Assembly (NCBI RefSeq): GCF_000018105.1
Contig: NC_009925.1
Location: forward strand, 1,170,001 to 1,202,000
DNA: 32,000 nt
DNA from: Acaryochloris marina MBIC11017
GTDB taxonomy: Bacteria > Cyanobacteriota > Cyanobacteriia > Thermosynechococcales > Thermosynechococcaceae
Reading direction: 5' to 3'
Below, piece by piece: positions 1 through 32,000 of the stretch. The notes beneath the pieces were generated by a model that did not search any database, was not told where the DNA came from, and was given only the letters and a program-made list of their open reading frames with translations. The translations under genes and the position numbers were made by a program. The first letter of the stretch is position 1. Each line of letters starts with the position of its first letter.

Positions 1-715
1 AGTACTTAATTTCAGAGGTCAACGCATCAATAAAGGCCTGCAGCTGATACCCTTTCGTTTGATCCAAATAGGAGTAGGTAGTGTATTGAGCCCCCTCTAA
101 CCGTTGGGTATCAGACTTGAGTCCAGCCTTATCCGGTGCAAACTTAGTTTCCAAAATCTCCACTAGCTTGTCTTCTGGCACAGTCACCAACAAGGCAATA
201 TTGTCTTTCCCGGCACTATTGCGGATCGTTGAAAACAGTCTTGATAACATGCCAGAGAGGAAATTATCATTGGCGTCTTGGAATTGTTGATAGTCACGAA
301 CCGAGTAAACATTTTTACTGAGATCGTGAGTCCATACTTGTTGGCCGTCTGAGACTAAAAGATATTCTCTCCCCACTTCCCCCGTCTGATCCCTAAAGCT
401 AATCTTGGTTCTGAACCGATTGGGCTCTTCTGAAATGGTTTGGATTTGAGCCACTGAAACCAGATCTGCCCCAGGTGTTTTAGCCTTCAGGGTTAATTCT
501 GACTGGAGCAAATAACGATCGTTGGCCAAAAACTGTCGCATGGCCCGAACAAGCAGACCATAGTCAACGGTCTTCCCCGCCGGATGGACAAAGGGTTGGG
601 CAACGGGAGTCAAGGTCTGAGACTGAGACCAGGCGGGTTGAACCCACAATCCCACCACAAAAGCCGACAACAAACAGACCTGGCGCTGATAGCCAAAAAG
701 TTTCGTCATATCCAT
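1..715 (-). CDS. Exported hypothetical protein, N-terminal part only (ORF continues past the left window edge)
   Basis: Not in the supplied track because no stop codon lies inside the window. My translation of the minus strand from ATG 715 (alternative ATG 709) gives MDMTKLFGYQRQVCLLSAFVVGLWVQPAWSQSQTLTPVAQPFVHPAGK... and stays open to nt 1 (about 237 codons). A hydrophobic core followed by AWS/QS resembles a Sec signal peptide. No family recognised. Confidence 0.6.
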   Translation of the reverse strand, partial: MDMTKLFGYQRQVCLLSAFVVGLWVQPAWSQSQTLTPVAQPFVHPAGKTVDYGLLVRAMRQFLANDRYLLQSELTLKAKTPGADLVSVAQIQTISEEPNRFRTKISFRDQTGEVGREYLLVSDGQQVWTHDLSKNVYSVRDYQQFQDANDNFLSGMLSRLFSTIRNSAGKDNIALLVTVPEDKLVEILETKFAPDKAGLKSDTQRLEGAQYTTYSYLDQTKGYQLQAFIDALTSEIKY

Positions 716-801
716 CAACCACCTACGCCAGCTATCACCTACCGTTCTAGCCTGGATTTTTTGCCGTAGCCAGTCGGGCTTTGGCATAGGATGCCCTATT
801 G

Positions 802-1272
802 CTACCCTGCCTTTTTCAGGGGTTGACGATTCTTTTGGGTACGAATTTGCTGTCGCATATCGGAGTAGGCATAGGCTCTGCCATCCCCCTGTTTCTGCAT
901 ATGCTTAATTACAAATTCTTGATTGTCGAGGTAGGCCCCGACACCAAATTGCTCAGCCGCATTTTTGAAGGCATCGGCAATGGCTCGTTCGATGGGAGTG
1001 CCATAGGTTTGCTTTTCTGGATAAGCCTTGTCGTTCCCCACACCTTCGCGGGTTAACCCGTCAAGAGTGAGTTGGCAGCGCACCACCACATACTCCCCTA
1101 CAATCACCGGATCGCTGTAGGAAACGGACCAGTCTGGACAAACCTCATTGAGTCGTTTGCGAATTCGCTGCCACGGGATAAAGAACCACTTACCGCCTCC
1201 TGGCAGAGTTCGATCTTGATGATCTGCGGCGGGGAAGGGGGCTTTGAGTTGGTCTAGAAGTTCAGTCTTCAT
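802..1272 (-). CDS. Rad52/Rad22-type single-strand annealing protein (156 aa)
   Basis: Track ORF is 802..1353. I prefer the internal ATG at 1272 (MKTELLDQL...) because the 27 upstream codons look like AT-rich hydrophobic read-through. GGGKWFFIPWQRIRKRLNEV..DW, VVVRCQLTLDGLTREGVGN and ERAIADAFKNAAEQFGVG line up with the conserved Rad52 N-terminal core as I recall it (GGGQ..YI....vi..aNe.FG..GW / v.v.L.DG..hEDvGyG / eKA.KeAvTDalKRALr.FG). Confidence 0.65.
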   Translation of the reverse strand: MKTELLDQLKAPFPAADHQDRTLPGGGKWFFIPWQRIRKRLNEVCPDWSVSYSDPVIVGEYVVVRCQLTLDGLTREGVGNDKAYPEKQTYGTPIERAIADAFKNAAEQFGVGAYLDNQEFVIKHMQKQGDGRAYAYSDMRQQIRTQKNRQPLKKAG

Positions 1273-1429
1273 GACTTCGATAGCTTTATAGTATATTTGT
1301 ACTATAATGCACCAATATAAATACAGTGACAATAAGCAAATTACCGAAACCATTTATCAGTCTTTGGTCGATGATTCCTTAAGGTTTATTGCAGAATCCC
1401 CTGAAACCCTTTTTGTTGTGTGAACCTGA

Positions 1430-2488
<1,059 letters not shown>

Positions 2489-2512
2489 TTCAGATACTTC
2501 CGTATCAAATCA

Positions 2513-2540
2513 AGAACGCCGTAGGATTCTACGGCGTTCT
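2513..2540. terminator. Perfect 12-bp stem / 4-nt loop hairpin between convergent por and hupE
   Basis: AGAACGCCGTAG (2513-2524), loop GATT, CTACGGCGTTCT (2529-2540). It lies 25 nt after the por stop and 50 nt after the hupE stop on the other strand. The U-tract is weak on both sides. Confidence 0.55.
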
Positions 2541-2589
2541 CTCGATTTAAATCAGGCTGAAGCTTAGGGCGTAAGGGCCATCATTGCGA

Positions 2590-3246
2590 TCAGCCCAGGA
2601 CAACAGAGCTGAGAAATGCAGCGCCCATGCCGCTCAGGATAAATCCGGCAAATCTTAAATTCAACAGGCCCTGACTCTTTTTCTGAATGGCTTTACCTAT
2701 GGTCCAGGCCGCTAGACTAATCACTAACTGGATGGAGACAAACCCGAGCAAGTAGGACAGGGTAGGTGTCATCTCCGCACCCACAATGGCTTCACCATAG
2801 GCATAGCCATGAAACACACCTGCAGCTGCACCCAGCAGCGATATCAACCAAATATTGGTCTGCAATCCTCGGGCTAAGACCAAGCCAAATGCTAGGACTG
2901 ACGCGGAAATAAACAATTCAGGGGCAGGTAAATCGAGGGCCTGTAAATGGATGCCCGTGCCTGCTAGGGAACCCAGCACAAATACAATTGGCACCAGCAC
3001 CCCTTTGCGCATCAAGGCTGCCACCAGTCCGGCAGCAATCACAAAGGCCAGATGATCCATGCCAATCACGGGGTGTCCCATCCCAGACATAAACCCTTCA
3101 AAGGCATTGGCCGGTAACCGTCCACCCAAAGGATGATGGGCGAAAACCGGGGAAGAACAGGTCAATAAGGTGAGGATTCCTAGGGTAATGCCCAGTCCTA
3201 GCCGACGGCTAGTGAAGGGGCTATAGGATCGGGTGGATAGGGTCAT
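2590..3246 (-). CDS. hupE: HupE/UreJ family Ni/Co permease
   Basis: 218 aa with a signal-like N-terminus, then AHHPLGG...GFMSGMGHPVIGMDHLAFVIAAGL, the HupE/UreJ signature (HP..G.DH), and about 6 TM segments. It starts 43 nt downstream of the NHase accessory gene on the same strand. Confidence 0.8.
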   Translation of the reverse strand: MTLSTRSYSPFTSRRLGLGITLGILTLLTCSSPVFAHHPLGGRLPANAFEGFMSGMGHPVIGMDHLAFVIAAGLVAALMRKGVLVPIVFVLGSLAGTGIHLQALDLPAPELFISASVLAFGLVLARGLQTNIWLISLLGAAAGVFHGYAYGEAIVGAEMTPTLSYLLGFVSIQLVISLAAWTIGKAIQKKSQGLLNLRFAGFILSGMGAAFLSSVVLG

Positions 3247-3289
3247 GGATTGGATTTCCTCAGAGTAGATGATGCAATTTCAATAGGGG

Positions 3290-3637
3290 CTAATGCTTAC
3301 AATCCAACAACTGGGCCAGTTGAGCCTCTAGTTCACCAGTAGCAATGACCCCAGACTCAACGGCTACTTTTTCTAGAGCGGTTAACCAACATTGATAATA
3401 GTCCCATTCCGGATCATCCAGGGAATGGATTGTTTCCCACTCATCAATGGTCTCGATTAGGGTTTGGCGGAAGGCTTCCCATTCAAAATGCCCTTGTTTT
3501 GAGAGGGCTATGGCGACTCCAAAGGCCAGCTTCTCCCAATCTCGCGCGAAATGCAGGTGACCGTCTTGGCGAGGAGGAGCTTCTTCGGGCGACCCCATCA
3601 GACTGGTGGCGGCAAAATGCTCAAACTGGGTAAACAT
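3290..3637 (-). CDS. Nitrile hydratase accessory protein (small beta-subunit-like activator, NhlE/NhhG/P14K type)
   Basis: The track ORF extends to 3676. I place the start at ATG 3637 (MFTQFEHF...), which is preceded by GGGGGAGGA 8-16 nt upstream and sits 16 nt after the nthA stop. FARDWEKLAFGVAIALSKQGHFEWEAFRQTLIETI matches the conserved core of NHase accessory proteins, which is homologous to the beta-subunit N-terminus. Confidence 0.8.
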   Translation of the reverse strand: MFTQFEHFAATSLMGSPEEAPPRQDGHLHFARDWEKLAFGVAIALSKQGHFEWEAFRQTLIETIDEWETIHSLDDPEWDYYQCWLTALEKVAVESGVIATGELEAQLAQLLDCKH

Positions 3638-3653
3638 GACTGTTGTCCTCCCC

Positions 3654-4277
3654 CTAGACTTGCACCGTGGCAACACCCATCATGGCTTCTGGTGTCAGTA
3701 AATCAGCCAATTGGGTCTCGTTCATACCTTCAGTCCCCGCTGGACGCATGGGCAACACCCACCAGCGAATCTGAGCACTGCTATCCCAGACCCGCACCTC
3801 CACAGAATCATCTAGGGTGACGCCAAATTCTTTGAGGACCACACGGGGTTCCCTGACCACCCGCGCCCGGAACGTCGGATCTTTAAACCAGTAGGGGGGT
3901 AAGCCCAGGGTGGGCCAGGGATAGCAAGAACATAAAGTACAGACAATAACGTTATGGACCTCGGGGGTATTCTCAACAATCCGCATATGCTCTCCTTCTG
4001 CCCCGGACATGCCTGCAGGAAAGTCTAGTTCTTGGCAGGCGGCATTACAATCGGCCAATAACCGCTGTTTGAATTCTGAATCCACCCAGGCTTTGGCCAC
4101 CAGTTTGGCCCCGTTAAACGGTCCCATTTCCGTTTCAAAGTAGCCGAGGATTTGATCGACAGTATTGCCTGTGATAATCCCTTTTTCGATCAGCAAGGAT
4201 TCTAGAGCCTTAACCTTGGCAGCACTGTAGGTTTCCCGATCGGCACCGTATTTAAATCCAGGGTAATTGCTAGGCAT
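3654..4277 (-). CDS. nthA: Nitrile hydratase alpha subunit, cobalt type
   Basis: 207 aa with the metal-binding claw VCTLCSCYPWPTLGLPP. Thr and Tyr in C-T-L-C-S-C-Y mark Co-type enzymes; Fe-type enzymes have C-S-L-C-S-C-T. Confidence 0.92.
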   Translation of the reverse strand: MPSNYPGFKYGADRETYSAAKVKALESLLIEKGIITGNTVDQILGYFETEMGPFNGAKLVAKAWVDSEFKQRLLADCNAACQELDFPAGMSGAEGEHMRIVENTPEVHNVIVCTLCSCYPWPTLGLPPYWFKDPTFRARVVREPRVVLKEFGVTLDDSVEVRVWDSSAQIRWWVLPMRPAGTEGMNETQLADLLTPEAMMGVATVQV

Positions 4278-4280
4278 AAT

Positions 4281-5027
4281 CTAGGCGGCTTCCAAATAAA
4301 CTTCAAAAATATCGTTGTAGTAAACGGAATTGGGCTCTGTCAGAGATTCAGTCCAAATATCTTGGGGCTGGAACAGCAGGCTATACACTGGCATGGGCGT
4401 GCCAATCCCATCTTCAGTGGGGAAGAAGTAGGTGAAGGCCCCTTCATAGACCAAGACCACCACCGCTTCTCTATCTCGCAACTGCCCAGGCAAGCGACTA
4501 TGGGCACCAGGATGAACGTTTTTGACCTTGACGCGATCCCCCACCTTAAATTTGGGTGGGGCCGGGGCTGGCCGCATCGGTGAGTCCCCTTCTCGTAGGT
4601 ATTTATCGACCTGGGTATCGATGCCAGCTTTGCCACCTTTGGGAAGGGGAGCAGCAGCTTTCGTGCTGTCTTCTAAAAATTCAGCGGTGCGGGTATCGAG
4701 TTCTTCTTGGGTAAAGTAGCCCTCTTCCACAAAGAAGCCCGAAATCCCCCCCAGCCATTTTTCGTAATACCGCAGCCGAAAATACTCAAAGGGATGCATG
4801 GCTTCAGCTCCTTTGCGGAGATGCCCCCAGGTCCAAAAGCTTTTAAATTGGGTGGGAACTTTGGCAATCTCATAGTTCGGCAGTGAGGTATCCAGGTGAT
4901 TGCTCAGGGCCATCATGGCCGTGTGGATACCAAAGATGCGCTTTTCCCAGGGTTCCACAAACACCTGTTTTTCAACGTTGATGGGATCGAGCCCTTCCAG
5001 GCCCCCCAGATTATGCTGTAGTTTCAT
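4281..5027 (-). CDS. nthB: Nitrile hydratase beta subunit
   Basis: 248 aa. The N-terminus [12 protein letters not shown]....[12 protein letters not shown] is typical of NHase beta, and the C-terminal SH3-like part is GDRVKVKN. The gene is 3 nt upstream of nthA, and beta-then-alpha order is typical for Co-type clusters. Confidence 0.9.
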
Positions 5028-6025
5028 GCGTATACCTCTGCGGTCAAGGTTGGGGAAAGGGGCTGGGCCAAACAGCTTAGGAACTCGTTACGGAGTTCGG
5101 CTTCATCTAGATTTCTGCCGATAAAGACCAATTCATTGCGGCGGGTTTCCCCCGGACGCCAGGGTTTACCGGGTCTGCCGTCTAAGGTCATATGCACCCC
5201 TTGAAAAACAAACCGACGATCGGCGTCATCCATATCCAAAATGCCTTTCATCCGAAACAGGTCAGGACCACGAGCTTGGACCAGCTGGTAGAGCCATCGA
5301 TTGAGCTTGACGCTGTCTACGGTGCCCATCTCGGTAATGGCAACGGAAGTAACGGTTTGATCATGCTCATGGGCATCTTCGTCTAAAAACTCGGGGTCGA
5401 TACTGAGGGCATGGCTGAGGTTAAAGGCTTGAACCCCCAGGAGTTGTGTGAGGTCAACACTGCAGTGGGTGGTGGGATGTAGGGTTGCGATCGCATTAAT
5501 GCTCCTTACCCGTTGCGTCAGGGCCGTCAGGATTTCTGGTGATACTAAATCCTGCTTATTCAGCAAAATCACATCCGCAAAGGCAATTTGCTCTTGGGCT
5601 TCACTACTGTCCCAGTGGTCCCAAATATGCTTGGCATCTACGACAGTGACGACAGCATCGAGCTGGGTTTGCCGCAGCATCACTTCATCCACAAAAAAGG
5701 ACTGGATCACGGGGGCTGGATCGGCAAGCCCCGTCGTTTCAATGACTAAGTGATCAAAGCGATCTCGCCGCTGCATCAGGTTGCCAATAATCCGAATTAA
5801 GTCTCCGCGAACGGTGCAGCAGATGCAGCCGTTGTTCATTTCAAAGACTTCTTCATCGGCATCAATCACCAACTGATGATCGATACCGACCTCACCAAAT
5901 TCGTTGACAATCACCGCTATCCGCTGATGGTGCTCTTCTGTCAGAATGCGGTTCAGTAGCGTGGTTTTTCCTGCTCCCAAGTACCCCGTCAAAACGGTAA
6001 CCGGAATCTTTTGGATCAATGCCAT
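5024..6025 (-). CDS. COG0523 (CobW/Nha3-like) G3E P-loop metallochaperone GTPase
   Basis: Walker A is [12 protein letters not shown], the metal-binding motif is [11 protein letters not shown] (CxCC), and a His/acidic stretch DEDAHEHD links to the CobW_C domain. The stop overlaps the nthB start in the tetranucleotide ATGA (5024-5027). Confidence 0.9.
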
Positions 6026-6039
6026 TATGTTCTCCTGCC

Positions 6040-6957
6040 CTAACTCAATACCGTCATGACTCGAAATCCAATCGTCCGGTTGAGGGCATTGGGATCATAA
6101 CCAGAACGGCTGGTCGAGCGCAGTCGTTCTGGGGGATCTAACCAGCCCCCACCCCGAATAGACCGCTGTGCCAGGGTATTTCGAGCATCGGTTCTTTGCC
6201 ACCGATCCGCACACCATTCCCACACATTGCCGTGCATATCGTGCAACCCAAAGGCGTTCGGGGCAAAGCTCCCTACATCCAGAGTTTGTCGCCGATACGT
6301 CCCTGCTGCTTCTCCTGCAAAGGTGTAAGTGCCTACATAGTCGGCCCATTCACTGGTGATGGTAGCCCCGGTATGGAACGGGGTATGGCTACCCGCTCGA
6401 CAGGCCTGTTCCCACTGGGCTTCTGTGGGTAATCGGTAGGTCCGCCCCGTCAGATGGCTGAGGCGAGTACAGAATTCTACCGCCTCTACCCAAGAGATAC
6501 TCTCCACTGGACGGCGAGAACCCTGAAAATGGGAGGGGGCAGGATCCAGTTCTCGCTTTACTTTTGGTAACGCTGCGACTGCCGCCCATTGGGCTTGGGT
6601 AATGGGACATTGACTAATAAAAAAGGCCGGTGCGCTGGTATGCCGAGCTTGAGCGAAATTGCGATGTTTAGAATGAACCCATCTGACCCTGGATTGACTA
6701 GATGGGACGGCTACCATGTTTAATACTTGTTTAGAATCTAAGGGCTCTAAAAACAACTGGTTACTTAGCTTTTGAAGGCCAACTAACTGCCCCTTTCTAT
6801 TAATTTCTGGTGTCTCATACTCAAAGGTCTGTAAATCAACTTCAGCCAAAGGATGAGATTGAAAAAATTTAGAAATCTGAAGCTTATCTTGTATTGAGCA
6901 GGCTAAGGAGATGCTCCCAAGTCCAGCAAATTGAATAAATCTACGACGTTTTATCAC
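6040..6957 (-). CDS. Formylglycine-generating-enzyme (FGE/SUMF1) family protein with twin-arginine signal
   Basis: [14 protein letters not shown]...SLAC is a Tat-type (possibly lipoprotein) signal. FGE-sulfatase motifs are [38 protein letters not shown] and IGFRV. The stop lies 14 nt upstream of the COG0523 start. Confidence 0.85.
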
Positions 6958-7411
6958 CTAACTGAACCTCAAGACACGAAGTTAATACCTATCAGCAGTC
7001 TTGGCAAAGGATGGAATTATAGACTAGGTAAATATTTCTATAAAAAAGTTCGGTATAGGTTGTTGATCCAACTCTAAAATATTATTTTTTTGTCTGCAGC
7101 GAATGTAAGGGAATTACGTCAAGCCATATGTATCAGGTGATACGTTCTCTCCTGATGTCATAAAAATTCAATATAGTAGATAAATTTTATGCTTTTATTT
7201 ATCAAGTAAAGCAAGTAAAGACAGAGTTGATTTATGCAAAATTAAAATATGAATTCCCTTTCCGCATTATTTTTTTGAACGATTTGACTTTAGGTTTCGA
7301 GATTGGCATCTGCCCACCCTTGCTTTTTAGCCAGACACTTTGATATTGAGGCATGATGGCTATAAAGAAAGGTCAGTGCTGCTTTTATTGAACTGGTGTA
7401 GGCACAGGGTA

Positions 7412-7897
7412 ATGATGATGAAAATTTGTCTATGCAGTCTGGGGATGCTCCTTGTATCAGAGTCAGTCCTTGCAGCCCCCTGTAAAATTTCTCAAAGTGT
7501 CTACCGTGATGCTGACGGCAAAGGTTTTGAATTAGTGTTTGGGGCCCCAAAAAACAGATCACCCTTTCTAGCCTCGGCCACGATCCAACATTCCCAGCAA
7601 GATCCGCTGTATCGATTTAACCTAACCCAGGCGAATGGTTATGGCTCCATCTCATTACTATGGCAGCCAGAATCTAAGCAAAAAAGCCAAAGCTTCCGCT
7701 TGAACTTTTTTAGCCAAGACTTTCAATCGGCCACTCCTGTGATCTTTGGGCGAGAGCCGCAAGCCCCAAAGTATGCCTTTATTACAAACTTGGGAAGTTT
7801 TGACTACTATCAACGTCGAGGTCAAATCTCAGACCAAACCCCACCCCAAATCGCAGACATGATGTGGGTTCATGATCGCTGTGTGGGCAGCAATTAA
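7412..7897 (+). CDS. Hypothetical secreted protein
   Basis: The track ORF starts at 7340. An internal start MMMKICLCSLGMLLVSESVLAAP gives a clean signal peptide. No family recognised. Confidence 0.5.
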   Translation: MMMKICLCSLGMLLVSESVLAAPCKISQSVYRDADGKGFELVFGAPKNRSPFLASATIQHSQQDPLYRFNLTQANGYGSISLLWQPESKQKSQSFRLNFFSQDFQSATPVIFGREPQAPKYAFITNLGSFDYYQRRGQISDQTPPQIADMMWVHDRCVGSN

Positions 7898-7899
7898 CC

Positions 7900-8577
7900 C
7901 TAAGGATATTGGTAGAGGATTCTCGCCTGTTGGACGGTGATGGTTTCACCTTCCACAAAGGTGGCTCGCTCTATTTCGACCAGTCCATAATTCTCAAATT
8001 CAGCCAGTTCCAGGGGCGACAAGGGCCAGGGAGGCCCCTCACACGCTTGTTCATCGGCACGAATTCGGGTGACGACAAGGAGCTGGCCTGTTTTGGCAAC
8101 GAGTGGTGCGATCGCACCCACGACTTGCGGACGTAAAGGGATGGGCAAAGCTTGAATATTGCGGCATTCATATACCAAATCAAACGCCTGGTTCCAGCCG
8201 AAATCTAGGTGGAAAAGATCAGCGACTTGGTAGTCCACTGCCGAGTTCGGGAAGCGTTGGTGGCACCATGCGATCGCAGTCGGTGATACATCAAACGCAG
8301 TCACCTGATACCCGTGGGCTTGCAGAGCCTCAGCATCATTTCCCAATCCACAGCCAATCACCAGGGCTTTGCTCTGGGCTGGGGGTTGGGGTTGTTCTGG
8401 TAGCCATGCTTGTAAATAAGGATGAGCCGTTGCTTTGGCCCAAGGCACTTGTTCCGTATTGCCATTGGCTTGAGCATATAGAGGCTCAAACCAAGCATAG
8501 GGCTGGTTTTGGGCTTGGGCTTCCGAGGCTAAAGATTTAACCCGATTTTGCACAGAGGGGGGCTGTTCTTCAAACAT
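7900..8577 (-). CDS. Class I SAM-dependent methyltransferase
   Basis: The SAM-binding motif I is ALVIGCGLGNDAEAL, followed by an acidic loop VTAFDVSPTAI. 225 aa. Its stop lies only 2 nt from the convergent stop of the preceding gene. Confidence 0.75.
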   Translation of the reverse strand: MFEEQPPSVQNRVKSLASEAQAQNQPYAWFEPLYAQANGNTEQVPWAKATAHPYLQAWLPEQPQPPAQSKALVIGCGLGNDAEALQAHGYQVTAFDVSPTAIAWCHQRFPNSAVDYQVADLFHLDFGWNQAFDLVYECRNIQALPIPLRPQVVGAIAPLVAKTGQLLVVTRIRADEQACEGPPWPLSPLELAEFENYGLVEIERATFVEGETITVQQARILYQYP

Positions 8578-8656
8578 CTTCTTTTAGGGTTTCTTCTCAA
8601 GTATTGCAGGGCAGACTAGTAATGAATGATCGAACAAACCAGCTTTGGGGGCAGGT

Positions 8657-9610
8657 ATGGCGAATTCAGAGCATTTTCAGATTCTGGAGAAAGGGACTGA
8701 AGCCTGGAATCAATGGCGGCAGGATAATCCCACGGTTAGTCCAGACTTACAAGCCGCCAATCTAAGCGGGAAAGACTGTTGCGAGATTAACCTCAGTGGA
8801 GTCAATCTTACCCAAGCCAACCTTAGCCGTACTTTTATTCGTTGGGCCAATCTCAGCCAAGCCCAACTGGTCGGCGCACAGCTAACAGGTACAGATTTAA
8901 GCGGTACCAACCTGGAACATGTAAATCTCAGCCAAGCCAACCTGCAAGGGGCAACCATGCGATGGGTCGACCTCTCTTTTGCCAATCTCACCCAAGCCAA
9001 TCTTCAGGGAGCAACCCTGAGTGGTTCTAACCTCTGCCACTCCACCCTAGCGGAGACAGATTTCAGGCGGGCTGAATTCCGTTGGGCCGATATGCGAGGC
9101 GCTGACCTATTAGAGGCTGACTTAACTTGGGCTGATCTACGAGGGGCTGACCTCAGATCGGCTGCCCTTGAATCAACAATCGCCATTGCCGCAGATTTTA
9201 CTCAAGCCATTTTTACCGGGGCTTGCTTGCAGAATTGGGAGATTAGTATTGAGACCAAGCTCGATGATACTGAGTGTCTTCATATTTATCTGCAAGCAGA
9301 CCAACAGGATCGCCATCCCCCCGAGGGGGACTTTACAGCTGATGTATTCAGAAAGCTGGTGCAGCCCAAACTGGCAACCGTAGATTTAGTCTTTATGGAC
9401 GGGATTAACTGGCTGGCTTTTCTAACGGCCTTTCAATCCCTTTGTACCGAATTTAAGCAGGATGAGATTGAAATCCGCGATATTGAAAAAAAACATGGCG
9501 GGACTTATAGCATTCGTCTAAAAGTGGATCACCAGTCAGATCCTAAGAATATTGAAGCCTTTATCAAACAGGCCTACGACCAAAAACTCCTAATGGCTGA
9601 TCAAGTTTAG
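8657..9610 (+). CDS. Pentapeptide-repeat protein with non-repeat C-terminal domain
   Basis: There are about 30 consecutive A(D/N)LXX units (ANLSG, VNLTQ, ANLSR, ANLSQ, AQLVG, ...) followed by a roughly 130-aa unique domain. The start is either ATG 8657 (MANSEHF) or 8645. Confidence 0.85.
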   Translation: MANSEHFQILEKGTEAWNQWRQDNPTVSPDLQAANLSGKDCCEINLSGVNLTQANLSRTFIRWANLSQAQLVGAQLTGTDLSGTNLEHVNLSQANLQGATMRWVDLSFANLTQANLQGATLSGSNLCHSTLAETDFRRAEFRWADMRGADLLEADLTWADLRGADLRSAALESTIAIAADFTQAIFTGACLQNWEISIETKLDDTECLHIYLQADQQDRHPPEGDFTADVFRKLVQPKLATVDLVFMDGINWLAFLTAFQSLCTEFKQDEIEIRDIEKKHGGTYSIRLKVDHQSDPKNIEAFIKQAYDQKLLMADQV

Positions 9611-9804
9611 CCTCAGAACACTATCAAAGTTGTCTGAAATCAAGCATACTCAAGTATCTATCCTACAGAGGTAAATTTTTCAGGAATATGGGTTGCTTTT
9701 TATCCCAACGCGAATAATGCTGATATTGATGCTACAACCGTACTTTTCTTTGATCAATATCGATTCTCGGTATAAATTATCCGTGAATAGTAGAGGGGAC
9801 AATT

Positions 9805-10203
9805 ATGGGCGCATGGGGATATGGCAACTTTGAAAATGACGATGCTATGGACTGGGTAGCTGACCTAGAAGGCTACTCAGACGATGGCATGATCATCGAT
9901 ACGCTCAACACCATTATTGACCAAGCAGATGACTATCCCGAAGCCCCAGAATGTTCAGGCGCTGTAGTAGCAGCGGAAGCCGTTGCAGCCCTTTTAGGGG
10001 AACCCCACGAAGATTGCCCGGATGAAATTGATGCATGGGTTGAGGAGCGAACTTCCCCTTCAGCGACGTTGGTAGCTAAGGCGAGGCAAGCAGTGGAAGT
10101 GATTATGTCTAATTCTGAGCTTAAGGATTTATGGCAAGAGTCTGAGGATTTTGAGGCGTGGCAGTCGAGCTTGGAAGATTTACTAACGCGATTGCCCTAT
10201 TGA
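9805..10203 (+). CDS. DUF4259-like small acidic protein
   Basis: The N-terminus MGAWGYGNFENDDAMDWV is the characteristic opening of the DUF4259 family as I recall it. An AGAGGGG Shine-Dalgarno lies 7 nt upstream. Confidence 0.6.
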   Translation: MGAWGYGNFENDDAMDWVADLEGYSDDGMIIDTLNTIIDQADDYPEAPECSGAVVAAEAVAALLGEPHEDCPDEIDAWVEERTSPSATLVAKARQAVEVIMSNSELKDLWQESEDFEAWQSSLEDLLTRLPY

Positions 10204-10241
10204 TAAAGTCGCTATCTGAAACAGTCAAGACATTTGTACAT

Positions 10242-10288
10242 GAATCAGGAGAGCACCCTCAATTACTCGTGGTTACCCTCCTGATTCG
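10242..10288. terminator. Long imperfect hairpin between convergent genes
   Basis: GAATCAGGAGAG (10242-10253) pairs with CCCTCCTGATTC (10277-10288) in 11 of 12 positions, with a loop of about 23 nt. It lies between the DUF4259 stop and the small ORF stop. Confidence 0.35.
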
Positions 10289-10323
10289 GCAATAGAAGGC
10301 AATGCTGATAATCTTCTCTCAAC

Positions 10324-10605
10324 TTAATGAACGGCCAGGTTAGAGTTCATTTGAACAAAAACCAAAGCCAATAAGATTGCGAGCGCTACCAGCAACAGTG
10401 CTCTTCTTTCTTGGACAGACAGTTTCCCACAAGGTCCATCAGGTGGTGGAGTGACAGGAGTCGTTCTGCGGCCCCCAGTTCGCGGAGGAACTGGGCGCAC
10501 AAACGGCTGCACTTCACGAGTGAGCCGATTGGCAGATGACACCGATGGAGTCCTCCCCCGATGGGGTGGCCGGATTCTAGAGGGACGACGGGCTGGACGA
10601 CTCAT
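10324..10605 (-). CDS. Small Arg/Pro-rich protein with a C-terminal TM helix (tail-anchored), coupled to the haloperoxidase gene
   Basis: 93 codons. Its ATG overlaps the haloperoxidase TGA in ATGA (10602-10605). The N-terminal ~66 residues hold about 15 Arg and 14 Pro, followed by ALLLVALAILLALVFV. It could be a chance ORF in a GC-rich patch. Confidence 0.45.
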   Translation of the reverse strand: MSRPARRPSRIRPPHRGRTPSVSSANRLTREVQPFVRPVPPRTGGRRTTPVTPPPDGPCGKLSVQERRALLLVALAILLALVFVQMNSNLAVH

Positions 10606-12482
10606 CGGCGACCAATCCTTCTAACGTCGCCATCAAAGGTAGGAACAGATAAGACGAAGGGATCGGTTGAATAGGTTAATGCCTGTTCTTCTAGAATTCC
10701 AATTGCAATTTCTTCACCCATTCGTAAACTGTCGTAGTAGTCAGTGAAATAATGAACCCCTGCCATATCCCGGCCAATGGAGATATTGGCTGCAAGTTTG
10801 TTCAGCTCACCTTCTAGAGTTAGGAAGTGGTTTGGCTTAAATGGCTTTAAATCGTCCTTAGGAACACCTTCTCCTGGTCCAGATCCAGGTAGATCAGGCG
10901 CGCGAAAAGCAATAGGTTTATCACCATTTTCCAAACGTTTAAACGCAATACTTTGACCTGATTTTGCCAGTACTGCACTAGTGTCAAAGAATGCCTTGAG
11001 AATAGTCACACATGCCCCTGCCACAGTAGCATGACCCGCTCCATATGCCGGATGCATTGGCGAGCCTTCAGGGAAAGCCATTGGTAGTAAATAATTCCCC
11101 CCTAATGCATTCAGTGTTGGCTTTAATGCATTTGAGAATAAACCAATATACTTCTTCAGAACTTCTGGAACAGTGTCTTTGTCAGCCTGTGAAAGGCCGT
11201 CAAAGCTATTAACCAGCTCAATTCTTGCTGCCAGTGCTTCTGGGCGTAAGCGAATATGATTGTTGAATTTCTGAAAACGTACTGCTTTAAGGGCTCGTGT
11301 GGCTACTTCTGTCACCAATGTGAGAATATGCGGACCACCGTAAAGAGCAAATCCCCCAGCATTCCGACGAGACTCAAAACTACTTGCAGCAGCACCAACT
11401 CCGGAAAGGTGGTCAAAACCGGGATCAAAAGGTGTTCCCATCTCTAACAGGATAATGCAGGCGTTCAAATAAGCTTCGTACAAGGCATCGTAATGAACGT
11501 AAGTTGAAAGGTCTCTGGGGGTCGATATAAAACGACGGGGTGGACGATTGGGTTGAGCAACAGAGCCCCCATTCGTGGAACCATAGGTTTCTCTTGGTGG
11601 ACGAATACCTCGCTGTACCTCAACATATTCAGACATAGACCTCATATAGTCCTTACCTGGTTCTGCAATAGGTACCCTTTGATTGATTTGTAGAGCTCCA
11701 TAGGTAATTAGCCCATCTTCTACTTTGCCACCACCTATACCATCAGCATCTCGATTGAGATCCGTATTACCTATCAGTAGGAACTGGGACAAGTAGGGAC
11801 CAGCTTCTACCCCTGGAGACGAACCTCGAAATACCGTTTGGGCATCCAGTTGCCCCGAAGTATTAACCTTACGGGGGCGGCCTGTTTGATTTGAAATATA
11901 ACTGAGGGCATTAAGACGATCTATTGATTGAGTGATAGCAGCATTAGACCTTCCATTCTCAAAATCATTGAAAGGTTGATCCCGAAGTATCGCCAATTCA
12001 TACACTTCTGCCATTTCCAAAACTAGTTCTGGATTAGGGTTCCCGTTCCCATCAAGTAAAGGCGGGGCTGGAGGCATGGTTACAGCCTGGGCATCAGGTC
12101 CTTCCAAGTCAAAGACAACTCCAGCAGTGGGAGCTTCCCATTGTCGGAAATTATTGGGGGGATCACCATCAACTTCTCTGTCAACTCGTTTAACTTCCCC
12201 ACCTTCAACTTTATATAAGGCACCATGGCGTATTAGATCAGAAGAAAATGGATCGATAAAGCCATCATCTATTGCACGACGGAACTCGACGAAATCTTTT
12301 GGATCACCTAGTAATCCAGTTTCCTCATTGTGTGGAAGTCCTTTTGTAAAGGACATGAAATATTTAGCACCAGCATATCGTTCTTCATCGCCGTTGGCCT
12401 GATGGTCAGGATGATTTCGACTTCTAGCTAGCTCTGCGGCTTCAACTCGAACTGCATAGGAATCTTGTCGACGATCTGTCAT
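10602..12482 (-). CDS. Vanadium-dependent haloperoxidase (bromoperoxidase-like, PAP2 superfamily)
   Basis: 626 aa carrying the three vanadate-site motifs: K....N..R.RPE (RFQKFNNHIRLRPEA), PMHPAYGAGHATVAGA (equivalent to P.YPSGHA) and GRDMAGVHYFTD (R...G.H). Confidence 0.85.
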   Translation of the reverse strand: MTDRRQDSYAVRVEAAELARSRNHPDHQANGDEERYAGAKYFMSFTKGLPHNEETGLLGDPKDFVEFRRAIDDGFIDPFSSDLIRHGALYKVEGGEVKRVDREVDGDPPNNFRQWEAPTAGVVFDLEGPDAQAVTMPPAPPLLDGNGNPNPELVLEMAEVYELAILRDQPFNDFENGRSNAAITQSIDRLNALSYISNQTGRPRKVNTSGQLDAQTVFRGSSPGVEAGPYLSQFLLIGNTDLNRDADGIGGGKVEDGLITYGALQINQRVPIAEPGKDYMRSMSEYVEVQRGIRPPRETYGSTNGGSVAQPNRPPRRFISTPRDLSTYVHYDALYEAYLNACIILLEMGTPFDPGFDHLSGVGAAASSFESRRNAGGFALYGGPHILTLVTEVATRALKAVRFQKFNNHIRLRPEALAARIELVNSFDGLSQADKDTVPEVLKKYIGLFSNALKPTLNALGGNYLLPMAFPEGSPMHPAYGAGHATVAGACVTILKAFFDTSAVLAKSGQSIAFKRLENGDKPIAFRAPDLPGSGPGEGVPKDDLKPFKPNHFLTLEGELNKLAANISIGRDMAGVHYFTDYYDSLRMGEEIAIGILEEQALTYSTDPFVLSVPTFDGDVRRIGRR

Positions 12483-13030
12483 AGAAATCTTCCTTTAGTG
12501 TGTGTAGAGTAGTCAGTTATGTACTTCTGGATAAGCTGTCAGGGACAACCAAAAAAATTATGCGATATTCGTAAAACATCACATTTGAGAAAGTGGTTTT
12601 AGGGTTTGCCCTTACTGATAAGCACTAGAGAATAAATATCATTGGCTAACCCTATTGATGTGATATTCAGCTATTCGGTAGCTCTTAGACCTAACTGCTT
12701 TATCGAAGAATTAAGAGAGATAGAAGCATCGCCGAATTGTGGGTTCTCTACAGTGTTGAGATTATCTTCACAATAGCGGGTGAGATAGTGTTGTTCTTAT
12801 TGTTAAGTTCCAATTTCTATCATGTCTGTGAAAAAATGTTTAACACTTGATTATGGTTAGATAAATACCAAAAACTTATGCCTTTGGTGTATTTATTGTA
12901 TGACCGTTTATTCCTTGATTTGTTTCTGCATCGTTAAACAAAAATAAGCACTGAAGGTGTTGGCAAAAAATTGCTTGCATAATGATAGCTAGGCAGATTA
13001 CGGCCTGAGCTATATTCTGGGAGTGAATTT

Positions 13031-13261
13031 GTGCCGATCGAAATAGGTCCCCTTGTTGGAGCAATTGCAAAGGTTGCAGCGCCCATAGCAGTCAACAAGC
13101 TGCAACGCACTGAGGCAGTGATTAAGCTGCTCAAGCAATTCAACCTAGATCCTGAACACCCTCCTGAAGAATTTAGTAGTGTGTATGCCTACGCTCTGGT
13201 GGAATATGGTGTGGGCAAACCTAAGCCGATGTTGGAGCTATTGCGTCAAGATATACTCTAG
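13031..13261 (+). pseudogene. 5' piece (76 codons) of the NACHT-WD40 locus, cut off by the IS element
   Basis: GTG start with GGGAG 8 nt upstream. The frame is open for 76 codons and stops at TAG 13259-13261, within the first few nt of the IS. Removing the IS plus one TA joins it in frame to the 14442 ORF (see findings). Alternatively it is an independent small upstream gene. Confidence 0.6.
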
Positions 13262-14395
13262 GCGGCTAAGATATTAACTTTCTTAAAAGACTGAAACTTG
13301 AGTGATAGTAAGGTGGTGAGTTTCGCCTTATGCTCTCCATTACACTGGTCGATGCACTGTTGAATGGCCCCTTTGAAGGCGGGAAAATCAGCATAATACT
13401 TTGAATAGAGACATTCCTTGCGTACAAAACGCCAGAGTCGCTCAATCAAATTCAAATGGCGTGAATAGGAGGGCAGATAGACCAGCTCAATATCGACGAT
13501 CTCGGCAAAGTCCGTTACAAGCTGACATTTCTGGTATCGCGCATTGTCTAAAATCACGCTGATGGGTATGACTGGGTCAAGTAGCGCCAGCTTGGCCAGT
13601 AACAGGCACATACTGTGAGAATTGATATAGGTGTGGTTGGTAACGCTGACTAGGTCTTTGGTGATAGCGTCGAGCGCGCCCAGGACATTGAAACGTTGGC
13701 GACCAGAAGGAGAAGGGATGAAGATCCGAGTGATGCACCAGACAAACCCTAGATAAGCACGGTGAACAAAGTGAGCAGCATCCACAAAAAAGACAAGACG
13801 CTCTTGGCGTTGAGCTTCCTCTAATAAGGGTTCAAGGCGAGTGTGTCGAAACTGCTCTTGCTCCTCAATTTTCTCGGGCAGACTCGACTTTCCCGGCACA
13901 TACCCCACTTTTCGATAACGACAACCGATGCGTTTGAGGAAGGCTTTGATTTGGGTGGGACTGCGTTTGATGCCTGTTAATTGCTCAATGACCGCTTGAG
14001 CTTCTGCACTGGTGCGGGGAGGATGTTGCTCAAAGTAAGCTCTCACACTATCGCTATGAGCGTTGAGTAGACTCGGTTGACCTTTATATTCAAGGGTCTT
14101 CAGCCCTTCAATCCCTCCTTGTTGATACTGACGAAGAGTTTTGGCTAAAGTGGGGCGACTAATCTGACAAAGCTGGCAGATCTGGGTATGGGAAAGACCT
14201 TGACTCTTCAAGTAGAGCACTTCCATCCGTCGCTGCACCCGTGGGTGAGGGTGATGATAGCGTTCGTAATTGAGTTGTTGGATTTCCTCTGCGGTGAAAT
14301 CAATTTTAATCATGGGAGTGGAGGATAGGTGCGGGGATACTCCCAGTGTGCCAAATCTCTCTACCACAATGTTAAGTCACAAGTCGTCCGCAGTA
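13256..14395 (-). mobile_element. IS630 / Tc1-mariner family insertion sequence (~1.13 kb), boundaries +/-5 bp
   Basis: It has a single transposase ORF with a DD35E triad, flanking TA dinucleotides (13254-55 or 13259-60, and 14394-95), and imperfect terminal inverted repeats (CTCTAGGCGGCT...TTAAC versus the reverse complement CTGCGGACGACT...TTAAC, 15 of 27 positions ungapped). Confidence 0.8.
13258..14313 (-). CDS. IS630-family DDE transposase (351 aa)
   Basis: The N-terminal half has HTH motifs (LSHTQICQLCQISRPTLAKTL). The catalytic residues are D in FFVDAAHF, D in ILDNARYQK, and E exactly 35 residues later in LPSYSRHLNLIERLW. I prefer the start at ATG 14313 (MIKIDFTAEE) over the track start at 14367. 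Confidence 0.9.
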   Translation of the reverse strand: MIKIDFTAEEIQQLNYERYHHPHPRVQRRMEVLYLKSQGLSHTQICQLCQISRPTLAKTLRQYQQGGIEGLKTLEYKGQPSLLNAHSDSVRAYFEQHPPRTSAEAQAVIEQLTGIKRSPTQIKAFLKRIGCRYRKVGYVPGKSSLPEKIEEQEQFRHTRLEPLLEEAQRQERLVFFVDAAHFVHRAYLGFVWCITRIFIPSPSGRQRFNVLGALDAITKDLVSVTNHTYINSHSMCLLLAKLALLDPVIPISVILDNARYQKCQLVTDFAEIVDIELVYLPSYSRHLNLIERLWRFVRKECLYSKYYADFPAFKGAIQQCIDQCNGEHKAKLTTLLSLKFQSFKKVNILAA

Positions 14396-14441
14396 TAAAA
14401 TTCGCCAAAGTTTTCGGAAGTCTTTTGAGAACAAAGATCCT

Positions 14442-17400
14442 TTGATCTTGCTGGCTGAAGGAGAAAAAAATATTCAAGTCCATGAATTAGAGAGTGACTT
14501 TGAATCAGAGGGAATTGATTACCAACTTGAATTTGCCAATTTCACTACAATTTTTTTGAAGGTGGCAAATCAGACTAGAACGCCTGCAGATGTCAGACGA
14601 GATCAGAATATTTCCAGTCTTCGAGATGGCTTAGATCGGGTGCAAGAAAGACTTAATCGGCTACCTACTGTGGAAGCGATGCGGGCAGAGATGGCTCGCT
14701 TGGTTTCTCAAGATGGACTTATGCTGCCGGGCAGTGACTCATCCCCCCAAGAGAGTTGTCGAGCCTATGGGTTGGCTCAGCAAATGCGGGGGTGGTTTGA
14801 GACGCTGGACTATGAGTTTGAGTCTTATGAGGCTTGGGAAACAGACTATTTTGAGTGGATTATTACCTATCGAGTGAGTCGGCGGCGATTTAATCGGGTG
14901 CTGGTGAGGGGGGTAGATGGCGAAGGGGGGGTTGCAGATATTAAGGCTTTAGCACAGTCGGTTGAAAGCCAACGTGCCGATGAAGGGTGGCTGGTCAGTA
15001 GTCGTCGCATGAGCGAGGCAGCCAGGGAAGAGGTGGCGCAAACTGAGAATGAGCATTTGGAGTGCTACACCTTTGATGAATTGCTGGATCAGGATGCGGA
15101 TTTTAGTGGCTATTTGACTTGGTTGGAGTCGGAGATTCAGCGTCGGCAGATTGATGAGCAATATGTGCCCCTGGCCTGTACAAAGGAGGAATTTAGTCCT
15201 CAAACCCAACAACGAATTGCGTTAAGTCGATATGGCGAAGCGAATGGTTGGATTGATGGCTATGTGGATGTGTGGCTGGATGACCCTGCCAAGGAACATA
15301 TTTCTGTATTGGGAGAGTTTGGGACGGGAAAGACTTGGTTTACACTGCACTATGCCTGGAAGGCTTTACAAGACTATCGCGAAGCACAGCAACGAGGAAC
15401 TGAGCGACCGCGATTACCTTTAGTGATTCCGCTGCGAGATTATGCCAAAGCGGTAAGCGTGGAGTCACTGTTTTCAGAGTTTTTCTTTCGCAAGCATGAG
15501 ATTCCGATTCCGGGCTATTCGGCTTTTGAGCAGTTGAATCGAATGGGGAAGCTGTTGCTGATCTTTGATGGCTTTGATGAGATGGCAGCGCGGGTCGATC
15601 GGCAACAGATGATCAATAACTTTTGGGAACTGGCCAAGGTAGTAGTGCCAGGGTCTAAGGCTATTCTGACCTGTCGGACAGAACATTTCCCGGAAGCCAA
15701 GGAAGGGCGGTATTTATTGGGTGCTGAGTTAAAGGCTTCAACCGCTGCCTTGACAGGGGAACCGCCTCAGTTTGAAGTGCTGGAGCTGGAAAAGTTTGAT
15801 GAGAAGCAAATTCAGCAAGTGCTGTCCTTTCGGGCAGATGAGAAATCCGTGCAGCAAATTATGGGCTATCCCCAGCTTATGGATTTGGCTCGTCGCCCAG
15901 TGATGACGGAACTGATTTTGGATGCACTGCCGGAAATTACTGCGGGTAAGCCGATTGATTTAGCGCGGGTGTATCTGTATGCCGTGCGGCGGAAGATGGA
16001 GCAGGATATTAAGGCAGAACGGACCTTTACCTCCTTGGCAGACAAGCTTTATTTTCTGTGTGAGCTGTCTTGGGAAATGATTTTGTCGGATCAGATGCGG
16101 CTAAACTACAAGCTTTTCCCAGAGCGGATTCGGAAGCTGTTTGGTCCGGTGGTGCAGGAGCAAACGGATCTGGATCATTGGCACTACGACATGATGGGGC
16201 AGTCGATGCTAATTCGGGATGCGGAGGGAAATTATAGCCCTGCCCATCGGTCACTGCTAGAGTTTTTTGTGGCCTATAAGCTGGTGGCTTTGTTGGGGGT
16301 TTTGGCTCCTGATTTTCTGGAGGTGGCAAGGGAGCAAACCCATATCGATCAAGCGTTGCCTGGGCAGGAATATGGCTGGTGGGATTATTGCCAGCGGCAA
16401 GTGGATAAGCAGGGTGCCATCCAAAAGATTGCTCCTCTACTTCGGTTTAGGTCAGGAGATCGGGAGAGTCTCCAGCCGCTACTGGTGCCTGCCCCACTGG
16501 CTAAGGCAATTTTGGATTTGGCCGTTCCGATGCTCGATTCGGCCCTAATGGTGGAACGGTTACTTCCTCAAATTCAAGCAACTCGGGGACAAACTCAGGA
16601 ACAGGCAGGGTATTGGGGTGGGAACCTAACGCAGCTTCTGGTTGATAAAAATCCTTGGGCTTTGGAAACCCATGATTTGAGTGATACCCATTTGCAAGGG
16701 GTTAATTTTGCCAATGTCAGCTTACTACAGGTGAATTTGGCCAGAGCTAGCTTGGCAGAAGCCCGTTTCAATAAAGTTCTAGCGGTCATTTATACCATTG
16801 CTGTTAGTCCCGATGGCCAGCGTTGGGCCATTGGGGAGGATAACGGCAGACTGCAGATGTGGGACGCCAGTACCGGGCGCGTGTTATGGATCCGACAAGA
16901 ACATTCTGGTGCTATTCGGTCGGTGGCCTTTAGCCCCGATGGCCAGCGGATTGTCAGTGGCAGTTATGACAACACCCTCCGACTCTGGGATGCACAGGGC
17001 AACCCCATCGGCCAACCCTGGACAGGCCATACGAATTATGTCTTGTCGGTGGCCTTTAGCCCCGATGGCCAGCGGATTGTCAGTGGCAGTTATGACAACA
17101 CCCTCCGACTCTGGGATGCACAGGGCAACCCCATCGGCCAACCCTGGACAGGCCATACGAATTATGTCTGGTCGGTGGCCTTTAGCCCCGATGGCCAGCG
17201 GATTGTCAGTGGCAGTTATGACAACACCCTCCGACTCTGGGATGCACAGGGCAACCCCATCGGCCAACCCTGGACAGGCCATACGAATTATGTCTTGTCG
17301 GTGGCCTTTAGCCCCGATGGCCAGCGGATTGTCAGTGGCAGTTATGACAACACCCTCCGACTCTGGGATGCACAGGGCAACCTCATCGGCCAACCCTGGA

Positions 17401-18005
17401 CAGGCCATACGAATTATGTCAGGTCGGTGGCCTTTAGCCCCGATGGCCAGCGGATTGTCAGTGGCAGTTATGACAACACCCTCCGACTCTGGGATGCACA
17501 GGGCAACCCCATCGGCCAACCCTGGACAGGCCATACGAATTATGTCTGGTCGGTGGCCTTTAGCCCCGATGGCCAGCGGATTGTCAGTGGCAGTGATGAC
17601 AAAACCCTCCGACTCTGGGATGCACAGGGCAACCCCATCGGCCAACCCTGGACAGGCCATACGAATTATGTCTGGTCGGTGGCCTTTAGCCCCGATGGCC
17701 AGCGGATTGTCAGTGGCAGTTCTGACAACACCCTCCGACTCTGGGATGCACAGGGGAACCCCATTGGCCAACCCTGGACAGGCCATACGAATTCTGTCAG
17801 GTCGGTGGCCTTTAGCCCCGATGGCCAGCGGATTGTCAGTGGCAGTGATGACAAAACCCTCCGACTCTGGGAGGTCGATACGGGTAAATGTTTAGCGGTC
17901 GTTCAAACGGGTTTATGTGGTGGCCTGGACTTTAGTGGTGCCCTGGGTTTAACAGCAGCCCAAGAGATGGCCTTGAAAGCAATGGGTGCCTACTGTAACG
18001 ATTAG
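14442..18005 (+). CDS. NLR-like STAND protein: Mrr-like endonuclease fold + NACHT NTPase + pentapeptide linker + 9 WD40 blades (3' part of the IS-interrupted locus)
   Basis: Walker A is GEFGTGKT (15312-15335) and Walker B is LLLIFDGFDEM (15552-15584), followed by ILTCRTEHF, typical of NACHT. Upstream, RVLVRGVDGEGGV...RADEGWLVSSRRMSEAAREE resembles the Mrr_cat fold. Pentapeptide units lie at 16670-16777 and WD40 units (SVAFSPDGQRIVSGS.D.TLRLWD) at 16783-17880. The track start is a TTG. There is no ATG for about 80 codons, and the frame is open back to 14376, inside the IS. Confidence 0.9.
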   Translation: MILLAEGEKNIQVHELESDFESEGIDYQLEFANFTTIFLKVANQTRTPADVRRDQNISSLRDGLDRVQERLNRLPTVEAMRAEMARLVSQDGLMLPGSDSSPQESCRAYGLAQQMRGWFETLDYEFESYEAWETDYFEWIITYRVSRRRFNRVLVRGVDGEGGVADIKALAQSVESQRADEGWLVSSRRMSEAAREEVAQTENEHLECYTFDELLDQDADFSGYLTWLESEIQRRQIDEQYVPLACTKEEFSPQTQQRIALSRYGEANGWIDGYVDVWLDDPAKEHISVLGEFGTGKTWFTLHYAWKALQDYREAQQRGTERPRLPLVIPLRDYAKAVSVESLFSEFFFRKHEIPIPGYSAFEQLNRMGKLLLIFDGFDEMAARVDRQQMINNFWELAKVVVPGSKAILTCRTEHFPEAKEGRYLLGAELKASTAALTGEPPQFEVLELEKFDEKQIQQVLSFRADEKSVQQIMGYPQLMDLARRPVMTELILDALPEITAGKPIDLARVYLYAVRRKMEQDIKAERTFTSLADKLYFLCELSWEMILSDQMRLNYKLFPERIRKLFGPVVQEQTDLDHWHYDMMGQSMLIRDAEGNYSPAHRSLLEFFVAYKLVALLGVLAPDFLEVAREQTHIDQALPGQEYGWWDYCQRQVDKQGAIQKIAPLLRFRSGDRESLQPLLVPAPLAKAILDLAVPMLDSALMVERLLPQIQATRGQTQEQAGYWGGNLTQLLVDKNPWALETHDLSDTHLQGVNFANVSLLQVNLARASLAEARFNKVLAVIYTIAVSPDGQRWAIGEDNGRLQMWDASTGRVLWIRQEHSGAIRSVAFSPDGQRIVSGSYDNTLRLWDAQGNPIGQPWTGHTNYVLSVAFSPDGQRIVSGSYDNTLRLWDAQGNPIGQPWTGHTNYVWSVAFSPDGQRIVSGSYDNTLRLWDAQGNPIGQPWTGHTNYVLSVAFSPDGQRIVSGSYDNTLRLWDAQGNLIGQPWTGHTNYVRSVAFSPDGQRIVSGSYDNTLRLWDAQGNPIGQPWTGHTNYVWSVAFSPDGQRIVSGSDDKTLRLWDAQGNPIGQPWTGHTNYVWSVAFSPDGQRIVSGSSDNTLRLWDAQGNPIGQPWTGHTNSVRSVAFSPDGQRIVSGSDDKTLRLWEVDTGKCLAVVQTGLCGGLDFSGALGLTAAQEMALKAMGAYCND
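16921..17872 (+). repeat. Tandem array of ~7.5 near-identical 126-bp units (one WD40 blade each)
   Basis: Units start at 16921, 17047, 17173, 17299, 17425, 17551, 17677 and 17803. Units 1 and 3 are identical over 126/126 nt, as are units 2 and 5. The others differ by 1-8 nt. Confidence 0.97.
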
Positions 18006-18063
18006 GAGTCTCTGCACCTTTGCCAATGCATATACTTCAGCTAGCAAGTCATTCTACTTGCCC

Positions 18064-18984
18064 CTAGCTCTCCACAATCTCAACGGCGGAAGTCAGTTCC
18101 TTTAATTCATCTGCCGACAAATCAGACACGATCGCATAGTGAAACTCACCATCACTCCAAAACACTCCACCCGGTCCATCTTGGATTGCCAGATAGAGCT
18201 TCTCTGGCGTGAATTGAGGCAGTTCTGGCCGTTGAGAACGAGCAATTTGGTAAAAAGAGACCTTGCCATGGTGCTCCGTATCGTACATGATCCGGACTCC
18301 CTTGGCCTTACCAAACGTGCAAACACTGCCCCCCAATAACTTAGAACTCATCTGGGAAAGAATGGGCATCGCTGAGGGCATCGGGGCCTGCGCCCTGAGT
18401 AAGGCAGCTAGCTCCATCGGCTGATTACTGGGGATGTCCACCGCTTTCGGCCCTTTTTTGAGCGACTTGTGATGATCCACCAGAATCTGTTCTACCCCTT
18501 GCCAGTTCCGGTTAACAAACGTGTCCGTCGTGGTAATCACCACATTCCTGGGCGTAGTCTGGGGCATCGTCGAGGGCAGTGTAGCCATCAGACTTTTTTG
18601 TTCAGCCAATTCCTGGCGAACTTGAGCCAATTGTTGCTGGAAGTGGACCGTTTGCAACCCTAGAGCCACCGTTGTAACGACTGCAATACCACCAAAGATT
18701 TTGGCCCAAGGGCGTTGTGAATTTGGACTCGCTTTGAAAGGCTCAGCGGATTGGGTCTGAGCCGTCTGCATCATCCGTTCCCGAGCGGAGGGTTGAGGTT
18801 GGGATTCGGCCAGGGCAAAGGGCAATAAATCCAGAGTCTCTTGCAGCCCTGCCACTTCATCCCATAGAGAAGGGTGTTCTACCGCTAACTGCTGAAACTC
18901 AGCCATCTCTTCAGAGTCGAGGTTGCCCAGCACATAGCCCGCCGCAAGTTCTTCAAATCGGTGATGGGGGGTTGGATCGACCAT
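18064..18984 (-). CDS. Membrane-spanning anti-sigma factor (RskA-like N-terminus)
   Basis: The N-terminus FEELAAGYVLGNLDSEEMAEFQQL is typical of anti-sigma N-terminal domains. It has a single TM segment (IFGGIAVVTTVALGL) and starts 4 nt after the ECF sigma gene stop. Confidence 0.7.
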   Translation of the reverse strand: MVDPTPHHRFEELAAGYVLGNLDSEEMAEFQQLAVEHPSLWDEVAGLQETLDLLPFALAESQPQPSARERMMQTAQTQSAEPFKASPNSQRPWAKIFGGIAVVTTVALGLQTVHFQQQLAQVRQELAEQKSLMATLPSTMPQTTPRNVVITTTDTFVNRNWQGVEQILVDHHKSLKKGPKAVDIPSNQPMELAALLRAQAPMPSAMPILSQMSSKLLGGSVCTFGKAKGVRIMYDTEHHGKVSFYQIARSQRPELPQFTPEKLYLAIQDGPGGVFWSDGEFHYAIVSDLSADELKELTSAVEIVES

Positions 18985-18988
18985 AAGA

Positions 18989-19603
18989 TTAAAGCTCCAT
19001 TTGCGTTCGTAGCGACTGGCGAAGTTGGATCAATCCTTTCCTTGCCCAGGTTTTGACCGTGCCCAAGGGCTTGTTCAATTGCTCGGCAATTTGAGATTGA
19101 CTATATCCCCCGAAATAACTGAGTTCCAAAACTTGACGATACTCTTCCGGCAGTTCTGTTAAAGCCTGCTGGAGGGCTTGGCGTTTCTCGGACTGACTGG
19201 CATGGTCCAAGGGCGTCGGAGAAGGATTAGGGGACAAACTTTGCTGCCACTGGGACAAAATACGACGCCGATTTCCCTTCATTCGCAGTCGATCGATGGC
19301 CCTGGACCGAGTCACTGTCGCCAAAAAGCTCGATAAGCTGCCCCGACTGGGATTGTAAGTACAGCGTTCCCACACCCCTAGAAAGATCTCTTGCATCAAG
19401 TCTTCCGCTTCAGAGGAATTGCCCAAAATTTTATAAGCCAGGGTATAAACCAAACTGGAATACTGGTCAAACAAATATTCAAGGGCGTCTAACTCCTGTC
19501 GCTTAATCGCTGCAACCAGGTCAGCGATATCAGCATATTGAGAAGAGGGAACGGGGCGGTTCTCCTCTGAGGATGGATTGGGTTGGGGAACTTTCAAAAG
19601 CAT
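18989..19603 (-). CDS. ECF-type sigma-70 family RNA polymerase sigma factor
   Basis: Region 2 is DLMQEIFLGVWER...F.SFLATVTRSRAIDRLR. Region 4 is the HTH LPEEYRQVLELSYFGGYSQSQIAEQLNKPLGTVKTWARKGL. Confidence 0.85.
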   Translation of the reverse strand: MLLKVPQPNPSSEENRPVPSSQYADIADLVAAIKRQELDALEYLFDQYSSLVYTLAYKILGNSSEAEDLMQEIFLGVWERCTYNPSRGSLSSFLATVTRSRAIDRLRMKGNRRRILSQWQQSLSPNPSPTPLDHASQSEKRQALQQALTELPEEYRQVLELSYFGGYSQSQIAEQLNKPLGTVKTWARKGLIQLRQSLRTQMEL

Positions 19604-19859
19604 CTGCCCGCAGCATCATTGCACTTATTCTATATACGAGTCAGGTCTGCGATCAGATGTGGGTATCGCCCCATCTTTTTGAACCACATCCAATGGCTCC
19701 TCTCGCTCGTATTGAAAATAAGCACAAAAAAAGGGGACAAAATTGCCCCCGAACATCACTTTATTTCTAGGAGTCAGAGTATCATGGCAACTCAATCAAA
19801 TCGATCCAGATGTCTGCAAGCCATAACCTTACAGTGAGTGATAACGCTTAAGGTTACCG

Positions 19860-21134
19860 ATGATTGCTTCCACTCCTCCCCATATTGTGATTATTGGCGC
19901 TGGTTTTGGTGGCTTACAAACGGCCGTTTCCCTGGGGGGCGCAGCAGCTCGGGTCACCTTAATCGATCGCAATAATTACCACACCTTTGTACCGCTGCTC
20001 TATCAGGTGGCAACGGCCACCTTGGAACCCGAGTGGATTGCATTGCCGATTCATAAACTGCTGCGTCGATATAAAAATGTTCAGTTTGTCCAAGGCAACG
20101 TTGAAACCGTTGACTTAACGGCGCGGCGAGTGCAAACCGCACACATTACGTTGCAGTACGACTATCTGGTGTTGGGCACGGGGAGTCAGACTCATCTGCA
20201 AGGCGTGCCCGGAGCCAAGGAACATGCGTTGCCCCTCAGAACTCTGGAGGATGCGATCGCACTCAAGCATCATCTTTTGCAGTGCATCGAGCAAGCCGCC
20301 CAAACCAAAGATCCAGACGAGCGCAGGCAGCTCTTAACCATCGCCATCGTCGGCGGTGGGGCGACGGGGGTGGAAATGGCGGGGGCTTTGGTGGAGTTGT
20401 GTCACCAATCCTGGCCCAAGGACTATCCCTGGCTCCGGGATGATCCGGTGCAGCTAATTTTGGTGCAGTCAGGCTCGGAACTCCTACCCGAATTTCCCCA
20501 TCCCTTGCGAACTTACACCTATAAAAAGCTGGCTATTTTAGGTGTAAACATTCAGGTAGAGACTAAAGTCGCATCAGTTCATGCCACTCATCTAGAACTG
20601 GATAGCGGTACCCGGATTCCCTGTGCGACGACCATTTGGACCGCTGGGGTCAAAGCTGCCCACCCTCCCACGGAAACGGCATTACCCCAAGGTCATCGAG
20701 ATAAAATCCCTGTTCTCTCCAGCCTACAGCTGCAGCAGTACCCAGAGGTCTATGCCCTGGGAGATGCCGCTCAAGTTCCCGATCAAACCTTAGCTGGCGT
20801 TGCTCCCGAAGCCTTACAGCAAGGAGTTTGTACGGCTCGCAATTTGCGTCGTCAGCTTAAGGGGCTCACTCCCCAGCCCTTTCGGTATTTCAATAAAGGT
20901 CGACTGGCCATTATTGGCTGCTTTTCTGGGGTAGGCAAGATTGGCCCCTTTCCCCTTCGAGGTTTTCTGGGGTGGTTTCTTTGGCTGGCAGTCCATTGGG
21001 TCTATTCCCCTGGCTATCGCAATCGTTTGATGATTTTGGTCACCTGGCTGCAATCCTTTGGCTCCCGAGATAAATTAGCGCGGCAATTGTTGAAGCATTC
21101 TCCGTCCAAATCTCCCGCCCAATTCAAGGTGTAA
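19860..21134 (+). CDS. Type-2 NADH dehydrogenase (NDH-2) / FAD-dependent pyridine nucleotide-disulfide oxidoreductase
   Basis: It has two dinucleotide-binding folds, IVIIGAGFGGLQTA and IAIVGGGATGVEMAG, plus the conserved YALGDAA motif. 424 aa. Confidence 0.85.
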   Translation: MIASTPPHIVIIGAGFGGLQTAVSLGGAAARVTLIDRNNYHTFVPLLYQVATATLEPEWIALPIHKLLRRYKNVQFVQGNVETVDLTARRVQTAHITLQYDYLVLGTGSQTHLQGVPGAKEHALPLRTLEDAIALKHHLLQCIEQAAQTKDPDERRQLLTIAIVGGGATGVEMAGALVELCHQSWPKDYPWLRDDPVQLILVQSGSELLPEFPHPLRTYTYKKLAILGVNIQVETKVASVHATHLELDSGTRIPCATTIWTAGVKAAHPPTETALPQGHRDKIPVLSSLQLQQYPEVYALGDAAQVPDQTLAGVAPEALQQGVCTARNLRRQLKGLTPQPFRYFNKGRLAIIGCFSGVGKIGPFPLRGFLGWFLWLAVHWVYSPGYRNRLMILVTWLQSFGSRDKLARQLLKHSPSKSPAQFKV

Positions 21135-21270
21135 TGAGTTCCAGGAGAATCGACATTGTGCTCTACGTCGAGCCGTCCTGCCGATTTCCAGACCAGCGTT
21201 TCTACTGTTTTTAGCCTTACAAACTGAACGTCATCCTAGTTTTTTGCTCTTTATCAATTCGAGGACAATC

Positions 21271-21678
21271 ATGACTACAACATCTACAAATTCCAATCTT
21301 TCCATGCAGGCATTTTCTTTATTGCTCTTGCGCCTCGTGGTTGTGGCAATTTTTCTCTATCACGGTTTTCCCAAAGCCATTAATTGGGCCATGGCCAGCG
21401 AGAAATTTGTCAGCTTTGGCTTACCCGGATTTTTGGGACCGATTACAGGCATTGTTGAAGTGATTGCCAGCATCCTTATCCTGATTGGCTTTCAAAACTT
21501 CTGGGCTAACTGGGTATTGGTGGCGATTATGGCCGGTGCGATCGCAACGGTTCAATTCCCCAAAGCCATTAGCGAAGGCGCTTTTATCGCCGGTCTAGAA
21601 CGAGATTTAATGATTTTGGCAGCCTGCGCCGTATCCGCTGCTTTTGGTCCAGGAGCATTTGCTTTGAAAAAGCGCTAG
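21271..21678 (+). CDS. DoxX family membrane protein
   Basis: LLLRLVVVAIFLYHGFPK and four TM segments. I prefer the start at ATG 21271, which follows GAGGA, over the track TTG at 21244. Confidence 0.7.
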   Translation: MTTTSTNSNLSMQAFSLLLLRLVVVAIFLYHGFPKAINWAMASEKFVSFGLPGFLGPITGIVEVIASILILIGFQNFWANWVLVAIMAGAIATVQFPKAISEGAFIAGLERDLMILAACAVSAAFGPGAFALKKR

Positions 21679-21872
21679 GGTCCTTCTTCTCTACTGCAGT
21701 CAGTTACTTTTAAGTCCTCGGCATCATCGACACTAAAGCAATATTATCTGCTGCTCATAACGGTATCCATGATCACAACTCTCGAGCAAACAATAGAATG
21801 GCACTCAATTTTGGGTACACTAACGTAATGATAGGCCCAGATAATCCTTTACTTAAACAGAAATAGAATCGT

Positions 21873-22283
21873 ATGGTCACGGTTGACGAATCCCAACAAA
21901 TTAGTGATTGCTTGCAACAAGTTTTAACCGTCAACGGTGCGCTAGCTGCTGGCATTGGCAATTGGAAAACAGGTCAATGCTTATTTAAAGATGGTCTCAA
22001 TAAGCCTGATTTCCCAACGTCTAAGATTGAAATCGCGGTCACCCATAATTCAGAGGTGATTAGGGCAAAACAGCGCGCTGCAGCGGCGCTAGAGTTTGAT
22101 GACAAAATTGACGATATTTTGATTAGTCTGACTCGCCAGTGGCATATTATGAAGCTGTTGAAAGTGGAAGGCTACTTTCTCTACATCGCTTTAGATCGAT
22201 CCAAAGCCAGTATTGCATCCGCTGGACTCAAGTTAAAACAAGCGAATCGAGAACTATCAAAAATCCTAGTCAACTATCCCTAA
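21873..22283 (+). CDS. Hypothetical protein, possibly Roadblock/LC7 (MglB-like) fold
   Basis: 136 aa. The pattern L..VL.V.GALAAGIG.W.TGQCL ... ILISLTRQWHIMKLL ... FLYIALDRSKASIASAGLKLKQ resembles Roadblock/LC7 domains. This is a weak call made by eye, and there is no adjacent small GTPase. Confidence 0.4.
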   Translation: MVTVDESQQISDCLQQVLTVNGALAAGIGNWKTGQCLFKDGLNKPDFPTSKIEIAVTHNSEVIRAKQRAAAALEFDDKIDDILISLTRQWHIMKLLKVEGYFLYIALDRSKASIASAGLKLKQANRELSKILVNYP

Positions 22284-22426
22284 AGATCGCCGCCCTGTAG
22301 CTTTTCAGATAATGAACCGACGGTTGGGACCCCAATCATCATATCCCTGATCAGTCCCCCGCTAAAGCTGAGCCCCTGGCCCTTTCTCTACGGGGAACTT
22401 CGCCTGTCGCCATGCTTTGATATCCC

Positions 22427-22446
22427 CCTCCAGAAAAAACTGGAGG
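22427..22446. terminator. 7-bp hairpin CCTCCAG-AAAAAA-CTGGAGG
   Basis: It lies 44 nt downstream of the PhyH-like gene stop (minus strand). The T-run is in the loop rather than trailing, so its function is uncertain. Confidence 0.3.
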
Positions 22447-22489
22447 TTCTATCTGCAGGCTGCTGTAGTTTAGTAAGGAATCAACTGCT

Positions 22490-23419
22490 CTAGGATATTA
22501 CCAATTTCTTTAGAAAACGCCGATTTGCTCTAGAGTTAAGAACTTTATAACGTGATGCTGCAAAACACAGGGTAAGTATCAATCGATCTTTATCTTTGGG
22601 GCGGGTTCCCTTATGGAAACAGAATGGATCTTCAATAAAGCCTGAACCTGCAATCCCCATAACAGTCAAAAATCTTTTTTCTCCATAAATATCACTCATC
22701 TCTTGATCTGAACGTTCTTTAAGGGATAGTATCTGAGCTAGATTTTTCTCCCGATGGCTCCCTAGTATGCAAACATGGGGTCCACTCTGAGAATCTACAT
22801 CTGTTAGATAGAAGAAGACCCGTAAGCAACTAAAATCATCCTTATCATAATGGTAGAATGAAGATGTATTGACGACATCAAAATTGTCATGCTCTGTTGC
22901 AAAATTCCACCACATACGGGTACTACAGTGAACTGGTTCTGACTCAAAATATTTCGCTGCGATTATCATTAGCTTTGGGTCAGAACCTAACTTCCTAACA
23001 AGGGGTAAGTCTTCGTCTAAATTAAAAAATGAGCCAAAAGAAAAGTATTGACCTACCATTTTCTCTGCTTTTTTCTTGTCTGCATAAATGAAGCCATTTT
23101 TAAGATTTCCATTGCCGTATGTTAAAGCTGATTTTCCAAATACTAAAAGCTCATTTAATATTTCTATAGGGAGTTGAAGACCTCCAAAATAACCATCTTT
23201 ATTTAAGCTATTAACGGCTTCCTCAATATCAAGTTCTGCAAATATAGAATCCTGAAACTTGAACTTCACTAAATCTGGTTTTGGAGAAAGTTTTTTGAAT
23301 ACTTGTCGGACCACAAAAAAACGACTAAAGACGTACATCAGAAGCCAGAAAGGGTCTCTAGTCCCATATTTTAAAGCCTTAAAGGTTCTGAAATATATGT
23401 TCTTGATGTATGTTCTCAT
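22490..23419 (-). CDS. Phytanoyl-CoA dioxygenase (PhyH)-like Fe(II)/2-oxoglutarate oxygenase
   Basis: An HxD facial-triad start sits in FYHYDKDD, followed by LRVFFYLTDVDSQSGPHVCILGSH (compare PhyH ..v.iaLddvt.enG.l.viPGSH) and a distal His in FCFHKGTRP. The gene lies in markedly AT-rich DNA. Confidence 0.6.
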   Translation of the reverse strand: MRTYIKNIYFRTFKALKYGTRDPFWLLMYVFSRFFVVRQVFKKLSPKPDLVKFKFQDSIFAELDIEEAVNSLNKDGYFGGLQLPIEILNELLVFGKSALTYGNGNLKNGFIYADKKKAEKMVGQYFSFGSFFNLDEDLPLVRKLGSDPKLMIIAAKYFESEPVHCSTRMWWNFATEHDNFDVVNTSSFYHYDKDDFSCLRVFFYLTDVDSQSGPHVCILGSHREKNLAQILSLKERSDQEMSDIYGEKRFLTVMGIAGSGFIEDPFCFHKGTRPKDKDRLILTLCFAASRYKVLNSRANRRFLKKLVIS

Positions 23420-23895
23420 TAAGAAATAAAGAATTACTTACCGTTTTAAGGGTGTTAAGGAACAAAGTCAGGACCTCTATCAGACATTAGTAAAACACTA
23501 TTATTTTTAGTTTCATTTTTATGTGGCTTAGAATACAGGAAATATTGGTAGTGTTTCGTACAAAAAGTGATCACAAGGCTATAAATCCCTACTAGGGATA
23601 CGTTGTAAGGAATAGAGTTCGCAAGACCTAGCTGTAATAGCGTAACCTGATTTAGAACGACCAGAACCAAGAGGTCCGTAAGCGAGGCTTATACCAACTA
23701 TGGTGATGAGACTTTGTTCACACTCGTCTAGCGCGATAGAGATTCTAACCAACAAAGGTTTTATATGTGTGTCCTGTTATAAAGACCAATGCCAAACAAT
23801 CTATCAGTACTTTTAGGGGCGCTGATAGATTGAACCTACTGGTGCTCCATATCCAGTTAAATCACAATTAGATTGTCCCTTGAACAATCAGAAAA

Positions 23896-24957
23896 TTAGG
23901 GAGCAACTGGCTTTACTTTTTCCGATGGGGCCAGCTTAATGGAGCTGAGAATGGACCGATTGGTGGCGGCTAGTTCATTATAGAAATTCACTTTTTGAGA
24001 GTAGGCATCATATTGTTGATTGAACTGCTGAATCCGATCCTGCAATTGCTGAATTTGCCCGTTAAACTCCCCAACCTCACTGTTAAACCGAGATCGGGCC
24101 TGCTCAAAGTCATTGACCAAGCTATCATCACCCCGACTTAGAGAGGCTTCCGCCTGTTGCTTTAAACGGGTCAGATTGGTTTTCATCCGCTCTAAATCCC
24201 GATAATACGTCTTTAAATCATCTTCTGCTCGCTGAATATAATCCTTCTCGGCTTTCAGGTTGATCTCAAGACTATTCAACTCAGGCTCTAACTGATCAAC
24301 TTGGGACTCAATTTTGGCTAAGACCCTGCGAGAACGGTCTGAAAAAGCCACGACCTGTTTGCGATCTCGAAAGTACTGCCGATAATACTCTTCTAATTCT
24401 GGGTCTCCCAAATCCCCTAAGCTCGTTCCTAAGTGGGAATGCAGCTCATTGACATACAGGTCTTGATCACCCGACTCATACTCTTTGAGCACCGCCAATA
24501 AATGCTCATCTTTCACCCGTTTAGCAGCACGTTTCAACTTGGATGCCAGTTGCGATCGCTCCTCGTTACTCAGCTGCTGATAGGCCGCATGGAGCATCTC
24601 ATGGGCTGCCACCATTTCCATCATTCCATCCAGCCGAGGATCGGTGACAGACTGGATAATGATAGAACCTTCATAACCATCACTAATAAAACATCCCAGT
24701 AGAATAGTCTTCTCTGTATTATGACTAGCCTTCCGGCACAGCTTATGGAATGTTTTCTTAGGCTCAATTCTTGGCTCTTGCTGATAAAACAGCTGCTGAG
24801 CCTTTTGGGTCATCATGGTATCGATCGCCAGCTGTTCAATCTGAGGTGAAGTTGGCTTATAGACCTTTGGAGCCAATAAAGAGCAACCACTCAACCACCC
24901 ACCTCCCACCAGAATCCAGAGTGAAATGGGAAAAATGGGGTGCCAAGATTTTTTCAT
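23896..24957 (-). CDS. Lipoprotein with an HExxH module and a long C-terminal coiled coil
   Basis: The signal plus lipobox is WILVGGGWLSGC. MVAAHEMLHAAY gives the HExxH motif. The last ~150 residues are heptad-like and rich in Q/E/L/R. Confidence 0.6.
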   Translation of the reverse strand: MKKSWHPIFPISLWILVGGGWLSGCSLLAPKVYKPTSPQIEQLAIDTMMTQKAQQLFYQQEPRIEPKKTFHKLCRKASHNTEKTILLGCFISDGYEGSIIIQSVTDPRLDGMMEMVAAHEMLHAAYQQLSNEERSQLASKLKRAAKRVKDEHLLAVLKEYESGDQDLYVNELHSHLGTSLGDLGDPELEEYYRQYFRDRKQVVAFSDRSRRVLAKIESQVDQLEPELNSLEINLKAEKDYIQRAEDDLKTYYRDLERMKTNLTRLKQQAEASLSRGDDSLVNDFEQARSRFNSEVGEFNGQIQQLQDRIQQFNQQYDAYSQKVNFYNELAATNRSILSSIKLAPSEKVKPVAP

Positions 24958-25209
24958 CGGATAGGGATAGGTGAAGAGTCTCTTAACTCAAGATAGACAA
25001 GTTTTTTGACCAATATGACTAAAAAGTGATTTTGAGTCTAAACGTCAGAGATTAACGCCTCAAGGATCAAGCTTTTTACTCAACAGCCGTTCTCTCAATC
25101 ACTCTATACCGTGCTGAACATCACAAGGCCACTGAGGGGTTGATCACGGTGCCAAAGGCTGAAATTGAGGACTATAGCCATAGCAACCGCACCGAACCAG
25201 GAGAAAAGC

Positions 25210-25524
25210 ATGAAGCTAACCCACCGAGCCCTTTCAGTACTCTCAATTTCCTTTATGTCTCTGATGGCCGCCGCCCCCGTCTTTGCAGCTCCTGCCTATT
25301 TAGTGGGACAACCTGGTGGTCGAATCAATGTTCGGTCCTCCCCTAGCACTTCTGCCTCTTCTCCTCACTACGGTATCGTGGGCGATCGCGTTCAAGTCAT
25401 TGATGCAACCTATAGTGACGATGGCTACCACTGGTATTACGTTGAGTTTACATCCGGTGCCCGCGGTTGGGTCCGAGGCGATTTAGTGAATGTTCAGGAT
25501 CCGATTGGATTCGATGACTTCTAG
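25210..25524 (+). CDS. Secreted bacterial SH3 (SH3b) domain protein
   Basis: I prefer the start at ATG 25210 (MKLTHRALSVLSISFMSLMAAAPVFA signal peptide). GGRINVRSSPS....G.VGDRVQVID....DGYHWYYVEF..GARGWVRGDLV is a typical SH3_3 pattern. Confidence 0.75.
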   Translation: MKLTHRALSVLSISFMSLMAAAPVFAAPAYLVGQPGGRINVRSSPSTSASSPHYGIVGDRVQVIDATYSDDGYHWYYVEFTSGARGWVRGDLVNVQDPIGFDDF

Positions 25525-25610
25525 GGAGACTAGTAACACCCAACTATCTATATGGATGAATTAAAAAGCTGCTTCACATCCATCAACTACCAAATACTGA
25601 AGATTGAACA

Positions 25611-25643
25611 ATGCGATGGTCTCTAACTATCGCATTTTCTTTG
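25611..25643 (+). terminator. Rho-independent terminator candidate after the SH3b gene
   Basis: ATGCGAT (25611-25617), an 11-nt loop, ATCGCAT (25629-25635), then TTTCTTTG. Confidence 0.5.
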
Positions 25644-25735
25644 ACAAACTCTAAAACTCTCTCCAGCCGTTGTGGGTGATGATCATGTCTCCAAATCTTC
25701 TTCCAATAACCATTTCAGAAACCCTTCTTGGAAGC

Positions 25736-25770
25736 ATTAAAGGGGTCTTGGCCGCTTTTGGTGAGCCAGA
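25736..25770 (+). repeat. Copy A of a ~40-nt repeated segment (core GGTCTTGGCCGCTTTTGGTGA 25744-25764)
   Basis: It aligns by eye with copy B (26188-26228) and with the reverse complement of copy C (26701-26746). Confidence 0.8.
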
Positions 25771-25811
25771 AATGACAAAGTATAGTTATGCAGTACGAAT
25801 GTACAGTCACT

Positions 25812-26231
25812 CTATAGTGATGAACTCTGAAAACCTCCAACGTTTGTCTTAACCAGACCTAAACCATTCCAAAATGCTTCTGGGTATTCTAGTTGAAGAG
25901 TTTCTTGTGAGTTCAGATTCAGTTCATAGCCAGACTCTACCCTGGAATATGTAACTGCTTTATGAACGGCTTTATCCCACTCACCTATAAATTCCTGAAA
26001 CCTTTGTTCCTCTAAATTTTCAGGATATTCGTTAAACCTTAGTTTGTGTAACTCAATAAGAGCAATTGCTCTCTTGAAATTCTGATCTTCACGCTTGAGA
26101 TGAAGATTACTACCTACTTTTCTTCCCAAGCTAGACCTATGATAAGCAATCTGGATAGGCGCAATGATTACAGCAAAGAGTATAAAAAAAAGGGTCTTGT
26201 CCGCTTTTGGTGAACTAAAAAAATTGGACAA
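25812..26231 (-). CDS. Hypothetical membrane-anchored protein (139 aa, TTG start, no ATG anywhere in the frame)
   Basis: The 139-codon frame is open in AT-rich DNA, which is unlikely by chance. It has an N-terminal TM helix (LFFILFAVIIAPIQIAY). Its first ~13 codons are encoded by repeat copy B. Confidence 0.5.
   Translation of the reverse strand: MSNFFSSPKADKTLFFILFAVIIAPIQIAYHRSSLGRKVGSNLHLKREDQNFKRAIALIELHKLRFNEYPENLEEQRFQEFIGEWDKAVHKAVTYSRVESGYELNLNSQETLQLEYPEAFWNGLGLVKTNVGGFQSSSL
26188..26228 (+). repeat. Copy B of the ~40-nt repeated segment (core GGTCTTGTCCGCTTTTGGTGA 26193-26213)
   Basis: It shares GGGT(T)CTTG.CC.CTTTTGGTGAACT..AAAAAATTG with the reverse complement of copy C, at roughly 85% identity over ~38 nt. 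Confidence 0.8.
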
Positions 26232-26348
26232 TTGATGCCAAATTTTTTGAATTTGTAGACTTTAGAGCCTTATAATCCTCTTAGTTTGGCTTTGTTTTGC
26301 ATAATGAGACCTAATAATTAGTTAACTGACAAATTACTGGAGTTCTCA

Positions 26349-26699
26349 ATGATTGACGAATGGAGTCCGTGTCGATATATCGACTACGGTGAAGACCTGG
26401 GAGACCCACGGTACGGTGTTATGTTCGATGATTTCAGCTCTACGAAGGCAACCCTAGAGGCAGCAGGATTCATGGGGGGCGGTTGTACCTGGCACGGTAT
26501 CGTTGAGGCAATGATCCGAACTTCACACTCAAATTTTATTGGTGACATCAGCTACGACCCAGAAGGTTCCATGTTCTGTGCGCGCAGCTCCAATCTTGAA
26601 GCGCTCAAGTGTGTTGCTCAATGCATTCGCAGTGCTGTAACAGACTCAACCGTAATGCAGACCGCATTAGATAATGCAGACAAATCAATAATCGAGTGA
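26349..26699 (+). CDS. Hypothetical small cytoplasmic protein (116 aa)
   Basis: Clean ATG ORF whose GC content is higher than its flanks. No family firmly recognised. The size, acidic composition and context are reminiscent of orphan immunity-type proteins, but I cannot support that assignment. Confidence 0.55.
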   Translation: MIDEWSPCRYIDYGEDLGDPRYGVMFDDFSSTKATLEAAGFMGGGCTWHGIVEAMIRTSHSNFIGDISYDPEGSMFCARSSNLEALKCVAQCIRSAVTDSTVMQTALDNADKSIIE

Positions 26700-26700
26700 T

Positions 26701-26746
26701 TCAATTTTTTTCGAGTTCACCAAAAGAGGCCAAGAACCCATTAAAG
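26701..26746 (-). repeat. Copy C (inverted) of the ~40-nt repeated segment (core TCACCAAAAGAGGCCAAGAACC 26717-26738 on the plus strand)
   Basis: It begins 2 nt after the stop of the 26349 ORF. The reverse complement reads GGTTCTTGGCCTCTTTTGGTGA. Confidence 0.8.
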
Positions 26747-26766
26747 TCACAAGGTTTTGTAAAAGC

Positions 26767-27270
26767 TTAGCTTGACTTGAACCCGGTAAAGACCGTTGGC
26801 CAAGAGACCAATAACAACATGACTAAGTTTGCAGCCCAGAACAGAACCACAACGCGAAAAGCCACCAATGGCAAAGAAGACAATGCTAACTGTCCAAATC
26901 CATCCACTAGCTGCCACAACCGAAAAACTGTGTAGAAAAAACCAATAGGCACCACAACACTGGGGACCAACTGCCGACTCAACAAACCTTCAGAGAATAT
27001 TTGAATCACCAACGTCAATAAGTAACCGCACCAGAATAATCGTGCGGCAGGTTGCTTCCAAGACTGAATAAGCAGCAGAATGGGCAACAAAATTCCAGCG
27101 ACCCAAGCTAGGAGTAACCACCCTCGTATAAATTGAAGTTGACTAGCATTAAACCCAAGTTCTTCTGTGAAGGGTAAATATTGAGCTTTTACGCCAAATC
27201 CATAGCCAATCATTAGGATTGTCGTCACTAGGATAAAAAGAGCGATAATCAATCCATTTTTATTTAGCAT
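26767..27270 (-). CDS. Hypothetical integral membrane protein (167 aa, about 5 TM)
   Basis: Hydrophobic throughout (LIIALFILVTTILMIGYGF, LLLAWVAGILLPILLLI, LLTLVIQIF, VVVPIGFFYTVF, VVVLFWAANLVMLLLV). No family recognised. Confidence 0.55.
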   Translation of the reverse strand: MLNKNGLIIALFILVTTILMIGYGFGVKAQYLPFTEELGFNASQLQFIRGWLLLAWVAGILLPILLLIQSWKQPAARLFWCGYLLTLVIQIFSEGLLSRQLVPSVVVPIGFFYTVFRLWQLVDGFGQLALSSLPLVAFRVVVLFWAANLVMLLLVSWPTVFTGFKSS

Positions 27271-27651
27271 CTACTCTAAGGGGTTAAGCGTACATTTCTA
27301 CAAATACAAGAAATTATTGGTATTTACACACTATTTTTTGAATACATCATTCCAAGGGCATAATACATACCTGATACAAAGCTGAACTTAATCAACCACA
27401 TATCAAACAATCCTCAGAATTTTTATTTAAGACTTCATTTCTATCCATATCCTAAAAGGCATAAATAACGCCTGAAAGCAAGCCTCGGAATAATTTGACT
27501 AGTATCTCTTGATAGCACGCCCTCTACGAGAGTTCGTAATCGCTTTGAGTGACTCCAAAAAAGCTCGAGATTGCAGAGCAGTTATGAGTTCAAAGATTAT
27601 CAGCAGTATTCCTCTTTTTATGAACGCTCCCTCAAAGCAAAACCATCCAAT

Positions 27652-27667
27652 CCTTTGATATCAAAGG
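27652..27667. promoter_or_regulatory. Perfect 16-bp palindrome CCTTTGATATCAAAGG
   Basis: It is exactly self-complementary and lies in the ORF-poor AT-rich stretch, so it is a candidate dimeric protein-binding site. No function can be assigned. Confidence 0.3.
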
Positions 27668-28190
27668 CCTTAGCACCCTTTCAGCTTTGCCTTTCTGAGC
27701 TTATGTAGAGATTAGAAAGAAACACAAATACGTAGAAAGGTATTTTGCGCAGGTGCTTGCGTATCGTCGGCCGCTTCTTGGCACAACCATTTCCCGAAAT
27801 AAGAGTATATCGCTCGTCACATAGTCATGAATAAAACTATTAGCAGACTGTTCTGAGCTAGTTGTTAGTGACTTATGCCCCTATAGATGACAACTAGGCC
27901 TAAAATAATAATGCTAAGTCTATACGCTTTTTAAGGCGAGTGCCGACTGGGGCCAATATAATAGCTTGAGGCTAAAAATCTACTAAGAAGATATACCTAT
28001 TTTTTTAGACTTATCAATATAAATAGTATCTTGAACTCACAATAAGTTTTTTTCTTAGGCCGAAAAATATCTAGCAAAAAGGATGTCAATTACTAGTGGT
28101 GAGTCGCTAATAAACGAGAAAAAACTAGAGGATAAGAGCAGCCAAAAAGTTACACTCTTTCACCTCTAGTAGTTTTAAAAAATTATTCGT

Positions 28191-28211
28191 AAGTTGTTAT
28201 TTAAACAACTT
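28191..28211. terminator. Hairpin AAGTTGTT-ATTTA-AACAACTT flanked by T-runs on both strands (bidirectional terminator candidate)
   Basis: The 8-bp stem is followed by TTTTGTTGTT on the plus strand and, on the minus strand, by ACGAATAATTTTTT. It lies 12 nt downstream of the 59-codon minus-strand ORF. Confidence 0.45.
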
Positions 28212-28222
28212 TTTGTTGTTAC

Positions 28223-28402
28223 TCAACGACAAGACAAAGTTCTTAAACTAAATACACTATCGACATCACAAACTGTGGATGTTTTAACAAGAATTGCGAA
28301 TATTAGTCCTACTACAAATAAGCTTCCAACTGTAACTAGAATAGTTGTAAAAGGAGACATATAGCCATTGTCAACAGCGGCGTTATTTTTTGAATTAGCC
28401 AT
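28223..28402 (-). CDS. Candidate small single-TM peptide (59 aa; one codon below the track cutoff)
   Basis: My translation is MANSKNNAAVDNGYMSPFTTILVTVGSLFVVGLIFAILVKTSTVCDVDSVFSLRTLSCR. It has one clear TM helix and a hairpin terminator candidate just downstream. The Shine-Dalgarno is weak. Confidence 0.35.
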   Translation of the reverse strand: MANSKNNAAVDNGYMSPFTTILVTVGSLFVVGLIFAILVKTSTVCDVDSVFSLRTLSCR

Positions 28403-28792
28403 AATTAAAATCCCGTAACGATAAGGGTAAATAGGAGTTTAACAAGTGAGTTTTCAAAACTTGCACTTGTCTATCTTTTTGCAAGAGCAACTTAACCATA
28501 TAATCTGAGGTTAGAGGTTCGCGAATAAGTTGAACAAAAATTAATATTAATTTTCGTAAAAGTATATATGTCATTTCTGGTCTATTGACTGGTTTGAGAC
28601 CTTTTTCAAGTATCGACTTTCTCTACAGCTTGCTCTCTAGGTGACGTCTCATCCGAGACGAATTTTAAATTTGGAGAATTAGGGCTTTCCAAAACTTCAA
28701 TATAGTCACCATTTTGCAAAAAATTGATTCATAATCGTCCCTGATCTGCACCAACCCTGGCCAAGCATCCAGATCAATACCAAACTCCCCTA

Positions 28793-29692
28793 TTAACGAT
28801 GAGGATGCTCCTCATGTTCATTGCCTTGAGTGTCCACCCACCATTTGCTCCTTCCCCAGGTGTCACATCGCATATTCTCAATCGGTTGAATGGTTGGACT
28901 TTGAGAGAATTGGAGCTGATCAAACCAATTCCAAGTTACAACGTCTTGTAATCTCTCAGGCAAATCATCTAGATTCAAAGGCTGAATAGGCTGACCATCA
29001 CAGTCATAGGGCAAAGGGGCTGAATAGTCATGCCCATAAGAATATAAACCTAACAATATGGCTAAGCTATGACTGTAATCCTTCAAGGGTTCAGCATGAT
29101 GTAAAAATCCTTTATTAAACAGTTGGCGAAGGGTTGTGGTTGGGCAGTGCGGCAGAAAAATCAGAGCAGGTTCCCCAGCGAACCGCACGATATAGTCGCT
29201 GTGATAGTCTGAATTTCTCAAGCAGTGGTTTTTCAAGATTTTGAAAACTTCAGCTTCATTACCCGCAATAGCCAATAACCAACATAGATCAACGTAATCC
29301 CATGACTTGGAAGAGCTAGGGTGTAAAACGTCCTGCACATTTATCCGCTGCAACGATACTGCAGACGGAAGACGTTTAGAGTTTGGGGATTGGATGGGGT
29401 TACTGTTGTTCCCGTCAGACAAATCAATGCCTAGCCATGCAAGAATCTGAGCAGAAGGAATCTTGAAATTAATGACCCGATCATCATTTTCTTTTGACCA
29501 TTCCCAGAAAAAAGAATGAATATCATATAGTTCCGCATAATCTAAACCTTTCTCAATAGCATTCACCCGAAAGAAGCTATTTGATTCGGGAACAGCACCT
29601 CCCTCATTTGAATCAAATACACCGATATTGCCGTTGGCATCTGCTGCAAACCAAGTGGTGTCCATGCTATGAGCTGCCGGGAAATCGGTCAT
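28793..29692 (-). CDS. Hypothetical protein (299 aa) co-transcribed with the radical SAM gene
   Basis: It starts 15 nt after the radical SAM stop. The sequence is Trp/His-rich (MDTTWFAADANGNIGVFDSNEGGAVPE...). No family recognised. Confidence 0.7.
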   Translation of the reverse strand: MTDFPAAHSMDTTWFAADANGNIGVFDSNEGGAVPESNSFFRVNAIEKGLDYAELYDIHSFFWEWSKENDDRVINFKIPSAQILAWLGIDLSDGNNSNPIQSPNSKRLPSAVSLQRINVQDVLHPSSSKSWDYVDLCWLLAIAGNEAEVFKILKNHCLRNSDYHSDYIVRFAGEPALIFLPHCPTTTLRQLFNKGFLHHAEPLKDYSHSLAILLGLYSYGHDYSAPLPYDCDGQPIQPLNLDDLPERLQDVVTWNWFDQLQFSQSPTIQPIENMRCDTWGRSKWWVDTQGNEHEEHPHR

Positions 29693-29707
29693 GGGGTGTT
29701 CTCCAAC

Positions 29708-30451
29708 CTAACTACAAAAAATCAACGGTAAATCCTCAAGCGCTTTATCCAAGGCTTTGGCTGTTAAGGATTCTAACGGTTGTTGGGCAGAGGTATAGGA
29801 ACACCAAGCGACCTTTTTATCCCAGGTGACTGCACAGAAACGCTCGCTTTTTTGGCAATTGGTCAGACACGTCATGGATTGAAAAGGTTCTTTTCCTGCC
29901 ACCTCAGCAACTTGTTGTGGCGTTGGTGTATCTTTTCCCCGCATCGGCAAGTAGACAATGCGATCGTTCGCAATTCCCGATTCCCTTAGTGTCTGAGCAA
30001 CTTGACCCGCTGCAGTTAATTTTGATGCTGAGACCAATAAGTTAATTCCACTACGAATCCCCAGTGATTCCAATTGCTTTACTTGTGCCATGACTCGATT
30101 CACTTCCCACAACTGTTCTGGGAAATGGATGGATAGGTGAACTTTATCAGGATGAACAGATACTAGTCGCCTCAGGGTACTACCCCATAAATGCAATCCA
30201 TTACTGGTGATGGAGCGGAATACCATACCCTGCAAACGTTGCAAAACCTCAAATAAGGCTGGGTACTCTAACGGCTCTCCACCTCCAAAGGAAACAGCTT
30301 GAGTTCCTGCCTGCGCACAATCCGTAACAAAGGTGATCAGCTCATCTGCGGTCCAAGTCGTATTGCCGATGGGATGGCTGCTGTTATAACAAAAATGACA
30401 TTGCTTACTACACTGATTAGTCAGTTCAATAGAAAGCCTTTCAACACTCAT
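29708..30451 (-). CDS. Small radical SAM enzyme (about 247 aa) with a C-terminal Cys cluster
   Basis: The CxxxCxxC motif is in LTNQCSKQCHFCYN. The SAM-binding motif is SFGGGEPLEYP, and ITSNG is also present. The C-terminal TCLTNCQKSERFCAVTWDKKVAWC (C-x3-C-x6-C-x10-C) suggests an auxiliary cluster (twitch-like). The start is ATG 30451, or TTG 30454 as in the track. Confidence 0.85.
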   Translation of the reverse strand: MSVERLSIELTNQCSKQCHFCYNSSHPIGNTTWTADELITFVTDCAQAGTQAVSFGGGEPLEYPALFEVLQRLQGMVFRSITSNGLHLWGSTLRRLVSVHPDKVHLSIHFPEQLWEVNRVMAQVKQLESLGIRSGINLLVSASKLTAAGQVAQTLRESGIANDRIVYLPMRGKDTPTPQQVAEVAGKEPFQSMTCLTNCQKSERFCAVTWDKKVAWCSYTSAQQPLESLTAKALDKALEDLPLIFCS

Positions 30452-30542
30452 CAATCGACGGTAACGTCTCTTCAGGCATCAATCCTAACAAAATCTGCCA
30501 TTCACTTACGGAAAGCTTATTCTGGCAAAATTGTTTCAACAT
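30441..30542 (-). CDS. Candidate 33-codon ORF overlapping the radical SAM start (speculative precursor or leader peptide)
   Basis: My translation is MLKQFCQNKLSVSEWQILLGLMPEETLPSIDEC. Its TGA (30441-30443) lies 8-11 nt inside the radical SAM gene in another frame. An open frame of this length is not statistically remarkable. Confidence 0.25.
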   Translation of the reverse strand: MLKQFCQNKLSVSEWQILLGLMPEETLPSIDEC

Positions 30543-30643
30543 CCACCCAGCTAATCCTATTCAGCAAAACTCACCGACCCGGAGGAAGATTGATTTGCTG
30601 AATTTGGACGGAAGCAACCATAGGAGCTACAGCTCACTGGCGC

Positions 30644-31906
30644 TTATCCAAAGATACTGCTGAAAAATTCTACGGCTTCTTTAAGTGAGTTGATAAACGC
30701 ATCTATTTCTTCGCGAGTATTGTAAAAATAGAGACTTGCTCTGGCCGTAGACGACACCTTCAGATGCCGATGCAAAGGCTGAGTACAGTGATGTCCGGCC
30801 CGAATGGCTACACCTGCTTGATCCAAAATCGTGGAGAGATCATGGGGATGCACATCCCCTGCGGTAAAGGAAGCCAATGCCGCTCGACCCGTGCCATCCG
30901 CATGGGGCTGAGGACCATAAATCTGCACCTCAGGAATCTCCCGCAGCCGCTTAAACAGGTAAGCCGTTAACTCCGCTTCATAGGCATGAATCTTGTCCAT
31001 ACCAATTTGGGTCAAGTAATCAACCGCAGCCCCTAGGCCCACTGCCTCACCAATGGCAGGGGTGCCTGCCTCAAATTTATGGGGTAAATCTGCATAGGTG
31101 GCATGGTCTAGGAATACATCTGCAATCATTTCACCGCCACCCAAGAACGGAGGCATACTGCGGAGCAAATCCAGTTTGCCGTAGAGGAAGCCAATGCCGG
31201 TGGGAGCACACATTTTATGGCCAGAGGCCACCAGCCAATCGCAGTCTATCTTCTGGACATCGATGGGCATATGGGGGACGCTTTGGCAGGCGTCGATCAG
31301 CACTTTGGCATCGTATTGGTGTGCGATCACAACAATCTCTTCCACAGGATTAATACAGCCCAAGGTATTGGAGACATGCACCACCCCCACTAGTTTGGTG
31401 CGGTCATTGATCAGGGTTTTAAACTGCTCTAAATCAAAGGCTTGATTCTCATCCAGCTCCACAAACTTGAGCACCGCTCCAGTTTTCTGAGCCACCCACT
31501 GCCAGGGAATCAAATTACTGTGATGCTCCATCACCGTCAGGATGACTTCATCCCCAGCCTTGAGATTATTCATTCCCCAGCTATAAGCCACCAGGTTAAT
31601 CCCTTCACTGGCATTGCGGGTATAGACAATCTCCTGCCGAGACGCCGCATTGACAAAGGCAGCCACCTTATCCCGTGCCCCTTCATAGGCATCCGTGGCC
31701 CGACCACTGAGGGTATGGACGCCTCGGTGGACATTGGCATTATCCTGCTCGTAATAATCCTGCAGTGCCGCCAAGACAGAGGTCGGTTTCTGAGACGTCG
31801 CCGCACTATCCAAATAGACCAAGGGACTCTCCTGAATCTGCTGATGCAAAATGGGAAAGTCAGGACGAACCTGAAGGGCTAGAGACTTTTCTTGGATGGC
31901 AATCAT
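30644..31906 (-). CDS. sufS: Cysteine desulfurase SufS (group II, PLP-dependent)
   Basis: 420 aa. The PLP-lysine motif is [18 protein letters not shown], and the catalytic Cys loop is [10 protein letters not shown]. The gene follows a sufD-like 3' end. Confidence 0.93.
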
Positions 31907-31924
31907 AGGTGCAGAATCACGAAT

Positions 31925-32000
31925 CTAACGTATTTGGGACAACACAGCGTTCAGCAAAGTCTGGCGCTGTTCAGCAATGGGCAATTGATCAATAATTTCC
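31925..32000 (-). CDS. sufD: 3' end of the upstream suf gene (probably sufD), partial at the right window edge
   Basis: My translation of the minus strand is ...EIIDQLPIAEQRQTLLNAVLSQIR-stop, with TAG at 31925-31927, 18 nt before the sufS start. The assignment rests mainly on the conserved sufBCDS gene order. Confidence 0.5.
   Translation of the reverse strand, partial: EIIDQLPIAEQRQTLLNAVLSQIR

Follow-up and report, generated by a model that had tools for sequence, protein, structure and literature searches.

An NLR-like STAND protein widespread in cyanobacteria, most likely inactivated by an IS630-family element in Acaryochloris marina MBIC11017

The window, a 32,000-nucleotide stretch of contig NC_009925.1 of A. 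marina MBIC11017, carries at its centre a locus that is likely to be the A. marina orthologue of a widespread cyanobacterial NLR-like STAND protein, whose output most likely comes from the N-terminal helical domain NNH5 and which is most likely inactivated in this strain. The reading as an NLR-type STAND protein, already proposed in a first-pass annotation made from the letters of the DNA, is supported by the presence of an N-terminal module, a NACHT switch and a repeat sensor, and membership of the bNACHT group, some members of which protect against phage, is supported as well. More than 1700 homologues were found at E ≤ 1e-10, with all named sources being cyanobacteria among the 120 matches listed, and the listed matches outside Acaryochloris shared 60-66% identity over the first 870 aa. 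The first-pass annotation implied that the architecture was new, but NNH5 and the second domain, NA-iREase1 (iREase), both have Pfam families, and the same architecture is already catalogued in Table S1 of Kibby et al. (Cell 2023; bioRxiv 10.1101/2022.07.19.500537); it is known in kind and mostly ordinary. In that table, A. marina WP_083776698.1 is given as NNH5 + NA-iREase1 + NACHT + Pentapeptide + BetaPropeller in clade 11. Its coordinates (NNH5 1-81, iREase 118-231, Pentapeptide 759-793) fit the truncated 1201-aa product discussed below, the two being matched by coordinates and not by sequence. Placed by this entry and by its architecture, the locus fits bNACHT clade 11, whose members combine iREase + NACHT/nSTAND4 + Pentapeptide + WD40 beta-propeller behind an N-terminal domain that differs from one to the next.

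The domain anatomy described in the first-pass annotation was correct, with each feature found at the claimed position or within about 15 nt of it (Table 1). The GTG start and the GGGAG in front of it were read in the sequence, and the N-terminus (MPIEIG...) is common to the IS-free orthologues P0002 and P0004. That one reading frame encodes the whole protein, however, held only after an IS630-family element had been removed; as the locus stands, the 5' and 3' parts occupy different frames of the window. The 5' fragment terminates at the TA target site at 13252-13253, and the ORF that starts at the GTG (13031..13261) reaches a stop codon within the IS. The 3' part contains the second half of NNH5, a linker, the iREase, NACHT, a helical region, the pentapeptide linker, the WD40 array and a C-terminal tail, and a similar tail (…TEAEKATLKALGA…) is found at the end of the homologue P0122. 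Reconstruction with the IS removed gave a protein of 1276 aa without internal stop that was colinear with the IS-free orthologues.

Table 1. Features of the A. marina NLR-like locus (positions in the window)
Feature	Position	Strand	Details
Shine-Dalgarno-like GGGAG	13019..13023	+	7 nt 5' of GTG start, read in sequence
NLR gene 5' fragment	13031..13253	+	codons 1-74 + 1 nt; first half of NNH5
NNH5 (NACHT N-terminal helical domain 5)	13046..14585	+	aa 6-137 of repaired protein; interrupted by IS
IS630-family element	13254..14395	-	1142 bp, ends TACT...AGTA, TA duplication
NLR gene 3' part	14398..18005	+	codons 75-1276 + stop; frame open from 14376
NA-iREase1	14772..15089	+	aa 200-305; Pfam PF22722, E = 4e-43
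NACHT NTPase core	15300..15824	+	aa 376-550; Pfam PF05729, 31.4 bits vs cut-off 26.7
Candidate winged-helix histidine motif PAHRSLLEFF (His691)	16239..16268	+	motif found at expected distance
Pentapeptide-repeat linker	16674..16775	+	aa 834-867, 34 residues, about 7 units; Pfam PF00805
WD40 array	16782..17915	+	nine 42-aa units, aa 870-1247; Pfam WD40, E = 7e-109
C-terminal tail	17916..18005	+	29 aa (VVQTGLCGGLDFSGALGLTAAQEMALKAMGAYCND) + stop; from translation

The transposase ORF of the element (13258-14367, with an ATG at about 14313) matched NCBIfam transpos_IS630 (NF033545) with E = 1.7e-58 and 198 bits against a cut-off of 100, and Pfam DDE_3 and HTH_23 were matched as well. IS630 elements target TA, and indeed, a TA duplication flanks the IS at 13252-13253 and 14396-14397. 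Excision of 13254-14397, that is, of the IS and one TA, was the sole excision to give a frame colinear with the orthologue DNA, and the excised junction GAT-AAA-ATT is colinear with AAT-GAA-ATT of the orthologue. In a comparison by hand, the two ends of the element, as candidate terminal inverted repeats, matched at about 15 of 25 positions and shared TACT...AGTA; a repeat search reported an internal 13-nt pair alone. The window holds one copy of the element, which cuts NNH5 after codon 74. A second A. marina genome (AP026075.1) carries the same insertion, and its identical 5' fragment is annotated as Pfam NNH5; only 10 SNPs separate the two genomes over 23.6 kb. With NNH5 split by the IS and nine units in a WD40 array where 14 are usual, the locus has most likely lost its activity in this strain; since both fragments are otherwise intact, the inactivation is most likely recent.

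Pfam searches matched NACHT, Pentapeptide and WD40, three of the families named in the earlier proposal, with NACHT above its cut-off. Walker A (GEFGTGKT; 15312-15335, aa 380-387), which fits GxxxxGK[ST], and Walker B (LLLIFDGFDEM; 15552-15584, aa 460-470) lie exactly where they had been placed. The DGFDE in Walker B fits D[GAS]hDE, the NACHT signature after Walker B (Kibby et al.), and ILTCR holds a putative sensor-1 arginine, assigned by position. His691 is a candidate counterpart of the winged-helix histidine of NLRC4 (H443) and bNACHT25, whose role was described by Kibby et al. With Walker A GKT, Walker B DGFDE, the putative sensor-1 arginine and the candidate winged-helix histidine present, the NACHT switch is predicted to be competent. 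The pentapeptide units, about seven of which had been counted between NACHT and the propeller, were recovered as one 34-residue Pfam match (E = 2.2e-4, 21.1 bits against a cut-off of 20.2), and most clade-11 entries likewise carry this element between NACHT and the propeller.

Nine WD40 blades had been claimed, and in fact, an array of nine 42-aa units was found. Tandem Repeats Finder reported a period of 126 with 7.6 copies and 97% matches, and DNA identity was 96-99% among units 3-8 and 92-99% among units 2-8. Nearly all variation between the units falls at codon positions 4, 20 and 22, plus one change at position 33; in seven other family members, positions 20, 4 and 2 were also the most variable. 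Judged by the sequence and structure of WDR5, the variable codons would lie on the top face of the propeller. The number of units was 14 in 56 of 117 homologues, compared to nine in the A. marina gene. Conversion between repeats alone could explain the WD40 differences from strain to strain. The repeat pattern resembles that of fungal HET-E-type NLRs.

The N-terminus had been described as a helical segment of about 90 aa, starting with GTG behind GGGAG. Start and helical character were borne out, but the segment is about 135 aa long, as given by the match to NNH5 (Pfam PF22736, E = 8e-47), which spans the repaired junction. The AlphaFold2 model of NNH5 was all-alpha (pLDDT 77), and no match to it was found in the PDB, by structure or by sequence. 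Among representative clusters, 516 carry NNH5, which nearly always opens the protein; its fusion partners are NACHT (with iREase or without it), NB-ARC, nSTAND5, AAA_35, AAA_16, a protein kinase and the TPR-GreABC-PIN chassis. In the TPR-GreABC-PIN system, the N-terminal slot holds EAD10 or effector domains (Kaur et al. 2021). Since NNH5 fills the variable N-terminal slot that is used by enzymatic effectors or adaptor domains in relatives, NNH5 rather than the REase-like domain is most likely the output domain. It may act by direct toxicity or by recruitment of another protein. The output role is read solely from the position of NNH5 in domain architectures, and the domain has no recognisable fold relative.

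The segment that follows NNH5 had been described as an Mrr-like, restriction-endonuclease-like domain spanning 14757-15095 (Pfam, 14772-15089), and its fold was corroborated. The AlphaFold2 model (pLDDT 86.6) has an alpha-beta-beta-beta-alpha-beta topology, and Foldseek retrieved MspJI, EndoMS, AF1548, AspBHI, Cap4 and EcoT38I with probabilities of 0.94-1.00, E values of 1e-3 to 2e-2 and TM scores of 0.4-0.55. The catalytic part of the claim did not stand: a canonical lysine in or next to beta3 at the (D/E)xK position was found in 0 of the 120 listed homologues. In these sequences, beta3 reads R-x-L-V-R-G-[IV]-[ED] (R241-x-L-V-R245-G246-[IV]), with R-G-[IV] colinear with the Q-x-K position, and Asp224, at the PD position, is present in 46 and replaced by Asn, Ser or another residue in 74; it is kept in the A. 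marina copy. The acidic residues E209, E227, [E/D]248 and E250 are invariant or nearly so among the listed homologues and may form a non-canonical metal site, for example, a BamHI-like E-x-E. The arginines R236, R241, R245, R277, R278 and R284 are likewise invariant or nearly so, and the mean column identity of the domain is 80%. Most listed members of clade 11 have the iREase adjacent to the NTPase, while the slot in front of it is variable and holds caspase, PNPase, SIR2, TIR, trypsin, EAD4, HTH, NNH5 or NNH6 (Kibby et al., Table S1). Given that the canonical catalytic lysine is missing and that most of clade 11 keeps the domain next to the NTPase, it is more likely a structural or a nucleic-acid- or ligand-binding accessory.

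In the model of the first-pass annotation, by contrast, the Mrr-like domain is an active PD-(D/E)xK nuclease effector that is turned on when NACHT oligomerises and then cleaves the DNA of phage or host, a mode of action that has been proposed for E. coli bNACHT25. A REase fold with a weak Mrr_cat match (E = 2e-4), the Asp224 retained in A. marina and the acidic residues retained in the family would suit such an enzyme, and the D48A mutation in the Mrr-like REase of bNACHT25 abolishes toxicity, but Mrr_cat and bNACHT25 both align to the post-catalytic half of the segment only, and the lysine and, in most listed homologues, Asp224 are missing. Moreover, the family is curated under a name that stands for "NACHT-associated inactive REase", and in clade 11 the iREase adjoins true enzymatic effectors (the first five of the domains listed above), which is the pattern of an accessory and not of an effector. 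We consider a nuclease effector very unlikely and retain NNH5 as the most likely output. There is also little reason to believe that the split gene still works, with sensing and signalling kept by the 1201-aa product or by both fragments together. PGAP annotates this product 3' of the IS with an ATT start codon 3 nt past the TA duplication, and NCBI treats it as a protein and not as a pseudogene; the downstream 3.6-kb frame has neither stop nor frameshift, and the same split layout is kept in two genomes. However, the few SNPs between these genomes leave little time for decay, and therefore, the intactness of the split gene is uninformative. The sequence at the ATT gave no evidence of ribosome binding, the presumed output domain would be missing its first 74 residues in this product, and the array has nine WD40 units in place of 14; in Podospora het-d/het-e, alleles become non-reactive when repeats are lost. 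Residual expression of an N-terminally truncated protein may occur, but inactivation remains the preferred reading.

The gene had also been thought to sit among accessory DNA. The IS, however, lies inside the gene and not next to it; the flanking genes (a methyltransferase, a pentapeptide protein, DUF4259, a haloperoxidase, an ECF sigma/anti-sigma pair, NDH-2 and DoxX) have the same order in Acaryochloris sp. 'Moss Beach', and the Acaryochloris locus is a conserved, housekeeping-looking neighbourhood and not a defence island. Gene neighbours vary between cyanobacterial genera and include, in other genera, MazE/PIN pairs, other NACHT genes, CRISPR genes and a CHAT protease; the genomic context suggests that the system is a single gene. 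A named defence-system model, for which the first-pass annotation had proposed a search, was not matched either: the PADLOC protein models gave no Avs or bNACHT match, and the only models matched were HEAT-ARM_XIII, in the WD40 part, and mad8, weakly and at the P-loop (E = 5e-4). These observations could also be accommodated if the protein were a conserved cyanobacterial signalling or regulatory STAND switch and not an immune sensor, which, for example, senses an endogenous protein and binds DNA with its REase-fold domain. The high conservation of the first 870 aa across cyanobacterial orders and of the iREase, the synteny with ordinary genes within Acaryochloris, the lack of a PADLOC defence match and the iREase arginines, which suit nucleic-acid or phosphate binding, all favour such a switch. 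Nevertheless, we regard it as unlikely, given that highly similar WD40 repeats with variation confined to the positions of the presumed binding face are a hallmark of non-self recognition sensors, and that the N-terminal slot of sister proteins holds typical conflict effectors. Furthermore, the distribution of the gene is patchy, with toxin-antitoxin pairs and the other genes named above as neighbours elsewhere, and its disruption by the IS is tolerated in two A. marina genomes.

By analogy with characterised NLR and STAND proteins, the WD40 propellers of the intact protein would be likely to bind a ligand, probably a protein, at the top face. Autoinhibition would then be released and the NACHT module would oligomerise in a nucleotide-dependent manner, and oligomerisation would cluster the N-terminal domains and thus deliver the output. 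As the first-pass annotation had stated, this exact domain combination has no experimentally defined function; our literature search found no experiment on it or on any clade-11 member, and the tested bNACHTs in part 1 of Table S2 of Kibby et al. all come from an enterobacterium or Vibrio.

Within clade 11, relatives such as Calothrix parasitica WP_096653106.1 have the same order of NNH5, NA-iREase1, NACHT, Pentapeptide and WD40 beta-propeller, but in full-length relatives NNH5 is uninterrupted and the WD40 units usually number 14, whereas the A. marina copy is split by the IS and has nine. The anti-phage protein bNACHT25 (E. coli ECOR11; REase + nSTAND4/NACHT + NCH1, clade 6) is also a single-gene STAND protein in which a REase-fold domain immediately precedes the NTPase, and its switch follows the same logic, with an activating winged-helix histidine for which A. 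marina has a candidate. Its REase, however, is the very first domain of the protein and is catalytic, with D48 required and a lysine in VICK, whereas the A. marina domain has no such lysine and follows NNH5; moreover, the A. marina protein carries a WD40 sensor where bNACHT25 has the short helical NCH1, and the clades differ (11 versus 6). Bacterial Apaf-1-like and Avs STAND sensors share the order of effector, STAND NTPase and repeat sensor, and WD40 propellers serve as sensors in cyanobacterial STANDs; those that have been characterised become active on binding phage proteins directly (Nature 2026, PMC13581612). They belong to AP-ATPase or Avs clades, whereas the A. marina protein belongs to a NACHT clade and had no PADLOC Avs match. 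The fungal HNWD NLRs (HET-E, HET-D and HET-R of Podospora anserina) likewise have NACHT followed by 42-aa WD40 repeats with >80% internal identity; these repeats vary at only a few codons, which belong to the predicted interaction surface, and are unstable in number. They differ in having an N-terminal HET domain in place of NNH5 plus iREase, and they have not been described with a pentapeptide linker. Their function is allorecognition of HET-C, and the resemblance lies in how the sensor evolves, which does not by itself imply orthology.

The first-pass annotation had read the NLR gene as one reading frame, which holds after removal of an inserted IS630-family element (1276 aa) but not in the window itself, where the ORFs lie in different frames (see the table). 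Two excisions restore a single frame, 13261-14395 and 13254-14397. The former, which gives 1279 aa, was rejected since it leaves three surplus residues, ILY, that are found in no orthologue. The latter removes the IS and one TA and yields GAT-AAA-ATT, colinear with AAT-GAA-ATT in the DNA of an IS-free orthologue, and the element is therefore 1142 bp long, with the ends TACT...AGTA and a TA duplicated at 13252-13253 and 14396-14397. The repaired gene is composed of 13031-13253 and 14398-18005; residues are numbered on its 1276-aa product, and early Pfam output was obtained on the 1279-aa version, which is shifted by +3 after residue 76. Independent support for the reconstruction came from the Pfam NNH5 match (aa 6-137, E = 8e-47), since it spans the repaired junction.

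Features of the NLR gene and its surroundings, in window positions
Feature	Position	Strand	Source or remark
Haloperoxidase-like gene, 626 aa	10602-12482	-	
GGGAG motif	13019-13023	+	upstream of GTG 13031
76-codon ORF	13031-13261	+	ORF list
IS630 element, 1142 bp	13254-14395		
369-codon ORF, IS630-family transposase	13258-14367	-	NCBIfam transpos_IS630 E = 1.7e-58, Pfam DDE_3 and HTH_23
1187-codon ORF	14442-18005	+	ORF list; other frame than 13031-13261 ORF
NA-iREase1	14772-15089	+	Pfam
Walker A GEFGTGKT	15312-15335	+	sequence
Walker B LLLIFDGFDEM	15552-15584	+	sequence
Pentapeptide stretch, 34 residues	16674-16775	+	Pfam
Nine 42-aa WD40 units	16782-17915	+	Tandem Repeats Finder: period 126, 7.6 copies, 97% matches
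Out-of-frame ORF, 365 aa	16798-17895	+	within WD40 array
Out-of-frame ORF, 300 aa	16884-17786	-	within WD40 array
Array SNP, unit position 4	17170		W/L, window vs A. marina AP026075.1 (L006)
Array SNP, unit position 20	17469		Y/D, window vs L006
Array SNP, unit position 22	17477		N/K, window vs L006
C-terminal tail	17916-18002	+	
ECF sigma factor (204 aa) and 306-aa ORF	18064-19603	-	convergent with NLR gene
116-aa gene, Imm51 match	about 26349-26699	+	precomputed Pfam match; L006 21950-22300

An identical IS at the identical site was found in A. marina AP026075.1, a genome with 10 SNPs relative to the window over 23.6 kb. That the downstream frame is intact is weak evidence of function, given how little the two genomes with this insertion differ. 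The 1201-aa NCBI product, which begins at 14400 with an ATT codon, is annotated as a normal protein, and the 76-aa upstream fragment is annotated as a separate gene in AP026075.1. The two are one IS-split gene, and what NCBI labels an ordinary 1201-aa protein is its 3' part. Since the IS cuts the first 74 residues off the remainder and the WD40 array is short, the gene is probably inactive in this strain. A promoter and terminator scan of 12400-18200 gave no more sites than shuffled sequence.

Rechecking of the positions on the sequence and with Pfam bore out all coordinates of the first-pass annotation, and its assignment to the NLR-type STAND proteins was confirmed; Pfam NACHT scored 31.4 bits (cut-off, 26.7). 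Walker A, Walker B with DGFDE and a putative sensor-1 arginine in ILTCR are present, as is a candidate winged-helix histidine motif; by these motifs, the protein shows a competent-looking NACHT switch. The translations of the two out-of-frame ORFs within the WD40 array are periodic; the 126-nt repeat produces these ORFs, which are not genes of their own. GC skew was strongly positive (+0.16 to +0.23) across the NLR gene outside its repeats (14001-17000) and near zero across most of the rest of the window.

A search with the N-terminal 871 aa returned more than 1700 proteins at E <= 1e-10. Among the 120 matches listed, all named sources were cyanobacteria, the best match was a 1201-aa "NACHT and WD40 repeat domain-containing protein" of Acaryochloris marina, identities were 76 to 88% for closer Acaryochloris relatives and 60 to 66% for the others, and the median length was 1489 aa. 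The family is not strictly chromosomal, since an NNH5-bearing relative (L054) lies on the 208-kb plasmid2 of Calothrix brevissima NIES-22. Acaryochloris sp. 'Moss Beach' has an intact copy (P0004, 1502 aa), whose neighbours have the same order as in the window: a TPMT-like methyltransferase, a pentapeptide protein, DUF4259, a vanadium-haloperoxidase-like protein and the NLR, followed by a 308-aa gene at the putative anti-sigma position, an ECF sigma factor, NDH-2 and DoxX. Since these neighbours are syntenic and the IS lies inside the gene, the locus is not an accessory island, contrary to the accessory-DNA setting proposed at first. In Mastigocladopsis, Kovacikia and Lyngbya, the neighbours were unrelated to those in Acaryochloris and included MazE/PIN pairs, other NACHT genes, CRISPR genes and a CHAT-TPR protein; no partner gene was conserved across these three genomes and 'Moss Beach'. 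PADLOC was run for a match to a named defence system, and none of its defence-system models matched the NLR protein.

Several neighbouring genes were also inspected. The 306-aa ORF, at the putative anti-sigma position beside the ECF sigma factor, has no Pfam match, and the position of the pair is kept in 'Moss Beach' and not in other genera. The 'haloperoxidase' has no Pfam match at E <= 0.001; its orthologues have precomputed matches to VCPO_2nd, the second domain of vanadium chloroperoxidase. The gene matching Imm51, an immunity-protein family of polymorphic toxin systems, follows the NLR gene at a distance of about 8 kb.

The novelty implied by the first-pass annotation did not stand, since the family, NNH5 and NA-iREase1 are in Pfam and a fitting A. 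marina entry is in a published catalogue. NNH domains were defined by Kibby et al. (bioRxiv 10.1101/2022.07.19.500537; Cell 2023), whose bacterial NACHT architectures include REase, pentapeptide and beta-propeller domains, some domains being marked as catalytically inactive. Their Table S1 lists A. marina WP_083776698.1 in clade 11 as NNH5 (1-81), NA-iREase1 (118-231), NACHT (239-629), Pentapeptide (759-793) and BetaPropeller (812-1158). By its short NNH5 and its domain positions, this entry fits the IS-truncated 1201-aa product. Since the architecture is already catalogued and the gene is broken in this window, the find has little weight as a discovery. Other clade-11 rows of Table S1 repeat a chassis of iREase, NACHT or nSTAND4, pentapeptide and WD40 behind a variable N-terminus (caspase, PNPase, SIR2, TIR, trypsin, VWA, calcineurin-like, HTH, EAD4, NNH5 or NNH6). 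In most members the iREase thus adjoins the NTPase, which places the effector slot upstream of the iREase. The tested bNACHT proteins that were inspected came from enterobacteria and Vibrio; a search of the literature found no experiment on clade 11.

The domain upstream of NACHT had been taken for a restriction-endonuclease fold and for the nuclease effector. The fold was supported: an AlphaFold2 model of aa 196-335 (pLDDT 86.6) had an alpha-beta-beta-beta-alpha-beta core, and Foldseek against the PDB gave moderate matches (E 1e-3 to 2e-2, TM 0.4-0.55) to the REase-fold proteins MspJI, EndoMS, AF1548, AspBHI, Cap4 and EcoT38I and to the REase-like N-domain of RPB5. No significant match was found to PDB sequences, the fold being recognisable by structure only. 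The nuclease effector was not supported. Across 120 aligned homologues, E209 and E227 were invariant or nearly so, Asp224 at the PD position was present in only 46, and a lysine in the third strand, R241-x-L-V-R245-G246-[IV]-[ED]-G-E, was present in none. Pfam Mrr_cat (E = 2e-4) aligned to the post-catalytic segment only, and the nuclease of bNACHT25, an anti-phage NACHT protein of E. coli, aligned with the iREase profile in the post-catalytic beta4 segment alone; D48 and the catalytic Lys of bNACHT25 were mapped onto the iREase via secondary structure and colinearity with Mrr_cat. A non-canonical metal site may be present, since four acidic residues (E209, E227, [E/D]248 and E250) are conserved. 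Binding of nucleic acid or phosphate would agree with the abundance of arginines at invariant or nearly invariant positions. The iREase is probably a structural or binding accessory.

NNH5 was modelled as an all-helical domain of 12 helices (AlphaFold2, pLDDT 77). Its profile had no match below E = 0.5 among PDB sequences, and a Foldseek comparison with PDB folds reached no better than E = 1.9 and TM 0.25, without a match to HeLo, MLKL or another helical death domain, which leaves the idea of a pore former without structural support. At a permissive threshold, 30 NNH5 sequences matched only NNH5 itself and scattered chance entries in Pfam. Searched against 1.84 billion representative proteins, the NNH5 profile matched 516 clusters at E <= 0.001, with NNH5 almost always at the extreme N-terminus and the iREase co-occurring in only 15 of 58 matches of at least 420 aa. 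A scan of a one-genome-per-species collection confirmed 445 NNH5 loci. NNH5 was fused to NACHT directly, NB-ARC, AAA_35, AAA_16, protein kinase, DUF4384 or the TPR-GreABC-PIN chassis, to nSTAND5 with a calcineurin-like phosphoesterase, to DUF4062 with the iREase, and in one arrangement stood with EAD1 and CHAT upstream and a Macro domain downstream. Kaur et al. (2021) described EAD10 or any of 13 effector domains at the N-terminal slot of TPR-GreABC-PIN; by position, NNH5 is therefore an output domain, either effector or adaptor. It would be common to unrelated conflict chassis of multicellular cyanobacteria (NACHT, NB-ARC, nSTAND5, AAA_35, protein kinase and TPR-GreABC-PIN) and may be a cell-death executor or a homotypic adaptor. 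Its first 20 residues (Kyte-Doolittle mean, 1.68) form a moderately hydrophobic helix behind an acidic residue (MPIEIGPLVGAIAKVAAPIAV). This helix recalls the N-terminal helices described in the literature for Bell, HeLo and MLKL domains and may act like that of HeLo, Bell, MLKL or CC-NLR domains, a likeness that is a lead without backing from any search. A 614-aa family protein (P0122) from the representative-protein search has NNH5 joined straight to the winged-helix end (…ALAHRSLLEFFVAYKF…), then WD40 repeats. It has neither iREase nor NTPase and looks like a naturally occurring deletion form of the family.

WD40 units 3-8 are 96 to 99% identical in DNA and differ at codons 4 (L/W/R), 20 (Y/D/S), 22 (N/K) and 33 (P/L) and at two synonymous sites; variation within a protein was likewise highest at positions 20, 4, 2 and 1 in seven further members of the family whose repeats are similar. 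Unit positions 4 and 20 presumably correspond to the top-face residues S91 and D107 of WDR5 and would thus lie on the ligand-binding face. Orthologues have most commonly 14 units (56 of 117), and both A. marina assemblies have nine. Of the ten SNPs that separate the two A. marina genomes, three lie within the 1134-bp array (binomial P = 0.01), all at unit positions 4, 20 and 22; the changes at 20 and 22 coincide, as would those of a conversion tract derived from a 'DDK' unit. Selection was rejected as the explanation, since conversion between otherwise identical repeats is visible only at those codons; the SNPs therefore show frequent exchange or, alternatively, an assembly or polishing error in the repeats. 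If exchange is the cause, the array may alter binding-surface residues by inter-repeat conversion, even between near-identical strains. The C-terminal tail (...GLTAAQEMALKAMGA...) resembles that of P0122 (...TEAEKATLKALGA...) and may be a conserved cap behind the last unit.

By analogy with characterised STAND/NLR proteins, a ligand would bind the propellers, the NACHT module would oligomerise in a nucleotide-dependent manner, the NNH5 domains would cluster, and output would follow via toxicity or recruitment. That NNH5 is an output domain across conflict chassis, with a HeLo-like helix, and kills or arrests the cell, that the iREase is a non-catalytic partner of the NTPase and that conversion changes the WD40 surface is, as a joint reading, rather unlikely. 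If it were true, a conserved NLR would kill or arrest the cell via NNH5, and a REase-fold domain would have given up catalysis to serve the NTPase.

In filamentous cyanobacteria, few NLR-like proteins are commoner than the NACHT proteins of clade 11; the remaining value of the locus lies in NNH5 and the iREase as uncharacterised parts of this very common type, to which an intact orthologue would be a reasonable entry point. High internal conservation of WD repeats has been noted for bacterial NLRs, and the same WD-repeat regime has been described for fungal HET-E, HET-D and HET-R. With its near-identical units and few variable codons, the array follows the pattern of sensor evolution in fungal HET-E-type NLRs.

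Follow-up and report, generated by a model that had tools for sequence, protein, structure and literature searches.

The window analysed here is a 32,000-nucleotide stretch of the chromosome of Acaryochloris marina MBIC11017, and it contains an NLR-like gene that ends in an array of near-identical WD40 units and is split within its NNH5 domain by an insertion sequence, ISAcma14 (Table 1). A VCPO-like gene lies upstream and an anti-sigma/ECF sigma pair downstream, all on the opposite strand. The 5′ fragment of the gene is called as an open reading frame at 13031-13261, the stop codon of which lies inside the insertion sequence; the fragment runs colinear with orthologues in which the gene is intact (P0002, P0003). 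The product of the remainder is identical to the deposited MBIC11017 protein (P0121, ABW26242.1), whose annotated start is 14442 (TTG) in GenBank and 14400 in RefSeq. According to Pfam, the domain order is NNH5, NA-iREase1, NACHT, pentapeptide, WD40. Since the downstream NNH5 match covers only profile positions 88-134, this domain is truncated at its 5′ end. The NACHT module combines the profile match with a Walker A motif of the form GxxxxGK[ST] and a Walker B motif of the form D[GAS]hDE, the latter being the signature given for bacterial NACHT (bNACHT) proteins (Kibby et al. 2022/2023). In structure models the pentapeptide stretch has low pLDDT, as does the C-terminal tail, which forms one short helix. 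Near relatives carry a caspase domain at the N-terminal position instead, a swap that represents the modular effector-NOD-sensor layout in the framework of Kibby et al. With PADLOC we found no recognised defence system, the output being limited to HEAT-ARM_XIII, a generic repeat match, and a marginal match to mads_8 (E = 4.3e-4).

Table 1 Features of the NLR-like gene, its insertion sequence and its WD40 array (positions in the window)
Feature	Position	Strand	Evidence or remark
5′ fragment of NLR-like gene (N-terminal part of NNH5)	13031..13253	+	Pfam NNH5 profile 3-71/134, E = 1.9e-27
ISAcma14, IS630-family insertion sequence, 1142 bp	13254..14395	-	NCBIfam transpos_IS630 (NF033545), E = 1.7e-58
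ISAcma14 transposase ORF	13258-14367	-	Pfam DDE_3 and HTH_23
Remainder of NLR-like gene	14398..18005	+	ORF list
NNH5 domain, C-terminal part	14445..14585	+	Pfam NNH5 profile positions 88-134 only
NA-iREase1 (NACHT-associated inactive restriction-endonuclease fold)	14772..15089	+	Pfam PF22722, E = 3.5e-43, full-length 1-106/106
NACHT NTPase module	15300..15824	+	Pfam PF05729, 31.8 bits, cutoff 26.7
Walker A, GEFGTGKT	15312-15335	+	NACHT module; read from translation
Walker B, LLLIFDGFDEM, signature D-G-F-D-E	15552-15584	+	NACHT module; read from translation
Pentapeptide-repeat stretch, short, between NACHT/helical region and propeller	16674..16772	+	Pfam Pentapeptide, residues 745-777, E = 4.4e-4, right at cutoff
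Blade 0, divergent WD40 repeat outside the amplified set	16776..16901	+	HMM and regex dissection; conserved in orthologues
Unit 1, boundary	16902..17027	+	Unique 17-nt head (HSGAIR vs HTNYVx); remainder equals the consensus unit
Units 2-7, fully amplified, 126 bp each	17028..17783	+	Pairwise differences 1-5 nt
Unit 8, boundary	17784..17909	+	As amplified unit to codon 29, then unique strand d; runs into C-terminal tail
Hypervariable codons per unit (start s)	codon 4 s+9..11; codon 6 s+15..17; codon 22 s+63..65; codon 24 s+69..71	+	
C-terminal tail (GLCGGLDFSG...AYCND) and stop codon	17910..18005	+	Translation

The assignment of ISAcma14 to the IS630 family follows from its transposase, which has a DDE_3 domain and an N-terminal HTH, from the duplication of TA at the target site (13252-13253 and 14396-14397) and from multiple near-identical copies. 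Annotated ISAcma14 copies on plasmids of A. marina MBIC10699 match the element at 99.8% identity, and among six near-full-length copies (H1-H6) the shortest matches span 13252 to 14397. Excision in silico of the element together with one TA gives a single open frame of 1276 codons. As an IS630-family element interrupts the gene inside NNH5, the sensor is probably not functional in MBIC11017, and the allele is most likely inactivated, with an array that probably still recombines. The interruption had gone unnoticed in an earlier reading made from the sequence alone (hereafter the sequence-only reading). MBIC10699 carries the same insertion, while CCMEE 5410 has two other IS insertions in the gene; the gene is thus disrupted in all three cultured strains examined, and selection can therefore not act on these alleles now.

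The array itself consists of nine 126-bp WD40 units at 16776-17909, one divergent blade followed by six fully amplified and two boundary units, in a register chosen such that one unit equals one blade (H-T-N-Y-V-x-S-V-A-F...W-T-G), with units 1-8 starting at 16902+126k. Tandem Repeats Finder returned one array (16918-17872, period 126, 7.6 copies, 97% matches, no indels, score 1819). The WD40 β-propeller character is evident from Pfam PF00400 (E = 3.3e-109, 8 stretches), from a unit HMM that finds nine units at a spacing of exactly 42 residues, and from AF2 models, in which the eight amplified units form regular blades (pLDDT 96.5, pTM 0.92; pLDDT 83.7 when blade 0 and the flanks are included) and strand d of unit 8 is also regular. 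Tandem amplification of one 126-bp blade unit has taken place, bounded by a first blade and a tail that are each unique; the amplified copies are 96-99% identical in DNA, and across all nine units the pairwise nucleotide identity has a median of 0.92. The array reported by the sequence-only reading is thereby confirmed, and its count of eight consecutive 126-bp units after one divergent blade stands, but the implied equivalence of these units does not, as only six are fully amplified and two are boundary units. Its statement that units 1 and 3, and units 2 and 5, are identical at 126/126 nucleotides is true but register-dependent, holding for block starts 16793-16839, that is, 47 of the 126 registers.

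Nearly all differences between copies change four codons, 4, 6, 22 and 24 of the unit, at which variation is concentrated. The amino-acid differences listed previously were all correct: L/W/L/R/W/W/R at codon 6 before SVAF, Y/D/S at codon 22 before the Asp, N/K at codon 24, a single P to L change at codon 35 (unit 4) and a single Y to S change at codon 4 (unit 8). Unit 7 also carries synonymous changes at codon 33 (GGC>GGG) and codon 36 (ATC>ATT), which had not been mentioned. The variable codons had been predicted to face the ligand-binding surface of the propeller, and this agrees with the rule of Wu 2012 (PMC3419727), which designates (V/L/I)-R1-R2-(V/L/I) and the residue preceding the tetrad Asp: codon 6 is R1, codon 4 is R1-2 and codon 22 is D-1 on the top face, with codon 24 at D+1 of the blade. 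The proposed parallel with fungal HET-E/NWD genes was likewise upheld. In HET-E, selection acts on codons 7, 9, 25 and 27, which flank the conserved codons 8 and 26 (Paoletti 2007, PMC1805685); here codons 4/6 flank V5 and 22/24 flank D23, so that 7/9 and 25/27 correspond to the same four top-face sites. Among 34 homologues with clean 14x42 arrays, codons 6, 4, 22 and 24 rank 1st, 2nd, 3rd and 5th in between-blade entropy, and the P/L position ranks 32nd.

For the per-site dN/dS count across units that had been suggested as a check, the four codons were taken from the literature before counting. The hot codons hold 6 non-synonymous variable columns over 10.3 non-synonymous sites, compared to 2 synonymous columns, the only ones among the units, over 29 synonymous sites, which corresponds to an omega of ~8.4 (binomial P = 0.006; the counts are small and refer to columns, not events), with an omega of ~0.17 in the remainder of the unit. 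When CCMEE 5410 is pooled in, the counts become 10 vs 2 columns (P = 7e-4), and the amplified-unit consensus sequences of MBIC11017 and CCMEE 5410 differ at the hot codons by 8 non-synonymous and 0 synonymous changes. The check thus reveals an excess of non-synonymous change at the hot codons, from which positive selection can be inferred, although at these small counts it is suggested rather than proven. One could also imagine that the four-codon variation is neutral, either in unconstrained loop residues or in a decaying pseudogene, with a core under purifying selection. The disruption of the gene in MBIC11017, MBIC10699 and CCMEE 5410 would be in line with this, as would a whole-unit dN/dS that is not significantly different from 1, and in all homologues, irrespective of how old the array is, these four positions vary most, which indicates sites tolerant of change. 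Neutrality, however, predicts that the hot-codon non-synonymous rate equals the synonymous one, in conflict with each of the three comparisons above (6 vs 2, 10 vs 2 and 8 vs 0), and pseudogene decay would scatter changes and frameshifts, whereas the array is without indels and has one off-hotspot replacement only. We therefore regard a neutral origin as quite unlikely.

The number of units is nine in MBIC11017 and MBIC10699 and six in CCMEE 5410, compared to 14 repeats in 51 of 80 homologous loci, across which the median nucleotide identity between units varies from 0.42 to 0.82. The sequence-only reading had considered that the nine-blade count could be either an assembly artefact or the mark of an unstable copy number. 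An artefact, in which the true array, for example of 14 units, was collapsed or expanded, would fit the prevalence of 14 repeats in the family, and such arrays are easily distorted in short-read assembly, as illustrated by two syntenic orthologues from short-read assemblies (L081 and L082), in which blade 0 and one hybrid unit are all that is present and which look like assembly collapse. The MBIC11017 record is, however, Sanger-era, and MBIC10699 is a hybrid Flye assembly of Nanopore and short reads; the two complete assemblies were produced independently and by different technologies, and they are colinear and of the same length without any indel over 11.6 kb, and the array, at ~1.1 kb, falls well inside single long reads. 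An artefact is thus extremely improbable, while the instability of copy number is borne out by the difference of nine vs six units.

The comparison between strains also bears on how the units evolve. MBIC11017 and MBIC10699 differ by 7 SNPs over 11,606 colinear bases, with no indels, and 3 of the 7 fall in the array, all at columns where the units already differ from one another; a pair of them, 17469 and 17477, jointly converts YDN to DDK, a motif present in units 6 and 8. For new mutations, the chance of this pattern is ~4e-4 if the three SNPs are counted separately, or 5e-3 if they are counted as two events. The 9-unit alleles of these two near-clonal strains thus differ only by re-assorted hot-codon variants, and the between-strain variation anticipated earlier is found both here and in the unit number of CCMEE 5410. 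The three SNPs appear to exchange existing variants between units, but could instead reflect wrong phasing of variants in one of the two assemblies. Between the lineages, the homogenised motif is TNY in the MBIC strains and RAS in CCMEE 5410, and the synonymous ATT at codon 36 is common to MBIC unit 7 and CCMEE unit 4.

These observations can be set against a simpler scenario, in which a single blade underwent one very recent amplification followed by point mutations, without exchange between units, and the array differences between the MBIC strains are assembly or polishing errors; for WRAP, an amplification-and-differentiation model of this kind has been proposed. Only two synonymous differences separate the units (WRAP, the Nostoc propeller discussed below, has none), and the presence of an own homogeneous motif in each lineage is a pattern that signifies independent amplification according to Pereira and Lupas 2022, so that recent amplification of a single blade in each lineage, without ongoing homogenisation, would also fit the data. 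Moreover, the hybrid Flye assembly of MBIC10699 could mis-assign variants among repeats, and mis-phasing in the Sanger assembly or in short-read polishing would give exactly these array differences. Against this, all three SNPs lie on polymorphic columns and two of them co-transfer the motif of a neighbouring unit, at the low chance probabilities stated above, and the shared ATT is easier to account for by exchange or an older polymorphic pool than by two amplifications. On balance, we find amplification without exchange unlikely, though not negligibly so.

Our preferred interpretation, which we consider probable, is that the array forms the predicted ligand-sensing domain at the C-terminus of a bacterial STAND NTPase related to NLRs, a cyanobacterial propeller of the WRAP type, whose units have been exchanged and have experienced diversifying selection in the past. 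Unequal recombination and gene conversion between units would keep the scaffold homogeneous, and the same recombination would change the copy number (nine in the MBIC strains, six in CCMEE 5410, usually 14 in the family) and reshuffle the variants already present at the four top-face codons, where past diversifying selection on ligand specificity may have produced the non-synonymous enrichment. By analogy with NLR-like proteins, a ligand bound at the top face of the propeller would lead to NACHT-driven oligomerisation and release of the N-terminal output. In each part that could be tested, the interpretation given in the sequence-only reading was supported.

Synonymous divergence between MBIC11017 and CCMEE 5410 is 0-0.06 across the propeller tract (~16740-18070) and 0.19-0.31 in the flanking coding DNA, so that the WD40 segment lies ~five-fold below its flanks. 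One could speculate, and we do so tentatively as we consider it rather doubtful, that the WD40 sensor segment is an exchangeable cassette within Acaryochloris, recently recombined or horizontally replaced between lineages as a sensor module, and that IS-inactivated alleles keep changing unit number and re-dealing variants. If true, such alleles could serve as a store of repeat variants, a role that has been proposed for fungal NWD pseudogenes.

Near-identical repeats with variation on ligand-contact codons constitute a fast route to new specificities in some innate-immune receptors, and unambiguous cases from bacteria are useful for retracing the origins of NLR immunity in prokaryotes. The locus provides a natural series, from a presumed ancestral 14-repeat state to a 9-unit allele in two near-clonal strains and a 6-unit allele elsewhere, with three independent IS hits, and this series is usable for estimating how fast units are converted and copy number changes, and for following sensor-module exchange between lineages. 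It also carries a warning for annotation, in that deposited protein models begin downstream of the insertion sequence and the array collapses in short-read assembly.

The pattern as such is already described for WRAP, Highly-Repetitive (HR) WD40 and fungal NWD proteins, the protein is already catalogued, and the locus adds no new principle. Among the nearest known systems are the bNACHT anti-phage proteins, which share the NACHT module with D[GAS]hDE, N-terminal NNH-type helical and REase-fold domains and a C-terminal repeat sensor of the "antigen-receptor type"; cyanobacteria are rich in bNACHT paralogues (Kibby et al.), but no tested bNACHT is closely related to the array gene, and an anti-phage role of its family is putative. 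The fungal HET-E, HET-D and NWD genes of Podospora anserina (Paoletti 2007, Chevanne 2010) likewise combine a NACHT domain with highly conserved 42-residue WD40 repeats, and undergo concerted evolution with variation in repeat number. Inactivated NWD members retain intact repeats (Paoletti 2007, PMC1805685). HET-E differs in its HET domain and fungal host, in place of NNH5 and NA-iREase1 in a bacterium, and the fungal HET genes act in allorecognition, a role not known for the array gene. The fungal family also exchanges repeat units among paralogous loci. Unit exchange of this kind was not found in a search of the Acaryochloris plasmids, on which the nearest WD40 genes are <=68% identical.

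In the survey of Hu et al. 2017 (Sci Rep 7:10585), HR WD40 proteins are defined by an internal repeat identity of >= 0.7, and their few diverse sites are predicted interaction hotspots. The protein of the array gene, B0C3Y2_ACAM1, is included in the list of "Highly-Repetitive WD40 Proteins"; that study is a catalogue, which leaves aside the IS interruption, nucleotide-level pattern, strain differences and copy-number variation of the B0C3Y2 gene. The near identity in DNA and few synonymous differences typical of Highly-Repetitive and WRAP-type arrays are seen here as 1-5/126 nucleotide differences among units 2-7 and two synonymous columns.

Within the PDB, the array matches best in sequence to 2YMU, the WRAP propeller of Nostoc (E = 9.6e-174). 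WRAP contains 14 blades of 41 residues in two 7-bladed propellers, compared to nine repeats of 42 residues here (six in CCMEE 5410), and the N-terminal region of the array gene, with NNH5 and NA-iREase1, differs from that of WRAP. According to a summary of Dunin-Horkawicz 2014, the WRAP gene has a coupled partner, another STAND NTPase gene, which carries a TIR domain; there is no such TIR-STAND partner among the neighbours of the array gene. Disrupted genes are common in the WRAP branch, the disruption here being caused by an insertion sequence and not by a frameshift or in-frame stop. Both proteins, however, are cyanobacterial STAND NTPases with C-terminal near-identical WD40 blades, in which changes are almost all non-synonymous, and both vary mainly at the R1 position, which is W, R or N in the WRAP blades and shows the same alternation between W and R here.

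Tandem Repeats Finder reported one array only in the window, at 16918-17872 (period 126, 7.6 copies, 97% matches, zero indels), which lies within an ORF of 1187 codons on the + strand (14442-18005) that matches ABW26242.1 (UniProt B0C3Y2) from Acaryochloris marina MBIC11017 exactly. We chose the register such that one unit corresponds to one blade, giving a divergent blade 0 followed by units 1-8. The sequence-only reading had described near-identical WD40 units whose differences fall on a few codons, and this observation is confirmed: any two of units 2-7 are 1-5 nt apart, unit 1 begins with 17 nt of its own, and unit 8 departs from the repeat past codon 29. The 126/126 identity claimed for units 1 and 3, and for units 2 and 5, holds in 47 of the 126 registers (block starts 16793-16839), and on rechecking the units all of the amino-acid differences proved correct, while two synonymous changes in unit 7 were absent from that list. 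An exact 39-mer from the unit core gave 0 matches among JGI metagenome contigs. Since the repeated unit has no stops in those frames, two further long stop-free ORFs run through the array, one of 365 codons in the other frame (16798-17895, +) and one of 300 codons (16884-17786, -); these are by-products of the repeat and do not indicate genes. The G+C content is 0.575 at 17001-18000, the second half of the array, compared to 0.47-0.52 in the 3 kb of the gene upstream of it. GC skew is strongly positive (0.16-0.23) in the non-repeat part of the gene (14001-17000), absent from the array (-0.01), and near zero in the remaining window.

Features of the NLR-like gene, its repeats and its insertion sequences, in window coordinates unless marked as residues of the 1187-codon ORF or as positions in L084, the CCMEE 5410 locus
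Feature	Location	Strand	Remarks
Blade 0	16776-16901	+	divergent; blade register
Units 1-8	starts 16902+126k	+	blade register
NA-iREase1	residues 111-216		Pfam, E = 3.5e-43
NACHT	residues 287-461		Pfam; Walker A GEFGTGKT, Walker B IFDGFDEM
Pentapeptide	residues 745-777		Pfam, weak
WD40	C-terminal		Pfam, E = 3.3e-109
IS630-family transposase ORF	13258-14367	-	between the two NNH5 pieces
ISAcma14 ends	13254 and 14395		TA flanking each; 1142 bp, TA duplication
CCMEE 5410 orthologue	L084 1339-7551		three pieces, cut by two unrelated IS
DDE_Tnp_1 IS	L084 1764-2852		in CCMEE 5410 orthologue
IS66	L084 4485-5759		in CCMEE 5410 orthologue

The accompanying interpretation, that the variation sits at top-face hotspots in a pattern resembling that of HET-E, is supported by four lines of evidence, a sequence rule, the HET-E codons, family entropy and the rates within the window, which together indicate that the variable codons are special. 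According to Wu et al. 2012 (PMC3419727), the top-face hotspots are R1 and R1-2 of the motif (V/L/I)-R1-R2-(V/L/I) that opens strand a, and D-1 before the tetrad Asp; applied to H-T-N-Y-V-x-S-V, this rule identifies codon 6 as R1, codon 4 as R1-2, and codon 22 as D-1. In fungal HET-E, the positively selected codons 7, 9, 25 and 27 flank the conserved codons 8 and 26 on the top face (Paoletti et al. 2007, PMC1805685), and they correspond site for site to codons 4, 6, 22 and 24 of the array. The top-face placement of the variable residues was made from the published rule, from homology to 2YMU, and from Foldseek rmsd comparisons. Across the 34 homologues with clean 14x42 arrays, positions 6, 4, 22 and 24 rank 1st, 2nd, 3rd and 5th of 42 in between-blade entropy, with the P/L position 35 ranking 32nd. 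With the four hot codons set beforehand, we counted 6 non-synonymous variable columns over 10.3 non-synonymous sites against 2 synonymous over 29 synonymous sites, corresponding to an omega of ~8.4 (P = 0.006; the numbers are small, and columns rather than events are counted), and omega is ~0.17 across the rest of the unit.

The first 48 residues of the ORF cover only positions 88-134 of the Pfam NNH5 profile, the N-terminal remainder being found in a 76-codon ORF at 13031-13261 (profile positions 3-71, E = 1.9e-27). The intervening IS630-family element shares 99.8% identity with copies annotated as ISAcma14 on plasmids of A. marina. Removal of ISAcma14 together with one TA yields a single open frame of 1276 codons, whose repaired junction matches the intact orthologue proteins P0002 and P0003. 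Because ISAcma14 lies between the NNH5 pieces, the WD40 'sensor' is part of an interrupted, split gene. The public models present the 3' portion as an uninterrupted protein that begins downstream of the IS, at 14442 (GenBank) or 14400 (RefSeq, ATT start), and leave the 76-codon 5' piece as a separate small ORF. The Walker B motif of the NACHT domain conforms to the D[GAS]hDE signature. Querying the PDB by sequence with the first 778 residues gave no match, and the only output of PADLOC was a marginal hit and a generic match to repeats.

The gene is flanked by a 626-codon ORF with a weak vanadium-chloroperoxidase-like match (10602-12482, -) and by an anti-sigma/ECF sigma-factor pair (18064-19603, -). 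This neighbour order is preserved in MBIC10699, in CCMEE 5410, and in two further loci known from short-read assemblies (L081 and L082), and the conserved synteny thus marks the NLR-like gene as an old resident of the site, outside any mobile island. Megablast of the non-repeat part against plasmids gave no match, and the locus is therefore chromosomal only; distant blastn of the array against plasmids retrieved solely paralogous WD40 genes at 64-68% identity, with no sign of a common pool of units.

Comparison of 10400-22005 with the MBIC10699 locus showed the two to be colinear, without indel and with 7 SNPs, the IS occupying the identical site and the number of units being nine, as in MBIC11017. 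As MBIC10699 was assembled from Nanopore long reads of BioProject PRJDB13468 and short reads, this count is independent of any one technology. Divergence over these 11.6 kb is 0.06%, although the published genome-wide ANI of both strains is 98.0%. The array holds 3 of the 7 SNPs (P = 0.02), all three at columns where the units already differ from one another: 17170 affects codon 6 of unit 3 (TGG versus TTG), and 17469 and 17477 jointly turn YDN of unit 5 into DDK, the motif of units 6 and 8. For new mutations, the chance of such a placement would be ~4e-4, or 5e-3 when they are counted as two events. The array SNPs look like gene conversion between units, although mis-phasing in one assembly would look the same.

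The syntenic locus of Acaryochloris sp. CCMEE 5410 (AFEJ02000002.1) encodes six WD40 repeats only, with internal units homogenised to HRASVR...DDK as opposed to HTNYVx...YDN in MBIC11017. The syntenic, IS-free orthologues in L081 (5157-5408) and L082 (6656-6907) contain only blade 0 and one hybrid first/last unit. One could consider this two-repeat form a genuine pre-amplification state, an option we set aside as less likely given the short-read assemblies and a hybrid unit of the kind expected from collapse. Repeat collapse is thus the probable explanation, and repeat counts obtained from short-read assemblies across the family are therefore unreliable.

Between MBIC11017 and CCMEE 5410, the flanking coding DNA has a dS of 0.19-0.31 and a dN of 0.011-0.025, whereas dS is 0.055 for blade 0 and 0.062 for the last unit and tail. 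The consensus of the amplified units differs by 0 synonymous and 8 non-synonymous changes, all in codons 2, 3, 4, 6, 22 and 24; given a dS of 0.2-0.3, the lack of synonymous differences has a P of 0.003-0.0001. From the mismatch positions, the low-divergence tract spans ~16740-18070, the entire propeller, within which dS (0-0.06) is ~five-fold below the flanks between these Acaryochloris lineages. L082, a possibly chimeric contig, has 97-100% identity in this tract and ~82% elsewhere. The simplest reading of the low dS would be that the lineages have recently exchanged the sensor module; alternatively, it may reflect some constraint acting on the nucleotide sequence.

The nine repeats with their flanks were modelled by AF2 with a pLDDT of 83.7 and a pTM of 0.74, blade 0 being less confident, and the eight amplified units alone reached 96.5 and 0.92. 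On the 8-bladed propellers ODA16 and Tako8, the eight-unit model fits at 1.4-1.6 Å and the nine-repeat model at 2.6-3.2 Å, the latter fitting the 7-bladed WRAP-T at 5.6-6.0 Å. The difference between the two fits led us to reject a ring of eight blades from which blade 0 dangles. The poorer fit to 8-bladed templates suggests that the nine-repeat ring is wider than eight blades, and in the model it probably comprises nine. Fragments of WRAP, a highly repetitive WD40 propeller, experimentally form 8- and 9-bladed rings, and in the designed Tako9 eight blades are folded and one is unfolded.

A scan of species-representative genomes with the non-repeat part recovered at least 562 loci, the best 80 of which are all cyanobacterial (58-66% identity). 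Fourteen C-terminal WD40 repeats were counted in 51 of these best 80, and the rest are mostly undercounts or truncated contigs. The per-locus median inter-unit nucleotide identity in relatives is 0.42-0.82, compared to 0.92 in the window array. In some close relatives a caspase domain replaces NNH5, which fits a modular effector-NOD-sensor layout. When only the WD40 region served as protein query, generic WD40 proteins dominated the matches, the sole useful one being a CCMEE 5410 fragment, P0126.

Among PDB entries, 2YMU, the WRAP propeller of Nostoc punctiforme, is the closest in sequence; its 14 blades are distinguished by 10 point mutations, 6 replacing Trp with Arg at a single position and none synonymous. 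Pereira and Lupas 2022 described thousands of such arrays, with blade counts that peak at 7 and 14 and fill the range in between, and found genes of the WRAP branch to be often disrupted; B0C3Y2 is not listed in their supplements. Hu et al. 2017 defined the Highly-Repetitive WD40 class, noted that its diverse sites coincide with the hotspots, and placed B0C3Y2_ACAM1, the protein studied here, within it. The phenomenon, and B0C3Y2 as a member, is thus already on record, and the NLR framework with its NNH and REase domain vocabulary comes from Kibby et al. What is new is incremental to these studies: three independent IS insertions in two lineages, a unit number of 9 versus 6 between lineages, hot-codon variants re-assorted between near-clonal strains, and a propeller tract with little synonymous divergence.
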